NCBI GenBank assembly: GCA_016783665.1
Contig: JADHWC010000002.1
Span: 2,371-66,370, forward strand
Direction: 5' to 3'
From: Fidelibacterota bacterium
GTDB lineage: Bacteria; Fidelibacterota; UBA2242
DNA length: 64,000 bases
In this document: positions 1 to 64,000 of the stretch, one piece after another
How positions within the stretch are numbered: the first letter of the stretch is position 1
Layout: every line of letters starts with the position of its first letter
Translations under genes and position numbers: made by a program
The notes under the pieces: model-generated
Databases searched by the model: none
What the model saw: only the letters and a program-made list of their open reading frames with translations
What the model was told of the DNA's origin: nothing

Positions 1-380
1 ATCAATATACGCAATGATTTTATACAGCTTTTATAACTCCAAATCATTTTCACATCACAATTTTCAAAACCATTAACATAATTTAGATAAGAATCATTAA
101 TCAGTTGTGGTTCAATTTTTACAATGTACTCACTTACAGTAATACAATATTTTAAAACATAGAATAATAGACTTGTGTACTTGGTAGTAGAGATTATTCT
201 TACTACAGATTCGATTCCCCAAGTTGTTGTATAATCCAAGACTCGCTTTAAGAATTGAATTAGATGCTGTTTTGTTGTTTTCCCACTCTGATGACAAAAA
301 ACAATATATGTTAGTAAATCAATAATACAGGAATCCATAAGCATCATTTTAGTAATTCCCAGCCTATCGCACTCATCCAT
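1..380 (-). CDS. Hypothetical protein. Its 3' end runs off the window start. AT-rich. Absent from the supplied ORF track.
   Basis: I translated the minus strand by hand. ATG is at 380..378 and the frame stays open to position 1 (more than 126 codons, MDECDRLGITKMMLMDSCIIDLL...). No homolog recognised. Confidence 0.3.
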   Translation of the reverse strand, partial: MDECDRLGITKMMLMDSCIIDLLTYIVFCHQSGKTTKQHLIQFLKRVLDYTTTWGIESVVRIISTTKYTSLLFYVLKYCITVSEYIVKIEPQLINDSYLNYVNGFENCDVKMIWSYKSCIKSLRIL

Positions 381-403
381 TTTTGATAAAATAAAATTCT
401 CTG

Positions 404-935
404 CTAAATGGGAATAATCTGGATATTTGAAATCAAAAACAAGGCAGTCGAATATATCATCATTATTCGATATGACAGAATCATCAGAAAAAAAATCACT
501 TTTTCTATAATATTGATATTTTAAAATAACGAAAAACGAAAGTTCACACTTTATTCTTGGTAGTATTTGAAATATGTAAAACTTAATCTCATTTATTTCA
601 ATTTTCCCAAGTATGTGATATAGTGTAGTGACTAATGATGAATCCGATTCAAAATCAGAAAAACACAAATTTCTCAAATATAAAATTATCGTTGATGTTT
701 CGCCTTCAATTAAATTACGATATTCAGTTTTTAACTGATTAATGTCAATAAGATACTCGTTTATTTTTCCTTCGATGTAATCAAACATAAACTTATCATC
801 ATTTTTAGAAATATCCCAGAAATCAGAAATACTAAGGTATGTTTTAAAGTTTTTTAATTTATACGATGGAAGGCTGTCTTTGTGTTTTAATACTTCATTA
901 TCATTAAGATTATATAATGGTAGTATTTCGCTCAT
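404..935 (-). CDS. Hypothetical protein of 177 aa. AT-rich. Absent from the supplied ORF track.
   Basis: Minus-strand ORF found by hand. ATG is at 935..933 (MSEILPLYNLNDNEVLKHKDSLPSYKL...) and the TAG stop at 406..404. Checked codon by codon with no internal stop. It contains an A8 homopolymer at 487-494. Confidence 0.35.
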
Positions 936-999
936 TGCTAAATCCTTTTGTTTAGCCCTTTGTTAAAATTCTATGTTACAATCTCTCATGAATGCCATA

Positions 1000-1293
1000 T
1001 TATAATTTGTTAAAATGGCCACATTGTAGACAGTAATATCCGCCTTTAGATTTATCGGTTTCGGTTACTATTTGTGACTTTTGACATTGAAGACAGCTCG
1101 ATCTATTTGCCTTATAACTTGATTGAGTAGAACTATGATTTGATTCGTTTGTGTCCAGTGATGTATTTTTTACAAGTTTTTCCAAAAGTTCGGTGATCTT
1201 ATTTATTTTAAAATACCAGCACCAAAATTCCCTTAATAAAAGAAAAACGACTACAATGATAGCTATGAAAATGATTGAACTTACAGTTTCCAT
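1000..1293 (-). CDS. Small single-pass membrane protein with a C-terminal C4 zinc ribbon (paralog A').
   Basis: Short N-terminus, then a hydrophobic helix (IIFIAIIVVVFLLL), then positive residues (REFWCWYFKINK), which places the C-terminus in the cytoplasm. CxxC...CxxC (CLQCQK...CLQCGH) at the C-terminus. Shares 26 identical residues (LREFWCWYFKINKITELLEKLVKNTS) with ORF 2883..3155. Confidence 0.55.
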   Translation of the reverse strand: METVSSIIFIAIIVVVFLLLREFWCWYFKINKITELLEKLVKNTSLDTNESNHSSTQSSYKANRSSCLQCQKSQIVTETDKSKGGYYCLQCGHFNKL

Positions 1294-1331
1294 CTTGTCT
1301 CCAATTCTATATAAATGTTAAAAACCTTTGT

Positions 1332-1880
1332 TCAGGCAATTATTAATAAGATGCTTACCAATGTTACAACAATCGAATAAATCATAAAGTAGGTTTGAGC
1401 AAGTGCAATTTTTTCTAATGCAACCGTTTGTCTTTCGTTTAGAGATTGCTCAGTAATATTTTCTAATTTCTCTTGGGTGTCTGCAACCGTAATTGTTTCA
1501 GTTTTCTCTTGGGGCACGATTAATAATGAATCACTATATACGGATTCTGTGCCGCCAAATAATTTTTCAAAACCTTTTTTGTCATAGACACTCAAATTCT
1601 TTTTTGAGCAAATACGTCTAATATCGCTTAGGGGTATGCGAAGTTCGTCTCCGGTTGAATATGAAATAAAAGTAATATACTGACCTTGATATGCTACAAA
1701 CCGGCCTTCATACTCAGAACCATTTACCATAAAAATTTTAATGTAGTTTTCACCGGGTGAATATTTATTAATCAATTCAGCGGACTGCTCAAAGTATCTT
1801 TTCTTTGGTAACTGCGAATAGGACACTCTGAACAATCCAATAAGCAAACATATAATGACAATTTTTTTCATTTTACACAC
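1332..1880 (-). CDS. Secreted or lipoprotein-like protein with a C-terminal hydrophobic anchor. Function unknown.
   Basis: N-terminal signal peptide (MCKMKKIVIICLLIGLF) and a C-terminal hydrophobic helix (YFMIYSIVVTLVSILLIIA). No recognisable catalytic motif. Confidence 0.45.
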   Translation of the reverse strand: MCKMKKIVIICLLIGLFRVSYSQLPKKRYFEQSAELINKYSPGENYIKIFMVNGSEYEGRFVAYQGQYITFISYSTGDELRIPLSDIRRICSKKNLSVYDKKGFEKLFGGTESVYSDSLLIVPQEKTETITVADTQEKLENITEQSLNERQTVALEKIALAQTYFMIYSIVVTLVSILLIIA

Positions 1881-2016
1881 TCCAATATAAAAAGTTTAGC
1901 CGGGACACTCCCACCTATAGCATCCCGGCCTTTATGCCCCGTCGTTCTGCCTGTCCGGCAACCGCTCAGCCACTCCGAACGGAAAACCATTATCTTTTTG
2001 TTTTTTCTGCCTCAGT

Positions 2017-2517
2017 TCAATAAGCTTTATATCCATAAGATTGACTGTATCTGGCTACTTTTTTCCCCGACCTGTTGTCATAAAACGTAATTCTTCCAGT
2101 CGATCCGGCCCTGTCACAGATTTTTGCTAATGTGATCCCAATTCCAACTTTTGTATCATAATCTAATGAATTCCAGATGTAAACATCGATCATCGCTTCG
2201 TTTTGATCAATGTCTAATTTTTTTAAAAGTCCCGAATCATACAATACTTGAAGGTCATCGTTATTGGTTTGGGTGGAATACTTTAGACTTGTGTTTGTTT
2301 TAAAGGTTGTTGAAGGCTCATAAATCCAGCCTTCAACAGTAACCTTAACCCATTTCCCCTCTTTTTGAATCTTTTTTACTTCGGTTCCTTTTAATAGTAC
2401 ACCGATTTTATCTCCATTGGGACTTGACCTAAAATTTTCGCTGTCAGCAATTACTTTACCTGTTTGACTGTATATAATGGAAAAATTAAGAATGAGTATT
2501 AATAATATGTTTTTCAT
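2017..2517 (-). CDS. Secreted protein with a bacterial SH3 (SH3b)-like domain.
   Basis: Signal peptide (MKNILLILILNFSIIYS). The segment SPNGDKIGVLLKGTEVKKIQKEGKWVKVTVEGWIY resembles an SH3_3 fold. Confidence 0.45.
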   Translation of the reverse strand: MKNILLILILNFSIIYSQTGKVIADSENFRSSPNGDKIGVLLKGTEVKKIQKEGKWVKVTVEGWIYEPSTTFKTNTSLKYSTQTNNDDLQVLYDSGLLKKLDIDQNEAMIDVYIWNSLDYDTKVGIGITLAKICDRAGSTGRITFYDNRSGKKVARYSQSYGYKAY

Positions 2518-2537
2518 TTTACCTCCAGATTAGAATT

Positions 2538-2804
2538 TTATACTTCTTTCCCGCAGTATCGACAGACCTTTGCCTCTGATTTAATTAACTCAGCGCAATA
2601 TGGACACTTTTTATTTTCACCACTATCAATCTTTTCTTTTTCAATTTTTTTCTCATCCGGTTTAGAAACTAAAACAATGATAAACCCAATTAACGGACTG
2701 AGAGCTACCGATATTAAAAAATATCCAAAACCAGACTTTCCTTTACTTGAAGCATACATTCCCACAAGAACCGCTAAAATTAACCAGGTGATAATAATTT
2801 CCAT
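2538..2804 (-). CDS. Small two-TM membrane protein with a C-terminal zinc ribbon.
   Basis: Two hydrophobic helices, then a Lys/Glu-rich linker, then CPYC...CRYC. Confidence 0.5.
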   Translation of the reverse strand: MEIIITWLILAVLVGMYASSKGKSGFGYFLISVALSPLIGFIIVLVSKPDEKKIEKEKIDSGENKKCPYCAELIKSEAKVCRYCGKEV

Positions 2805-2882
2805 GATTCCCTCCGATTGTTATGTTTTAAAATACTTTGCCGGGACACGTATCGCCCTATCCGGTCAATATATCAATAATAT

Positions 2883-3155
2883 TTACTTTAGTTTATATCC
2901 GCAATGTTCACATTCAAAAGTATCACCTTGATTGTATTTATTGCACTCAGGACATTTCCATCTGACTGATGTTGATGTATTTTTTACAAGTTTTTCCAAA
3001 AGTTCGGTGATTTTGTTTATCTTGAAATACCAGCACCAAAATTCTCTTAAAAACAGAAAAACAACTAAAATGAATGCGATTAATAGTATTGCGTTTACAC
3101 CTTGAGAAATCGAAAAACCGCCCATATTACCTCCATTTAAGTTTAGCCGGGACAC
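2883..3155 (-). CDS. Small single-pass membrane protein with a C-terminal C4 zinc ribbon (paralog A).
   Basis: TM helix AILLIAFILVVFLFL, then the same 26-aa juxtamembrane block as 1000..1293, then CPEC...CEHC. A GGAGG ribosome-binding site precedes the ATG. Confidence 0.55.
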   Translation of the reverse strand: MSRLNLNGGNMGGFSISQGVNAILLIAFILVVFLFLREFWCWYFKINKITELLEKLVKNTSTSVRWKCPECNKYNQGDTFECEHCGYKLK

Positions 3156-3378
3156 TTTCCACTAAAAACATCCCTGCCTTTTTTGCCCCACCGTAAAGAT
3201 ATATTTTCAATTGGTTTAATACTAATCAGTTTCTTTGGAAGCCATACTTTGCGACCAGTATTATCAATCTGAACCGCTTTATCGGTTTCCGTTAAAATGA
3301 TTGTCTCAATCTCAGTACGATTATTGATTTTTAATATTTGATCGATCTAGGTCATTTAAATAGAATAGGGCTGATAAA

Positions 3379-4296
3379 TTAAATATATAGCTGAATAATA
3401 TCGTCGATAAAAGTTCTTTTCTTCGCACTAATAATACTAACATTAATGTAAAAATCTTCATCCCACAGAATTTTTTCTATTATTTGTTCGATATATTTCC
3501 ATTTTTCATTAGAAGAATATGAAGATTTATATATTTTATGTAAATCAATTCTATCCATTTGAAATAATTCATCTAAATCACTCACAGGATGTCCTGCTAA
3601 TGTAATCCCATAAAGACCTTTTAAATAATTAAAATCATCTTCGGAGCTATATTTTTTTATATATTTGATATATTCAGGTAATTCTTCTTTTAATTCTTTT
3701 AATTCTCTAAACATATATTCTTTATTAGGAACATTTTTTAAGTCTTTCCTTTTATATCTTATATACAATTCTTTATATTCAAAGTCATTATAATCAATAG
3801 AGTAGACCATATCGGTTGTTTCAAATACTTTTATACTATCTTCCTTATAATAAATTTCAACCAATATCTTAATATTTTTTAATTGGTATTCACTATCATT
3901 GACTAATTTTATTTTTATATCATCAACTCTATAACTAGATAAAAATAAATTTTTATATTCCTTTAACTCAACACTTACTTTATCTAATGGAATTTTTTGG
4001 TTGTTAAAGTATATTCCAACAATTATGATAATCAACAACGGCGGTAGTATATATAACGAGATTTTTAATAATCTTTTCCCTACTTTAATAAACATATTTT
4101 TAATTTTTTTAAAACTACTTCTTGAGAATAAATAGACTTCAATTAAAAAGATACCTAATAAATATATTAACCATGTAAAGGAAGAATATTCAAAATCATC
4201 CCATTCACTTCCTAGAATTCCTAACACTAAAACAAGTAGAAACAAGGGTGCTATAATTCCAGTAATTTTAGTAATAGGAGAGAAATTATTTGCCAT
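3379..4296 (-). CDS. Membrane protein of 305 aa (about 3 N-terminal TM helices plus a Lys/Tyr/Glu-rich soluble domain). Function unknown. AT-rich.
   Basis: Hydrophobic N-terminal segments. Strong AT bias like the rest of the 1-4300 island. No conserved motif recognised. Confidence 0.45.
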   Translation of the reverse strand: MANNFSPITKITGIIAPLFLLVLVLGILGSEWDDFEYSSFTWLIYLLGIFLIEVYLFSRSSFKKIKNMFIKVGKRLLKISLYILPPLLIIIIVGIYFNNQKIPLDKVSVELKEYKNLFLSSYRVDDIKIKLVNDSEYQLKNIKILVEIYYKEDSIKVFETTDMVYSIDYNDFEYKELYIRYKRKDLKNVPNKEYMFRELKELKEELPEYIKYIKKYSSEDDFNYLKGLYGITLAGHPVSDLDELFQMDRIDLHKIYKSSYSSNEKWKYIEQIIEKILWDEDFYINVSIISAKKRTFIDDIIQLYI

Positions 4297-5213
4297 AATA
4301 ATATTTCCTACTATAATATATAGATAACAAATCCCACTTCAAAATAATTTTTTCCCGTTTGGTGTAAGTGTGGGTATAAATGAATATCAAGGGGGGTGCC
4401 CCCCGCAGGTGGGGGGTGTGCCCGGTTTCAAAAAACTATTTCTTATTTGATTATACAGCATATTATCTTTAACACCGTGTGCGTGAAAGCCCCCACAATA
4501 TTCCAGTAGTCATTCATTTCAATTTATATATAGGGCATTAGGTATCTTTAAATGGTAGTAGAGGCAATAATATTTGTTGATAGAATGTTAGATTTGAATA
4601 CTACCTGATTGAAATATCGGCATATTATAATGAAAATAAAAACAGTAAGAGTCCAATTGAATAACTGCAAATAGAGGAAATACTTTCAGAAATTGATTTC
4701 TCGTCGAGAAAAGGATTGACAGAATGACAAAATTAAGCCCGTATACCCGTTCAGTATACCCCGGAATTGATTTTCTCGTCGGGAAATATTTCCGGTATCC
4801 TAATTCCCAAGCTGGATACGGGGGTTCTATTCCCCTCACCCGCTCAAAGTCGTAATTGGATAACTTACATTTCTTACGTCATTGCAGGTTTGGCATTCAT
4901 CATAAATAGCTCGTTCCCAAGCCCCAGCTTGGGAATGCCAGCGAAAGACGTGATGGTTATTTGGAACCTGCCTTATGAAATAGTTTAAATCTTTGAAAGA
5001 GAAAACTAATTTAAAGTTTATTCACAGGGTAAATCGAATTGAACATTGGAATTTTATAGGAGACTACTTATAGATAACTCTTTCCAGGAGTAGAGCATAT
5101 ATTTACTATTGAAGTTGTATATGATAAATGGCGAAATTAGGCACGCGATTTTTAAATAATATCAGAAGAAAAACAGAGCAAAATAAATATCCATAAACTC
5201 TAACAATATATAC

Positions 5214-6500
5214 ATGATAAAAATTATCTCAGTAAAGAATGGAAGCAGGGCCGATGTTGCCGGTATTTGTGCTAACGATTATTTAATCTCGCTCAACGGT
5301 CATGAAATTAACGATCTCTTGGATTACCATTTCTGCCAGGCTGAAGAAAATCTGACTATTACATTTAGCCGTAATAAATCACAACAACAGGTATTGATAC
5401 AAAAAGCATTCGATGAGGACCTGGGAATTGAAGTGGATGGTTTGCGTGTTAGAGCCTGTTCGAATAATTGTATATTCTGCTTTATCAAACAGAATCCTCC
5501 GGGAATGAGGCAAGCGATATATTTCTGTGATGAAGATTATCGTTATTCATTTCTCTACGGGAGTTACATTACATTAACCGATCTAAATGATAAGGAACTT
5601 TACCGTATCGTCGAGCAGCGACTATCACCGTTATATATTTCGGTTCATGCCACCGAGCCGGATGTTAGAAAATCAATATTTCGGTTCAGATTCGATGATC
5701 GTTTAATGGAGAAAATAGATTATTTACACCGGAACCGGATAGAACTACATACTCAGATTGTGCTTATGCCCGGGATGAACGACGGGGAAATTCTTGAGAA
5801 AACGATTACCGATCTATATAGATTCAGGGATTCTATAAAAACACTGGCGCTTGTGCCGGTGGGGTTGACAAGACATCGAAAAAAATTGCCGCACTTAAAT
5901 CCTGTGACGAAAGAATTGGCAAGTGAGCTGGTGTATCGCTCCGAATATTGGAACCGTCGATATAGGAACAATGAAGGCGATCCGTTTGTCTACTTATCTG
6001 ATGAATTTTATCTGCTGGCGAACCAGCCGTTTCCAATCACCGGTCACTATGGTCCCTATTACCAGGTTGAGAATGGTGTGGGATTATGCCAGCAACTGAT
6101 TGATTCTGTGGAACAACAGCGTCAGGATTTCCCGAAAACTTTGTCAAAACCAAAGAGGATTGGGTTTATCACGAGCAAATTGGCGGAACCGGTACTGTGT
6201 GATTATCTGTTGCCTTATTTGAATATGATCGCTAATCTTACGGTTGAGACACTGACGGTGACGAATCACTTTTTCGGCGAAACAGTTACAGTATCAGGGC
6301 TATTGACCGGGCAGGATATTGTTGAACAATTTCCTAAATCGTTAAAATATGATTTGATCTTTTTACCACCGAGGTGTATAAATGAAGACGGGTTGCTTTT
6401 GGATGATATGACTCCGGAGGATATAGGAAAAGCGGTCGGGAGCCCGGTTTTAGTTGGAAGTGATGATATAGTCGAGATGGTAACATATGGCGAAATGTGA
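5214..6500 (+). CDS. PDZ domain-containing radical SAM protein (DUF512-type).
   Basis: N-terminal PDZ-like segment. CSNNCIFCF (CxxxCxxC) radical-SAM cluster motif. Its end overlaps the der start. Confidence 0.65.
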   Translation: MIKIISVKNGSRADVAGICANDYLISLNGHEINDLLDYHFCQAEENLTITFSRNKSQQQVLIQKAFDEDLGIEVDGLRVRACSNNCIFCFIKQNPPGMRQAIYFCDEDYRYSFLYGSYITLTDLNDKELYRIVEQRLSPLYISVHATEPDVRKSIFRFRFDDRLMEKIDYLHRNRIELHTQIVLMPGMNDGEILEKTITDLYRFRDSIKTLALVPVGLTRHRKKLPHLNPVTKELASELVYRSEYWNRRYRNNEGDPFVYLSDEFYLLANQPFPITGHYGPYYQVENGVGLCQQLIDSVEQQRQDFPKTLSKPKRIGFITSKLAEPVLCDYLLPYLNMIANLTVETLTVTNHFFGETVTVSGLLTGQDIVEQFPKSLKYDLIFLPPRCINEDGLLLDDMTPEDIGKAVGSPVLVGSDDIVEMVTYGEM

Positions 6501-7806
6501 TCCTATAGTTGCAATAATCGGACGACCCAATGTCGGCAAGTCCACACTGTTTAACCGAATTGCTCAAAAACGCAGATCGATCGTTCATCCGCAGGCAGGA
6601 ATCACTCGTGATAGGGTATACGAGACTGTTACCTGGACCGGACGTCAATTCACATTGATTGATACCGGAGGCTATGTACCGGACAGTCAGGATACGATGG
6701 AAAGTGCAATTCGCGCTCAGGTTCAATTGGCTATTGAGGAAGCGGATCTCATCCTGTTTATGGTTGATGCGTATGATCTGCTTATGCCGATGGATAATCA
6801 AATCGCGGAATTACTACGAACTTCCAGTAAGCCCATATTGCTAATAGCCAACAAATGTGATGACGAAAAAAGAGAACAACATAGATACGAGTTTTTCGGA
6901 TTGGGTTTTGGCGATGTAATCCCGATATCGGCACAAGATGGAAGGCGGATCGGTGATCTGTTGGATTTGATCCTGGAAAATTTACCTAATGAGGCTCCCG
7001 CTGAAAAGGAAGGACCCGATCATTTAAGGCTGGCAATTGTCGGAATACCCAATGCCGGAAAATCATCAATTGTCAATGCCATTTTGGGAGTTGATAAATT
7101 AATCGTTACCGATATACCGGGGACTACAAGGGATTCCATCGATTCGGAGGTAAAATATCACGGACAGTCGATTACCCTTATTGACACGGCAGGTCTCCGG
7201 AAAAAGAGGCGCATTAAGGATAATATTGAATTTTACAGTAATATCCGCACCGACCGTGCAATCGATCGTAGTAATGTTGCCGTCGTGGTAATTGATGCAG
7301 TGAAAGGATTTAACCGACAGGATGCGACAATTGTTCGTTCGATCATTGATCGCAAGAAGGGTATGGTAATCGCGATAAACAAATGGGATCTCATTGAAAA
7401 GGATTCGAATACCCTGAAGAATTACCAGATTAATATTACTGAGATGTTTTCAGAATTGTCCCATTATCCTATGATCTTCATATCAGCATTGACCAAACAA
7501 CGGATCGGGCAGATATTGGATACGGCAAATGACGTATATGTCTCGGGTAAACAACGAATTACAACTAATGTGTTAAACAAATATTTTCAACATATCATTG
7601 ACTATACACCGCCGCCGGCTGTCCAGGGGAAATATATCCAGATCAAATATGTTACTCAGGTGAAAAAAGAACCTCCCGTGTTTGTATTTTTCTGTAATGA
7701 TCCTAAAGGTATTAAGGAGGAATATCGACGCTTTCTTGAAAACAGATTACGTAAACAATTTGGATTCAAAGGTTTTCCTGTGACCCTGTTATTCCGGCAG
7801 AAATAG
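6487..7806 (+). CDS. der: Ribosome-associated GTPase Der (EngA), with tandem GTPase domains.
   Basis: Two G domains, each with a P-loop (GRPNVGKST and GIPNAGKSS), DxxG and NKxD (NKCD, NKWD) motifs, plus a KH-like C-terminus. Confidence 0.9.
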   Translation: MAKCDPIVAIIGRPNVGKSTLFNRIAQKRRSIVHPQAGITRDRVYETVTWTGRQFTLIDTGGYVPDSQDTMESAIRAQVQLAIEEADLILFMVDAYDLLMPMDNQIAELLRTSSKPILLIANKCDDEKREQHRYEFFGLGFGDVIPISAQDGRRIGDLLDLILENLPNEAPAEKEGPDHLRLAIVGIPNAGKSSIVNAILGVDKLIVTDIPGTTRDSIDSEVKYHGQSITLIDTAGLRKKRRIKDNIEFYSNIRTDRAIDRSNVAVVVIDAVKGFNRQDATIVRSIIDRKKGMVIAINKWDLIEKDSNTLKNYQINITEMFSELSHYPMIFISALTKQRIGQILDTANDVYVSGKQRITTNVLNKYFQHIIDYTPPPAVQGKYIQIKYVTQVKKEPPVFVFFCNDPKGIKEEYRRFLENRLRKQFGFKGFPVTLLFRQK

Positions 7807-7809
7807 ACT

Positions 7810-9519
7810 ATGAACCATATTTATAGAATAATTTTGTTATCTTGTCTATTATGGTTTCCGGTAATGGGAAAAGATTCCTTTACGGCGATTAAAGAATATA
7901 TTGATTCCGGTACTGCCGACCATCGATATCAATACTCCGCTTCAACAAGTGAAGTATTGGCAATTAAATCTGTAATGATCCATCCTGAACATCGGGAAAA
8001 GATATTAGGGAAAGCCCAATTCAGCAGACCGGTATTGGATAAAAACTATATTAGCGCTGACGGTCATTTTAAAATCCACTATACCACCTCAGGATATCAT
8101 GCGGTCGATACAATCTCAACTCATGTACCCGGTGTGCCTGATTGGGTCTGGGAAACGGCTGAAACCGCTGAATATGCCTACAGATTGCTTGTGGATACTC
8201 TTGGATTTGATCCGCCGCCTCAGGATAATTACGGCGGACCGGAATCGGATATTTATATCAAGAATTGGGAGGGGACGTATCCATTACCATATGCTTATAC
8301 ATATCCCGAAGATCCTGTCACTTCTACAACTGATCAACCCTATGATTATACATCCTATATGGTTATAGATAATGATTATCAAGAACCTGGGTATGCCACA
8401 CATGGTATAGACGCCCTGCATGTAACTGTTGCTCATGAATATTTTCATATGATCCAATTAGGATACAACTGGTGGGATTCAAACGGATTAGTAGGGAGCT
8501 CCTACGGAGACAGATACTTTCTGGAATGGTCATCGACCTGGTTTGAAGAGCGGGCATACTCCGAAGTAAATGATTATGTACAATATATTGCAGCATTTTT
8601 CTATCGTCCGACGGATTATCTCTGGGCTTCAAACTACGAATATGCGATGGGACCATTCCTCTATTTTCTCCAGGATATATACGATGATGAGCTGCTTGTT
8701 CGTAAGATATGGGATAAAATTAAGCGCCAATACGCCTTTCAATCGTTGACTGAAGTGATAGATGAAAAGGGCGGCAACCTTGCAACTCTTTACAATGACT
8801 TTGTGAGAGCCTGTTACTATACCGGTTCACGCTACGATGAAAATTATGCGGTGTCTCCCGATGCCGCCGGTTTTCCGGAATTAATTATTCCTACAGCGAA
8901 CAGGGGCACATTAGATACTCTTTTACAGTTTCAAAGCGATATAAAACCCTTTACGACTTTCCCCTATATGATAACATTTGAAGATAACCAATTTGTAGAA
9001 TTAGATATAAGTCCATCAATACAAGATGTTTTTATCGGAAGTTATCTTATTGATAAGTCAACCACTACGGATACTCATCGGAAGTTTGGAATGGATACGG
9101 ATGTATTTGTTGGTGAAACCCGCTATAATGATCGGTTAATGATCTTAATGACAAACAGTTCGATTGATTCAATCTATCATCTCGATTTGCAGGTTAATAA
9201 ATTGATGGATACTCTGAGTATATCATCGAAAATATTATCAATTTACGCCAATCCATTTTCATGGCAACAACAAAAGCCACTGACTATTGAGTTTCAATTG
9301 AGTCATTTTACGAATAAATTATCGGTGAATATCTTTAACCTGATTGGACAAAAAGTATACGGGCAACATTTGAATGTTTATGACTATAATCCCGGTGTGA
9401 ATGACATTCAAATCCCCGCAGATGTATTTAGATCAAAAAATCTAAGTTCGGGGATTTATTTTTTACAGATAGTAACTGACCGAAAAAGAATTACGAAGAA
9501 ATTTACATTATTGAACTAA
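7810..9519 (+). CDS. Secreted HExxH zinc-metalloprotease-like protein with a T9SS C-terminal sorting domain.
   Basis: Signal peptide. HEYFHMIQ (HExxH). The C-terminus SGIYFLQIVTDRKRITKKFTLLN is typical of the Por/T9SS C-terminal domain. Confidence 0.7.
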   Translation: MNHIYRIILLSCLLWFPVMGKDSFTAIKEYIDSGTADHRYQYSASTSEVLAIKSVMIHPEHREKILGKAQFSRPVLDKNYISADGHFKIHYTTSGYHAVDTISTHVPGVPDWVWETAETAEYAYRLLVDTLGFDPPPQDNYGGPESDIYIKNWEGTYPLPYAYTYPEDPVTSTTDQPYDYTSYMVIDNDYQEPGYATHGIDALHVTVAHEYFHMIQLGYNWWDSNGLVGSSYGDRYFLEWSSTWFEERAYSEVNDYVQYIAAFFYRPTDYLWASNYEYAMGPFLYFLQDIYDDELLVRKIWDKIKRQYAFQSLTEVIDEKGGNLATLYNDFVRACYYTGSRYDENYAVSPDAAGFPELIIPTANRGTLDTLLQFQSDIKPFTTFPYMITFEDNQFVELDISPSIQDVFIGSYLIDKSTTTDTHRKFGMDTDVFVGETRYNDRLMILMTNSSIDSIYHLDLQVNKLMDTLSISSKILSIYANPFSWQQQKPLTIEFQLSHFTNKLSVNIFNLIGQKVYGQHLNVYDYNPGVNDIQIPADVFRSKNLSSGIYFLQIVTDRKRITKKFTLLN

Positions 9520-9534
9520 CTGTCAATACCCTTC

Positions 9535-10128
9535 GTGAATTATCAAATAAAACGTACAAAAGAATTCTCTCAGAAGATCAAGGGATCCAGGTTCATCGGC
9601 AGAGCTTACCCGGTGGAATCCCGTGAGTCGGCTAAATCCATCATCAAAGCAGTTGAAGATGAACACCGCAAAGCAACTCACGTATGCTGGGCGTATCGGA
9701 TACTACAGAAGGGAGAAAGTCTTGGCTATTGCTCCGACGCCGGTGAACCGCATGGATCAGCAGGTCCGCCGATACTGGCAGCGATTGGGGGGCGCCAACT
9801 GGTCAATACATTATGTTTGGTAATACGCTATTTTGGTGGTACAAAATTAGGGATCGGCGGGTTAATCCGAGCCTATGGAGGAACAGCGGCGGATGTTCTG
9901 GAATTAGCCGAAAAAAAATCCTTTATAGGGACGCTCAATCTCGCAATACTGGTGTCAATAAATGATTATTCGGATCTAATGAGGATCTTGCGAAAATATC
10001 GTCTATCAGTTCAACCGGAATTCAGTTCCGAATCAGTAACTGTAAAGATACAAACTACTCCCTGTGATCTGGATCGACTACAGAACGATGTCCGGTCGAT
10101 ATCGTCGGTAATTCTGAAAAACGAGTAA
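9535..10128 (+). CDS. yigZ: YigZ / IMPACT family protein.
   Basis: IMPACT-N like core (GSRFIGRAYPV... HVCWAYR... SDAGEPHGSAG) plus a UPF0029 C-terminus. Confidence 0.7.
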   Translation: MNYQIKRTKEFSQKIKGSRFIGRAYPVESRESAKSIIKAVEDEHRKATHVCWAYRILQKGESLGYCSDAGEPHGSAGPPILAAIGGRQLVNTLCLVIRYFGGTKLGIGGLIRAYGGTAADVLELAEKKSFIGTLNLAILVSINDYSDLMRILRKYRLSVQPEFSSESVTVKIQTTPCDLDRLQNDVRSISSVILKNE

Positions 10129-10144
10129 TATTTTTAAAAAAAAT

Positions 10145-10306
10145 ATCCTGCAATGGCAGGACGTTTTTAGAACCGTAATCATCACGGTGGGCACCTCTCG
10201 AACGGCTCAAGTTTCCTCGACATGGAGGCATGCTTTCCACGCCCGAAGCCCGGCTCCCATATTTTAGGTGTTGGTTCTAAAAATATAGGTTACACCATTG
10301 CAGGAT
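10145..10306. ncRNA. Candidate structured RNA or bidirectional terminator element with nested long inverted repeats between convergent genes.
   Basis: A perfect 12-bp inverted repeat ATCCTGCAATGG (10145-10156) pairs with CCATTGCAGGAT (10295-10306). An inner pair TTTTAGAACC (10165-10174) pairs with GGTTCTAAAA (10273-10282). Together they enclose about 100 nt of GC-rich sequence. The 5'-proximal hairpin CCTGCAATGGCAGG followed by TTTTT also looks like an intrinsic terminator for yigZ. Confidence 0.3.
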
Positions 10307-10399
10307 AAATTTCAAAGATCTCTACTTTCAATATACTTACCATAGACGTAATGGTCAAGGCATTTTAGTATAAATAGTTAAAATATTTCGGGAATGTAT

Positions 10400-11197
10400 T
10401 CAGGATGGTGATGTATTGTCTTCGGTTCGGGTTTGGTTCCAGAGACGATCCATCTCTTCCAGGGTTGTATCTTTAAGTTGAATATTTTTTGCAGCCAGTT
10501 CTTTTTCGATATACTGGAATCGCCTTACGAATTTTTTTGATGTGGAATATAACGCCTCTTCGGGATTTATATTTAAAAAACGTGAAAGATTTACCAGGGA
10601 AAAAAGAAGATCACCGAACTCAAGTGTAATATTTTTATCATCCGACAGTTTTAAGGCGTCCTTTAATTCATCCAGCTCCTCATGCACTTTTTCCCAAACG
10701 AGATCAATTTTATCCCAGTCAAAGCCGACCTCGGCAGCTCTTTCCTGAATTCGACGGGCTAATAGCAGAGCGGGAAGTGTTTTGGGTAGTCCTTCCATCA
10801 GGGAATCACGACCTTCTTTTAACTTTATCTCTTCCCAGTTCTGTTTGATCTCCTTAACGTTCTTGACATTTACATCGCCAAAGACGTGGGGATGTCTCCG
10901 TACTAACTTTTCATTGATATTACGGATGGAGTCAGAAAGACGAAACTGCTTATTCTCTTCGGCAATTTCCGACTGAAAGACAATATGTAATAACAGATCG
11001 CCCAATTCCTCTTTTAATTTTTGGTGGTTATTTTCATGAATGGCTTCAATTGTTTCGTGAACCTCTTCCAGAAAATAAGGCGATAATGATGTGGCGGTCT
11101 GTGCCCGATCCCATTCGCATCCGGAGGGACCGCGCAGAGTCCTGACGATTTCTATCAGTTTGGTAAATTCATTACAAAGCGTAGAATTATCAGACAT
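10400..11197 (-). CDS. mazG: Nucleoside triphosphate pyrophosphohydrolase MazG.
   Basis: Tandem MazG EExxE-type motifs (EEVHETIEAI, EELGDLLLHIV, EELDELKDAL). The track ORF starts at 11290. The likely true start is the internal Met (MSDNSTLCNEF...) at 11197, which removes the overlap with ybeY. Confidence 0.8.
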   Translation of the reverse strand: MSDNSTLCNEFTKLIEIVRTLRGPSGCEWDRAQTATSLSPYFLEEVHETIEAIHENNHQKLKEELGDLLLHIVFQSEIAEENKQFRLSDSIRNINEKLVRRHPHVFGDVNVKNVKEIKQNWEEIKLKEGRDSLMEGLPKTLPALLLARRIQERAAEVGFDWDKIDLVWEKVHEELDELKDALKLSDDKNITLEFGDLLFSLVNLSRFLNINPEEALYSTSKKFVRRFQYIEKELAAKNIQLKDTTLEEMDRLWNQTRTEDNTSPS

Positions 11198-11204
11198 AGT
11201 AGTA

Positions 11205-11654
11205 TTATTTTTTAAACACTCTGAACAAGCGCTTGACATGTATTTGATGCAGATAACGTTGTTGCAAGCGCTCCATTTGCAGTTTTTCATCGGGGTGTTG
11301 ATCGTTATAGCCGATTAAATGAAGAATACTGTGTAGAATAACAAGGATCAATTCCTGCTGGAAAGTGTTATCAAAGCGCCGGGCATTATCTTTGATTCTG
11401 TCGATGCTGATATAAATTTCACCCTCGATTGCCTCGCCGGGCTCGTTAAAATTGAAACTGATCGTGTCGGTGAGAACATCGTCATGGAAATATTGTTTCT
11501 TCAGGCGATTTAATACCGGGTCGCCGGCTGCAATTATAGTAACGCGAGAGAAAGACACATTTTCTCCTTTAGTAACAGTTTCTATAATAGATTTAATTGC
11601 CGGTGATAATAGCTGGAATTTCGGGTAATTGTTAATGATGGAAACAAGTGACAT
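11205..11654 (-). CDS. ybeY: rRNA maturation endoribonuclease YbeY.
   Basis: Conserved HxxxHxxGxxH zinc motif (HSILHLIGYNDQHPDE). Typical size of 149 aa. Confidence 0.85.
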   Translation of the reverse strand: MSLVSIINNYPKFQLLSPAIKSIIETVTKGENVSFSRVTIIAAGDPVLNRLKKQYFHDDVLTDTISFNFNEPGEAIEGEIYISIDRIKDNARRFDNTFQQELILVILHSILHLIGYNDQHPDEKLQMERLQQRYLHQIHVKRLFRVFKK

Positions 11655-14047
11655 TAAGAGCCGGGTTGTTTGGATTTTGCTTTTGCCGGTTTCGAAGGAA
11701 TTTCCTTTTCCTGTCCCGGGTACTCGACACGGAGGTGGTGAAGACCTTTCAGAATCGGCATAATGCCGGTATTTGATTTAATATCACCTTTGATTTTACT
11801 AAGATCAGCAAGAGTCAGCGGACATTCATCCAGTTGCCCTTCCTTAAGTCGTTTTTCAATTATCTGGTCAACAATTTTTTCGATATTTCCTACAGTGGGT
11901 TTTTCGAGAGAGCGGGTAGCAGCCTCGATTGATTCACAAATCATTAAAACTCCGGTTTCTTTGGTACGGGGTTTAGGACCGGGATATTGGAAATCGGATT
12001 CATTAATAAGAATGTTGCCGTCAGACTGTTTCATCGCTTTATTATAAAAAAATTCAACCAGGGTAGTCCCATGATGAGTGGATATGAAATCTATAATTGC
12101 CTTAGGAAGTTTATATTCTTTGGCTAAGCGAATACCTTCTTTTATGTGATTAATAATGATCAGCGCGCTCAGGTTTGGAGCAAGATTATCGTGTTTATTA
12201 ATGTTGTAGGATTGATTTTCGATAAAATATTCGGGTTTCGTGATTTTGCCGATGTCATGATAATAGGCGCCGACACGAGCCCGTAAGGCATTTGCGCCGA
12301 CAGCATCGGCGGCGGCTTCGGCGAGATTGCCAACAGTGACACTATGCGTGAATGTTCCGGTTGCTTCTTTGGATAATGACTTTAGTAACGGATGATTGAA
12401 ATCGGCTAATTCCAGGAGGGTCAAATCGGTTGTGATCCCAAAGATTCCTTCCAGCAGACTGATGATTCCATAGGTAAGAAACGGCGACAGTATGCCGTTT
12501 ATACCTGCGTATAAAAGATTGTTTGTCATTTCCTGAATGGACGAGTATTTTAATAATTCGGTAACGCTGATGGCGATCAGATAACCCAGCAGAATGTAAA
12601 TGATTGATTGAAAAAGCTGACTTCGTTTACGCAGCTTGCGTACCGAATAAATAGCGAAGGAATTCACAAAAACTGATGTAATTATAAAATCGAGGCTACC
12701 CTGCAATTGAGCACCTACAATCATGGTTATGGTTGCGGCTCCGATGAAAGCAATCTTGCTGTCAAAAAGTATTGTCAGCATCATTGCTGCGATAGTGATG
12801 GGAATGGCAAATTCGGAGATGTTAAATTTCTGTACGAAAAATACTGTAAATAGTGACTGAATGACGAAAATGATTCCCAGGAGTACGACCATTTTTGGGT
12901 CTCTGAGAATTGAGCGCCTATACGAAAGTAAAAATGTAATAAAGAATGATGCAATGATCAACACCAATAAGATTTGTCCGATGAAGATGATTGGATCGCC
13001 GATTAATGGAAGACTTTTCCTGAGGCCACCGCGAATATTTGCCCGGCGGGCTCTTTCTTTCGATAGAGATTCCAGCTTTCGGTAAATCTCCGGCGTTATT
13101 TTAGTGTTTGCGTCGACAATCTTTTCATTTTCAAGAATAATACCCTTGCTGATCGGAACCTTATTGACCGCTTCCTGCTGACGGGATTCGGTTTTTTCCT
13201 TATGGTAAATCAGGTTTGGTTTTAAAAATTTAACAATGATCTCGTAACCTGTATTGATGAATTTGGAATTCTGTTCGGGATATTTTGCCTGCAGCGTCAA
13301 TTTCGCTTTTGTCCAGGCTTCTTCCAGTGTCAGTAACTGGTCGTAGTCCACCAATAGTTCTTCATTGTTTTGCGAAATGGCGATGCGGTCGCTGATGATT
13401 TGTTCTTTACTGATATCAAGAATAAGCTGAGCGTAGAGGTTGCTTAAAATCTGTCGTAACGGAGGATAGAAATTAAAGGGGAAGCTGACATTGTCTTTCT
13501 GATTTTCTGAATTGAGTATCAGCTGAGTATAAACGATTGAATTTTCTTCGAACTGATAATTTTCCTGAAGATAAGTAGCCAGGTTTGAATATGAGATTGA
13601 ATCGGTTTGGGTCATCGATAGAATTTCGTCATACCGCTTGGAATAGCGGTAGCGGTCCAGCAACCTTAGGGAGTCTTCGTATTTTTTCTTAGCGGAGCGA
13701 ACCTTCTCTATATCTTTAAAAAAGATTTCCAAATTGGACAGTTCCGTTCTCTGAATATCGTTATCCTGCAGGAAGATAAAGTGAATCTTTTTGAGGGCAT
13801 CATTACGGTCATTGCTTAATTCGGATTCGGATTTCAGTATCGGATAATCAAAGGGAGCAATGACGACGGATTGAGTTATGTCGTTGATCTTGTAATTATA
13901 TTCGCTGTATCGGTTTTTCGGAAAAAGCAAGGCTATAATGACAATAATCGCGACACACCAGAAAAGCGCCCAGAATTTCCGTCTCTTTGCAGATTGCGGA
14001 TCTAAACGATCGGGGTCTTTAGTTGTGAGAAAACTCAGGTTTGGCAA
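11654..14047 (-). CDS. 7TM-receptor HD-domain phosphohydrolase (PgpH/YqfF-like 7TMR-HD).
   Basis: Large extracellular N-terminal region, then a 7-helix membrane core, then a C-terminal HD domain (HHDIGK, HHG). In Firmicutes the homolog sits in the conserved phoH-yqfF-ybeY neighbourhood. Confidence 0.8.
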   Translation of the reverse strand: MPNLSFLTTKDPDRLDPQSAKRRKFWALFWCVAIIVIIALLFPKNRYSEYNYKINDITQSVVIAPFDYPILKSESELSNDRNDALKKIHFIFLQDNDIQRTELSNLEIFFKDIEKVRSAKKKYEDSLRLLDRYRYSKRYDEILSMTQTDSISYSNLATYLQENYQFEENSIVYTQLILNSENQKDNVSFPFNFYPPLRQILSNLYAQLILDISKEQIISDRIAISQNNEELLVDYDQLLTLEEAWTKAKLTLQAKYPEQNSKFINTGYEIIVKFLKPNLIYHKEKTESRQQEAVNKVPISKGIILENEKIVDANTKITPEIYRKLESLSKERARRANIRGGLRKSLPLIGDPIIFIGQILLVLIIASFFITFLLSYRRSILRDPKMVVLLGIIFVIQSLFTVFFVQKFNISEFAIPITIAAMMLTILFDSKIAFIGAATITMIVGAQLQGSLDFIITSVFVNSFAIYSVRKLRKRSQLFQSIIYILLGYLIAISVTELLKYSSIQEMTNNLLYAGINGILSPFLTYGIISLLEGIFGITTDLTLLELADFNHPLLKSLSKEATGTFTHSVTVGNLAEAAADAVGANALRARVGAYYHDIGKITKPEYFIENQSYNINKHDNLAPNLSALIIINHIKEGIRLAKEYKLPKAIIDFISTHHGTTLVEFFYNKAMKQSDGNILINESDFQYPGPKPRTKETGVLMICESIEAATRSLEKPTVGNIEKIVDQIIEKRLKEGQLDECPLTLADLSKIKGDIKSNTGIMPILKGLHHLRVEYPGQEKEIPSKPAKAKSKQPGS

Positions 14048-14067
14048 TGAAGTTTACTCCTTGTTCC

Positions 14068-15060
14068 TTACCAGATGATAGCCGCGGATGCCCAGGTGAA
14101 TCCGGAGCCGAATGCTGCCAGTACGACCTTATCGCCTCTTTGAATTTTCTTTTCCTCACAGGCATCGGCTAATGCCAGGGGAATCGATGCGGCGGTCGTA
14201 TTTCCATACTTATGTATATTACTAAAGACTTTTTCAAGAGGCAACCCCAGTCTTTTGGCGATCGCTTCTGTTATTCTCATATTTGCCTGATGTGGCACAA
14301 CCATATCGACGTCTTCGATGCTCCAGTTGTTCGCCTTCAAAGCTTCTCGTACAGCTTCAGGAAATCTGGTTATCGCATGCTTGAAAACCTGCCGTCCGTT
14401 CATTTGTGGAAATTGGCGACCTTCGTCAATCATTTCTTTTGAAATTCTGGGACATTCATAGCCAATCGGTGCATCGATTGATAGGTCCATGGCATGTTTT
14501 CCATCACCAAATAGATGTGTTGACAAAATTTCACTATCATTATCTGATCGACTTATGATTGCGGCGCCGGCGCCATCGCCGAATAGAACGGCTATATCTC
14601 GTCCTTCCGTTGTTAAATCTAATCCAACCGACTGAATTTCAGCACCCACCAGTAAAATATATTGATATTGTCCGGTTTTGATGAACTGATCAGCGATGGA
14701 TAAACCGTAAACAAAACCCGAACATTGAACCCTGATATCGAGTGTAGGAACTCCCTTAAGATCGAGCTGAGCCTGTAAAAAGCTGCTGGTTCCCGGGAAT
14801 TGATGCTCCGGAGTGGTAGTTGCGACAATGATTAATTCAATGTCCGTTTTTTCTATTCCGGCATCGGCAATTGCCTGTTCGCATGCCGGTAGCGCTAATT
14901 CGGCGCAACCACACGGTTGAGTGACGAACCTTCGTTCATGAATGCCGGTTCGTTCAATGATCCATTCGTTGCTGGTGTCCATCATCTTTTCGAGATCAAA
15001 ATTTGTGATGATTTTTTCAGGGACATTTTTTCCAATTCCTGCGATTTTACTTCGATACAT
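14068..15060 (-). CDS. fabH: 3-oxoacyl-ACP synthase III (FabH).
   Basis: Thiolase-fold KAS III with catalytic Cys in QCSGFVYG, and the AAFGSGFTWASAAIIW C-terminus. The track start at 15093 overlaps recJ. The likely start is Met (MYRSKIAGIG) at 15060. Confidence 0.85.
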   Translation of the reverse strand: MYRSKIAGIGKNVPEKIITNFDLEKMMDTSNEWIIERTGIHERRFVTQPCGCAELALPACEQAIADAGIEKTDIELIIVATTTPEHQFPGTSSFLQAQLDLKGVPTLDIRVQCSGFVYGLSIADQFIKTGQYQYILLVGAEIQSVGLDLTTEGRDIAVLFGDGAGAAIISRSDNDSEILSTHLFGDGKHAMDLSIDAPIGYECPRISKEMIDEGRQFPQMNGRQVFKHAITRFPEAVREALKANNWSIEDVDMVVPHQANMRITEAIAKRLGLPLEKVFSNIHKYGNTTAASIPLALADACEEKKIQRGDKVVLAAFGSGFTWASAAIIW

Positions 15061-15079
15061 AGATAAAAACCCTCCAGTA

Positions 15080-16792
15080 TTAGATGGTTGCACTATCTGA
15101 ATAGCGAATATCTTTTATATTAAGTTGTATTTCTTTATTGTTATTCCATTCATTTTCTTCAATTACAAATACCATATCCAGAGGACGATTACTGATGAGC
15201 ATTTCGTATAGAGTTCCCAGTTTCCATCCAATAGCGCTAATGACAATTTTGTCTTGATAGGCTTTAAACTTCAAATGATTCTCACCGACAATGCGTGGTA
15301 AACCGGATATGGTGATATTCCGGGCAGCGAATAACGGACGCATATTCCCAGGACCGAAGGGCGCCATTTTGTTAAGATGATCGATGATGTTCTGATTGAT
15401 ATCGTTAAAATTTATTTCACACTCGATCTTTAATATGGGGTGGAGCATCTCCTCGGTAATCTGTCGGCTGGCGATCTGTTGAATGCGATCACGAAATTTT
15501 GCTAACATTTTCTGCTTTATCGTAAGACCGGCAGCCATTTTGTGACCGCCATAGCTTTCAAGAAGATCCGAACACTCGGTAAACGCTTTATACAGATCGA
15601 AATTTTGAATACTTCTGGCGGATCCTTTTCCTATCCCGTTTTGAAAGGAGATCATGATTATTGGTCGGTTGTACATCTCTTTTATTTTTGACGCCACAAT
15701 GCCAATGACGCCCTGATGCCAGTTATCATCTGACAATACGAAGATCTTGTCTTTGTATATATCATGAGTGGAATTTAACTGTAATATTGCCTGATCGACC
15801 GTGTTTTTTTCGATACTCTGACGGTTGCGGTTTTCCTGTTCCAGCATTACCGATAATTCATGAGCCTCTTCCTGGTTAAATGAGATTAGTAACTTAACTG
15901 CCCGGGTGGCTTGCCCAAGACGACCCGCTGCGTTTATTCTCGGTGCGAGCCCAAAAACAATATTCACAACATTTAAAGTTTTGTTCGTGAATCCGGCAAC
16001 TTTCAATAGGGAGCTAAGCCCGATTTTATTAGTGCGGTTCAGATATTCCAGTCCTTTTGACACTAAAATGCGGTTTTCATCAAGAATCGAAACAATATCG
16101 GCAGCGGTGCCGATTGCCACCAGATCCAGATGGAGGAATAATTTTTCAATGGGAATATTGTTATTAATTGAAAACGCTTGTAGCATTTTAAAGGCAACGC
16201 CGGCGCCGCATAGCTCTTTAAATGGATAAGGATCGTATTCCCGTTTTGGATTTATAATGGCTAGAGCATTTGGCAGTGTGTCCGCAGGCTCATGGTGGTC
16301 GGTGATTATTAGATCAATACCGTTAGAATTTGCGTAATCAACTTCATCAAAAGCGTTGATTCCGCAATCACACGTGATGATGAGATTGGCTTGATGCTCG
16401 ATAGCGACGTCAATCCCAGGTCGAGACAGACCATATCCTTCTTTTTCGCGATCCGGGATATAATAAAATGTATTAAGACCGATTTCATGTAGAAATAAAT
16501 GTAGCATGGAGGTTGCTGTTGTCCCGTCAACATCATAATCCCCATAGATCATCACCGTTTCTTTCTTCATCAGAGCAATTTGGATACGGTCAATGGCTTT
16601 TTCCATATCCTTTAGCAGAAATGGATCATAAAGATCCTGAATGTTGGGTTTAAAGAAATGATCAATCGCCTCCGGATTGTCAAAATTATGGTTGTATAGT
16701 ACAGTAGCAATTGGGATCGGAAGCCCGGCTGCTGAAGCAAGCTTCCGAACAGTTTCAAGATCAAATTCTTTAAATTTCCAATCGTATTTCAT
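15080..16792 (-). CDS. recJ: Single-stranded-DNA-specific exonuclease RecJ.
   Basis: DHH motifs (GDYDVDG, DHH as ITDHH) plus DHHA1 (GGHKMAAG). Confidence 0.85.
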   Translation of the reverse strand: MKYDWKFKEFDLETVRKLASAAGLPIPIATVLYNHNFDNPEAIDHFFKPNIQDLYDPFLLKDMEKAIDRIQIALMKKETVMIYGDYDVDGTTATSMLHLFLHEIGLNTFYYIPDREKEGYGLSRPGIDVAIEHQANLIITCDCGINAFDEVDYANSNGIDLIITDHHEPADTLPNALAIINPKREYDPYPFKELCGAGVAFKMLQAFSINNNIPIEKLFLHLDLVAIGTAADIVSILDENRILVSKGLEYLNRTNKIGLSSLLKVAGFTNKTLNVVNIVFGLAPRINAAGRLGQATRAVKLLISFNQEEAHELSVMLEQENRNRQSIEKNTVDQAILQLNSTHDIYKDKIFVLSDDNWHQGVIGIVASKIKEMYNRPIIMISFQNGIGKGSARSIQNFDLYKAFTECSDLLESYGGHKMAAGLTIKQKMLAKFRDRIQQIASRQITEEMLHPILKIECEINFNDINQNIIDHLNKMAPFGPGNMRPLFAARNITISGLPRIVGENHLKFKAYQDKIVISAIGWKLGTLYEMLISNRPLDMVFVIEENEWNNNKEIQLNIKDIRYSDSATI

Positions 16793-16809
16793 ATTAGATA
16801 TAAGAATTT

Positions 16810-17183
16810 GAAGTTAGTCGGTAAGCCGAATTCTGTTTCCGGCAGCTGCCGGACGGCAGTCATTTATCTACATACAGCCTTACAACTGATGTTAAGCGAT
16901 CTACCCGAGAATTTAACGGAACGGGCAATTCCAATTCTCTGCTTGATCTTGCTCCAGGTGGGGTTTACCCTGCCCCCGACATTGCTGTCGGGGCGGTGCG
17001 CTCTTACTTTAATCCCGCTTAATTGCAGGACGCACCATTTCACCCTTGACCGCCAAAGGCGGACGGTATTGTTTCTGTGGCACTTTCCTTCCCGTTGCCG
17101 GGACTCCGTGTTACGAAGCACCCTGCCCTGCGGAGTTCGGACTTTCCTCCCCGATAAAAATTGGGGCGACTGCCTGACTAACT
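16810..17183 (-). ncRNA. rnpB: RNase P RNA, bacterial type A.
   Basis: The minus strand reads GAAGUUAGUCAGGCAGUCGCC...GGAAAGUCCG...ACAGAAA...AGGGUGAAAUGGUGCG...GUAAGAGCGCACC...GGAAACAGAAUUCGGCUUACCGACUAACUUC. P1 pairs the 5' and 3' ends. The universally conserved P4 and J11/12 motifs are present. Confidence 0.85.
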
Positions 17184-17984
17184 TCAGATAAATTCCTCCT
17201 CATTAATTGAACGGATTTCACTGGCTTGTTCGTCCCAGTACAGCATCCGTCCACAAAATTCACAACGTATCGGATTCGCTCCGGAGCGAATCTCTACAAC
17301 TTTTTGCGGTGGGACAATTGTGTGACAGCCCCCGCAAGAAACCTGAGCTGGAATATATTCAATATTACCCTTTTTATCTACTTTTTCTTCGAAAACTTGG
17401 CGAATGGGTACAATTGCTAAACCATTCCTGGCTTTGGATACACGCTCATATTCCCTTATATATCGTAGTGAAATAAATTTTACGACAGCTTCCCGGTTCT
17501 TCATTAGTTTTTCTTGAACATCGTTGGTTTTTTCGTTGGTTTTTTCCAACTGTTCACGCCGGAATTTTATTTCATTTAATTTATCCTTCAATGTCAGATC
17601 TTTACCTTTGATTGCTTCTTTGAGATTTTCCATCTCTTCATTTAGTTCGAGGATTTTATATTCTGCCGTGTCGATATTCTGGCGAACAGTTTCAATTTCA
17701 GATGTTAGCGCATCATACTCTTTATTTGATGTAACAAGGTATAGTTGATCCTGGTATCTTTTCAAATGTTCTTTGTTATCCTTGATCTGTCCCTCGAGGT
17801 CTTTTGTTTCCAGAATGATTTCCTTTTCGCGGCTGCGATCGTTTTCAAGCTCCCTTTCCAGGTTGGCAATATTTTTTTCAAGTGTTTCAACAATCTGAGG
17901 AAGATCACCTTTTAATTCGTCTATCTTTAGTAGCTCGTTATCAATCTTTTGTAGTTTTATAAGAAATTTCAAGTCTTTGAACAT
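17184..17984 (-). CDS. Coiled-coil protein with a C-terminal C4 zinc ribbon (COG1579-like).
   Basis: Long heptad-rich Glu/Lys/Leu region, then CGGCHTIVP...CEFCGRMLY. Confidence 0.65.
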   Translation of the reverse strand: MFKDLKFLIKLQKIDNELLKIDELKGDLPQIVETLEKNIANLERELENDRSREKEIILETKDLEGQIKDNKEHLKRYQDQLYLVTSNKEYDALTSEIETVRQNIDTAEYKILELNEEMENLKEAIKGKDLTLKDKLNEIKFRREQLEKTNEKTNDVQEKLMKNREAVVKFISLRYIREYERVSKARNGLAIVPIRQVFEEKVDKKGNIEYIPAQVSCGGCHTIVPPQKVVEIRSGANPIRCEFCGRMLYWDEQASEIRSINEEEFI

Positions 17985-18092
17985 TTATCCTCCGTTCTAT
18001 TCAAAAATGAAAATTGCACCTTCCTGGGTGCAATTTAAATCTTGATATATGGGTTGAGCTTTCTGTAATGCTTTCAAAACCTTACCTTTCTG

Positions 18093-18166
18093 TGGGCGAT
18101 ATCCGATTTGAACGGATGACCTTCCCGATGTGAACGGGACACTCTGACCAGCTGAGCTAATCGCCC
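18093..18166 (-). tRNA. tRNA-Val (anticodon CAC).
   Basis: The minus strand reads GGGCGAT TA GCTC AGCTGGTCA GAGT G TCCCG TTCACAT CGGGA AGGTC ATCCG TTCAAAT CGGAT ATCGCCC A. This gives a clean cloverleaf with a 7-bp acceptor stem, anticodon loop TTCACAT and T-loop TTCAAAT. CCA is not encoded. Confidence 0.8.
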
Positions 18167-18258
18167 CGCGGTTAACTGAATCCAAAAAGCATGAAAATTT
18201 ATCCAAATTAAAGCATTAAATCAATATGATTGATAACAAATTGGCAATTGAAATTCAA

Positions 18259-19668
18259 CTATTTTTGTTTTCCCCTCTGGAAAATATTTTTCAGTATACT
18301 AAAAAGATAAATAATTACTGAGCACATTAAACCGATGAAAAACGGCTGAATGTCCCATGGAAATGAAGGATTTATCAATGTGCTTTGATATAAACCGGCA
18401 GCTAACCAACAACTTGTGCCGAAAAAAGAAGCAATCATTGACACGACAGTGTCGCGTTTCGGTATTTGAATACCCGGGATAAAAATAGAGATCAAGGGCA
18501 ATAATAAGCTGGGTATAAACAGGGTGCCCATTAGATACCAGATCTTCACGACTGATGGCACCAAAGATAATAACAACACTGAAAACAGAAGCGTAATAAG
18601 CAATCCAAACTGGGTTGCATGTGTGATGTTAACATTTTTTTTGATCCGCCAGATGATATCCCGCCCAAACGTAACAGCGGCAAGAAAGGAATTTGAATCC
18701 AGGGTTGACATGATGGTCGCCAGAAGGGAAATGAAAAACAGTCCGCTTAATAGTGGCGGTAGTATTGTTACACCAAGGAGAGGAAAAGCCATCAATCCTG
18801 GAACATCACTGAAAAGTGCGCGGGCATAAAGTCCGGCAACAGTAGTAAAAAAATCAAAAACTACCCAGAACAGAATTGAGATTAGAATTCCACGTTGTGC
18901 CACCGCTGGAGTACGGGCGGCGTAGCATCGTTGATAAAAACCGGGATCAACGAATGTCCATAATGCAATAAAGAACCAGACGACGATATACTGAGCGTTC
19001 TGCCCGCCACTGAATTGAAGATGACTTGCTGGAAGATTATCCTTTAAGAAAGAAATACCACCAAATTTTGTAAACAGAGTTATCACCAATACCGCGAATC
19101 CGGAAAACATCAGGATAAACTGGATAATGTCGGTTTTAACTATCGATTTAAATCCTCCGAAAAAGATATATACCGTAGAGAATAGAATACTGATGAAAAT
19201 GGCAAACCAGAAAGGTATTCCAAAAATCGAACTGAACAGGATGCCGAGCATAAGCAGATGTGATGCAGGTGATACCAGGAAAAAGATAAAAACACTTCCG
19301 ATCAGTCCGGCTGGTTTTCCATAATGTTGATACAGTTGATCGGGAATAGTGTAAAGGTTTGATTTGCGAACTTTTGGTGCGATAAAGACGGCAAAGAGAA
19401 CGGCAAATAAATAATAGGGTAATGCTTGCGTTACCCAATTCAAAAGACCGTAGAGGTAGGTAAATTCACCAATACCCAAAATCCCGCCATACCATGTCGA
19501 TACCAGCGTAGCCGTAAATGCGGGCAGGGAGAGCCGTCGTCCGGCTAATAGGAAATTATCATCATTTTTCCGTTGATTTTTAGAATACAGGAAACCGATA
19601 AGTAAAATTGAGATTAAATAAATCAGGATAAGAAGTTTATCAATAATTGCAATGTTAATAGAATTCAT
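18259..19668 (-). CDS. Sodium:solute symporter family transporter.
   Basis: About 13 hydrophobic helices in an SSF-like arrangement, 469 aa. Confidence 0.7.
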   Translation of the reverse strand: MNSINIAIIDKLLILIYLISILLIGFLYSKNQRKNDDNFLLAGRRLSLPAFTATLVSTWYGGILGIGEFTYLYGLLNWVTQALPYYLFAVLFAVFIAPKVRKSNLYTIPDQLYQHYGKPAGLIGSVFIFFLVSPASHLLMLGILFSSIFGIPFWFAIFISILFSTVYIFFGGFKSIVKTDIIQFILMFSGFAVLVITLFTKFGGISFLKDNLPASHLQFSGGQNAQYIVVWFFIALWTFVDPGFYQRCYAARTPAVAQRGILISILFWVVFDFFTTVAGLYARALFSDVPGLMAFPLLGVTILPPLLSGLFFISLLATIMSTLDSNSFLAAVTFGRDIIWRIKKNVNITHATQFGLLITLLFSVLLLSLVPSVVKIWYLMGTLFIPSLLLPLISIFIPGIQIPKRDTVVSMIASFFGTSCWLAAGLYQSTLINPSFPWDIQPFFIGLMCSVIIYLFSILKNIFQRGKQK

Positions 19669-20330
19669 GAAGAACTGAGCGGTTTAATGACGATCAGAGT
19701 GCCTTTGGTGAAAGATATCCGTACGTTGTCCTTCAATGCCTGGTTACTGATACCCCGTGACCCTTCAAATAGGTTTTCGTGGTTCAACGTCCATTTCAAT
19801 CCATTGGTCGTTACATTATATGCTCTCGGAAATCCGAATAATGAAATGATATTGCCGGAGGACACTTGAAATCCATAGCTGCCTGCGGACAGTACTAAAA
19901 TTTCCGAAGTTTGTGAGAAAAGACGAATAGTTGCTTTGCGTTTGAATTTTTTTATGATCTGCAATGTTGCAACACTATGGTCGTCCCGTTTACCCATAAA
20001 ACCTATTAAAACAATCTGTTTATATGAAAGCCGGATTGCTTCATGCAGGGCTTTTTCCACATCATTTTCCTGTTGGGATTCCGTCTTAATTATCCGGGTA
20101 TTTTTCTGAATAAAATAATTCAACGCTTCGTCTTTGATTGAATCCAAATCGCCAATTATTAAATCGGGAGTAATACCATGCCGGAAAGCATAATTCGCTC
20201 CGCCGTCGGCGCACATAATGAAATTTGCAGCCTGAAGAAGTTGATTACATAGTTTTTGATCAGGATAATCGCCATTTCCGAACAGGATACAGATGGGTTC
20301 TGTATATGATAATGGAAGTATAGAAACCAT
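19665..20330 (-). CDS. Thiamine pyrophosphokinase.
   Basis: CADGGANY and IIGDLDS motifs typical of TPK. 221 aa. Confidence 0.6.
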   Translation of the reverse strand: MVSILPLSYTEPICILFGNGDYPDQKLCNQLLQAANFIMCADGGANYAFRHGITPDLIIGDLDSIKDEALNYFIQKNTRIIKTESQQENDVEKALHEAIRLSYKQIVLIGFMGKRDDHSVATLQIIKKFKRKATIRLFSQTSEILVLSAGSYGFQVSSGNIISLFGFPRAYNVTTNGLKWTLNHENLFEGSRGISNQALKDNVRISFTKGTLIVIKPLSSS

Positions 20331-20350
20331 AGTTGGGAATAACTAATGGA

Positions 20351-21271
20351 TTATGATAATTTTTCGTAAATCGGGATTTTATTTTTTTGCATGCACTTTA
20401 TGAACTTAGGAATATTGATTATGAAATTAAATTTTTCCATCTGCTGACCGACCTGACGCTGATACTCTTTGGATCGGAAATATTTAATTAAATATTTCTT
20501 AAGTGGCAGGATTAAATAATCGGTATCCCAGACTAACTCTTCGCCGGTAACATGATTGATTAGACAGTCAAAATGGGCTGCCCAGGCGATTGTATGAAAT
20601 TTGTATTTTGATGTTAAATCTCTGTTGATTGCCTGCAGAATTGCCTGGTTGCTGGGATTTGTAAAAATAAAGTCTTTTGTAAACATGAATGCAGTATGAT
20701 AATATCGGGGTTTATTAATCATTCCTTCCAGGTTCAAACGGCGTGTCAGAATGATCATGATCTGCAACATGCGATCACCGATTCCCAAACCTGGGTAAGA
20801 TTGTCCGGGAAGCTGTGGACGTCGTTCATCAAAATGCATTTTAGGGTTTTGGAGAAGCAGCCACTCAACTTGAAGCAAATTCGGTATTATGTCCGGAAAA
20901 TTATGCAAAATACCTTCTGTAAAACGCATCTGTCCCCATTTAAGTACCATTTCACAGATTGTGTTTTCATCTTCAGGCGTACCTGTATATACATATAAAC
21001 GATGAGTATGAGGATCATCAGTATCGATTTCTACATGTAAATCTGTCAAACCCAATCTCGCTAATGCTTCCGTTAGTCCAAATGCATCGATTACATTTTT
21101 CAATCCTTGTTTACTAAACACACCCATGAAGAAATTTGAACTCTGCTTTACCCGACCACCGGAAACAATGTTATCCAATGTGAGATCGTCAAAATCGGCG
21201 CCTGTCTGAATATCAGCTAAAGTTAATTTTTTAGCGATTTTTAAATACTGTTTGCGGTATCTATTATACAT
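20351..21271 (-). CDS. Hypothetical protein of 306 aa with no recognisable motif. Immediate neighbour of the NifS-SelD fusion.
   Basis: Clean ORF in the same orientation and closely spaced with flanking genes. No motif I can assign. Confidence 0.5.
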   Translation of the reverse strand: MYNRYRKQYLKIAKKLTLADIQTGADFDDLTLDNIVSGGRVKQSSNFFMGVFSKQGLKNVIDAFGLTEALARLGLTDLHVEIDTDDPHTHRLYVYTGTPEDENTICEMVLKWGQMRFTEGILHNFPDIIPNLLQVEWLLLQNPKMHFDERRPQLPGQSYPGLGIGDRMLQIMIILTRRLNLEGMINKPRYYHTAFMFTKDFIFTNPSNQAILQAINRDLTSKYKFHTIAWAAHFDCLINHVTGEELVWDTDYLILPLKKYLIKYFRSKEYQRQVGQQMEKFNFIINIPKFIKCMQKNKIPIYEKLS

Positions 21272-21305
21272 AGTTTAATTAAGTGTCAAAGCTAATCATG
21301 CTACG

Positions 21306-23504
21306 TTAAGGAACAATAAATATTTTATATTTTCCGGCTTTTTCGATTTTACCGATAACAGATGCGCTTGTTTTTCCGGATTCCTTTAGTCGTTTAACCA
21401 TCTCAGCGGCATTGGGTTCCGGCGTCGCAACCAATAATCCGCCTGAAGTCTGAGCGTCACAAAGTATTACCCTAAAAACGGAGCTGACTTTGTCATCCCA
21501 GTGGATGCGATCTTTCAGATAATTCATATTTGCGTCTGTGCCTCCGGGGATGACGTTTCTGCGAACCATTTCCACTGTGTTTGGAATGACCGGTACTTTC
21601 GAACTAATAATCCGGGCGGATATATCACCATCCATAAGCATCTCATAGAGGTGCCCTAATAGTCCGAATCCGGTAACATCGGTACAGGCGTGAACCGGAA
21701 ATTCTCTGATAATATCAGCGGCAGCGGCATTCAGCTCGCTCATAATATTGACGATAGCATTCCGGGCAGCGTCGTCCAGCAGACCCCTTTTCAATGCTGT
21801 CGATAAAATGCCGATCCCGACCGGTTTGGTAAGAATAAGCGCGTCACCGGGCTGCGATCCGACATTGCGCCAGATTGCGTCCGGATGAACTGTTCCGGTA
21901 ACGGCAAGACCGAACTTGGGCTCGTTGTCTTCGATGGTGTGACCACCCAGGATCGGGATTCTTGCCTTATGGGTAATATGTTGGGCGCCTTCAAGAATAC
22001 GCTCCAGTACTTTCATAGGGAGTCGCTTTTCAGGGAATGCCGCAATGTTTAATGCAAAAAGGGGTTTTCCGCCCATGGCGTAGATATCGCTGAGTGAATT
22101 TGCCGCGGCAATCCGTCCAAAATCATAAGGATCATCCACGATCGGTGTGAAAAAGTCTACGGTCGAAACCAGCGAAATTTCATCCGTTAAGCGAAAAACC
22201 GCCGCATCATCGGAGCTTTCAAAGCCGACCTGTGTGTATTCAGAAGGTATAGTCTGAATTTTTTTCAGAATTTCTTCCAGATGCTGTGGTCGGATCTTAC
22301 AGGCGCATCCTAATCCGTGAGTATATTGAGTGAGACGAATATCGGAGATATCGGTAAATGTGACTTCTCTCAGTATATTTTCAGTAAGGTTGCGGTAAGC
22401 TTCGGATATTTTTCTAACGGCAGCGCTGACATCCTGCGCTGTTGTGGTTCTGCCTACCGAAAAGCGGATGCTGCCCAGGATTCGTTCGTCACTAAGCCCC
22501 ATTGCTTTCAAAACATGGGATGGTTCCATGCTGTCGGCATGACAGGCGGCTCCGGCGGATGCGGCAATGTCCGGAAGATCGGATAAAAGTGTATTGGCGT
22601 CGATACCGGGGAAATAGCTGTTAATTGTATTGGGGAGTTTCTGTTCCGGATGACCATTTAGTTTGATTTCCGGGATTGCTTCTTTTAATTCGTTCCAGAA
22701 TTGATCGCCCCGAGATTTTTGTTCGGTAAGAATTGTTTTTTCATTTGAGTGAAAAACTTCCGCAGCGGTTCCTAATCCAACGATTTCCAGCACATTTTCA
22801 GTACCCGGTCGCAAGCCTCGCTCATGTCCGGCGCCATGAATGAGTGGTTGGATCTTAGTTCCGGTTTTAATATATAGAGAGCCGACTCCTTTGGGAGCAT
22901 TCATTTTATGACCGGCAACAGATAGTAAATCGACCTCTAATTCCTGAACATCCACATGGATTTTTCCCACTGCCTGAGCCGCATCGGTATGCATCAGGAT
23001 ATTCCGTTCGTGAGCTATTTGGGCAATTTCCCTGATCGGCTGAATAGTCCCAACTTCGTTATTCGCCAGCATGATAGTGATGAGAATCGTATCTGAGCGG
23101 ATGGCGTGAACCAGCGATTTGGTATCCACCAAACCATATTCATCAACCGGGAGATAGGTGACGCTATATCCATTATTCTCAAGAAATCGACACACTTCCA
23201 GGATTGCCGGATGTTCCACAGCGCTGGTGACGATATGTCCCGAATGATACAGGCTGGCGATGCCTTTGACCGCTATATTGTTCGATTCGCTGCCGCCACT
23301 GGTGAAGATGATCTCATCGGCGGAACAGCTCAGCAGTGCAGCCAATTGTTTCCGGGAATGCTCAATTGCTTTTTTACCTTCCTGACCATAATAGTGACTG
23401 CTGGAGGGATTCCCGTAGTGGTTTTTCAGAAAAGGCATCATGGCGTTAATGACTTCCGGGATCATCGGTGTGCTGGCGTTATGGTCTAAGTAGATTGGTT
23501 TCAT
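21306..23504 (-). CDS. selD: Fusion protein: NifS/IscS-like cysteine desulfurase (N-terminal) plus selenophosphate synthetase SelD (C-terminal).
   Basis: The N-terminal ~380 aa is a class V PLP fold (SGGSESNN, HK PLP-lysine region, SAAGAACHA). The C-terminal half starts with IRLTQYTHGLGCACKIRPQHLEEIL, matching the SelD N-terminus (E. coli [24 protein letters not shown]), then AIR-synthase-like domains. The catalytic position is Cys, not Sec. Confidence 0.8.
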   Translation of the reverse strand: MKPIYLDHNASTPMIPEVINAMMPFLKNHYGNPSSSHYYGQEGKKAIEHSRKQLAALLSCSADEIIFTSGGSESNNIAVKGIASLYHSGHIVTSAVEHPAILEVCRFLENNGYSVTYLPVDEYGLVDTKSLVHAIRSDTILITIMLANNEVGTIQPIREIAQIAHERNILMHTDAAQAVGKIHVDVQELEVDLLSVAGHKMNAPKGVGSLYIKTGTKIQPLIHGAGHERGLRPGTENVLEIVGLGTAAEVFHSNEKTILTEQKSRGDQFWNELKEAIPEIKLNGHPEQKLPNTINSYFPGIDANTLLSDLPDIAASAGAACHADSMEPSHVLKAMGLSDERILGSIRFSVGRTTTAQDVSAAVRKISEAYRNLTENILREVTFTDISDIRLTQYTHGLGCACKIRPQHLEEILKKIQTIPSEYTQVGFESSDDAAVFRLTDEISLVSTVDFFTPIVDDPYDFGRIAAANSLSDIYAMGGKPLFALNIAAFPEKRLPMKVLERILEGAQHITHKARIPILGGHTIEDNEPKFGLAVTGTVHPDAIWRNVGSQPGDALILTKPVGIGILSTALKRGLLDDAARNAIVNIMSELNAAAADIIREFPVHACTDVTGFGLLGHLYEMLMDGDISARIISSKVPVIPNTVEMVRRNVIPGGTDANMNYLKDRIHWDDKVSSVFRVILCDAQTSGGLLVATPEPNAAEMVKRLKESGKTSASVIGKIEKAGKYKIFIVP

Positions 23505-23623
23505 AATTTCACTCCGCCCTAATTTATTAAGAAAATAAGATTGTTAATAGACTGAAAATTGCCAAGTGTAAAATTAGATGCTATAAATCAGAGGAATTAT
23601 TTTATTTACTGTTTATATGCATA

Positions 23624-24805
23624 TTACAGGTCTGTTTCCAGCGCATTTTCATAGTGTATCAGATTCAGGGGAATATCAGGGTATTTATCTGCAAAATAAT
23701 GGTATTTATAAGGATAAAATTGTTCTTGGGAAAATTTTGTTTCATAGGCTTTCTGATTTTGAATGATAAAATCTACCTCGTGTTTATTTTGAGTTCGCCA
23801 GTATTTAATATCCATTTCATCATATTTGTCTAGTAATCTACGAAATATGTAATTTTCAAATAGATTACCCCTGTCTTCTCTAAAAAAAAGGGCGTTGAAA
23901 TTATGTAAAAAATGATTTCTTAAACCGAGGTCGTTAAAATAGACTTTCGGTGATTTTCTCAGCTCTTTACTCAACTTACGGTAAAATGGCTTTATCAGAC
24001 TAATGTGAAAAGATTTCTGCATTAGTTCAGTATAGGCATTAATCGTAAGATGATTCATGCTGAAATCACTCGCTATATTATTATAACTGACGATGCCGCC
24101 GACTCTTTCGGCATATATTTGAAGTATAGTCAAATACGCATTTGGATATTTTAGATTAGATTCAAGGGCGTCTTTCTTCACATAAGAGTTCGCAATTTCC
24201 GCTAATATATGTTTTTTCTCTTCAATATCTGGTTCCAAAATGACTTCAGGATATCCGCCGAAAATGATATATTCCTGTAAGAGAGTGTATATTTCATCTC
24301 TGAAGATTGGTGGAATTTTTTTGTTTATGAAAGGCGTTAATTCTGTTCTATCTCTAAAAATAAGCATTTCTTCAAAACTTAAGGTCGGTAGTTTGAACAA
24401 TCGTTTTCTGCCAGCCAGAGAGTCCGTAAATTTTTTATCTATATAAAAACTTGATGAACCACTGACAATAAATTTAATTTTTTCATGGTATTTGTCGTAA
24501 TGATATTTTAAAAAATTAGAGGGAAAGTCAAGATATTGAATCTCATCAATAAAAATAATCGTTTGTCTGGTACGATCAATAGGCGGAATTACCAGAAACA
24601 ACTTAGCCGGATGTTCATTAAGTATTTTTAAAATATTAGGATCCTCAAGAGTAAGAAAGAAAACCTGATTTCGATCCTTTTTCAATTCTTTCATTAATTG
24701 TTGCATAAGCGTAGTTTTTCCGGTTTGCCTGGCTCCAACAATAAGGCTAATTTGTTTTTTTTTGAGATGGTTTTTTAATTTATTAAATAAAAGTCGCTTT
24801 TTCAT
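23624..24805 (-). CDS. AAA+ ATPase with a DUF4143-type C-terminal domain.
   Basis: P-loop GARQTGKTT. This architecture is common in Bacteroidota. Confidence 0.7.
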   Translation of the reverse strand: MKKRLLFNKLKNHLKKKQISLIVGARQTGKTTLMQQLMKELKKDRNQVFFLTLEDPNILKILNEHPAKLFLVIPPIDRTRQTIIFIDEIQYLDFPSNFLKYHYDKYHEKIKFIVSGSSSFYIDKKFTDSLAGRKRLFKLPTLSFEEMLIFRDRTELTPFINKKIPPIFRDEIYTLLQEYIIFGGYPEVILEPDIEEKKHILAEIANSYVKKDALESNLKYPNAYLTILQIYAERVGGIVSYNNIASDFSMNHLTINAYTELMQKSFHISLIKPFYRKLSKELRKSPKVYFNDLGLRNHFLHNFNALFFREDRGNLFENYIFRRLLDKYDEMDIKYWRTQNKHEVDFIIQNQKAYETKFSQEQFYPYKYHYFADKYPDIPLNLIHYENALETDL

Positions 24806-24926
24806 AATAGCAAATTATACCATAAAACCGTGATTGTCAATAACAAATTATCTCAAATATAGGTGTATCACAATAGCAAATTATCTGATATATAGGTACG
24901 CTTAATAACAAATTATCTTAAACTGA
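24806..24926. repeat. Tandem direct repeat of about 33 bp, 3-4 copies, in the upstream region of the AAA ATPase gene.
   Basis: Contiguous copies of AATA[A/G]CAAATTATCT[C/G]A[A/T]ATATAGGT[G/A] at about 24807, 24838, 24871 and 24904. Confidence 0.5.
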
Positions 24927-25114
24927 ATTTATTTGGCTGATATTTCATTGTAACGTTAGTACCATCCAACAAATCTCAGAAAGCGATTTATATTTTATAG
25001 AATTTACTGACATTTCTCGTTTTGTAACATATCTCAGGAGTCCATCGTTGGAATTTATATGTTAGGCTTAAGTGAGAAATGTTTATTAATATTTATATAT
25101 TTCTAATAGTTCTC

Positions 25115-26068
25115 TTAGATAGAATCGAATAACAAACTGAAATCAACGCTCGTAACGGAATGAGTCAAGGCGCCTATTGAAATAACATCCACACCGCTTT
25201 CGGCATAATCTCGTATGGTTTCAATAGATATATTTCCCGATGCTTCGAAAAGGATATGATTGTATAGTTTTTTTGCTTTGGATTCAGCGATCAGTGCGGG
25301 AATTTGCTCCGGCGCAAAATGATCAAACATGATCACAAAAGGGAATGGAGCCGTGATGTTCTTCAAATAGCCCAGCATTTCGCGGTATTCATCCGTATTT
25401 GTCACTTCTATTTCAATAAAGCGCAGATAGGGATAAGATGAGATCATTTCCGTGACCGCCAGTTTTAGACTGTCGGGATTTTTCGACTTTCGCAGAATCG
25501 CCAGGTGGTTTTCCTTCAGCATTGCCGCATCGTGAAGTCCCAGCCTATGAGTCAGTCCGCCGCCGCATTGAATCGCGCGCTTGTCCAGCAATCCCCACAG
25601 AGTTTTGCGGGTGCCGACGACGAATGTATCCGTCTCCGAAATCCGCTCCACGTATGACCTTGTCGCAGTCGCTATTCCACTCAGCCGCTGAAGAATATTA
25701 AGAATTGTTCGCTCGACGGTAATAATCTCTGTCGCCTTGCCTTCAATGTGTAACAGAACATCACCGGTTTCGATGACGTCTCCGTTTTTGAAAGACGAAG
25801 TGGCGGTTATTTTTTTCCGGGATAAAAAGAATATGGTTTCATCAAGTCCGGCGATGACTGCGGAGGATTTGGCGATTATCCCGGCTTTCAGAGTTGTTTC
25901 ATAAGATTGTTCAGGTGTCAGTGACGCATCGCCTTTGCCGATATCTTCATCCATCATTCGGGAGAAAAAATCGCCGACATAATCCCGGTAAGATACATTA
26001 CCGAGGCTTAACTCTATATCGGCGTCAAAAGCGTGGCGAATAACCTGGTTTCTATCCGACTGTTCCAT
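25115..26068 (-). CDS. nadC: Nicotinate-nucleotide pyrophosphorylase (quinolinate phosphoribosyltransferase) family.
   Basis: TRKTLWGL, QCGGGLTHRLGLHDAAMLKENH and the C-terminal ISIGALTHS motifs of the type II PRTase QPRT fold. Confidence 0.7.
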   Translation of the reverse strand: MEQSDRNQVIRHAFDADIELSLGNVSYRDYVGDFFSRMMDEDIGKGDASLTPEQSYETTLKAGIIAKSSAVIAGLDETIFFLSRKKITATSSFKNGDVIETGDVLLHIEGKATEIITVERTILNILQRLSGIATATRSYVERISETDTFVVGTRKTLWGLLDKRAIQCGGGLTHRLGLHDAAMLKENHLAILRKSKNPDSLKLAVTEMISSYPYLRFIEIEVTNTDEYREMLGYLKNITAPFPFVIMFDHFAPEQIPALIAESKAKKLYNHILFEASGNISIETIRDYAESGVDVISIGALTHSVTSVDFSLLFDSI

Positions 26069-26883
26069 GATTTATACCCATAATTTTTTCAGAAGACGCA
26101 GCAACCTGTAAAATAAGCGCCGGTTTCGGTAGATGCATTGTTCTGATTAAAGATTCGTTCAAATGATGTCCTCTTGCTAAAAAATACCTATCATCTAAAT
26201 TTAAGAAAAAATCTAAGGTTTTTAAGGAGAAACCTCATCGATTCCGAAAATTCCTTTTGATGCATCGATTAAAGTGGGATAAAATTTGTGATGATGAATG
26301 GAAAACCGGTCTATGATGAGGAAAAGGGATTATATGTCAGGGATGTCGGGGAAATATTAGTTGCTTAACATCACTTGACTTAAGCCGGGTCATAGGTGTA
26401 ACCAATTGAATGGTAGTTATTCCGACTTGAGTTAAGTGATGGTTTCTTATTGATGTGTACCGGGAAAAACTTAACACAAGTGCCTGGACGGTGGGTACGA
26501 TAACATAAAGAATATTGAAGGCACTTATGTCAAGTTTATCGTTCCTATAACTAATTACTGAATAACCGGTGAGTATGGTAATCTTTTCTGGAATTATTTC
26601 ATTCAAAATTTTCTCAAAAGATAATGGAAATTTTTATGAAGAGCCATTCACAAATTGCTCTTATATTTCTTTTCTATCGCTGGTTTTTCTCAACTCTCGG
26701 TCAGCCGCCGCAAGTAGATCACCGATAGCAGTATTCCACTGCTGTCCGGGATCGGAATATTATACGCAATGAAGATCAGTGAAATAGGTCTTAGTCAGCA
26801 ATTAAATACCATCCAGGGATTGGAGTTCCCGACGCCATATCCCGGTTCCAGTTGAACGTCTATTTGCGCATTTTTTGAAAAAA

Positions 26884-27294
26884 TTATTGGCGGTTTTCGG
26901 GCAATTTACAGCACATTGGCAGCTTTGCATAAGCATCAAGGTTGGCAGGTGTCTCGTTAGCCTGATATCCCAGATCGGAAATGGCTTTTTCAATCTGTTT
27001 CAGATTGAGTTGAGCCGGATTGTAGTTTATATGTCCCATTTTGTCTTCGATATCCACATTGACAGATACAATACCGTCCATTTTTCCCAGACCAGTTTCA
27101 ATAGTGCTCTTGCACATGCCGCACTGAACGGTGGGCAGCTTTACCATGGCATGGGTTTGATTTTCACCATGTCCCATCATCATCTGGGGCTGAGATTTGC
27201 CAGTGTCATCCGTTTTTTCTTTGCCGCCGCATGCGACGATTCCAACGATGAGAAAAGCGATCAACGCAAAACCGATGATTCTTTTGGTGTTCAT
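26884..27294 (-). CDS. Heavy-metal-associated (HMA) domain lipoprotein.
   Basis: Lipobox (LIVGIVACGG). HMA-like CGMCKST metal-binding motif. Confidence 0.6.
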   Translation of the reverse strand: MNTKRIIGFALIAFLIVGIVACGGKEKTDDTGKSQPQMMMGHGENQTHAMVKLPTVQCGMCKSTIETGLGKMDGIVSVNVDIEDKMGHINYNPAQLNLKQIEKAISDLGYQANETPANLDAYAKLPMCCKLPENRQ

Positions 27295-30200
27295 GATAAC
27301 TCCTTGTTTTGATTTTTAAATTGTCTTTCCTTAATAATTGTATACAGAACCGGCACGACAAATGTTGTGATGACGCCGATGAACATTCCGCCAAAGGAGG
27401 GGATTGCCATGGGTACCATGATGTCGGAGCCTCGGCCGGTGGAGGTGAGAACCGGCAGCAAGGCCAAAACCGTTGTGCTGATGGTCATCATTGCCGGGCG
27501 GATTCTTCGCGAACCGGCCGCGACCGTGGCCTGGCGAATCTCGCGAATGGTCTCAGGTTTATGACGCGCAAAACTCTGTTCGAGATAGGTGCTGATGATG
27601 ACGCCGTCATCGCTGGCGATGCCGAACAGTGCCAGAAAACCGACCCAGACCGCCACACTGAGATTGATCGGGTGGACCTGGAACATCTCCCGGAGGTTGA
27701 CCCCGGCGAAACTGAAGTTGAGAAACCAGTCCTGACTGTAGAACCAGAGCATCAGAAAACCGCCCGCCCAGGAGACGATGATCCCGGAAAAAACGATTAA
27801 GGTCACCGGCACTTTTTTGAACTGGAAATAGAGGATCAGAAAAATAACTGCCAGAGACAGTGGCAGAATTACGCGCAGTCGCTTGACGGCCCGAATCTGG
27901 TTCTCATAACTCCCGGCGAAGCGGTAACTAACTCCGGCCGGAATGACCAGCTGACCGGATTCGATCTTCGTTTTTAGGTAGCGCTGGGCCTGTTCGACCA
28001 CGTCCACCTCCGCCCAGTCATCCTGTTTATCAAACAGTACATAGCCGATCAGGAAAGTGTCTTCGCTTTTGATGACCTGGGGACCGCGGATATAATTGAT
28101 GGTGGCTAATTGTCCCAGCGGAATCTGGGTGCCATTCGGTGCGGCGACGAGAATATCTTCCAGGGATTCGATATTGTCCCGCAGTTCCCGCATATAGCGC
28201 ACCCGAACCGGATAGCGTTCACGACCTTCAACTGTTGTGGTAATCTGCTTACCACCGATGGCGACTTCGATGACATCCTGAACCTGACGCAACGGAATCT
28301 GGTAGCGCGCAATCGCCTTGCGGTCGATCTCGATTTCCAGGTAAGGTTTTCCGACGATGCGATCCGCAAAAACAGCGGACGCTTTCACCGCAGGAACCTC
28401 TTTTAGATAATGCTCCAGCTGCATGCCGACTTTTTCGATCGTTTCCAGATCGGGACCTTTGACCTTAATCCCCATCGGCGCGCGCATACCGCTCTGCAGC
28501 ATGACAATCCTGGCGGAAATCGGTTGCAGTTTCGGCGCGGAAGTTGTTCCCGGAATCCGGGCGACTTTGACCAGTTCATCCCAGATATCCTGGTTGCTGC
28601 GAATATGGTCACGCCACTGGCGGAACGGTTTGCCCCGTTTGGACGGGATCAGGTTTCCGGCGTTATCCCGTTGAAAACTGCCGTCGGGATTCACGGCAAA
28701 TTTCAGTCGCTTTCCGTTCTTGTCGGTGATATATTCGGATTTGTAATTGATTACTGTTTCGATCATGGAAATCGGCGCCGGGTCCAGCGGCGTGTCCGCG
28801 CGTCCCAGTTTTCCGACGACCTGTTCCACCTCGGGAACCGAATAGAGCGCTTTGTCCAGCTTGGCTAAAACGTCCAGCGCCTCTTCCATTCCGGCGTGGG
28901 GCATGGTGGTAGGCATATAGAGAAACGAGCCTTCATCCAGTGATGGCATAAACTCTTTGCCCATACCCGGGAAGCGGTGATTCCAGTTGGAATAGACAAC
29001 AGTCTTTTTTATAAAATCCGGCATGAATCCAAATATCTTTCCGAAGCCGATCCAACTCATCATACCCAGGATGACGATCGATGTGGGCACACTCAGCATT
29101 GTTTTTTTATGGTCCAGCGCCCAGGTGAGCAGACGCGGGTAGATTTTTGTGTAACCGCTCAAAAGCCCCATGACGGTCCCGATGACCATGGCGGCGAAAA
29201 GGAAATTCAGGATGAATCCTTTGTCGTAACCGAGCGGCGACCATGTGGACGCCAGGATGCTGAGCACTAACGCCACGATGGTCCAGTTGATGATTTTCGG
29301 CAGGCGGGTCTGAATTTTTGGCGGCAGATAATGGGATGTTATTCTGAAAATACCGACGAAAGCCACAATGGTTCCAAGCCACCACTTGAAGGTAAATGCC
29401 AGGATCAGCCCAAAAATAATCAAACCTACACTGGTAAAATGCCGAAACCCGTGTGATCGCTTTTTTCCCCGGTAGAGCAGATGAGCGACCGGCGGCAGGA
29501 TAGTCAATGCCACGATAATTGAGGCAATCAGCGCCAGACTTTTGGTGTAAGCCAGGGGTTTGAAGAGTTTTCCTTCGGCTGCCTGCATGGTGAACACCGG
29601 CAGGAAAGAGACAATGGTGGTCGAAACGGCGGTCAGCACTGCGCCGCCGACTTCAGAAACAGCCCGGAAGAGGACATCCCGCCTGTTTTCATTTTCATCG
29701 GCTTCGTCGAGATGTTTTAACATATTTTCCGAAACCACGATGCCCATGTCCACAATCGTACCGATGGCGATTGCAATTCCAGAGAGCGCCACCACGTTGG
29801 CGTCCACGTGAAAGAGCTTCATACCGATAAACACCATCAAAACTGTGATTGGCAACAAACCACTGATCAGAAGGGATGTCTTGAGATGCATGACCATTAA
29901 AATGATGACAATAATCGTGATCAGGATTTCATCTCTCAGAGCATGGTTCAATGTGCCGAGGGTCTCGTAGATCAGACCGGTTCGATCGTAAAAGGGAACG
30001 ATCGTTACCTGGGACTTGGTTCCATCCGGCAAGATCTTAGACGGCAAGCCGGGACTGATTTCGATGATTTTCTTTTTGAGCCGGTTAATCGTCGCCAGCG
30101 GATTTTCACCATAGCGAACGACCACGACACCACCTACGACTTCGGCGCCTTCCTTGTCGAGTGCGCCGCGCCGCACCGCCGGACCGAGAACGACGTTGGC

Positions 30201-31067
30201 CACATCCTTGATATAGATCGGGACGTTGTCGGTGGTTTTTACCACTGTGAACTCGATATCTTGCAGGGTTTTGATGAAACCGATTCCGCGGATGACATAC
30301 TCCACCCGGTTGACTTCAATTGTCCGGGCCCCGACATCGATATTAGCATTTCGAACGGCGTTGAAAATATTCTGGAGTTTGACACCATGAGCCCGTATCG
30401 CGGCGGGATCGACATCGATCTGGTATTCCTTGACGTAGCCGCCGATCGAAGCGACTTCCGAGACGCCGTCGGTGGATTGCACAGCATAGCGCACATACCA
30501 ATCCTGAATGGAGCGCAACTCCTGTAAGTCCCAGCCGCCGGTCGGGTTACCGTCCGGGTCACGTCCTTCCAGCGTGTACCAGAACACCTGCCCCAAAGCT
30601 GTGGCATCAGGTCCCAGGATCGAACTGACACCTTCAGGAAGGGTGCCTGGCGGTAGGGAGTTCAGTTTTTCCAGAACCCGGCTGCGGCTCCAGTAAAATT
30701 CAGCTTTTTCTTTAAAGATGATATAGATTGTAGAAAATCCGAACATGGAGTAAGATCGCACAGTTTTGACTTCCGGAATGCCGAGCAATGCCACGGTCAA
30801 CGGATAACTGATCTGATCTTCCACATCCTGAGGCGAGCGGCCCATCCATTTGGTGAACACGATCTGCTGGTTTTCGCCGATATCGGGAATGGCATCGACG
30901 GGCACCGGGCTGCGATCAAGCCCGGGAATCTGCCAGTCAAAGGGCGCCACTAAAATTCCCCAGGTAATCAATCCGGCAAGGATCAGGAAGACGATGAGTT
31001 TATTGTCTATAGTATAGGCAATGATTTTGTCAAGTAGTGATAAGCGTTCCTTATTCATGGCTGTCAT
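27291..31067 (-). CDS. cusA: CusA/CzcA family heavy-metal efflux RND transporter.
   Basis: 1258 aa, 12-TM RND topology. Highly conserved HME-RND C-terminus. Confidence 0.9.
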   Translation of the reverse strand: MTAMNKERLSLLDKIIAYTIDNKLIVFLILAGLITWGILVAPFDWQIPGLDRSPVPVDAIPDIGENQQIVFTKWMGRSPQDVEDQISYPLTVALLGIPEVKTVRSYSMFGFSTIYIIFKEKAEFYWSRSRVLEKLNSLPPGTLPEGVSSILGPDATALGQVFWYTLEGRDPDGNPTGGWDLQELRSIQDWYVRYAVQSTDGVSEVASIGGYVKEYQIDVDPAAIRAHGVKLQNIFNAVRNANIDVGARTIEVNRVEYVIRGIGFIKTLQDIEFTVVKTTDNVPIYIKDVANVVLGPAVRRGALDKEGAEVVGGVVVVRYGENPLATINRLKKKIIEISPGLPSKILPDGTKSQVTIVPFYDRTGLIYETLGTLNHALRDEILITIIVIILMVMHLKTSLLISGLLPITVLMVFIGMKLFHVDANVVALSGIAIAIGTIVDMGIVVSENMLKHLDEADENENRRDVLFRAVSEVGGAVLTAVSTTIVSFLPVFTMQAAEGKLFKPLAYTKSLALIASIIVALTILPPVAHLLYRGKKRSHGFRHFTSVGLIIFGLILAFTFKWWLGTIVAFVGIFRITSHYLPPKIQTRLPKIINWTIVALVLSILASTWSPLGYDKGFILNFLFAAMVIGTVMGLLSGYTKIYPRLLTWALDHKKTMLSVPTSIVILGMMSWIGFGKIFGFMPDFIKKTVVYSNWNHRFPGMGKEFMPSLDEGSFLYMPTTMPHAGMEEALDVLAKLDKALYSVPEVEQVVGKLGRADTPLDPAPISMIETVINYKSEYITDKNGKRLKFAVNPDGSFQRDNAGNLIPSKRGKPFRQWRDHIRSNQDIWDELVKVARIPGTTSAPKLQPISARIVMLQSGMRAPMGIKVKGPDLETIEKVGMQLEHYLKEVPAVKASAVFADRIVGKPYLEIEIDRKAIARYQIPLRQVQDVIEVAIGGKQITTTVEGRERYPVRVRYMRELRDNIESLEDILVAAPNGTQIPLGQLATINYIRGPQVIKSEDTFLIGYVLFDKQDDWAEVDVVEQAQRYLKTKIESGQLVIPAGVSYRFAGSYENQIRAVKRLRVILPLSLAVIFLILYFQFKKVPVTLIVFSGIIVSWAGGFLMLWFYSQDWFLNFSFAGVNLREMFQVHPINLSVAVWVGFLALFGIASDDGVIISTYLEQSFARHKPETIREIRQATVAAGSRRIRPAMMTISTTVLALLPVLTSTGRGSDIMVPMAIPSFGGMFIGVITTFVVPVLYTIIKERQFKNQNKELS

Positions 31068-33102
31068 GCTCCATCAATGAACCCGTTTTTGAAGGGAAGG
31101 TGCCTTTCACTTCACCGCAGCTGAGCATTTTTGCACCGAAAAACGGATTGTTAATCTGCTTATCTTTAGCAAGCCAATACGCTCCTTTATTATTAAAGGC
31201 CATCGGGCAGTAACTTTCGTAAAATGTGTCCTCCCCGCTGTGACCGAACTGCTTTTCCATATTCAATACGGCAATGCTGATGTCTTCAAAGGTCTTGCGA
31301 ACGTCCTCATTGGATTGCCAGTGTTTCGCGTGCTTAGTTTGATCCGTGATCTGTTTGCTGATTTGGAGAAATTGATGATGGGCGTCGTCCGCCAATTTAA
31401 AATTGTTGACATTAAAATTATCGACCAGTTTTCCCAGTTTAGTCAGATACGTTTTTGACTGTTTAAAATTGTCTTCAGCCAGTGCAGTCTGGGCGTTGAG
31501 ATAACTATCATAAAGTGGTGACAGGGCTTCCCGGAATTCCACCGGAACATCCACAACCAGTTTCACCATTTCCCGTATTGTGGATTTTGGGACGGCACCG
31601 CTGTGTCCTTCATGACCGGTGTTGCTGACGCCGCCTTCCGGGCTCATCATACTGGGTTTGGCGGCGATTTGCATAGCACTGTCGATCTTGAAATTACCAT
31701 TGGTGACGACTTCCTCACCTTCGGAAAGTCCTTCTTCCACGATGTAAAAATCGCCCGACCGGGCACTGATGCGGATTTCCCGGCTTTCGTAAGTAGGTTC
31801 TTCAGTATTCGGAACTTTGACATAAACGAGTGTGCGCTTGCCGGTTTTCAATACGGCACTGGCAGGCACAAGCAGCGGCAGTTGTTTGCTCGACGGTTGC
31901 CGGACGATGCCCAGTTCCTCGGCTTTGACCAGAGGCATACCGCAGATGTCACAGGTGCCGGGATGATTCTTGACGATTTCCGGATGCATGGGTGATATCC
32001 ATTTGCCGGCGAGTTGTGGATTAATGGAGTTTCCTTCGGCATCAAGACTGGCATGTACTGTTCCACGCAAAAACATACCGGGTTTCAGTTTTCCATCGGG
32101 ATTAGGCAGATTGATACGTACCGATACCGTCCTGGTTTTCGGATCAAGGATTGGGTTGATGAAAGAAATTTTACCTTTAAACATTTCACCCGGCAGGGCT
32201 TCAATTTCAAAGTTGACGGTCTGGGCATATCGCAACCAGAATAGATCGGATTCATAGGCATCCAGCATTACCCATATCCGGTTTAAATCTGCAATTATGT
32301 AAATCTCCATACCGGTATTAACATACATACCTTCAACGGCATGTTTATGGGTGACAATACCCGATAACGGGCTGTAAATGGTTATAATCTCCGACGCCTC
32401 GCGCTTCTTTTCAATTGCTTGAATCTGGATATCGCCAAGGCCCAGCAATCGTAGTTTTTCTCTGGCGGCTTCAAGATTATTACGACTGTTTGATATTACT
32501 GTTGATGACTGATTGGTTTGACGTTCAATTGCCAGTTTAGCCTGTAAAAGTTCTTCCTGGGCAGAAAACAGTTCGGGACTGTAAATATCAACAAGATGTT
32601 CACCTTTTTTTACCGGCATTCCGGCATAATCGGCATAGAGCCTTTCCAGCCGTCCGGACATCCAGGCGGTGATAGTCTTAACGCGAGTTTCATCATAGGT
32701 TATTTTCCCTGATAAGCGTAATTCTTTATGTGCAGGACTCCGTTTTACAGCGCTCGTCTGGATCTCAGCTAGTTGCCTGGCGGTTTCCGACATCTGTAGT
32801 TGACGGGGATGATCAACATCAGCATTTGTTTTAAGAGGGATTAAATCCATAAAACAGATCGGGCATTTTCCGGGTTCCGGTAATTTAATCTGGGGATGCA
32901 TCGAACAGGTCCACCACTCAGCTTCATTGGTATGAGTATGTTCGGAAGCTGTACTTGCGGCGTATTCTATCGGTTTATGTTTGAAATTATACCCTGCCAG
33001 AAATGCAAGAAATATTATGATCGAGATTATAACAATTTTAGATGATGGTTTTGATATATAAGATTTCATGATGTTCGGTAAAATTTTAATAAACTTTTCC
33101 AT
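31051..33102 (-). CDS. cusB: RND efflux periplasmic adaptor (CusB-like) with an N-terminal Cys/His metal-binding domain and a C-terminal extension.
   Basis: WTCSMHPQ...CPICFMDL near the N-terminus, and a second Cys/His/Met-rich motif (ISPMHPEIVKNHPGTCDICGMPL). Membrane-fusion beta-barrel and lipoyl core. Confidence 0.8.
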   Translation of the reverse strand: MEKFIKILPNIMKSYISKPSSKIVIISIIIFLAFLAGYNFKHKPIEYAASTASEHTHTNEAEWWTCSMHPQIKLPEPGKCPICFMDLIPLKTNADVDHPRQLQMSETARQLAEIQTSAVKRSPAHKELRLSGKITYDETRVKTITAWMSGRLERLYADYAGMPVKKGEHLVDIYSPELFSAQEELLQAKLAIERQTNQSSTVISNSRNNLEAAREKLRLLGLGDIQIQAIEKKREASEIITIYSPLSGIVTHKHAVEGMYVNTGMEIYIIADLNRIWVMLDAYESDLFWLRYAQTVNFEIEALPGEMFKGKISFINPILDPKTRTVSVRINLPNPDGKLKPGMFLRGTVHASLDAEGNSINPQLAGKWISPMHPEIVKNHPGTCDICGMPLVKAEELGIVRQPSSKQLPLLVPASAVLKTGKRTLVYVKVPNTEEPTYESREIRISARSGDFYIVEEGLSEGEEVVTNGNFKIDSAMQIAAKPSMMSPEGGVSNTGHEGHSGAVPKSTIREMVKLVVDVPVEFREALSPLYDSYLNAQTALAEDNFKQSKTYLTKLGKLVDNFNVNNFKLADDAHHQFLQISKQITDQTKHAKHWQSNEDVRKTFEDISIAVLNMEKQFGHSGEDTFYESYCPMAFNNKGAYWLAKDKQINNPFFGAKMLSCGEVKGTFPSKTGSLMEHDSHE

Positions 33103-34438
33103 TTGATCCTCCGGTTAGTTGATAGAGTTGGGCCTTCATTTTTTGGTGTTGAACTATGATCGATTCATATTCAAGCAGAAGTTGTAAGTACCGGCGTTGT
33201 GCGTCTGTTAAAGCATAGAAATCGCTGTTTCCGCTGATGTATTCCTTTTCAGTGGTATGCAGATAATCCAGGCTCATCGGGATCAGATCAGTTTGATAAC
33301 GGATGGCTTTCTTATAACTATCATCAAGCTTATAAAGAACCCAGGTGAGTTCTGCATTAAGATTATTCGACAGGTTTTGGTATTCAAGTGCTGATTTTTT
33401 ATTTAGATTTCTGGCAGCGCTTACCTCATGACGCTGCTTTTTTATCCAGAGAGGAACATTTATTGAAACCATAAACGCTAACGGATCTTTGCCGCTATAC
33501 TTAACAGGGCTGTCCCCGGAAGTATATTTTTCACCGGTTAGGATCCAATCAAAGCCCAACCCGAAATCGGGGTAATAACCCAATTTCGATTGTTGCAGAT
33601 TTGCTGATGCCATTGATTTTTGTTCTCGTAGTTGCTGTACTAATGGGTTTTGAGTAACGATGATAGAGTCCAAATATTCTCTGGATAGTAAAACTGGCGT
33701 CACGGTCAGCGATTCCGGCAGCTGGATATTGGTCTGCGTATCGGCATTAAGAAGAGATTGAAACGTGCTGATCAGCGGTGATTGTCGGGTTTTCAATGAA
33801 CGCAATTCTTCCTCAAGTTTTATGCGTTCAATCTGGACCTGGATGAGGTCGGTATAGGAACGGGATGCTGTTTTATAGCGGGTCTGTACCAGGTTTTCCC
33901 ATTGTTTGACCAGTTCCAACTGATTTTCTGTAATGGAAATCGACTGTTGCAAGAAGTAATAGTCATAATACGTGTTGTGCAAGTTGGTACGGAGTTCATA
34001 GATCTGAGTGCGAAGTTTTTGATATTCAACACTTGCCTGAAGAGATTGAATATTTTTTTTGACACTCAATTTTTTCAACCAGGGAATAGGTTGTGAGAAA
34101 CTGATTTTATATTCTTGCGGACCAACGGCTGTTTCAACAGAGGTAAGGAAATATCCGAGGGAAATCGTGGGATTTGGTATTCTGGTTGAGGTTTTAACCC
34201 TGTCCCTGGCCGCCTGCCAATGGTGATATGCTGCCTGAATAGACGGATTTTGCTTGATAGCATACTGCTCATAAGATTCCAGAAACGGATTATCGGATTT
34301 TATATATTGAATTCGTTCCAACGAGAGAGGGAGAGCCGTATTATCCGCCTTCCCGAATGCGGCTGTAAGGCGGTAACCGGTTACTATGATCAGAATGAAT
34401 AAAAATTTTATTGATGTTGTAGTTGTTAATCCTTTCAT
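33086..34438 (-). CDS. cusC: TolC-family outer membrane efflux protein.
   Basis: Signal peptide. Duplicated coiled-coil/beta structure. It is the first gene of the 33-27 kb operon. Confidence 0.8.
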   Translation of the reverse strand: MKGLTTTTSIKFLFILIIVTGYRLTAAFGKADNTALPLSLERIQYIKSDNPFLESYEQYAIKQNPSIQAAYHHWQAARDRVKTSTRIPNPTISLGYFLTSVETAVGPQEYKISFSQPIPWLKKLSVKKNIQSLQASVEYQKLRTQIYELRTNLHNTYYDYYFLQQSISITENQLELVKQWENLVQTRYKTASRSYTDLIQVQIERIKLEEELRSLKTRQSPLISTFQSLLNADTQTNIQLPESLTVTPVLLSREYLDSIIVTQNPLVQQLREQKSMASANLQQSKLGYYPDFGLGFDWILTGEKYTSGDSPVKYSGKDPLAFMVSINVPLWIKKQRHEVSAARNLNKKSALEYQNLSNNLNAELTWVLYKLDDSYKKAIRYQTDLIPMSLDYLHTTEKEYISGNSDFYALTDAQRRYLQLLLEYESIIVQHQKMKAQLYQLTGGSNGKVY

Positions 34439-34529
34439 GAAATTTTCCCTTTCGTTGTCTTGTTATAATAGTCTGTTACTGATCGTTTATATCACTAATA
34501 GATTAGACCTGAAAGAACAGGGAAAAATT

Positions 34530-34886
34530 CTATATACGCAGAGGACTATTTATCTGAATATTCGGTGGAGGGTTATATACATTTTTAATGAAAGTTGAAT
34601 AAGGGACAGCAGTACAGTAATCAATGTCGGGTTCTGTAGTCAACGTTTGAGAAAGTTGATAAGTGGAATTGTTGGTTGAAAGAATAGAAACGGTTGGTAA
34701 GACAATTATAATCTCAATACTGCATCCATCGGGAGTCTGCTCGCAACTGTTTTCTTCGACTGACAGGCAGCAACAGCATTCCGACCCGCAACATTGTTGG
34801 TCACAGGAATTCAGATGGTAATATGCCACACCATTCGTACAAGTGATCAACAATATCATGATTATATATATTAAGCGTCTGAACAT
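34530..34886 (-). CDS. Small Cys-rich secreted or membrane protein of unknown function upstream of the cus operon.
   Basis: N-terminal hydrophobic segment, then NSCDQQCCGSECCCCLSVEENSCEQTPDGCS (12 Cys in about 35 residues). Confidence 0.35.
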   Translation of the reverse strand: MFRRLIYIIMILLITCTNGVAYYHLNSCDQQCCGSECCCCLSVEENSCEQTPDGCSIEIIIVLPTVSILSTNNSTYQLSQTLTTEPDIDYCTAVPYSTFIKNVYNPPPNIQINSPLRI

Positions 34887-34925
34887 TCTACTTATTTGAG
34901 GATGCTAAACTATAGACGTTACATC

Positions 34926-35306
34926 CTAATTCTTCTTTTGTTTTTGGTGATAATCCTTTATCGCAGCTTCCAGGGCTTCTTCAGCAAGGTTTGAACAATG
35001 CATTTTTACGGGCGGCAAGCCATCCAAAGCCTCGGCAACGACTTTGTTGGTAATCTGCCGGGCTTCATCGATTGTTTTACCTATTACGAGCTCAGTCGCC
35101 ATCGAACTGGTGGCAATAGCGGCGCCACACCCGAAAGTTTTAAATTTGGCGTCGACAATTACGTTATCTTTTACTTTAATATACATCTCCATGACATCAC
35201 CGCACATTGGATTTCCCACATGTCCGACTCCATCGGGATTTTCAATTTCACCCACATTGCGCGGATTTCTGAAATGATCCATCACTTTTTCGCTATACGG
35301 TTCCAT
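34926..35306 (-). CDS. iscU: Fe-S cluster assembly scaffold IscU/NifU.
   Basis: GNPMCGD, GCGAAIA and KMHCS cysteine motifs. Confidence 0.85.
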   Translation of the reverse strand: MEPYSEKVMDHFRNPRNVGEIENPDGVGHVGNPMCGDVMEMYIKVKDNVIVDAKFKTFGCGAAIATSSMATELVIGKTIDEARQITNKVVAEALDGLPPVKMHCSNLAEEALEAAIKDYHQKQKKN

Positions 35307-35318
35307 TATTTCAGTTCC

Positions 35319-36479
35319 TTATTTTTTATAAAGTGGCGACATGGCGCGCAATTTTTTAACTATTCCCGGTAGCGCTTCGACAACATAATCCAGCTCGTCT
35401 TTAGTTGTTTGTTTTCCTAATGAGAACCGCACAGAACCGTGGGCAAATTCGTGAGTCAGCCCAATCGAGAGCAGTACGTGACTGGGTTCCAGACTGGATG
35501 AGCTGCAGGCAGAACCGGTTGAGGCGGCGATTCTTTCTATGTCCAGATTCAGCAGGATTGATTCGCCTTCGATGCCCTCAAAGGAAATATTGACGTTATT
35601 GGGTAATCGGAGGGAGGGGTGTCCATTCAGACGGGCGTCATCGATATTATCCAAAATTGCGCGAATGAATTCATCACGTAATTTGGTTTGCCGGATAGCT
35701 TCACTTTTCATGACTTTTCCGGCGATCTCAACCGCTTTTCCCAACCCAATAATGCCGGGCACGTTTTCGGTAGAAGCCCGTCGCCGCCGCTCCTGGTCGC
35801 CGCCGTGGATCAGAGGTGTGATTTTAATTCCTTTTCGAATATATAATGCGCCGACGCCTTTTGGGCCGTAAAATTTATGACCGGAAATACTGAGTATGTC
35901 AACATTCAGGTTATCGACATTTACGGGTATATGACCGAAGGTCTGGACAGCGTCGGTATGGAATGTGATGCCGTTTTTTCGGGCGATTTCACCAATCTGC
36001 CTTATCGGTTGAATCGTGCCGATTTCATTATTGGCATGCATGACCGTAATTAAAATTGTCTGCGGAGTGATTGCTTTTTCCAATTCGTCCAATTTCACAA
36101 TTCCGTCCTGATCGATCGGTAGATAAGTGACTGTAAATCCATTCTTTTCCAAAAACTTACATGTATATAAGACTGCATGATGTTCGATTGAAGATGTGAT
36201 GATATGATTGCCTTTTTGTTGTTTGGCGAGGGCGACGCCTTTGATGGCAAAATTGTCGCATTCGCTGCCGCTGCTGGTAAAGACGATTTCTTTTGGATTC
36301 GCACCCAATGCGTTTGCGACTATTTCACGGGCATTTTCGATGGCGTTTTTTGAGACACGGCTCATTGAATAAATGCTTGAGGGGTTTCCGTAGTGTTCGT
36401 GAAAATAGGGAAGCATGGCTTCCAATACTTCCGGATCAGTTGCCGTCGTAGCGGCATGATCGAGGTAAATCATTTTCAT
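35319..36479 (-). CDS. iscS: Cysteine desulfurase IscS/NifS.
   Basis: Class V PLP enzyme with SGHKFYGPKG and the SACSS active-site Cys loop. Confidence 0.9.
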   Translation of the reverse strand: MKMIYLDHAATTATDPEVLEAMLPYFHEHYGNPSSIYSMSRVSKNAIENAREIVANALGANPKEIVFTSSGSECDNFAIKGVALAKQQKGNHIITSSIEHHAVLYTCKFLEKNGFTVTYLPIDQDGIVKLDELEKAITPQTILITVMHANNEIGTIQPIRQIGEIARKNGITFHTDAVQTFGHIPVNVDNLNVDILSISGHKFYGPKGVGALYIRKGIKITPLIHGGDQERRRRASTENVPGIIGLGKAVEIAGKVMKSEAIRQTKLRDEFIRAILDNIDDARLNGHPSLRLPNNVNISFEGIEGESILLNLDIERIAASTGSACSSSSLEPSHVLLSIGLTHEFAHGSVRFSLGKQTTKDELDYVVEALPGIVKKLRAMSPLYKK

Positions 36480-36913
36480 TGAAGTTCCTCATAGTGGGTT
36501 TTATTGTAATATTTATCGACCAAATCCTGGAGCGTAAAACCGGCTAAGGTTGTTGAAATTGTTTCCTCCAGTTTCGTCCAGATATCTCTGGTGATACAAA
36601 ATCTCGACCGGTTGCATACCTCCGGGGATTCAACGCATTCAGATGGGTATAGATGCCCTTCGAGAACACGGATAATATCTTTCAGAGTGATATCCGTTGG
36701 CGCTTTGGCTAATGAGTATCCACCTCGCGCTCCCCTTGTGGAGTAGACTAAGCGGGCAGTTTTTAAAGGTGGCACGAGATGCTCAAGGTACCGCACGGAA
36801 AGATCTTCTTTTTCAGCGATTTCTTTCAGTAACATGGGACCGTTGCCATAGTTCAGCGCCAGCTGAAACATCAGCCGCGCTCCATATTTTCCTTTTGTCG
36901 AAATTCGTAACAT
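36476..36913 (-). CDS. iscR: Rrf2-family transcriptional regulator (IscR-like).
   Basis: wHTH N-terminus (GKYGARLMFQLA...). Cys residues C(x5)C in the C-terminal region. Overlaps the iscS start. Confidence 0.8.
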   Translation of the reverse strand: MLRISTKGKYGARLMFQLALNYGNGPMLLKEIAEKEDLSVRYLEHLVPPLKTARLVYSTRGARGGYSLAKAPTDITLKDIIRVLEGHLYPSECVESPEVCNRSRFCITRDIWTKLEETISTTLAGFTLQDLVDKYYNKTHYEELQ

Positions 36914-36947
36914 CTTTGTGTTTTTTATAAGTTTTATATCAAACCTT

Positions 36948-36975
36948 AGTATTCCTACTAAACTGGTAGGAATTT
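36948..36975. promoter_or_regulatory. Inverted-repeat operator candidate upstream of iscR.
   Basis: AGTATTCCTAC-TAAACTG-GTAGGAATT, an 8-9 bp perfect inverted repeat 35-60 nt upstream of the iscR start. Confidence 0.4.
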
Positions 36976-37061
36976 AAAATAAATAAATATCTCTGTCAAG
37001 AAAATTGCTAATATTTATAAAAATAGTTGGAATATTTGAAAATTGAGAAGGGATTGATTAT

Positions 37062-37763
37062 CTAAAATAATTGGGTGAGAACTTTCAGAATTATCTCAGA
37101 CACAAATTTATTTCCTTTGTCGTTCAGGTGGACGCCATCATAAGTAAGAATGCCTTTGTCCAGATTATCAGGATTATGGGTTTTTAGATAATTTTGGAAT
37201 TCTTTTCGCAGATCGACTAAATAAAGTTTTTCTTCCTTAGCGACTTTTTTACAGATAGCTGTATATTCATCAAGCTGCGTATCTAATTGATTTGTACCGG
37301 CTTGTTGTTCACCCACGACTGATAGAGTGCAGAGAATAATTTTAGAATCTATTTCTTTTAACTGCTGAATGATGCACTGTAATCCGTTTTCAAATTCATC
37401 TTCTGGTGTTCCGGATTGACCGGGGAGAATAGAGTGCCATACATCGTTAATACCGATATAAATTATAACAACCATAGGACGTTTCGAGAGAACATCTTCC
37501 TGCAAACGTGCCTCCAGATCGGGAACTTTGTTGCCACTGACACCAGCTCCGATGACCTTGATATTTCTACCTGAACAGGTTTTTTTAAGTGAATTAGCGA
37601 TTAATGTAACATAGCCATTTGGTTCTACACCGAGTTCGGTAATGGAATCGCCAAAGAAAATAACTTGTTCATGTCGTGCAGGAGAGCAATTTGAAAAAAT
37701 AAATAACAACATAGTGACTAAGCATACAAAAATTTTTCGATTAGTTGACTGATTCATATTCAC
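37062..37763 (-). CDS. SGNH/GDSL-family hydrolase, secreted.
   Basis: Signal peptide. GDSIT (block I), GINDV and DGVHLN motifs. Confidence 0.7.
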   Translation of the reverse strand: MNMNQSTNRKIFVCLVTMLLFIFSNCSPARHEQVIFFGDSITELGVEPNGYVTLIANSLKKTCSGRNIKVIGAGVSGNKVPDLEARLQEDVLSKRPMVVIIYIGINDVWHSILPGQSGTPEDEFENGLQCIIQQLKEIDSKIILCTLSVVGEQQAGTNQLDTQLDEYTAICKKVAKEEKLYLVDLRKEFQNYLKTHNPDNLDKGILTYDGVHLNDKGNKFVSEIILKVLTQLF

Positions 37764-37772
37764 GTGTCTATA

Positions 37773-38324
37773 TCATAAAGAATATGTTTGCCATTCTCTT
37801 TTTAAAAGCCCCATCACCAGAAAATCACAATATTTCCCGTGGTGATACATTGCTTCTCGTAGGACACCTTCTTTTACGAAACCGATTTTTTCATATATCT
37901 TAATCGCTGCTAAATTTCCGGAAAAAACATGTAACTGAATACGATTAAGATTTAATGTATTAAATCCGTAGTCGATCATTAATTGCGTCGCCTCTGTGCC
38001 ATATCCTTTGGACCATACGGTTTTATCCATTAGCGCCAGATAGAATATTGCCGACCGACTGATATAGTCGATTCTGAAAAATGCGGTTTGTCCGATAGTT
38101 GCTCCACCAGGTTTTTCAGCAATGGATAGAACAATCGTATCTCTTGATTTGATCTGAGATTCGATTCGTTCTTTTATATGATCTATGTTTACCGGATATG
38201 CCAGGAAGAGAGTTTCACGGATATCAGGATCATTTTCACTTTTATAAAAAAGAAGGGTGTCTCTGGAATCAAATGGTCTTAAAACAATTTTGTTTCCGAT
38301 AATAAATTGTGGTTGATCCATCAA
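37773..38324 (-). CDS. GNAT family N-acetyltransferase (RimJ/RimL-like).
   Basis: Acetyl-CoA binding region (KGYGTEATQLMIDYGF). 183 aa. Confidence 0.7.
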   Translation of the reverse strand: MMDQPQFIIGNKIVLRPFDSRDTLLFYKSENDPDIRETLFLAYPVNIDHIKERIESQIKSRDTIVLSIAEKPGGATIGQTAFFRIDYISRSAIFYLALMDKTVWSKGYGTEATQLMIDYGFNTLNLNRIQLHVFSGNLAAIKIYEKIGFVKEGVLREAMYHHGKYCDFLVMGLLKREWQTYSL

Positions 38325-38595
38325 TAAAGTGTATTATTAAAAATTTTGAAGAGATAAAGAGACCTGATTATTTAAAAACCAATTATATAGCATTGAGTAT
38401 GCGAATTGAAAATTCAGTTTAGATATTGCAATCCCAAACATTAAATAGAATGACATAAAAAACAAGAATACCCAGAAGGATATATAATCCTGTTCTTAAC
38501 ACCCTGTGTTATTCTGAAAGATTTTTTTCTTCTTCTATGATGACTTGCCATGTATAATCCCTGTTTTTATTAACCATACCCTACTGATAATCTAA

Positions 38596-39177
38596 TTATT
38601 CTTTTGAAATTGTTAAATAAAATTTTTCTCTTTTTGCTAAATGGTTGGAAACAACGGTCCAGATATATATCCAAAATACGGCAAATAACACTCCAATCAG
38701 TATTCCGAAAAATACATCAAATGGATAATGAACTCCAACGTATACGCGACTGTAAGAAATTAGTAAGGCTATTGACGCGAAAGCATATTTATATCTTCTG
38801 AAGAAATACAGTAATATCATCATTGCGCCGGTTACGTTTGCGGCGTGATTGGATGGGAATCCATATTTTCCGCCTTTTTTTACCAATAAGCGAACGTCTT
38901 CCAATGATCTCGATGGGCGTATTCGTTTAAAAGTTGGTTTTAATACTCTGGCACATATCGGATCGGTGGCAGATACTGTAAGGAAAATAAGCAATGCCGC
39001 AATTCTTGCTTTTTTGCCGCCGAGTATCAGCATACCGCCCCAGATTAAAAGGATTGGGATTGCCCAATTCCACTGGTTGGTAATAAACGGCATCATCCAG
39101 TCAAAAAACGGATTTGCCATCTTATGGTTAACAATATAGAAGAGAACCCTGTCGATATGTATAAGACCAATAATCAT
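38596..39177 (-). CDS. PAP2-superfamily phosphatase, membrane.
   Basis: KxxxxxxRP (KRIRPSR), SGH-like (PSNHAAN) and SRxxxxxHxxxD (SRVYVGVHYPFDV) motifs. Confidence 0.7.
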   Translation of the reverse strand: MIIGLIHIDRVLFYIVNHKMANPFFDWMMPFITNQWNWAIPILLIWGGMLILGGKKARIAALLIFLTVSATDPICARVLKPTFKRIRPSRSLEDVRLLVKKGGKYGFPSNHAANVTGAMMILLYFFRRYKYAFASIALLISYSRVYVGVHYPFDVFFGILIGVLFAVFWIYIWTVVSNHLAKREKFYLTISKE

Positions 39178-39321
39178 CGTTTTACTTTACCAAAGATAGA
39201 GTATTATGAGAAGAATCTCAAATGTTAATTTTTTAAAATGTTTTTCTGTCAAGTGAATATTGGAAAGCTATTCAAATAGCTTTAAATTTGAATGCGAATT
39301 GTGATGATTAAGGGAAAATTT

Positions 39322-39672
39322 ATGAATTTAATAACAGTCTTAAAATCCAAACTCCACCGGGCAACGGTTACCGAAACAGAACTGGATTACGAAGGCAGCA
39401 TAGCCGTTGACAGGGACCTTATTGAGGCTGTCGGTCTGCATGTTTATGAAAAAGTTCAGGTTTTAAACCTGAACAACGGAGCGCGCTTTGAAACTTATGT
39501 AATAGAAGGTAAGCGAGGTAAGCGGGATATTTGTATTAAGGGAGCAGCGGCACGGTTGGCTCATAAAGGCGACATCGTTATCATTATTGCTTATACTCAT
39601 ATACCTGAATCAGAGGTGGCCTCCTGGAAACCCACCATTATCACACTTGATCCGGATAATAATCCCATATAG
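39322..39672 (+). CDS. panD: Aspartate 1-decarboxylase (pyruvoyl-dependent).
   Basis: MNLITVLKSKLHRATVT N-terminus and the GS self-cleavage site in DYEGSIAVD. The track ORF starts 10 codons earlier at 39292. Confidence 0.85.
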   Translation: MNLITVLKSKLHRATVTETELDYEGSIAVDRDLIEAVGLHVYEKVQVLNLNNGARFETYVIEGKRGKRDICIKGAAARLAHKGDIVIIIAYTHIPESEVASWKPTIITLDPDNNPI

Positions 39673-39880
39673 CGCAACTCATTATCTTACAAAATTTGTT
39701 TGTCCCCCCATTTTAGTGATTAATTTAAAAATATTACTAAATTAAAGGCTAAGTATAAGCTCATGGATTTATGTAAAAACAATTGGAGTAATCGGAATAA
39801 TGAATGGAAATATTTTCTTCTCTTTAAGGGAGCAAAGGTGAGTAGCAGGGAGTAAAAACAGCCGGCACTATGTCAATCGG

Positions 39881-41896
39881 ATGAAATACTATATAAAAAC
39901 AACATTTTTAACGTTACTCAGCCTGATCCTGTTGCTGTTTGTCCTTTTTGTAGACACAACTTTCTATCACGTTCCTTCGTTTATTAAAATATATCGGTTC
40001 GAACGGGAACTCGCCATAATCATTGCTTTTCTGGTTTTATTCCCTGTAATAAAATCGATCTTTACAAGGATAAAATTAGGAGTTAAACAAACCTTACTGT
40101 TTATCTGGGGATCTATCATTTCACTTTTTCTTATTAATCTAGTACCACAGCTATTCTTGAAAAGCTATTTAGTTTTGTGGGATAACAATCCTTTTCTTGC
40201 AGAATACCCGCTTATCTGGAATGTCGTATCGGGATTTTGTACACTCTTTACGATATCCATACTAATTCTAATCCTATTATCGATTAAGGAATTATTGAAT
40301 TATAGACCCAGTAAGTTTTCGAATTTTGAGATGAGCTGTCTGATCTGGTTGTTTCTAATATTTTCATTAATGTTAAATTTTATTGAAGATCGCTACTCTT
40401 TTGAACAGATCATGATTTTGCAAAGCGGTTTTTCATCGATAATTTGGATCTTCGGTGGATTAACGGTCATTGTAACGCTATTGATCAGCTATCATAAACC
40501 CTGGATTGACATCTTAAATAAAAAAGAAAAATACCTGGGATTTATTCTGTGCATTGTTGTATTGCCAATTGGAATTTATCTGATTATGTCCCACTTGCTG
40601 CTTCCAGTTTATGCATTTAGCACAACGGTTAGAGGGTTTGCTTTATCGTCTTTTGCTTTCATAAATGTTTATATGATCGTGTCGTTTTTGGGGCTGTTGT
40701 TTCGGTTGCCGACCGCGTCGCTTTATGATCGGGCCAGCCAGGAAATATTGGCGATATCCAAAATCAGTCAGATGATAAGTTTGAAGGAAAATAGCAGCCA
40801 GGTATTTGATTCTGTCGTTGAATATGTATGCTTGTTGACGGAATCGGACGCATGTTGGTTAATGCTTCAGGATGAAGAATTGGAAAATTTGCCAATAGTG
40901 TCGTCGGTTCATTTATCAGATATTGACCGCTCGACACTTGAACGGCCAGAAGGTTGTTGCCTCGGGAATTGGGTCGCTGATACAAAGAAGCCGGCGCTGG
41001 TACATAATGTTTCAACCGATGCAAGAACCGTTCACTTGAAAATGTTGGATGTAAAATGGAAATCCATTTTAGCCGTACCACTTTTCCGTGACGACTCGGT
41101 AGTTGGCATTCTGTATTCTGCTAAAAAAACAAGTTATGCTTATAATGAAAAAGATCTAAATACGTTGAAGTCTTTTGGTATTCAGATCAATATTGCTTTG
41201 GGGAGCTCAGATATGAGCGGCTCTGCAAAAGTTATAGATGCAGATAGAATTATGAGTAAACCATCCGTTCAAATACTCAACAATGAGAAAATAGAGTTAG
41301 CCGTATCTGTAATAAATAGCGCCAGTACAGGTCTTACTATCGGATTTGTGCCTGTTTCTTCCAAAGAAATCTGTTTCTATTCAGTTTGTTTAACCGAATC
41401 AGGACAGGATTCGGGGTTGGAACTCAGGGGAATATTGAGAACACTTTTTACTCTTGAATCTGATTTAAATAAAGTTTTTATAAAAACAATTGATATACTA
41501 TGTGATAGCAAACGAATAAAAGATTTACTTCTTAATTTGTTTTTATTCGATGAACAACTATCGGAAATACGAGGTGTTTCTAATTTTCCGTTGGCGGTTA
41601 TGTGTTTTAAGCACAGCTCACAAACCACAATATCAAGTACGACTATAATGCTCGAAAATAAACCTGATATCGAATTCAATTTACATACATGTAACTTTCC
41701 AGTAAAATCGGAAGATAGGATTTTAATTATACGGGATCAAGAACCTGGGAAAGTAAAATTTAAAGAACTAATTACTACTCTGGATTCGACTTCTGTATCT
41801 CAAATATTGGAAATGGTTTATAAAAAAATAGATCCTGACTCTCTGTTTGAAAATCAACAGATATCAGGAATAATAAGTGCTATAAAAGTTAAGTAG
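39881..41896 (+). CDS. Multi-pass membrane protein with a cytoplasmic GAF-like domain. Possibly a sensor with no recognisable output domain.
   Basis: About 8-10 N-terminal TM helices. The central region (approximately residues 300-440) looks GAF-like. The C-terminal 230 aa are unassigned. Confidence 0.55.
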   Translation: MKYYIKTTFLTLLSLILLLFVLFVDTTFYHVPSFIKIYRFERELAIIIAFLVLFPVIKSIFTRIKLGVKQTLLFIWGSIISLFLINLVPQLFLKSYLVLWDNNPFLAEYPLIWNVVSGFCTLFTISILILILLSIKELLNYRPSKFSNFEMSCLIWLFLIFSLMLNFIEDRYSFEQIMILQSGFSSIIWIFGGLTVIVTLLISYHKPWIDILNKKEKYLGFILCIVVLPIGIYLIMSHLLLPVYAFSTTVRGFALSSFAFINVYMIVSFLGLLFRLPTASLYDRASQEILAISKISQMISLKENSSQVFDSVVEYVCLLTESDACWLMLQDEELENLPIVSSVHLSDIDRSTLERPEGCCLGNWVADTKKPALVHNVSTDARTVHLKMLDVKWKSILAVPLFRDDSVVGILYSAKKTSYAYNEKDLNTLKSFGIQINIALGSSDMSGSAKVIDADRIMSKPSVQILNNEKIELAVSVINSASTGLTIGFVPVSSKEICFYSVCLTESGQDSGLELRGILRTLFTLESDLNKVFIKTIDILCDSKRIKDLLLNLFLFDEQLSEIRGVSNFPLAVMCFKHSSQTTISSTTIMLENKPDIEFNLHTCNFPVKSEDRILIIRDQEPGKVKFKELITTLDSTSVSQILEMVYKKIDPDSLFENQQISGIISAIKVK

Positions 41897-41916
41897 TCGT
41901 CCCAGAAAAACTCATT

Positions 41917-42555
41917 TCAAGTAGTTATTAAAAGATCGATCTCCGCTCTATATGTTAAAAGCACTTTTCTATAGATTATTTCTACCAAAGAACGAATATA
42001 ATATTTGGACAAAAAGAAAATTGCGAGCAATTTTCTCAAATTAAATCCACAACCACATAAAAGAGCATTGATCTGGTCATCTTCCTGACCCTTCAGATAG
42101 TTTCTTCCCATTCTGTTATCTGTTTTCAGATGTCCGAATATCGGCTCAATGGCTGCTCGTCGCTTAATCCACATTCGGGCTTGTTGAGTCAATTTCTTTA
42201 TGGTACGATAATTGACAATCTGAATCTTTGCGTTTCCTTGATAATTGTGACGCCTAAAACCTAAATCCACATTTACTTGCTTTGTATCCCAACCGACAAA
42301 AGATTTTACGTCGTCCAAAGTCTCCTGTAAAGTATGCCCATCATAAGGATTTCCATGAAATGCACCTATTCCAACAATCCAATTATCTCTGGAGGTAGTT
42401 GCCATTCCAACCTTGCACCCGAATTCATAACGCTTATGCACTTTGCCCCTGGAAATACATTCTACCTCAAGTGCATGCACACTGTAAAGTTTGTTTTTAC
42501 TATTCCGTTTCTGTGATAATAATTTCTCAACTCCTGATTCCCCGATCCGTTGACG
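41917..42555 (-). pseudogene. IS5/IS1182-family transposase, C-terminal fragment (decayed IS).
   Basis: IEPIFGHLKTDNRMGRNYLKG...CGCGFNLRKLL matches the C-terminal DDE region of IS1182/IS5 transposases. The N-terminal ~250 aa are missing. The frame is open upstream to an in-frame stop at 42556. Confidence 0.6.
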
Positions 42556-42599
42556 CTAACGGGTCATACTACTCGGATCAATCGGAAAATGATGCTGGA

Positions 42600-42786
42600 A
42601 ATAATCATATCCGGGAACAAGATTCGCAACACCTGCCATCCCCGGTCGCATCCGCAGTCGGGATGATGATACTGACTAGCGGTTTGCGGTCGGGATCGTC
42701 CCGGTGAATCTTGATCTAGCCTTTGGATTCACCATTGAGGTATTTGGCAAAGGGACGGTTGATGTTGCCGGTGAGAGTCTTGTAGA
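42600..42786 (-). pseudogene. Remnant of a family-2 glycosyltransferase N-terminus, interrupted by a stop and a frameshift.
   Basis: ATG at 42786, directly after the wecB stop. A TAG follows after 24 codons, then KPLVSIIIPT (the GT2 signature), after which the frame degenerates. Confidence 0.3.
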
Positions 42787-43854
42787 TCATAGGAAGTCGG
42801 TTTTTAGTATTTCGGCTATTTTTCCGCTGGCATTTCCGTCACCGAAAACCTCATCTTGATTGTAATCGAATGACCGGAGTCCCCGCAGCTTTTTCGGTAT
42901 TAATTCAAAATTATTCCCGATCAGATGTGCCCAGCCGTTTTCAACTAACTCTACCCACTCAGTCTCTCCGCGAATTACCAGACAGGGAACCCGCGCAAAA
43001 AAGGCTTCTTTTTGCACGCCACCGGAATCAGTGATTATCGCCCGGGCATGTTTTTCTAGCACAATCATCTCTTGATATAAAACAGGTTCAATAAGTTTCA
43101 GGTTATTGGAATTGACCGCAATATTGAATTTCCTCATTAGGTTTCGTGTACGTGGATGAATAGGGAGTAAGATAAGTTCGTTTAAGTTCTCTAAAGTACT
43201 GATAAGTGTTTTTAGGATAGTGGGATTATCAGTGTTTTGTGGACGATGTATGGTTACCAGGATAAATTCATTGGAATCCAGTTGAAATTTTTTGAGAACT
43301 TCGTCTGCTTTGATTTGATTGAGATTAAACAGAAATGAATCGAACATGACGTCACCAACATTATAGACACCGTCGGTCTGACCTTCTTTAGATAAATTAT
43401 TAACTGCGGTTTGCGTCGGGACAAACAGATATTTCGATAATTTATCCGAGACGATGCGGTTAATTTCCTCGGGCATTTTGCGGTTAAAACTACGCAGACC
43501 GGCTTCCACATGAGCTACAGGTATATGCAGTTTTGAAGCTGCCAGTGCGCTGGCAATTGTTGAATTTGTATCACCGTAAATCAACACAATGTCCGGTTTC
43601 AGGTCAATCAGGATTTTTTCGATTGCTATCAACATTTTTGCGGTCTGTTCACCATGATTTGCAGAGCCGACACCCAGATTGTAGTCGGGTTCGGGAATTG
43701 ATAATTCTCGGAAAAATGATTCTGACATATTTTTATCGTAGTGTTGACCAGTATGAATGATTATTTCATTGAAATATTTACGCAATTTTCGTGAAACCGG
43801 AGCGCATTTGATAAATTGCGGTCGGGCTCCGACGATGGTGGCAATTTCAGGCAT
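42787..43854 (-). CDS. wecB: UDP-N-acetylglucosamine 2-epimerase (non-hydrolysing).
   Basis: GARPQFIK N-terminus. HVEAGLRS and the GDSGG-like region (TDSGGVQKEA). Confidence 0.85.
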   Translation of the reverse strand: MPEIATIVGARPQFIKCAPVSRKLRKYFNEIIIHTGQHYDKNMSESFFRELSIPEPDYNLGVGSANHGEQTAKMLIAIEKILIDLKPDIVLIYGDTNSTIASALAASKLHIPVAHVEAGLRSFNRKMPEEINRIVSDKLSKYLFVPTQTAVNNLSKEGQTDGVYNVGDVMFDSFLFNLNQIKADEVLKKFQLDSNEFILVTIHRPQNTDNPTILKTLISTLENLNELILLPIHPRTRNLMRKFNIAVNSNNLKLIEPVLYQEMIVLEKHARAIITDSGGVQKEAFFARVPCLVIRGETEWVELVENGWAHLIGNNFELIPKKLRGLRSFDYNQDEVFGDGNASGKIAEILKTDFL

Positions 43855-44325
43855 TAGACGGACTTCAAATTCTTCGAATCATAATAAACATCATAAAAAA
43901 CAGTATAAACATATTGGTATTTTTATAGGCTTTTGAATATCTTTTCAATAGCATAAAGAGGTATGTTTCTAATTTTACCATCGAATGAAAAGTTTTTCAT
44001 TGAAGCTTTTATCCCCATTGGAAAGGAACATTTCGGAATACTTTTAAAAGGTTTGGGATTTGAATTTTACGACTGTATTTATTAAAGTCGAAAATATAAG
44101 TATTGAGTCCACTAAAAAAATTAGATATTAACACAATGAATATTTTTTACTAAAACCGACAATATTCCAACAATCTCTCAAAAAGTATCTGATTTTACCG
44201 GCAAATAGATGGTATGACAAGGCGGATTTAAATCGATGAGTGAAGTTTCGATATGTATATATCGGTTGAGAAAAGGATTTACGAATTGCGCGAATCAGAT
44301 TTTTTCTCGGAATCATATTAAATTT

Positions 44326-45087
44326 CTATAATGTGATTTTAAACTGGTATGGTGATGTCTCACTTCCAACAATCATTGTATTTTCACCTTTATTAAGAAT
44401 GGCTTTATAATTGGATATATTGCCTCCAATATTTTTTTCGTTTACAATAGTACCGAGACTGCTGCCCCTGTCCAGTACATAGAATTGATTACCGTAAAAG
44501 TTTATAGACAGGTGATTTTTAGAAACATTATAGGGCATTTTATCTTCGATAAACATATCATTATTGACAAATATTGCATCGTAACTTTGGGAGCTTTCCC
44601 TGCCAATCTTAAACGGGAATTTTTTAATTATGCGTTCTTTGTTGTTTAATAATTTTTTAGCTTCACCAGTGATTCCTGAAATTCTAACGACTTTTACTGA
44701 AGTATCCTCGGTTACCGTATCGGATATTCCGGTTTTATTTTCTAATCGAACAACCAAATCGTTAGTCTGGCGCAATCTTTCAAAAAATGCACGTAAAATG
44801 GGGATTATAAAGGATTTTTTTACATCGACCAAACCCATAAAATCTTCCCGGGAAATTTCGTCGACGATAACCAGGCTTTTTGCAATAATTGTTGCTGAAC
44901 GAGGTTTGTCTTCAATCAATCCCATTTCACCGAAGATTTCCTGTGCTTCAAGAGTCGCTAGGAGAATATCTTCAACATTAGTTTTTTTACGAACTTCAAC
45001 GCTGCCCTGCTTAAGAATAAATGCCGAATCGCCAAATGTTCCTTCTTTTATGATGATCTCGCCAGAATTGTATTGCATCTCTTTCAT
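44326..45087 (-). CDS. Cyclic-nucleotide-binding domain protein fused to an FHA domain.
   Basis: N-terminal cNMP-binding fold (FGEMGLIEDKPRSATIIA). C-terminal FHA-like region (FKIGRESSQSYDAIF...HLSINFYGNQFYVLDRGSSLGTIVN). Confidence 0.65.
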   Translation of the reverse strand: MKEMQYNSGEIIIKEGTFGDSAFILKQGSVEVRKKTNVEDILLATLEAQEIFGEMGLIEDKPRSATIIAKSLVIVDEISREDFMGLVDVKKSFIIPILRAFFERLRQTNDLVVRLENKTGISDTVTEDTSVKVVRISGITGEAKKLLNNKERIIKKFPFKIGRESSQSYDAIFVNNDMFIEDKMPYNVSKNHLSINFYGNQFYVLDRGSSLGTIVNEKNIGGNISNYKAILNKGENTMIVGSETSPYQFKITL

Positions 45088-45409
45088 TGAATCGCTCCTT
45101 TTTGATTCGATTAAATATAATAAAAATTATGATTAAGTTAAATGATTATGACGCTCCCTGAAAAATACACATCTTTTTTCTAAGTAATTGATATATAATG
45201 ATTTTATTTAAAAATGAGGATAAAATAGTATTGTCTTCGATGTTCAATAACACGTATTTTATAATCTGTCATAGCGATCCATTTGGGATGTTCCTTACCC
45301 AAGATTCACTATTTCCGGGAACAAAAGATAAAATCAAGTAGATACTGTTATTTGCGCTCTATATGTTATTGATGTTCTGTGTGGCGTATCTGCTGACAAA
45401 TTGAGTCTG

Positions 45410-45568
45410 TCTTTACCCGGAGATGATAAAACCGATCAGTGCACCCCAGATAATGCTGATATATGGATTGCTGGTTAGAGGGCAAGCGCCTGTACGGCAA
45501 CCGATGAATTTATAACAGGCAAAGCCCAATGCTCCGCTGATAACAGTTGCAATGATTCTTGCTGCCAA
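45410..45568 (-). CDS. Small (~52 aa) membrane protein with a Cys motif. TTG start with a strong ribosome-binding site. Below the ORF-track size cutoff.
   Basis: AAGGAG-cataaa-TTG, then LAARIIATVISGALGFACYKFIGCRTGACPLTSNPYISIIWGALIGFI... The exact 3' end is uncertain by 1-2 nt. Confidence 0.3.
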
Positions 45569-45754
45569 TTTATGCTCCTTAATGAAGGTTTTAATGCTGT
45601 GTTCTTTTTATACATCGATCATAGTTTCTCTTATTATGCGGTGCAGGATTACAATATTATTTCAAACTTCATCCACTCAGATACATATAGATGAATTCGG
45701 TTACAGGAAATTTCAATTAAAAACTGTGTATATGATTAAGACATTCGTCTTGAG

Positions 45755-47230
45755 TTAAGTTTTAAATCCTTTTGCAATATTCACTCTTGCCGTACAGCCA
45801 TCGATCCGTTCATAATCACCCACATGCGGATCAAAGCGATAGTCTTTTTGCCATTCTTTGTAATTGATGACAATCTCTTTAATCGCAAAGGCGATCAGGT
45901 CTACTTCCTTATCGGTCAGAGTAGGGTGGAGGGAGACGCGCACCCAGCCGGGCTTGATGCTAAGGTCGCCGTGGTCAATCTTTTCCGTGATCTCTCTGGA
46001 TTTTTCTTCGTTGATATGCAACAGCACATGCCCGTAGGTGCCGGCACAGAGGCAGCCGCCGCGGGTCTGGATACCGTATCGGTCGTTCAACAGACGCACA
46101 AAAAGATTATGATGGATGTTGAGGGAATAAAATGAGATAAACCCGATGCGATTGCGGTTCTGTTTTTCAAGGATTTCAATCCTGTCAATGCGCTCCAGCT
46201 GATCCAGGAAACGGATGGTTTGCCGGTGTTCCCGTTCCATTAGCTTGTCTACGCCCATTTCTTCCTTGAGCAGAATTGCGAGTGAGGCTTTGATCGCCTG
46301 CAGGAAGCCGGGAGTTCCGCCGTTCTCACGAACCTCGATATCATTGAAAAAGCGATGCTTGTGCCAGGGAGTAGTCCAGGCGACTGTCCCTCCGCCGGGA
46401 TGATCGGGGACAGAGCAATCGTAGAGTTTTTTATTAAAAATAATGACGCCCGATGCACCCGGTCCGCCTAAGAATTTATGCGGTGAGAAAAAGATGGCGT
46501 CCAGTCGCTGCTCTCTATTTTTAGGATGCATGTTAATTGATACGTATGGCGCCGAAGCGGAAAAGTCCACAAAGCACAGCCTGTTGTATTCGTGCATGAT
46601 TTCCGCCATGTCGTGATAAGGCGTGATGATGCCGGTGACGTTGGAACAGGTGGTAAAAGACCCGATGATCAGATTCCGTTCTTTGTTCATTTCAAGAATA
46701 TCCCGCAGATGGTCAAGATTTGGCGTGCCGTCGGATTTTTTGCAGAGGATAGCAATATCGACACAACATTCTTCCCAGGTGGTCTGGTTGGAATGATGCT
46801 CCATATGAGTGACGATCACCAGCGGACGTTCTTTCTCACACATAGTTATTTTGTCTTTGTATTTTTCCGGTATTCGCAGACCGAGGATGCGCTGGAATTT
46901 ATTTATCACCGCCGTCATGCCAAACCCCGCAAAGAGCAGGACATCGACTTCTGATGCATTGACGTGTCGTTTGATAATGTCATGAGCCTGATGATAGGCG
47001 GAGGTCATGATTGTGCCTGTGAGAGTGCTTTCCGTATGGGTGTTGGCGACATAAGGGCCCAGTTTGCGGGAGATGTAGTCCTCAATTGGTTTATACAATC
47101 TGCCGCTGGCTGCCCAATCGGCATAAATGATTGGTTTTTTGCCCGAAGGGAATTGATGTTTAAAACCGTAGCCGACGACATTCTGACGGAATTTTTGAAA
47201 ATATTTTTCAAGAGAAGTTGATGATGTCAT
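45755..47230 (-). CDS. Aminotransferase class V-fold PLP enzyme (cysteine desulfurase-like, 491 aa).
   Basis: SPHKFLGGPGASGV PLP-lysine region. It is about 90 aa longer than NifS/SufS. Confidence 0.7.
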   Translation of the reverse strand: MTSSTSLEKYFQKFRQNVVGYGFKHQFPSGKKPIIYADWAASGRLYKPIEDYISRKLGPYVANTHTESTLTGTIMTSAYHQAHDIIKRHVNASEVDVLLFAGFGMTAVINKFQRILGLRIPEKYKDKITMCEKERPLVIVTHMEHHSNQTTWEECCVDIAILCKKSDGTPNLDHLRDILEMNKERNLIIGSFTTCSNVTGIITPYHDMAEIMHEYNRLCFVDFSASAPYVSINMHPKNREQRLDAIFFSPHKFLGGPGASGVIIFNKKLYDCSVPDHPGGGTVAWTTPWHKHRFFNDIEVRENGGTPGFLQAIKASLAILLKEEMGVDKLMEREHRQTIRFLDQLERIDRIEILEKQNRNRIGFISFYSLNIHHNLFVRLLNDRYGIQTRGGCLCAGTYGHVLLHINEEKSREITEKIDHGDLSIKPGWVRVSLHPTLTDKEVDLIAFAIKEIVINYKEWQKDYRFDPHVGDYERIDGCTARVNIAKGFKT

Positions 47231-47518
47231 AATTTAACGCGTGTTTAATCTGTTCTTAATTATTCTGTCAGTAGAAAATATAAGAAATCCTTTGCATTTG
47301 AGTTACAGATTTTTCATGTATTTTAAAGTAAAATCCTTGAAATTTAAGTTGCTGGTCTGAAAGAAGACTTTTTATGAAACGAAATAGCCATCAACAGATT
47401 AAGACTGAAAGATGTTACCGGGTAATGACAGCCTATCAATCCGTATATCCCGTTCCGCTCGTTTTGCGAGTAGGAGATAATAGAAAAATAGAGTTGAAAA
47501 AAATATTTTCACTGCTTT

Positions 47519-48310
47519 TTAGGAAATTTTCTTTACTCTGCGCGCCACTAATTTTCTGATCTTTTTGTAACTCGGCGGCGGACCGGTACGTACCAGCTTG
47601 TCATTAATATAAAAAGCATCGCTGATACCCCATTCACACACGACCTCTTTATCAAAAGTATTGATCTCCCGAAATTCGACTTTGTCTGGAAACTCTTCAG
47701 CAATACACTTTGCCCGTTCGTAAGTCAGATTCTGCGCCGGACACCAACCATTTTTAAAAAGGGTCAAAACTACTTTATCGGAATTCAATCCCAAATCCAT
47801 ATCCTTTTTTGGCTTGATCCATGACGGCGGCAGAGCATCATCGGTAAAGGGTTTCCAGAGCAATACCTGACCGCCCATATTTTCGACTTTTTTGTAGCCA
47901 TGTTTTTTGAACCACGAGGCTTTCATCCAGAAGGGGAGGGCGACACCCCAGGCAGCCAGACCTTTGGCGCCGAGCTGTTTGATGTCTTCTTCGGCGGCTT
48001 TCAGCAATGCTTTTCCCATACCCTGTTTTTGAAAGTTGCCGCGACCTTTTTTATAACCATGAACCCAGATGCAATTGATGAAATACAGATCTTTGCCCTC
48101 GACAAAGGAATATTCGATCGGCAGGTAATGGATCATTCCACCGAGAATACCGTCATCGTCAGCGGCAAATTTTATACGAAGTCCTTTATCTTTCATCTTG
48201 TTGTACCAGATTTCCTTATGATTACCGGCTTCTTTTATTTCATCCGACCAGTCTTCGAGACACATAAAGTACAAATGCCTGTTTTCATCGTTTAAATTGA
48301 TGATTTGCAT
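47519..48310 (-). CDS. GNAT acetyltransferase fused to a thioredoxin-like domain.
   Basis: N-terminal GNAT motif (KKGRGNFQKQGMGKALL). C-terminal thioredoxin-fold region with a single Cys (NGWCPAQ). Confidence 0.55.
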   Translation of the reverse strand: MQIINLNDENRHLYFMCLEDWSDEIKEAGNHKEIWYNKMKDKGLRIKFAADDDGILGGMIHYLPIEYSFVEGKDLYFINCIWVHGYKKGRGNFQKQGMGKALLKAAEEDIKQLGAKGLAAWGVALPFWMKASWFKKHGYKKVENMGGQVLLWKPFTDDALPPSWIKPKKDMDLGLNSDKVVLTLFKNGWCPAQNLTYERAKCIAEEFPDKVEFREINTFDKEVVCEWGISDAFYINDKLVRTGPPPSYKKIRKLVARRVKKIS

Positions 48311-48461
48311 GGTAATTCCCTCCGAAGATATGTTTACTTTTCATTGTTCAATATATCACAAAATAATAAATATGGCAATATTTTGGTGATGGTTTCGAAA
48401 TAAATGGAAGATTATTGATGTGATGGAAATAAAAAAGCTTCCATTATCGGAGATAACTTTG

Positions 48462-48535
48462 TAGCGGTGCAGGGACTCGAACCCCGGACACGCGGATTAT
48501 GATTCCGCTGCTCTAACCAACTGAGCTACACCGCC
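48462..48535 (-). tRNA. tRNA-Met (anticodon CAT).
   Basis: The minus strand reads GGCGGTG TA GCTC AGTTGGTTA GAGC A GCGGA ATCATAA TCCGC GTGTC CGGGG TTCGAGT CCCTG CACCGCT A. Clean cloverleaf, G1-U72 wobble, CAU anticodon. Elongator Met, initiator and Ile2(k2C) cannot be distinguished by eye. Confidence 0.75.
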
Positions 48536-48741
48536 ATTCAATAAGCGGCGAAATTTAATAATTCCGATTATTGGAAACAATAAATAATTCTGACTCAATC
48601 TTCCGGCTTCTCCCGCCGCGGGGGGATACGCCGGACAAGTAACTTCAGCCTTAACCTTCCTGATGATTTTCCGGTTGCAATTTCCCGCCACTTTGACCAA
48701 ATTCACTCCCAATGTTGAAAGCAAGTAGATAAGGAGAATCC

Positions 48742-50361
48742 ATGAAATCTGTTTTGAAACTGAATAAAGTTACCGTCGTTTTGCTAATGGTATGCCTGGG
48801 CGCATTTCTGTTTGCCGGGGAAACCGATAAACCCGACTGGGAAGGTGGCGTGCCTGAAGGATGTACAACAATTACCGTGGGTTGTAAAGCAACTGTCGAC
48901 GGATCAGTGATCACTTCCCACACCTGTGACAGCCATCGGACACGATCGTGGTTGGACATTACACCTGCGAAAAAACATAAAAAGGGGTCGAAGGCAACTA
49001 TAGTGAAACGAGCGCCCTATGATTCTCTGGCAATGCCGACCTATAAACATGATGTTGTTGGTAAAATACCCCAGGAGGAACGTACCTACGGATTCATTAA
49101 CACCGCTTACCCCTGCATGAATGAAAAACAGCTGGCGGTTGGTGAATCCACATTCGGCGGTCGGAAGTCCCTGCACGAACCCGACAAGAATCTGATCGAT
49201 TGCCAACAATTAGTGCGTCTGATGTTGGAAAGATGCAGCACAGCCCGGGAAGCAATTCAGATGTCGGGTGATCTGTTGAAGAAATATGGCTGGAGCGATG
49301 AGGGTGAATGCCTGACCATTGCCGACACTAAAGAGGTCTGGCATTTTGAAGTAGTTGGTCAGGGCAAGGGAAATAAAGGCGCTATATGGGTTGCTCAGCG
49401 GGTTCCCGATGATCATATTGCCGTCAATGCCAATGGCAGCCGTATCAGGGAAATCGATCTGAATAATCCCGACTATTTCATGGCTTCAGATAATATATTT
49501 CAAGTGGCGCAAGACAGCGGCTGGTGGAATCCCAAGAACGGTCATTTTGAATTTTGCTATGCCTATGCTCCGGAAAGCCGGGTTTCTTATGCTGCGCGTC
49601 GCCGGGAATGGCGTGTGTTTGACCTGGTAGCGCCGTCACTGGAATTACACCCGGATTCTGAAAATTATCCCTTTTCAGTAAAACCCGATACGTTGATAAC
49701 CATGGAAAAAATGGTGGAACTTTTCCAGGACTGGTACCAGGGCACCGACTTTGATATCGTCAAAAATATTACCTGGAAAAATCCCAAAACCGGTGAGATA
49801 GAGATTTCACCATTGGCGAATCCCTGGATGCCTTATGATATGCTGCCGTTGTTCAAGATCAATGGCGGCTGGGGCTGGCGCGGCGAACGGCAGATCGCCC
49901 GCTGGTACACTATGTACGCTACAATTACTCAATCCCGCGACTGGCTGCCCGATGAAGTCGGCGGTGTCGTCTGGCTGGCATTTGATAATGTGGCTTCGTC
50001 GATTTATGTGCCGTTGTATTGCAGTATTAACGATGTGGCTAAACCCTATAAAACTCCCGGCAGACCGAACGGCTTTAACCGGGAATCCGCCTGGTGGGCA
50101 TTCAACCGTGTGGGAACTCTGTCAGCGCAGCGCTGGGGTGACATGCACAAAGATGTCTGGAAAGTCTGGAAACCGATGCAGAAGGAACTCTTTGCCGAAC
50201 AGGAAAAAGTGGAAACCGAAGCCCTGAAATTGCTAAAGAAGAATCCGGAAAAAGCCCGGCAATATCTAACCGATTACGGAATTGAATGGGGCAATAAGGT
50301 CGTAGCACGCGCCTGGAAATTAGGCGATGAGCTCTGGACGAAGTACGACGAGAAATGGTGA
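48742..50361 (+). CDS. C69-family dipeptidase, secreted.
   Basis: Signal peptide, then GCTTITVG (Ntn-type nucleophile Cys). Characteristic C69 length of 539 aa. Confidence 0.8.
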   Translation: MKSVLKLNKVTVVLLMVCLGAFLFAGETDKPDWEGGVPEGCTTITVGCKATVDGSVITSHTCDSHRTRSWLDITPAKKHKKGSKATIVKRAPYDSLAMPTYKHDVVGKIPQEERTYGFINTAYPCMNEKQLAVGESTFGGRKSLHEPDKNLIDCQQLVRLMLERCSTAREAIQMSGDLLKKYGWSDEGECLTIADTKEVWHFEVVGQGKGNKGAIWVAQRVPDDHIAVNANGSRIREIDLNNPDYFMASDNIFQVAQDSGWWNPKNGHFEFCYAYAPESRVSYAARRREWRVFDLVAPSLELHPDSENYPFSVKPDTLITMEKMVELFQDWYQGTDFDIVKNITWKNPKTGEIEISPLANPWMPYDMLPLFKINGGWGWRGERQIARWYTMYATITQSRDWLPDEVGGVVWLAFDNVASSIYVPLYCSINDVAKPYKTPGRPNGFNRESAWWAFNRVGTLSAQRWGDMHKDVWKVWKPMQKELFAEQEKVETEALKLLKKNPEKARQYLTDYGIEWGNKVVARAWKLGDELWTKYDEKW

Positions 50362-50477
50362 TCCAGTAGCACAAGTTCTCAACTTATGCAAATTATAATC
50401 AAACAAGAATGTTTGATTTACATTTATTCGCCTCAACGCAGAACAATATGGTGAGAGTGTGAGATTTTATTATTCTT

Positions 50478-51467
50478 TTATACCGGTTCGGGCACATTCC
50501 AGAGAAATTTATCGGTCTCAAGGAAATGCTGAACCTGCTGAACTGACTGTTCGGCTTTACGCTCGACGGATTCTGTGGTATTAAACGCATTATGGGGAGT
50601 CATTATTACGTTTGAATACCGGGACAGTGTCTGAATAATTTTTAATTCTTCATTCTTAATTTTGGAATTCATTCGGAGTGCAGCGCCCAGTTCATCTTCA
50701 AAAGGATAAACGTCCATGGCAATACCGCCCAGTGTTCCATCATCCAGAAGTCGCTTGAGATCGGAAGGAGGTGACTGTTCGCCCCTGGCAACATTGATAA
50801 ACAGGACGCCGGGTTTTCCCTTTTTCATCCGGTCATAATGAAAATAGCCGGTGTTTTCCGGCGTCAGGTTCATGGCGGAAACAATTATATTCGCATCCGG
50901 GAGCGCTTCATCGAAATCCACATAATCAACGTCGCTGTATTTACGAACAATATCGATTCCCCTGACGATCATGTCCAGTCCTCTGCCTATCTGCACAACC
51001 TCATAACCGATATTTCCAACCCCAACAACCAATAAGCTTTTTCCCCGGCTTTCCCGTCCGGTGAGACCGTCACGGTGGAAAGTTTTAAATTGTGCGGTTT
51101 GCTGTGGCAGTTTACGCCAGAGCGCCATCCACAAGAGTATTGCCTGTTCGGCGACAGCCCGGGCGCAATAAAGGGGCAGGTATCCGAACTGAACTGAAAG
51201 AGGTGATAGATGTTTTAGTGACTGGAAATAGTCAAAACCGGTGCTGCGGGTCAGTAATCCTGAAACCCGCGTAAGCCAGTTGTCCGGAATGATGGACTGA
51301 GTACGGGTGCTGATAATTTTCGCTGGTGGAATATTGTCACCGCTTTCCCGGATTGTTTTATCGGTATAGCCAGCCCTGATTGAAGAGGAAAGATAGGCGC
51401 TAATCAGTTCCCATTCTTCTTCAAATGCTTCATAGAAATAGAAATCGTATGGTAGTTTTTTTGGCAT
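50478..51467 (-). CDS. D-isomer-specific 2-hydroxyacid dehydrogenase (NAD-binding).
   Basis: VVGVGNIGYEV Rossmann motif and the catalytic R/E/H region (ARGEQ...TPHNAF). Confidence 0.8.
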   Translation of the reverse strand: MPKKLPYDFYFYEAFEEEWELISAYLSSSIRAGYTDKTIRESGDNIPPAKIISTRTQSIIPDNWLTRVSGLLTRSTGFDYFQSLKHLSPLSVQFGYLPLYCARAVAEQAILLWMALWRKLPQQTAQFKTFHRDGLTGRESRGKSLLVVGVGNIGYEVVQIGRGLDMIVRGIDIVRKYSDVDYVDFDEALPDANIIVSAMNLTPENTGYFHYDRMKKGKPGVLFINVARGEQSPPSDLKRLLDDGTLGGIAMDVYPFEDELGAALRMNSKIKNEELKIIQTLSRYSNVIMTPHNAFNTTESVERKAEQSVQQVQHFLETDKFLWNVPEPV

Positions 51468-51502
51468 TATTTAAAAGTATTTTTCAGTGTCTAAATCAAC
51501 GA

Positions 51503-52705
51503 CTATGACAATAAGTTTTCCAAGCCATTCCGGAAGCGATCCAAACCTTCACGCAGGTTGTCCACGCTGTTCGCATAGGAAAAGCGAACATAATTTTCCA
51601 TACCAAAGGCTGAACCCGGCACAATAGCGATATGAAAGTTTTCCAAGAGATAGTGACATAATTCCACCGTATTGGCGACGCCTTTTTTATTATTTTGTAT
51701 ATAGTATGAAACGTTTGGCATGGTATAAAAAGCGCCTTTGGGCATAGGGCATTTGATATTTTTAATCCGGTTCAATTTAGCGACGAGAAAATTCCGGCGT
51801 TTTTCAAATTCTTTTCTCATCTGTTCAATACTGCCGTCTTCTTCATTAAGCGCCACAACGGCTGCTTTCTGGGTGATAGATGTAACACAGGACGTCGTAT
51901 GTCCCTGGATTCGAGCGGCGCATTTTATAATCTCACTGGGTCCTGTCGCATATCCAAGCCGCCAACCGGTCATGGCATAGGCTTTGGAAACGCCATTAAT
52001 CACGATGGTATGTTCGCGGACATCATCGGATACCTGGGCAATGGAATAATGGCTTTCACCATCATAGATCAATTTTTCATAGATTTCATCGGAAATGATA
52101 AGAATATCGTGTTTCAGACATACTCCGGCGATATCTTTCAGTTCTTCTTTTGTATAAACAGCGCCGGTTGGGTTGTTGGGAGAATTAATGATCAGGGCTT
52201 TTGGGCTTGTCAGGGAATCGATTGCTTCATCAAGTTGATCGGCTGTGATCTTAAAACCGGTGCTTTCGTCGGTTGGCAGTAAAATCGGGAATGCATCGAC
52301 CATTTCAACTTGTGATGTGTAACTCACCCAATATGGCGAGGGGATCAATACTTCATCTCTTGGGTCGCATATAGTCATCAGGATATTGATAATGGAAGCT
52401 TTGGCGCCCGGAGAAACCAGAATATCATCAGGATTGCAGGACAGCTTATTATCGCGTTTCAATTTAGCTGCGATGGCGCTCCGGAGTTCCGGAATCCCGG
52501 CTGCCGCTGTATATCGTGTAAAATTATCATCGATAGCCTGAATTGCGGCGTTTTTAATATATTCCGGTGTATTAAAATCCGGTTCACCGACGCCGAAATT
52601 AATCACGTCAATGCCTTTGGCTTTCATAGCGCAAGCCAGTGCGTTCATTGCAAGGGTTGGTGACGGCTTGATTGCTTTTGCCCTGTGCGAAATTCTGTAC
52701 GACAT
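51503..52705 (-). CDS. Aminotransferase class I/II (aspartate/aromatic aminotransferase-like).
   Basis: NPTGAVY and SKAYAMTGWRLGY (PLP-Lys) motifs. The likely start is MSYRISHRA at 52705 rather than the track's 52750. Confidence 0.85.
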   Translation of the reverse strand: MSYRISHRAKAIKPSPTLAMNALACAMKAKGIDVINFGVGEPDFNTPEYIKNAAIQAIDDNFTRYTAAAGIPELRSAIAAKLKRDNKLSCNPDDILVSPGAKASIINILMTICDPRDEVLIPSPYWVSYTSQVEMVDAFPILLPTDESTGFKITADQLDEAIDSLTSPKALIINSPNNPTGAVYTKEELKDIAGVCLKHDILIISDEIYEKLIYDGESHYSIAQVSDDVREHTIVINGVSKAYAMTGWRLGYATGPSEIIKCAARIQGHTTSCVTSITQKAAVVALNEEDGSIEQMRKEFEKRRNFLVAKLNRIKNIKCPMPKGAFYTMPNVSYYIQNNKKGVANTVELCHYLLENFHIAIVPGSAFGMENYVRFSYANSVDNLREGLDRFRNGLENLLS

Positions 52706-52775
52706 ATTAAATCTCCTGAAAAAAGTTAGGTCAATAAGATACAAATTCAATTATAAAATAGTATAGAGAAATCGA

Positions 52776-53927
52776 TTATTTTAGCATTTCTTCGCCGGTG
52801 AAACTACGATAAAGAGTAAGTTGTTTTAAAATATCGTCATATTCATTGTTCTTATCCACAATGATTTCAGTGACAATTTCGCCAAGTCCCGGACCGACCA
52901 TAAATCCCTGACCGCACATGCCGGTGATTAAAAATAAGTTGTCGATGTCCTTGGAATAACCGACAATTGGAAACCCGTCTGGAGTCATCGGATAAAGCCC
53001 CCGCCAGGTCCGGCGAACCCTGAGATTCCGCAGACGCGGATATAGCTGCGTCATGCGTTTAATCACCTGAGGTAGAAAAACCGATGTATTGTCACTGTCT
53101 GTTCCCGGAATTTTTGGATCAGGTGTGATGCAAAATACTACCTGTCCTTCGGCGTTTTGATAAAAGTAATAATTAGCAGAACCTTTTTCTGGACGAATGT
53201 CCACTACCATAGGTTCGAAAAATCGCTGGACCGGTTCAGTTATACCCGCTTCATGGGAATCGGGATAAACAGGTACATCTAATCCGAGCATATTGCCGAC
53301 ATCTCTTGAATAAGCTCCGGCGGCATCGACGATCAGTCCTGCAGAATAATGTCCTTTTGAAGTCTTTATATCAGTAATGATGTTATCTGAAACTGTAAAA
53401 CCGGTTACTTCTTCATTGAAATGAAAATCGGCGCCGTTTTGCTTTGCAAGCATATAAAAAGCATCGATAACTTTCAAAGGCGATGCGGAACCGTCTTCCG
53501 GCGAGTAAGTGCCTCCGCGGAGTTTTTCAGGGTTGATTCCGGGGACCAATTTATCTACTTCTTCCGACGCAATCCAATCGATGTTTAATTGATAGTGCTT
53601 CTGGAATTCGAGTAATGCCTTTAATTTGGCTTCAGTTTCTTCGTCATAAACAGGGAACAGGTATCCCCCGGTGATCCAATCGACGTCAAATCCGTGTTCC
53701 TCTTCAATTCTTGAAATAATATCGATCGTTCGAAGGCACATTTTAATTTTTGCCGGATCGGAATGAGTTGCCCGGATACCTCCGATAGCCACACGATTCT
53801 GACCTCTGCCGGCGGACTGCAATTTTTCCAGAATAAGGACGTTTAGTCCTTGCTGCGCCAAATAAAGACTCAGTGGAACACCTACACTACCGGCGCCGAT
53901 GATCGCAATGTCGTATGATTTTATCAC
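52776..53927 (-). CDS. FAD-dependent oxidoreductase, beta-subunit-like (sarcosine oxidase beta / HcnC / OoxB / PDH1-beta family).
   Basis: N-terminal GAGSVG dinucleotide-binding motif and the DAO-fold C-terminus. Confidence 0.8.
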   Translation of the reverse strand: MIKSYDIAIIGAGSVGVPLSLYLAQQGLNVLILEKLQSAGRGQNRVAIGGIRATHSDPAKIKMCLRTIDIISRIEEEHGFDVDWITGGYLFPVYDEETEAKLKALLEFQKHYQLNIDWIASEEVDKLVPGINPEKLRGGTYSPEDGSASPLKVIDAFYMLAKQNGADFHFNEEVTGFTVSDNIITDIKTSKGHYSAGLIVDAAGAYSRDVGNMLGLDVPVYPDSHEAGITEPVQRFFEPMVVDIRPEKGSANYYFYQNAEGQVVFCITPDPKIPGTDSDNTSVFLPQVIKRMTQLYPRLRNLRVRRTWRGLYPMTPDGFPIVGYSKDIDNLFLITGMCGQGFMVGPGLGEIVTEIIVDKNNEYDDILKQLTLYRSFTGEEMLK

Positions 53928-55997
53928 CTAATCAATATCCTCTTCGTTTATTAATGCATACATGGGAATCTCAACACTTAACGGTCGCTTTGTGCCCTGT
54001 GTTACTTCTTTCCAATCAATGCCTGTCATAGCAAAAATCCTTGGCAATAATACCGCACAATTTTTACCACCGCAGGCGCCCATTCCGACACGAATCTGTT
54101 TTAATTGATTTACATCGCGAATATTGTGTTCTTTAATATAAGCAATTAATTCTTTTGCTGTTACCATTTCGCAATGACAGACGATGCCGTTTTCCGGAAT
54201 ATATTCAAATGAAGTATTTTGGATTGGTAAGACGGCGCTGTCATTCTGAACCTGGATTCCGGTTATTTTTGCGCCATTCTTCAGGGATGTCTTAATATGG
54301 ACCAGATAGGTTTTGTATTTCTTGTTATACCGAATTTTCAACACTTCGGCATCTTCGAGATACTCGCCTTCCTGTCCGGTAACCGGTATTTGATCACCAA
54401 GCTTGAATTCAGGAATAAATTCGTGGGGCAGGATAACTTCCGCCGTCGTCTCATCTGTTTTTTTAGCAAGTGTGATTGCCAGACCCGGGCAGATCAGGAT
54501 GCAAAGCCCGCAACCGGTACAACCATCCAAATATCGGGGAATATCCATAATATTGCCCAGTTGTTCATCAAGTTTTATAGCGTTGACGGGACAGATTGAC
54601 GTACAGGGATCGCAGGGTATTTCTTCGTCACAGCGGATAACCGGCTGAAAGGATTCCGAAAGATTTACATCAACAGGAGCATAAATTTTACCCGGCTTGC
54701 TTTTTAAAATATCGACTTTTTCACCCCAACCGGGATCAATATGAATATCTTTTCCCAGCATCTGTGCCATCTGCAATCCGGCGATCCGTCCTCCAAACAT
54801 AGCAGATGAGGCTTCGGCAATTTCCAGGGCATCCCCGGCTTTTATAACTTTAAATCCGAATTCCTTTGCCATATCATAGAATTCGTCAACCGGCGTTAAT
54901 CCGACTGCAATCAGCAGCGTATCGACTTCGAAGGTTTTTGCCGTGTCCAGAATCGGCTGGAATTTCTTATCGACCTGCGCGATGGTGACCTTTTTCACCT
55001 GTCCGTCACCTTCTGCCGATAGAACGGTATGTTTCAGGTAGATCGGGACTCCCATGCGTTTTATTTTATCGGCATGGACTTTATAACCGGATACTTTATC
55101 AAGAATGTCACAAATTCCGACTGCCTGAATTCCGGCTTGTAAAGCGTGAAAAGCGGCGATCAACCCGACATTACCGCTTCCAACAACGAAGACTCTATCG
55201 GAGGAATGGATCAAATCCCGGTTTACCAGTGTTTGAAAAGCTCCGGCGCCATAGACTCCCGGCAGGTTGTTTTCGGGAAATATCAGGGTTTTTTCCCGCG
55301 CTCCCGGGGAGACGATCAAGCCTTTAAAATCGATAATGACATAATTTTGATTATTAATAAAAACACCGGCTTTCTGATCCTTAAAAATTCCGACTACGGA
55401 AGAATTTGTATATATTGTAATGTTTGGATATTGCTGCAATTCATTTTCAAGTATTGTGGCAATGTCGATTCCCCGGGTTCCGGCGTAACAATCTTCAATC
55501 GAGCCAAAAAATTTATGAGTCTGGAGTAAAAGTTTACCACCCAGCTTATTCTTGTCATCGATGAGAATTACGGAAAATCCGAGTTTTGCCAGCTCAATAG
55601 CAGCGGGTAAACCGGAAGGACCGCCACCAATGACCAATACATCACACTCTTTTATTATTTTACGGTGTTTTGTGAGAGGGTGGTCATCGCCGGGTAACTC
55701 TGGCAGATGGACCAGGGGGAAAATTTCCATTCCCTCATGCAGTGGTGTTACGCAGGATTTAAATGGAAAACCGTCAATGATGACAGTACAATGGGAGCAT
55801 TGCCCGTTGGCACAAAACAATCCCTGGGGCGTGTCACCTTTTTTATGAATATTGAAAATCTGGATGCCGTTTGCGATCAGTGCGGAAGATACTACTTCAC
55901 CCTCAAACCCGTAAAATTCTTTACCTTTGAAAAAAAATCGGACTTTTTTTCTATTTTCGGGAATTTCCAGGATTGGGTGCTGAAGAATTCGATGCAT
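53928..55997 (-). CDS. Fused 2Fe-2S ferredoxin plus FAD/NAD oxidoreductase plus 4Fe-4S alpha subunit (HcnA+HcnB / OoxA / PDH1-alpha-like).
   Basis: N-terminal CANGQCSHC (BFD/2Fe-2S-like). GGGPSGL and GSGNVG dinucleotide motifs. A C-terminal CxxCxxC...CP cluster (CTGCGLCILICP). The stop is adjacent to the beta-subunit start. Confidence 0.8.
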   Translation of the reverse strand: MHRILQHPILEIPENRKKVRFFFKGKEFYGFEGEVVSSALIANGIQIFNIHKKGDTPQGLFCANGQCSHCTVIIDGFPFKSCVTPLHEGMEIFPLVHLPELPGDDHPLTKHRKIIKECDVLVIGGGPSGLPAAIELAKLGFSVILIDDKNKLGGKLLLQTHKFFGSIEDCYAGTRGIDIATILENELQQYPNITIYTNSSVVGIFKDQKAGVFINNQNYVIIDFKGLIVSPGAREKTLIFPENNLPGVYGAGAFQTLVNRDLIHSSDRVFVVGSGNVGLIAAFHALQAGIQAVGICDILDKVSGYKVHADKIKRMGVPIYLKHTVLSAEGDGQVKKVTIAQVDKKFQPILDTAKTFEVDTLLIAVGLTPVDEFYDMAKEFGFKVIKAGDALEIAEASSAMFGGRIAGLQMAQMLGKDIHIDPGWGEKVDILKSKPGKIYAPVDVNLSESFQPVIRCDEEIPCDPCTSICPVNAIKLDEQLGNIMDIPRYLDGCTGCGLCILICPGLAITLAKKTDETTAEVILPHEFIPEFKLGDQIPVTGQEGEYLEDAEVLKIRYNKKYKTYLVHIKTSLKNGAKITGIQVQNDSAVLPIQNTSFEYIPENGIVCHCEMVTAKELIAYIKEHNIRDVNQLKQIRVGMGACGGKNCAVLLPRIFAMTGIDWKEVTQGTKRPLSVEIPMYALINEEDID

Positions 55998-56151
55998 GTC
56001 TTTCTCTCGATGATTTCAATAATAGGATTCAATAAACCGGCATTTGAAGTGACAAAAGCTATGCCAGACAGGTGAATGTTCAAAGCATGTTTTTAAGAAA
56101 GCAAACCACGGATTTCACAAATTACACGAAATAATTCATCTCGCCGAAGCG

Positions 56152-56343
56152 TTGCCTGTCTCGATTTCATTATCTCTCGTTCCGGGGGCTCTTGCTCCGG
56201 AACGTTATCATTCAGCAGATCGGTTGCAGAGTGCAACCCTGCAACCAGGAATAATGGCAGGCAACTACCGTCTATCGTGGAATGCTGCTGAATTTCCCTC
56301 TGGTATGTACTTTTACCAATTTCAGACTGATGGGTTTTCTTAG
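56152..56343 (+). pseudogene. Orphan fragment resembling a T9SS C-terminal sorting domain.
   Basis: ...NYRLSWNAAEFPSGMYFYQFQTDGFS* resembles the distal part of Por C-terminal domains (compare SGIYFLQIVTD at 9480). There is no upstream secreted domain or signal peptide. Confidence 0.3.
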
Positions 56344-56492
56344 ACCCGCAGAATGATATTGGTGAAATAACCCATAGAAGCCATAAGAACCTTCGGAAGG
56401 TTAGGTAGATTCAATAAATACGCATTTCATTTTATTGAAAAAATAGTAAATTAATCCCATTATGGGTACAAGATATAGCTGTAAATATTACC

Positions 56493-57965
56493 ATGGAGAT
56501 TTTTATTATGAAACAGATGACCATATTCATTGAAATGATTCTGTCCCTGGGAATTATAGCCGGTCTTTTTCAATGTTCCGGTAAACCATCATATAATGAA
56601 TTAATAAAAAGTGGTGAGTTCAAAGAAGCGCGTCGGTTAATTATGGAAGATTTAAGTATGAATCAATATGTGTCGGAAAATTTACGGGCTGACTTAAATT
56701 TTAATCTTATCCGCATGGACCGGATTGAAATGGATTTTACGCTTACCGAAGAAAAAGTAATTGAATACATCAAGCAATATGTTCCTGATGTAACTCAGGA
56801 AGATTTAAGAAGATGGGAAGAAGAAAAGTCTCTGGAATATCAAATCATCGATGGACAAAAACGGTATTTTAAATATGCGCAATATAATCTCTTTCGTCTG
56901 AATAAAGAGTTAAAAATCATCAAGAAAAATGTAGATGCGCAAAAAGAAAATGATTCGAAAAGGAAAAAATTTCCGCTGGATGATCATATCAAAGATATCA
57001 TAACAGCGGCAGTGAAAAGTGGTGAAAAATATGTTCAGCCGGTTAAATTGCGGATTAAACAAAGCTTGATTGTTGATAAAAATGTCGTTCCCGAAGCTGA
57101 GACTCTTTGCTGTTGGATTCCTTTTCCAAGGGATATTGAGAACCGGCAAACCGATATCCAAATACTAAGAACCGAGCCTGACGTGTATCAGCTTGCCGAC
57201 AACCGGAATCTGCAACGGACAATCTATTTTGAGAAACCGGCAAAGAGTGATGAACCAACTGAATTTTTCGTGGAATATACGTATCTATCCCATGGAGTTT
57301 TTGTGCCAATTGATCCAGATAAGGTATTGCCAACGCCTCAGAATGAAAATTTGAAACCTTACCTTTGTGAACGAGGGTACCATATTGAATTCACACCCCG
57401 ATTGAAGGAACTTTCCAAATCCCTCATCGGCGATGAAAAAAATCCCTATCGTATTGCCCAAAAATTATTTGTGTGGGTAGATACGAATATTACCTGGGCT
57501 TCTGCCCGTGAGTACTCCACCTTTTTTAGTATTCCTCATTATGTTATTAAAAACCGACATGGTGATTGCGGGATGCAAACATTGACGTTAATGACGCTTT
57601 GCCGTTTGAATGGAATTCCAACAAAATGGCAGTCAGGATGGGAATTTCAGCCACCCGATGACAGTATGCATGACTGGGGCGAAATCTATTTTGAACCTTA
57701 TGGCTGGGTTCCAATGGATGTGACTTATGGTTTGCGAAAAACGACGGATGAAGAACTAAAATGGTTTTATTTATCAGGAATGGACAGCTATCGTCTGATA
57801 TTCAATGATGATTATTGTATGAAATTTGAACCTGAAAAGAAACATATCCGGTCCGAAACTATCGATTCCCAGCGCGGCGAAGTAGAGTGGAAAGAAGCAA
57901 ATCTCTATTTCGATAAATGGGATTGGAACCTTGAATGGGAGGTAATTCAACCTTCGGAAGGTTAA
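56493..57965 (+). CDS. Transglutaminase-like cysteine-protease-fold protein, secreted.
   Basis: Signal and hydrophobic N-terminus. Transglutaminase core (RHGDCGMQTLTLMTLCRLNGIP ... H ... D). Confidence 0.7.
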   Translation: MEIFIMKQMTIFIEMILSLGIIAGLFQCSGKPSYNELIKSGEFKEARRLIMEDLSMNQYVSENLRADLNFNLIRMDRIEMDFTLTEEKVIEYIKQYVPDVTQEDLRRWEEEKSLEYQIIDGQKRYFKYAQYNLFRLNKELKIIKKNVDAQKENDSKRKKFPLDDHIKDIITAAVKSGEKYVQPVKLRIKQSLIVDKNVVPEAETLCCWIPFPRDIENRQTDIQILRTEPDVYQLADNRNLQRTIYFEKPAKSDEPTEFFVEYTYLSHGVFVPIDPDKVLPTPQNENLKPYLCERGYHIEFTPRLKELSKSLIGDEKNPYRIAQKLFVWVDTNITWASAREYSTFFSIPHYVIKNRHGDCGMQTLTLMTLCRLNGIPTKWQSGWEFQPPDDSMHDWGEIYFEPYGWVPMDVTYGLRKTTDEELKWFYLSGMDSYRLIFNDDYCMKFEPEKKHIRSETIDSQRGEVEWKEANLYFDKWDWNLEWEVIQPSEG

Positions 57966-58055
57966 ACCAAGTCTCCGCGAGATAAGAAACTAAAAACTCT
58001 TGATTATAAGAAAAATATAAGTTATACTTTATTAAGTACTAAAAAAGGTGTAAAA

Positions 58056-58340
58056 ATGAATACTATTCCAGCACAAGAGATCAAACGAAAAGGAATTAGC
58101 GCCGTTGATGAAGAACTAAAAAAGGGGCCAGTTCATATCATTAAAAATAACCGACCACAATATGTTATCTTAGATGAATCAACTTACGATGAGTTAATCA
58201 AAGAACAGGAAAATTCGTATCTCCTTCGAATACAATCAGCTTTGGAGGATATTAAGAATAAAAAAGTTAAGCGATTTGGCTCAGTTTCAGATTTTATGAA
58301 CACCATTGAAAACTATCCAGAAAACCAATGTTCACTTTAG
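58056..58340 (+). CDS. Type II antitoxin, Phd/YefM family.
   Basis: 94 aa. PVHIIKNNRPQYVILDESTYDELI...SYLL matches the YefM pattern. Overlaps the downstream toxin by 13 nt. Confidence 0.7.
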   Translation: MNTIPAQEIKRKGISAVDEELKKGPVHIIKNNRPQYVILDESTYDELIKEQENSYLLRIQSALEDIKNKKVKRFGSVSDFMNTIENYPENQCSL

Positions 58341-58603
58341 TTGTACCGGATCAATTTTTAAAGACAGCTAATAAATTTTTCAAACATCATCCTGATCTGA
58401 GGTCTCAATTTAAAAAAATTATAGAGATATTAATTAAGGATCCAATACATCCTTCTCTACAATTACATTCGCTTAAAGGAAAGTTCAAAGGTTTATCTGC
58501 CATTCGACTTACATATAAATATAGAATAACACTAATCATGCAAATAGAGAAAAAAGAAATTACCCTAATTGATATTGGCTCTCACAACAATATTTATCGT
58601 TAA
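58328..58603 (+). CDS. Type II toxin, RelE/ParE superfamily.
   Basis: 91 aa, basic. LKGKFKGLSAIRLTYKYRITLIMQIEKKEITLIDIGSHNNIY matches the RelE/ParE C-terminal core. Confidence 0.7.
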   Translation: MFTLVVPDQFLKTANKFFKHHPDLRSQFKKIIEILIKDPIHPSLQLHSLKGKFKGLSAIRLTYKYRITLIMQIEKKEITLIDIGSHNNIYR

Positions 58604-58712
58604 TTGACTTTTGTTTAGTGTGGTTGTCAAATTCCAATTTTGATAAATAGGATTGGAATCTTGAATGGGAAGTGCTTGAATAGGTCTTCATGATTTATCG
58701 GATAACATATCT

Positions 58713-60872
58713 ATGAATCGTATTACTCAAAAGTGCTTGATCTCGGTTTTAATTGCTGGTGTTTCTGCCGGGTTGGCGCTGATAGGTTCGCGGTTAATGC
58801 TTATCGATAGATGGGAAAAACAGGGACAGGATCTGCTTTATCGCAATGTTAATCCAGAGCAGCATCCTGACGAGGTCGTTATCATTGCAATTGACCAGAA
58901 CAGTCTGGATTATTTTCAGGAAAATTCTGGGATTCTATGGCCCTGGCCCCGTGATGTTTATGCGATGACCACTGATTATTTATCGCATTGCGGAGCGAAA
59001 TTAATTGCCTACGATATTATTTTTTCATCGCCTGATATTGATCGGCTGAATATTCAGGCAGCTTATGCCGACGCCCGGTTTTCAGAGGCAATGTTGCGTT
59101 CCGGGTGTGTCATTCTTGCTACCCAGATGGAGGATTCCACTCATAATACTCTTGAATCATTAGTAGATCAATTCTCAATTGAGGCACAATTTACGGGACC
59201 GGAACAATTAGTCTGGCGTTATCCAAATCTGACATTGCCGATACATCAATTTCAAAAAGGGATGGCAATTCCAGGAGCGGTGAATTTTTTCACCGATGAC
59301 GATGGCGTCTGCCGCCGCATTCCACTGTTATACAGCTATCAAAACAGAATATTGCCATATATGGCGCTGGCGGCGGCAATGCTTTATACTGGTGAGAGTA
59401 ATATTACTTACGATCGGAAGAAACAGACGTTTGAAATTGGAGATCATTCTATTCCGGTTGATAAAAATGGCATGTTTGAATTGTACTGGTATGGAGCGGG
59501 CGGACCCGGGAATACGTTTACCTATATTTCCTATGCCCAGTTGATCAATTCTTATTTGCAGTGGATAAATGGCGAAAAACCACAAGTCCCGGTTGAGACA
59601 TTTAAAGATAAAGCTGTGTTTATCGGAGCTACAGCCGCCGGACTTTTAGATTTGAAAACAACGCCTTTCAGTCCCGTTGAACCCTATCCGGGCGTTGAAA
59701 TTTATGCCACACTTTTTTTCAATATTATCCGGGGTGACCATATTTCTCATTTCGGAGATGGTTTATGGCTTTTTACCACATTTCTGATCCTGAGTCTGTT
59801 ATGCATGATCTGGCAGAATTTTAAGGTGTGGCAAGCCTCAATTGTTTCGTTAATCATATTCCTTGTTCCACTGATTTGTGCTGTACTTCTTTTTCAATAC
59901 CGGTTGATTTTTTTCCCGGCAGTTCGTTCTGAAATTGCCCTGATAGTATCCATTATTGGTGTTCTGGTAGTTAACTATCTTGCTGAGGGCAGGGAAAAAG
60001 CATTGGTTAAAAAGGTGTTCAACCGATACCTGCATCCGGCAATTGTCGATAATTTAACGCGTGACCCCGGTAAGATCGAAATGGGTGGTATGGAAATTGA
60101 AGCGACCGTACTGTTTACCGATTTGCAGGGATTCACAGGCACTTCGGAATTATTTGCGCCTCATGAAATCGTCCAGTTTCTTAATGATTACTTTGAACGA
60201 GTTGAAACAATAATATTCAAAAATAACGGAATGCTCGATAAATATACCGGTGATGGAATTATGGCTATCTTCGGCGCTCCGGTTGAATCAAAAGAACACG
60301 CCTTGCAAACCTGCCGGGCGGTGCTGGACTTTCAGGCATTATCGAAGATGAGTGTTGAAAAAGCCGGCAAAAAGGTGCCGTTGATAACCCGCGTGGGAGT
60401 AAATAGCGGGAATTTAATCGTGGGCAATATAGGTTCTCGAAACAGGATGGATTACACTGCGATTGGCGATACGGTTAACCTGTCCGCAAGGTTGGAGGGC
60501 GTCAATAAAGTATACGGCACTCAAAATATAATTTCTGAAAGCACCTATGATTTGGTGAAAGATGATATCGTGTGCAGGGAAATTGATTATATCCGGGTCA
60601 AGGGACGAGATAAACCGCTGAAGATATTTACGGTGATTGCCGAGAGAAGCGATATTGACAACAAAACTATGGAATTATTGTCTATACACAACGAAGCATT
60701 AGAGGTGTACCGCCGGAAAAAATACAGGAATGCCATTGAAAGCTTTTCAAAAGTGTTAAGCATACAACCAGATGATTCCGTTGCGCGGGTTTTTATTGAA
60801 CGCTGCCGGCAATTACTTAAGAATCCGGAGTTAATTGATGAAAAAGGTATTTTTAATATAACTGTGAAATGA
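58713..60872 (+). CDS. CHASE2-domain adenylate/guanylate cyclase with C-terminal TPR-like repeats.
   Basis: N-terminal TM, then a periplasmic CHASE2-like region, then 3 TM helices, then the class III cyclase core (FTDLQGFTG...GDGIMAIFGAP...GDTVNLSARLE). Confidence 0.8.
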   Translation: MNRITQKCLISVLIAGVSAGLALIGSRLMLIDRWEKQGQDLLYRNVNPEQHPDEVVIIAIDQNSLDYFQENSGILWPWPRDVYAMTTDYLSHCGAKLIAYDIIFSSPDIDRLNIQAAYADARFSEAMLRSGCVILATQMEDSTHNTLESLVDQFSIEAQFTGPEQLVWRYPNLTLPIHQFQKGMAIPGAVNFFTDDDGVCRRIPLLYSYQNRILPYMALAAAMLYTGESNITYDRKKQTFEIGDHSIPVDKNGMFELYWYGAGGPGNTFTYISYAQLINSYLQWINGEKPQVPVETFKDKAVFIGATAAGLLDLKTTPFSPVEPYPGVEIYATLFFNIIRGDHISHFGDGLWLFTTFLILSLLCMIWQNFKVWQASIVSLIIFLVPLICAVLLFQYRLIFFPAVRSEIALIVSIIGVLVVNYLAEGREKALVKKVFNRYLHPAIVDNLTRDPGKIEMGGMEIEATVLFTDLQGFTGTSELFAPHEIVQFLNDYFERVETIIFKNNGMLDKYTGDGIMAIFGAPVESKEHALQTCRAVLDFQALSKMSVEKAGKKVPLITRVGVNSGNLIVGNIGSRNRMDYTAIGDTVNLSARLEGVNKVYGTQNIISESTYDLVKDDIVCREIDYIRVKGRDKPLKIFTVIAERSDIDNKTMELLSIHNEALEVYRRKKYRNAIESFSKVLSIQPDDSVARVFIERCRQLLKNPELIDEKGIFNITVK

Positions 60873-60895
60873 TGTAATAAAATTTGAGGTGAAAT

Positions 60896-62116
60896 ATGAA
60901 GCGATTTGTCATTTTAATACTTTTAATATCGATAATAACTTCGGCACAACAAGAGGCTACCATTTACCAGGACAATACCCATCTTCGAAAAGGTCCCGGC
61001 AGTTATTATCCGCTTCTCGGAATACTACTAAAGGATGCATTAGTAACAATTCTGCAAGAGACTTCGGGCTGGGTTAAAATCAGTACGAGTGGCAGGGAAG
61101 GCTGGATTTCACAGAATGCATTATCTGAAAAGGATCGAGCCACATCCAGCATGAAAACATCCGATTTTAAGAATGTGCGACCGACTTTTCTTTCAAGGGC
61201 GTCAGCCAGCGGCGCAGTAAAAGGATTTGCCCAGACCTATTTGAAAAAACATGATGGAAGTATGACATTTTTGGATCAATATGACACTGCGTTCTTCCAG
61301 CCCCGGGAATATGAAAATTTCCGGCAGGAGACATACAGAAATCGAAACATGAAAAAAATAAGGAAACGATACAGGCGAATAAAAATTGAGAATAAAGAAC
61401 CGGAAATCAACTCGTATCTTGAAAAAATGGGTTTTGCCGTGGCGGGACAAATTGCAACCGGCGGACTTGAGACAGATATTCAAAAATTGCGGTATATCAA
61501 TATGGTCGGGAATCTTATCGTGGAAAGCACGCCACTCTATTACTATCCTTTTAAATTCTATATTCTTTCCGATGAACGCCCCGTCGCCTACGCCACTCCG
61601 AACGGAATGATCTTTGTTTCACAGGGCTTGCTTGATGTCCTTCAAAGTGAGGCGGAACTCGCTTGCGTGCTGGGGCATGAAATTTCCCACGTGGTTCAGC
61701 AGCATGGCTATTCCGAGGTGACTAAACGCAAAACACAAATTGTTGCGGAGGGTGCATTTGACGAACTGGAGGAAGAGATGCCTGAAGGATTTAGCGATGA
61801 AGAACTGGACGATTTGGCGTTTCAAATGTTCGAAGCTGCAACTTCCCGCCGTCAGACTGAATATGAATACGAAGCCGATATGATGGGCGTCATTTATGCT
61901 TACCAGGCTGGTTATGCTCCACATGGTCTGGCTTCTGTTCTGAAGTCGATTAAATCAATGACGAGCCGCGATTTCTGGCATCCGGAATCCAACTGGCAGT
62001 ACAATGCGATCGAGGACAGATCGGAGAAAGTCACCGCATTTATATCTGCTGAATTGAAAAAAAATAGCGATTGGAATGTTGAAAATAGTCACAGATTTAA
62101 TAGAGTATTTCATTAA
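60896..62116 (+). CDS. Secreted SH3b-domain plus M48-family zinc metallopeptidase.
   Basis: Signal peptide. SH3-like segment (GWVKISTSGREGWISQNAL). HEISHV (HExxH) with a downstream Glu. Confidence 0.7.
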   Translation: MKRFVILILLISIITSAQQEATIYQDNTHLRKGPGSYYPLLGILLKDALVTILQETSGWVKISTSGREGWISQNALSEKDRATSSMKTSDFKNVRPTFLSRASASGAVKGFAQTYLKKHDGSMTFLDQYDTAFFQPREYENFRQETYRNRNMKKIRKRYRRIKIENKEPEINSYLEKMGFAVAGQIATGGLETDIQKLRYINMVGNLIVESTPLYYYPFKFYILSDERPVAYATPNGMIFVSQGLLDVLQSEAELACVLGHEISHVVQQHGYSEVTKRKTQIVAEGAFDELEEEMPEGFSDEELDDLAFQMFEAATSRRQTEYEYEADMMGVIYAYQAGYAPHGLASVLKSIKSMTSRDFWHPESNWQYNAIEDRSEKVTAFISAELKKNSDWNVENSHRFNRVFH

Positions 62117-62180
62117 AATCGTAATACCGGGAGTTATGCAAAGTGCCAGGCGTTGTGTCTGACACTTTCATTATACTGGA

Positions 62181-63032
62181 ATGACTACACGAATAAAACA
62201 TCTATCCGGAATTCACATCGCCGTGCTATTATTCGGTCTGGCGGGGCTGTTTGGAAAATTAATTGCGGCAAGTCCTGTAACGATCGTATTTGGACGAACG
62301 GCTTTCGCATCGGTCGTTTTATGGATCGTCATCAGAAGATACCGGATCAGCTTGAAATTTCAGGATCGACACGATATTTGCGGATTTCTGCTGATGGGGA
62401 TGCTATTAGCTGTTCACTGGTTGACATTTTTTTACTCAATTAAGGTATCAACGATCGCTATTGGTCTGTTGACCTATTCCAGTTTTCCGGTTTTTGTAAC
62501 TCTCTGTGAGCCGCTTTTTATAAAATCCCGGTTGAAAACAATTGATGTGATCACCGCTCTTTTTGTAATGGCTGGAATGATGGTTATTATCCCGGTATTC
62601 GATATCCGGAACAATATTATGCAGGGGGTTTTGTACGGGTTGATCTCCGGCTGGACATTTGCCCTGCTGACAATCTTTAACAAGAAATACACATCTGTTT
62701 ATCCGGCGCTGAAGATTGCCTTTTATCAGGATTTCACAGCCTGCCTGATATTATTGCCCGTTATTATTATTCAAGCGCCGCGGTTATCTATCAATGATGT
62801 TGGATATCTGGCAATATTAGGAATATTATGCACTGCTCTGGCGCATACGCTTTTCATTCACAGCATGAAGCATATCCGCGCATATACCGCCGGAATAATC
62901 GCCTCCCTGGAGCCGGTTTATGGCATTCTGCTGGCAATACTTGTGCTTGGAGAATATCCGCAGCTTCGAACGGTTATTGGTGGTTTGCTTATTTTAGGGA
63001 CTGTATTTTGGGTGACATTGCGCAGCGATTAA
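62181..63032 (+). CDS. EamA/DMT-family transporter.
   Basis: 10 TM helices arranged as two EamA repeats. Confidence 0.75.
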   Translation: MTTRIKHLSGIHIAVLLFGLAGLFGKLIAASPVTIVFGRTAFASVVLWIVIRRYRISLKFQDRHDICGFLLMGMLLAVHWLTFFYSIKVSTIAIGLLTYSSFPVFVTLCEPLFIKSRLKTIDVITALFVMAGMMVIIPVFDIRNNIMQGVLYGLISGWTFALLTIFNKKYTSVYPALKIAFYQDFTACLILLPVIIIQAPRLSINDVGYLAILGILCTALAHTLFIHSMKHIRAYTAGIIASLEPVYGILLAILVLGEYPQLRTVIGGLLILGTVFWVTLRSD

Positions 63033-64000
63033 AACCGGATCTTATTTCGTCCCGCCTGTTTCGCTTCGTATAATTTTTTATCGGCTATCTCGAATAATTC
63101 TTCTTTTGTAATAATCGTATTGGAATTTATCGACGCAACTCCTCCACTGATCGTAACCCGAATCGGATCGTCGCTAAGGCTTCTGAATTGAAAATCCTCA
63201 CATCGTTTCCGGATGCGTTCCGCCAGGACAATGGCGCCCTCCTGATTGGTGCCAGGCAGGATAGCGACAAATTCCTCACCCCCGTAACGGCAGGGAATAT
63301 CCAGGTCTCTGCGAATGGTATTTTTAAGAATGGATGCAAGTTCTGTTAAGACAATATCCCCCTGCTGGTGTCCGAATGTGTCATTAATGGATTTAAAGTG
63401 ATCGATATCCATCATAATTATAGCAAGATTTGAGTCGATGCGCTTTAGCCGTGTAATTTCTTCTTTAAGACGGATATCGAAGTATCGGCGAACATATAGA
63501 CCGGTAAGCCCATCGATTGTTGCCAGCTGGAACAGTCTGGCATTTTCAATCGTCATTGCGATTAAAGTAGTCAAAACGGTTAATATTTCCTGATGGTTCT
63601 TGTGGATTATCTGGCTGGTCTTATCCTCAAAGTTTAAAAACCCGATGACTTTATGATTTGTGCCTACTAATGGAAGACATCTGCATTTTGTTTCGGTATG
63701 AAATATTTTAGAAGTCGGGATTGGATACGACCTCTTTCTCAGGATGTCATAAATCCCGGATTTCTTAGTTTCCAATACCTCTGCAAGAGGTGTGTTTCTT
63801 ATGGAAATTTGTTCGTTTGGCGTGCTGAATTCCCCGTCAATTAATATCCCCGCGACATCAGCCGATGTTGAATCACTATTCAACAGTAAAAGTGATAATT
63901 TGCTACTGTTACTGAAATCGGCGATCGAATGAAGCGCATGGAAAACCACCCGTTCCATATCCAGCTCAGCCACCAACTGGCGGGTTGCATATTTTAAGGT
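63029..64000 (-). CDS. GAF-domain diguanylate cyclase (GGDEF). The 5' end probably lies beyond the window.
   Basis: RYGGEEF (GGEEF) active site and an upstream GAF-like region. The reading frame is still open at position 64000. Confidence 0.8.
   Translation of the reverse strand, partial: TLKYATRQLVAELDMERVVFHALHSIADFSNSSKLSLLLLNSDSTSADVAGILIDGEFSTPNEQISIRNTPLAEVLETKKSGIYDILRKRSYPIPTSKIFHTETKCRCLPLVGTNHKVIGFLNFEDKTSQIIHKNHQEILTVLTTLIAMTIENARLFQLATIDGLTGLYVRRYFDIRLKEEITRLKRIDSNLAIIMMDIDHFKSINDTFGHQQGDIVLTELASILKNTIRRDLDIPCRYGGEEFVAILPGTNQEGAIVLAERIRKRCEDFQFRSLSDDPIRVTISGGVASINSNTIITKEELFEIADKKLYEAKQAGRNKIRF

Follow-up and report, generated by a model that had tools for sequence, protein, structure and literature searches.

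In the 64-kb window analysed here (the whole stretch of DNA under study, from an uncultured marine bacterium), a compact toxin-antitoxin (TA) cassette has been inserted at the 3' end of a transglutaminase-like gene (TG), and close relatives of the cassette occupy the same site in several divergent lineages of Marinimicrobia. The cassette has sharp boundaries and no mobility genes, it has been transferred horizontally, and the points of exchange with the host sequence vary from one lineage to the next. Our best explanation, which we hold to be probable, is that the cassette behaves as an "occupied allele" of one site, passed between lineages by homology-guided exchange through host functions.

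The inserted unit and its empty sites

Orthologues of TG sit in a conserved syntenic block, OXR-TG-CYC-M48, and TG homologues within the same 90% cluster end in WEVLE. In close relatives with an empty site, TG ends in WEVLE* and abuts the cyclase gene (CYC) directly, and the stretch that flanks the cassette twice in the window is present there once, as the original prediction had anticipated; in the empty site of L157 it reads ...GAATGGGAAGT followed without interruption by GCTTGAATAGGTC... as a single copy. Three occupied/empty comparisons could be made, each inside one host clade and with flank identities from 81–86% up to 98%: the window against L156 and L157 (91–92% nucleotide identity), L006 against L142, L143 and L005 (single copy at the empty sites), and L158 against L159, from two samples of one study and with flanks 98% identical. 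The arrangement that had been named as contrary to an insertion, two copies without a TA pair between them, was seen in no genome compared. All genomes are metagenome assemblies of uncultured hosts, and the same architecture is found in independent assemblies from NCBI, JGI, ENA and Logan. One further locus, L004, was considered as a possible case of other cargo at the site and rejected, as it simply lacks the cyclase gene and is followed by other genes.

Defined against these empty sites, the insert is 730 bp long (Table 1), with a boundary that is ambiguous inside the shared TGGGARGT. Its GC content is 30.5%, compared to 40.9% for the window, and its sole ORFs are the two TA genes. The repeat copies had been taken as the limits of the cassette; a discrete unit does exist, but one repeat copy and the IQPSEG* tail of the gene belong to it. 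The final seven codons plus the stop codon of TG in the window derive from the insert, and this tail with its hairpin matches the native TG tail of the clade comprising L010, L158 and L159. The long palindromic element of L158 and L159 is present whole in L001. The palindrome found in the tail of the window occurs a second time at 56388-56402. On the far side of the insert, the native end of the gene and its spacer (58674..58712) are identical to the empty site L157 in 38 of 39 nucleotides, the sole difference being a GGATAAC of the window that reads GGAAAAC in L157.

Table 1. Features at the TG-CYC junction, with positions in the window.
Feature	Position	Strand	Remarks
Transglutaminase-like gene (TG), target	56493..57965	+	Pfam Transglut_core, E=1.6e-17
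Repeat copy 1	57898..57950, 32-nt core 57912-57943	+	in frame inside the TG 3' end
Inserted unit, 730 bp	57944..58673	+	defined against empty sites
Imported gene tail (V)IQPSEG*	57944..57965	+	holds palindrome AACCTTCGGAAGGTT (57949-57963)
Promoter-like site TTGATT-17-TATACT	58000-58028	+	cassette's own
Imperfect palindrome centred on AGTACT	58022-58053	+	putative operator
Antitoxin gene, Phd/YefM-like, 94 aa	58056..58340	+	Pfam PF02604 match
Toxin gene, predicted YafQ/RelE-family mRNA interferase, 91 aa	58328..58603	+	profile matches
Spacer, toxin stop codon to copy 2	58604..58627	+	conserved with cassette, 92-96% identity within clade
Repeat copy 2	58628..58680, core 58642-58673	+	non-coding relic of the TG 3' end
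Displaced native TG tail (GTG)CTTGAATAG = VLE*, plus native spacer up to cyclase start	58674..58712	+	
CHASE2-adenylate/guanylate cyclase gene (CYC)	58713..60872	+	Pfam; downstream neighbour, directly after TG at empty sites
Cassette left end			AATTCAACC.. or CAAACCTCCGCAAGATAAG
Cassette right end			..GTCAAATTCCAATTTTGAYAAATGG..GGGARGT
Another TG lineage (P0014)			gene end DKWDYDLEWEVIQPSE

The duplication had been described as 37 bp with three mismatches. The three mismatches apply to a core of 32 nt (29/32 identical), while spans of 37 nt contain six; by ungapped extension the two copies form a 53-nt direct repeat with 81% identity and a spacing of 730 nt. Neither are these the last codons of the gene, as had been stated, copy 1 corresponding to codons 474-484 of a 490-codon ORF, after which comes the unrepeated IQPSEG* (57945-57965). 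Allowing up to three mismatches, the 32-mer occurs at two places only in the 64-kb window, and none are expected by chance (100 dinucleotide shuffles). That the repeat is due to chance, is some generic repeat of dispersed type or results from faulty assembly therefore has a negligible probability: this explanation has the AT-rich composition in its favour and nothing else, against the shuffles, the restriction to two copies, the agreement of independent assemblies and the position of the repeat in frame with a strongly conserved peptide encoded by the TG end (NLYFDKWDW.LEWE).

Compared with the empty sites L156 and L157, the core of copy 1 in the window is host-type. Copy 2 reads NSNFDK*DWNLEWEVLE* in the TG frame, the stop being the predicted change of TGG to TAG (58648-58650). 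Elsewhere this copy has been disrupted independently: other Trp codons have become TAG or TGA in L002, L003 and L006, and TGT is found in L012. In L001 the copy is intact. The leftmost 14 nt of copy 2 (CAAATTCCAATTTT) come with the cassette in every lineage and differ from the TG sequence of each host. The repeat varies among loci from 32 to 99 nt, with the upper value found in L158 (99 nt at 94%).

The pair expected between the copies is indeed there, Phd/YefM-like and YafQ/RelE-like, with both genes in the same direction, the antitoxin first and the toxin ORF overlapping it by 13 nt. The toxin scores above the curated thresholds of PF15738 YafQ_toxin (34.8 bits, cut-off 30) and TIGR02385 RelE_StbE (34.8, cut-off 27.9), and its relatives in the PDB are HP0894, HP0892 and YoeB. 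The antitoxin matches PF02604 with E=3.2e-6 and 27.3 bits, under the cut-off of 29.8, and has no NCBIfam match. The promoter/palindrome region (58000..58053) is 98–100% conserved with L006. The cassette is a compact type II TA with a promoter of its own, in which a Phd/YefM-like antitoxin is paired with a predicted YafQ/RelE-like mRNA-cleaving toxin; as such the pair is ordinary and had already been named by NCBI. In L012 the toxin has a nonsense codon at codon 75, a change consistent with the decay of an active toxin, although not proof of it.

Horizontal transfer and distribution of the cassette

Between Marinimicrobia lineages the cassette is 88–97% identical. At fourfold-degenerate sites, the identity of the window with L006 is 0.29–0.34 for the four flanking genes, versus 0.86 for the antitoxin and 0.89 for the toxin; with L012 the flanking genes give 0.28–0.30, the antitoxin 0.84 and the toxin 0.78. 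Against both loci the cassette stands out as an island of identity with sharp edges at about 57990-58650, and the non-coding promoter and spacer DNA shared by the window and L006 is 93–100% identical. Because the TA genes are so similar while their flanks are saturated at fourfold-degenerate sites, the cassette must have moved horizontally, and into at least three host clades. The flanks of occupied genomes are no closer to the window than those of empty genomes, and recombination tracts extending into TG or CYC were rejected on this account.

An alternative would be vertical descent from an ancestor that already had the cassette at this site, followed by repeated losses, with purifying selection as the cause of its conservation. 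Occupation of the same site in all lineages would fit with this history, and a deletion between direct repeats is easy; yet selection would have to account for TA genes that are 78–89% identical at fourfold sites next to four flanking genes at around 30% (saturated), for non-coding DNA as conserved as that described above, and for the different GC content of the insert. We consider vertical inheritance very improbable.

All close relatives of the cassette (protein identity of 83% or more, on more than 25 contigs) are located at the TG-CYC site. The set comprises five metagenome loci, four clusters above 84% among 5.8 billion proteins, and further contigs; the same TA cassette with different flanks, which the original prediction had proposed to look for, was not found at this level of identity. 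No plasmid, phage or viral carrier was detected either, neither as a DNA match in PLSDB or INPHARED nor as a protein match in IMG/VR. The cassette holds no integrase, transposase or other mobility gene, and there is no recombinase gene in it or adjoining it. A transposon, IS or MITE was rejected, the ends not being joined by terminal inverted repeats and the direct repeats being long and variable, and a search for a tRNA, tmRNA or known RNA (Rfam) as attachment site found none. The unit is thus mobile, as predicted, in the sense of being exchanged between genomes at one locus, and not as a transposing element.

For the wider TA family our scan does not establish the long target duplication. 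It covered 52 loci whose homologues are about 50% identical and looked for direct repeats on either side of the pair. The strong matches turned out not to be target duplications but copies of a repeat of about 50–70 nt around a GC-rich hairpin (AAGGCGGCCAATCGGCCGCCTT), which lie about 110 nt before the antitoxin gene begins, 35–70 nt past the toxin gene, and elsewhere in those loci. The match at L074 is a different repeat from this type.

Crossover tracts and a proposed route of exchange

The origin of the sequence in each copy differs among the occupied loci. The window has host-type sequence in both 32-nt cores and cassette-borne sequence at the outer edges. L006 combines a host-type copy 1 with a donor-type copy 2, the latter with two mismatches to copy 2 of L001 and seven to its own copy 1. 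The downstream copy of L012 is donor-type too and does not match the target of its host, while in L158 both copies are donor-type within a 98%-identical background. At the junctions of L006 the identical stretch measures 8 nt on the left (TGGGAAGT) and 17 nt on the right; L012 has 4 nt. Given that both cores are host-type, a single reciprocal (Campbell) crossover was rejected as a full account of the window.

The original prediction saw here an insertion at the TG 3' end with duplication of the target. The insertion stands, but in L006, L012 and L158 the downstream copy is donor-type, so that it need not be a new duplicate of the target at hand. This bears on the possibility that each insertion is a new long target duplication, in which staggered breaks tens of bases apart are filled in and both copies derive from the recipient. 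The two host-type cores of the window would be expected from such a process, the pattern agrees with the published criteria for this class, and the repeats are long and variable. Against it, the downstream copy mismatches the host target in L006 and L012, neither copy matches it in L158, and CAAATTCCAATTTT is common to all cassette variants and unlike any host TG, which argues that it is carried along and not regenerated. As a general account fresh duplication seems unlikely to us, although it may explain the very first insertion.

Another proposal that we regard as unlikely is a site-specific recombinase, encoded elsewhere, that integrates and excises the cassette. The TG 3' end would then contain an att site, the repeats would be attL and attR, and the cassette would be a non-autonomous integrative element resembling a cis-mobilisable or Xer-dependent one. 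One and the same site is occupied in all lineages, the direct repeats overlap a gene 3' end as in many integrative elements, L006 and L012 exchange at the extreme right end of the homology, and the junction in the window, TTGAAT-N8-ATTCAA, is an inverted repeat. However, this inverted repeat is missing from the L012-type junction, the length of the repeats is variable (about 35 to 99 nt), and there is no fixed exchange point, copy 1 being donor throughout in L158 and in no part in L006, with both cores host-type in the window. Moreover, no integrase-bearing element was found between TG and CYC in about 20 syntenic Marinimicrobia loci or in the more than 25 cassette-bearing contigs. Because copy 2 is often donor-borne and the crossover points differ between lineages, we favour the homology-guided exchange of an occupied allele over a recombinase with a fixed site.

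Under the homology-guided exchange, the site would be the TG 3' end/CHASE2-cyclase junction in Marinimicrobia, where a first insertion would have duplicated about 50–100 nt of target, that is, the last TG codons and in some hosts the palindromic element behind them. Afterwards the cassette would travel between lineages together with pieces of this duplication. As the TG end encodes a strongly conserved peptide, the two flanking copies could serve incoming DNA as short arms of homology to a naive single-copy site, even in saturated genomes. Recombination run by the host in or beside the arms would insert the cassette, recombination between both copies could excise it, and after each round the host gene could retain some donor codons, or the relic some codons of the host. 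The outcome in the window would be a TG with a foreign tail (IQPSEG*), followed by the cassette and, behind it, by the native end (..K*DWNLEWEVLE*), which has been displaced and is now decaying. We infer this mechanism of movement, including the recombination route and the entry of the DNA into the cell, and TA addiction would presumably help the occupied allele to persist.

Two empty loci are possible products of excision: L005, where the TG end is identical to the window-type copy in 40 of 41 positions despite 70% overall identity, and L013, which has TAG at the same Trp codon. Both are candidate scars, recognised post hoc. A point against the occupied-allele explanation is that the identical stretches in L006 and L012 are shorter than RecA-type recombination normally uses. 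Because the junction identity is so short, illegitimate or microhomology joining or some unknown enzyme may take part, and the pattern in the window requires either gap repair, crossed ends or gene conversion at a later stage. That the flanking duplication is a homing device and not a passive scar, so that host recombination and repair alone spread, excise and re-insert a module free of any recombinase, is a tentative suggestion which may well not hold.

Comparison with known systems

Like the TA gene cassettes of chromosomal integrons, the unit described here is a small, discrete and horizontally moving TA pair that bears its own promoter. Unlike them it has no attC-like structure, cassette array or neighbouring integron integrase, and the flanking repeat is coding sequence of the target gene; an attC/integron cassette was rejected, as both ends, as single-stranded DNA, fold no more stably than shuffled sequences (z -0.97 and -0.86) and the R''/R' core pair was not seen.

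Integrative elements of the ICESt1/ICESt3 type and their integrase-less, cis-mobilisable derivatives integrate at the 3' end of a gene for a protein or a tRNA, which they restore. The resemblance is that the repeats overlap the gene 3' end, a replacement end is supplied, and the native end is displaced to the far side. In contrast to these elements, the cassette is only 730 bp long and comes without an integrase or a related integrase-bearing element, and its exchange points are variable, while strand exchange at a fixed core would be expected of a site-specific integrative element (the tracts of the window, L006, L012 and L158 all differ).

Chromosomal type II TA modules lying between operon genes have been reviewed for E. 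coli and its relatives, with mazEF in relA-mazG, yafNO in dinB-yafP and ccdO157 in folA-apaH (Fraikin et al., 2020, PMC7167474). The present case is similar to what the relevant passages of that review describe: a pair between neighbours that are undisturbed in relatives, with strain-variable presence, signs of decay and conserved sites. Those passages also state that the movement of TA modules and their mode of integration have not been elucidated. They describe no flanking long duplications, whereas at the TG-CYC site junctions, empty sites and tracts are resolved to the nucleotide.

The closest precedent is the insertion with long target duplication of restriction-modification units (Nobusato et al., 2000, Gene 259:99; Furuta et al., 2010, PMC2853133). 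In that class, the inserted unit is small, of the addiction type and free of mobility genes, and its direct repeats of more than 30 bp align to a single copy in the empty-site genome; the repeats are long, variable, and often run across a stop codon, which keeps the target gene intact, as with a 46-bp repeat that overlaps a gene 3' end in H. influenzae (Furuta et al., 2010). The same features are found here, namely an insert below 20 kb without a mobility gene, repeats above 30 bp and an empty site with a single copy. The further expectation that both copies come from the recipient's target is true only of the 32-nt core in the window. Also different from the restriction-modification cases, one cassette is present at one site in several divergent lineages, with copies that are often donor-derived, a situation not described there.

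The cargo is a second difference, being in our case a TA pair with an RNase-type toxin. Furuta et al. (2010) suggested a dependence on double-strand breakage by the restriction-modification systems. Because the toxin is predicted to cut RNA, the TG-CYC locus points to host recombination and repair, and not the cargo, as the driver. If the homing reading were general, insertion with long target duplication would need no DNA-cutting cargo, and chromosomal TA and restriction-modification units would have a route between genomes without a mobility enzyme. With an occupied/empty pair at 98% flank identity (L158/L159), the same cassette in at least three clades with saturated flanks, and tracts that can be read, the locus is a nucleotide-resolved example that extends this type of insertion from restriction-modification units to a cargo with a predicted RNA-cutting toxin.

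An inserted toxin-antitoxin pair and its empty sites

The window belongs, judging by homologues of its transglutaminase-like gene (TG), to the Marinimicrobia (Neomarinimicrobiota/Fidelibacterota), where the order oxidoreductase (minus strand), TG, CHASE2-cyclase gene (CYC) and M48 peptidase gene is kept across ~20 species-level genomes, most with a TG to CYC gap of 12-80 nt. Here a toxin-antitoxin (TA) pair of overlapping ORFs, preceded by a promoter-like TTGATT-17-TATACT, lies between TG (MBL7066325.1) and CYC, on a 72.8-kb contig of a metagenome-assembled genome (toxin, MBL7066327.1). The cassette has a GC content of 30.5%, against 40.9% for the window.

Positions of features in the window and in compared loci or contigs (L numbers)
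Locus	Feature	Position	Remarks
Window	Short ORF upstream of TG	56152-56343	
Window	Short palindrome	56388-56402; 57949-57963	
Window	TG	56493-57965	Pfam Transglut_core
Window	53-nt direct repeat	57898-57950; 58628-58680	
Window	32-nt cores (copy 1; copy 2)	57912-57943; 58642-58673	
Window	Insert	57944-58673	
Window	Identity island	~57990-58650	
Window	Antitoxin, Phd/YefM-like	58056-58340	E=3.2e-6; 27.3 bits, below cut-off 29.8
Window	Toxin, YafQ/RelE-like	58328-58603	PF15738 34.8 bits (cut-off 30); TIGR02385 34.8 (cut-off 27.9)
Window	Left-edge pairing, copy 2	58629-58664	
Window	TGG to TAG, copy 2	58648-58650	
Window	CYC, CHASE2-cyclase	58713-60872	Downstream neighbour of cassette
L001	Palindromes	5773-5907; 7454-7508	
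L003	Second insert	8131-8612	
L012	TAA in toxin gene	7979-7981	
L013	TG end with TAG	7396-7440	
L063	MITE-like insert	~3820-3960	
L065	471-aa ORF insertion	51-1466 (minus); ~1467-1705	
L145	Replacement	2290-4400	
L096	Hairpin repeat	57, 421, 1109	
L102	Hairpin repeat	4583, 5173, 6762	
L133	Hairpin repeat	3891, 4579	
L139	Hairpin repeat	3891, 4591	

The pair is bracketed by two 32-nt cores with three mismatches, which extend without gaps to a direct repeat of 53 nt (81% identity, copies 730 nt apart); a search for the 32-mer tolerating up to 3 mismatches finds these two sites alone in the 64 kb, with none expected from 100 dinucleotide-preserving shuffles. Copy 1 is codons 474-484 of the 490-codon TG, followed by seven unrepeated codons, (V)IQPSEG, and the stop, and copy 2, after the toxin gene, reads NSNFDK*DWNLEWEVLE* in the TG frame. 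The original prediction had a 37-bp repeat with three mismatches made of the last TG codons: the repeat is real and does lie in the TG 3' end, but its three-mismatch core is shorter (37-nt spans have six mismatches) and the repeat does not reach the end of the gene. The TGG-to-stop change and the position of both ORFs of the Phd/YefM-RelE pair between the copies were correctly described.

Occupied and empty sites were compared within three host clades, and in all of them the single copy predicted for empty relatives was found. In the window clade, empty L156 and L157, whose TG and CYC are 91-92% identical to those of the window, read ...GATAAATGGGATTGGAACCTTGAATGGGAAGT|GCTTGAATAGGTCTTCATGA...ATG(CYC), with one copy and TG ending in WEVLE*. 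Window copy 2 and the DNA downstream match this native end except for two substitutions in copy 2 and one in the spacer, so that the insert measures 730 bp, its boundary being ambiguous within the common TGGGARGT. Occupied L158 and empty L159 (one study, two samples) share 98% identity in TG and CYC; the direct repeat around the L158 cassette is 99 nt long (94% identity) and spans the last 15 TG codons and a long palindromic element. The third comparison sets occupied L006, L063 and L064 against empty L142, L143 and L005 (TG identity 81-86% nt). Two copies without a TA pair were found in no genome compared.

From its sequence, the pair would most likely act as a standard type II module, in which the predicted RNase toxin would be held off by a labile antitoxin that would also repress the promoter through an AGTACT-centred palindrome, a putative operator; addiction would penalise cassette loss. 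In L012, an in-frame TAA at toxin codon 75 removes the C-terminal GSHNNIYR, which points to a decaying toxin there; several toxin cluster members are likewise 74 aa long.

Transfer between clades at a single site

Cassettes are carried by the window clade (L001-L003, L062, L065, L145, L155), the L006 clade and the L010 clade, the latter with two variants (L012 type and L158 type), and TG identity between carrier clades is only 62-70% nt. Identity to the window at fourfold-degenerate sites is 0.86 for the antitoxin and 0.89 for the toxin in L006, and 0.84 and 0.78 in L012, against 0.29-0.34 and 0.28-0.30, respectively, in the flanking genes, which are saturated at these sites. In sliding profiles the similarity forms a sharp island (93-100% with L006, 83-97% with L012), and cassette-adjacent flanks are no more similar to the window in occupied than in empty relatives. 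Together with the GC difference, this contrast, the confined island and the unraised flanks exclude vertical inheritance with loss.

The original prediction also proposed a search for the cassette with other flanks, and none were found: all close relatives lie at TG-CYC. An antitoxin search of metagenomes gave only five loci at ≥83% identity, all at this site, the next-best matches being <60% identical and in unrelated contexts. Only four toxin clusters among 5.8 billion proteins exceed 84% identity, with members on >25 contigs, arranged TG-antitoxin-toxin-CYC wherever the flank was recovered. There were no plasmid, phage or viral matches in PLSDB and INPHARED (DNA) or IMG/VR (proteins).

Repeat copies and exchange points

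Alignment of both copies across all loci shows that the left 14 nt of copy 2 (CAAATTCCAATTTT) are common to all cassette variants and unlike every host's TG, so this stretch travels with the cassette. L006 copy 2 has 2 differences to L001 copy 2 vs 7 to its own copy 1, which is host-type as far as TGGGAAGT. Both L158 copies contain GATTTAGAATGGGAGGTAATT, where empty L159 has AATTTTGAGTGGAAGATAATT, and thus the imported tract takes in the final codons of the host gene. In the window the 32-nt cores of both copies are host-type; its TG tail AATTCAACCTTCGGAAGGTTAA (IQPSEG*) is of the kind native to the L010/L159 clade, whose complete long palindromic element is present in L001. It follows that earlier hosts have left pieces of the target gene on both sides of the cassette and that exchange points vary from event to event. 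The insertion originally proposed stands, with corrected boundaries and a duplication that travels with the cassette.

Copy 2 is non-coding and separately disrupted by lineage (TAG, TGA or TGT at different Trp codons), being intact in L001. In the window its left edge AAATTCCAAT and the Trp-codon region ATTGGAAT, 13 nt further downstream, are complementary, and each of the four left-edge differences from TG produces part of this pairing. It is a weak stem (fold z -0.97), formed less completely in the L012 type. Empty L005, 70% identical overall, has a TG end matching the window-type copy at 40/41 positions, which is only suggestive of an excision scar. Empty L013 has an in-frame TAG at the Trp codon that is also TAG in the window relic, and an end resembling the L012-type relic; this may be an excision scar leaving a decayed copy, an independent mutation or a sequencing error.

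The cassette contains no recombinase, terminal inverted repeats, attC-like fold, tRNA or Rfam element. It does not fit the definition of an integron cassette (no such fold), an insertion sequence or MITE (no inverted repeats) or an integrase-type element (no recombinase; variable tracts). The tracts vary, which argues against a fixed-site recombinase, and they seem to fit an "occupied allele" being exchanged under the guidance of homology. Through the conserved peptide NLYFDKWDW.LEWE, TG ends would stay alike at the DNA level, so that the two copies could provide short arms of homology to a naive site. Some junctions share very short identical stretches (8 and 17 nt in L006, 4 nt in L012), and to account for the window pattern one must invoke gap repair, crossed ends or later conversion. 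A true long target duplication may have produced the first insertion.

Several other elements were seen nearby. The palindrome AACCTTCGGAAGGTT has only two copies in 64 kb, both flanking TG; together with a longer composite form (AACCTTCCGAAGGTTTTTCCAACGGAACTCCTGCGGAGARAACCTTCGGAAGGTT) it is found again to either side of TG in several lineages, including L001, and downstream of TG in L010, L012, L013, L158 and L159. Some genomes translate it as the TG C-terminus (..QPSEG*, ..GFSNGTPAEKTFGRL..), and it looks like a REP- or MITE-like element. In L065 a 471-aa ORF, by eye an IS110-family transposase, has inserted next to the cassette promoter on its left side, either at or inside the palindrome part AAGGTTAAACC. 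Inside the copy 2 left edge, L003 has a second insert of ~480 bp with perfect 14-nt terminal inverted repeats (TAGTTCACCACTGA / TCAGTGGTGAACTA), a 13-nt target duplication (CCAATTTTGATAA) and a small ORF resembling, by eye, GxxExxY / PD-(D/E)xK-type proteins. L063 has, between its copy 1 and TA promoter, a MITE-like palindromic insert (CTGTCATTCTGA...TCAGAATGACAG) that lengthens the TG frame (protein P0177 ends ..IQHCHSERGTSEES..). In L145, of the window clade, ~2.1 kb encoding a 639-aa repeat protein (YYYENG...G.W repeats, MORN-like by eye) replaces the post-toxin DNA, including copy 2 and the first ~90 nt of CYC, a further rearrangement at the cassette site. The short ORF upstream of TG ends in ..AAEFPSGMYFYQFQTDGFS, by eye like a type IX secretion C-terminal sorting domain, and is probably a secreted-protein gene remnant; L001 retains this region and has an additional insert in it.

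Distant homologues and known systems

In other bacteria (L077-L139), TA homologues of ~50% identity lie between same-orientation copies of a ~50-70-nt repeat centred on the hairpin AAGGCGGCCAATCGGCCGCCTT, followed by TGCTGTTTC and in most copies preceded by TTAATTCAA, with a ..GGGGACA.. motif further upstream in several. The antitoxin start always has a copy ~110 nt ahead of it, and a further copy often follows the toxin by 35-70 nt; a neighbouring unit precedes the pair in L096 and comes after it in L133. The repeat does not look like a classical attC and may represent a cassette array or an abundant REP family.

A 2020 review describes TA sites between operon genes as conserved and their movement and integration mechanisms as unelucidated (PMC7167474). 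"Insertion with long target duplication" has been described for restriction-modification units, whose repeats often cross a stop codon, and its authors proposed a dependence on double-strand breakage by the cargo (PMC2853133). As in that class, the cassette lacks mobility genes, the insert is <20 kb, the repeats are >30 bp and the empty site has a single copy. The cargo here, however, is a TA pair with an RNase-type toxin instead of a restriction-modification unit, and the repeat copies are often donor-derived, a feature not described for those units.
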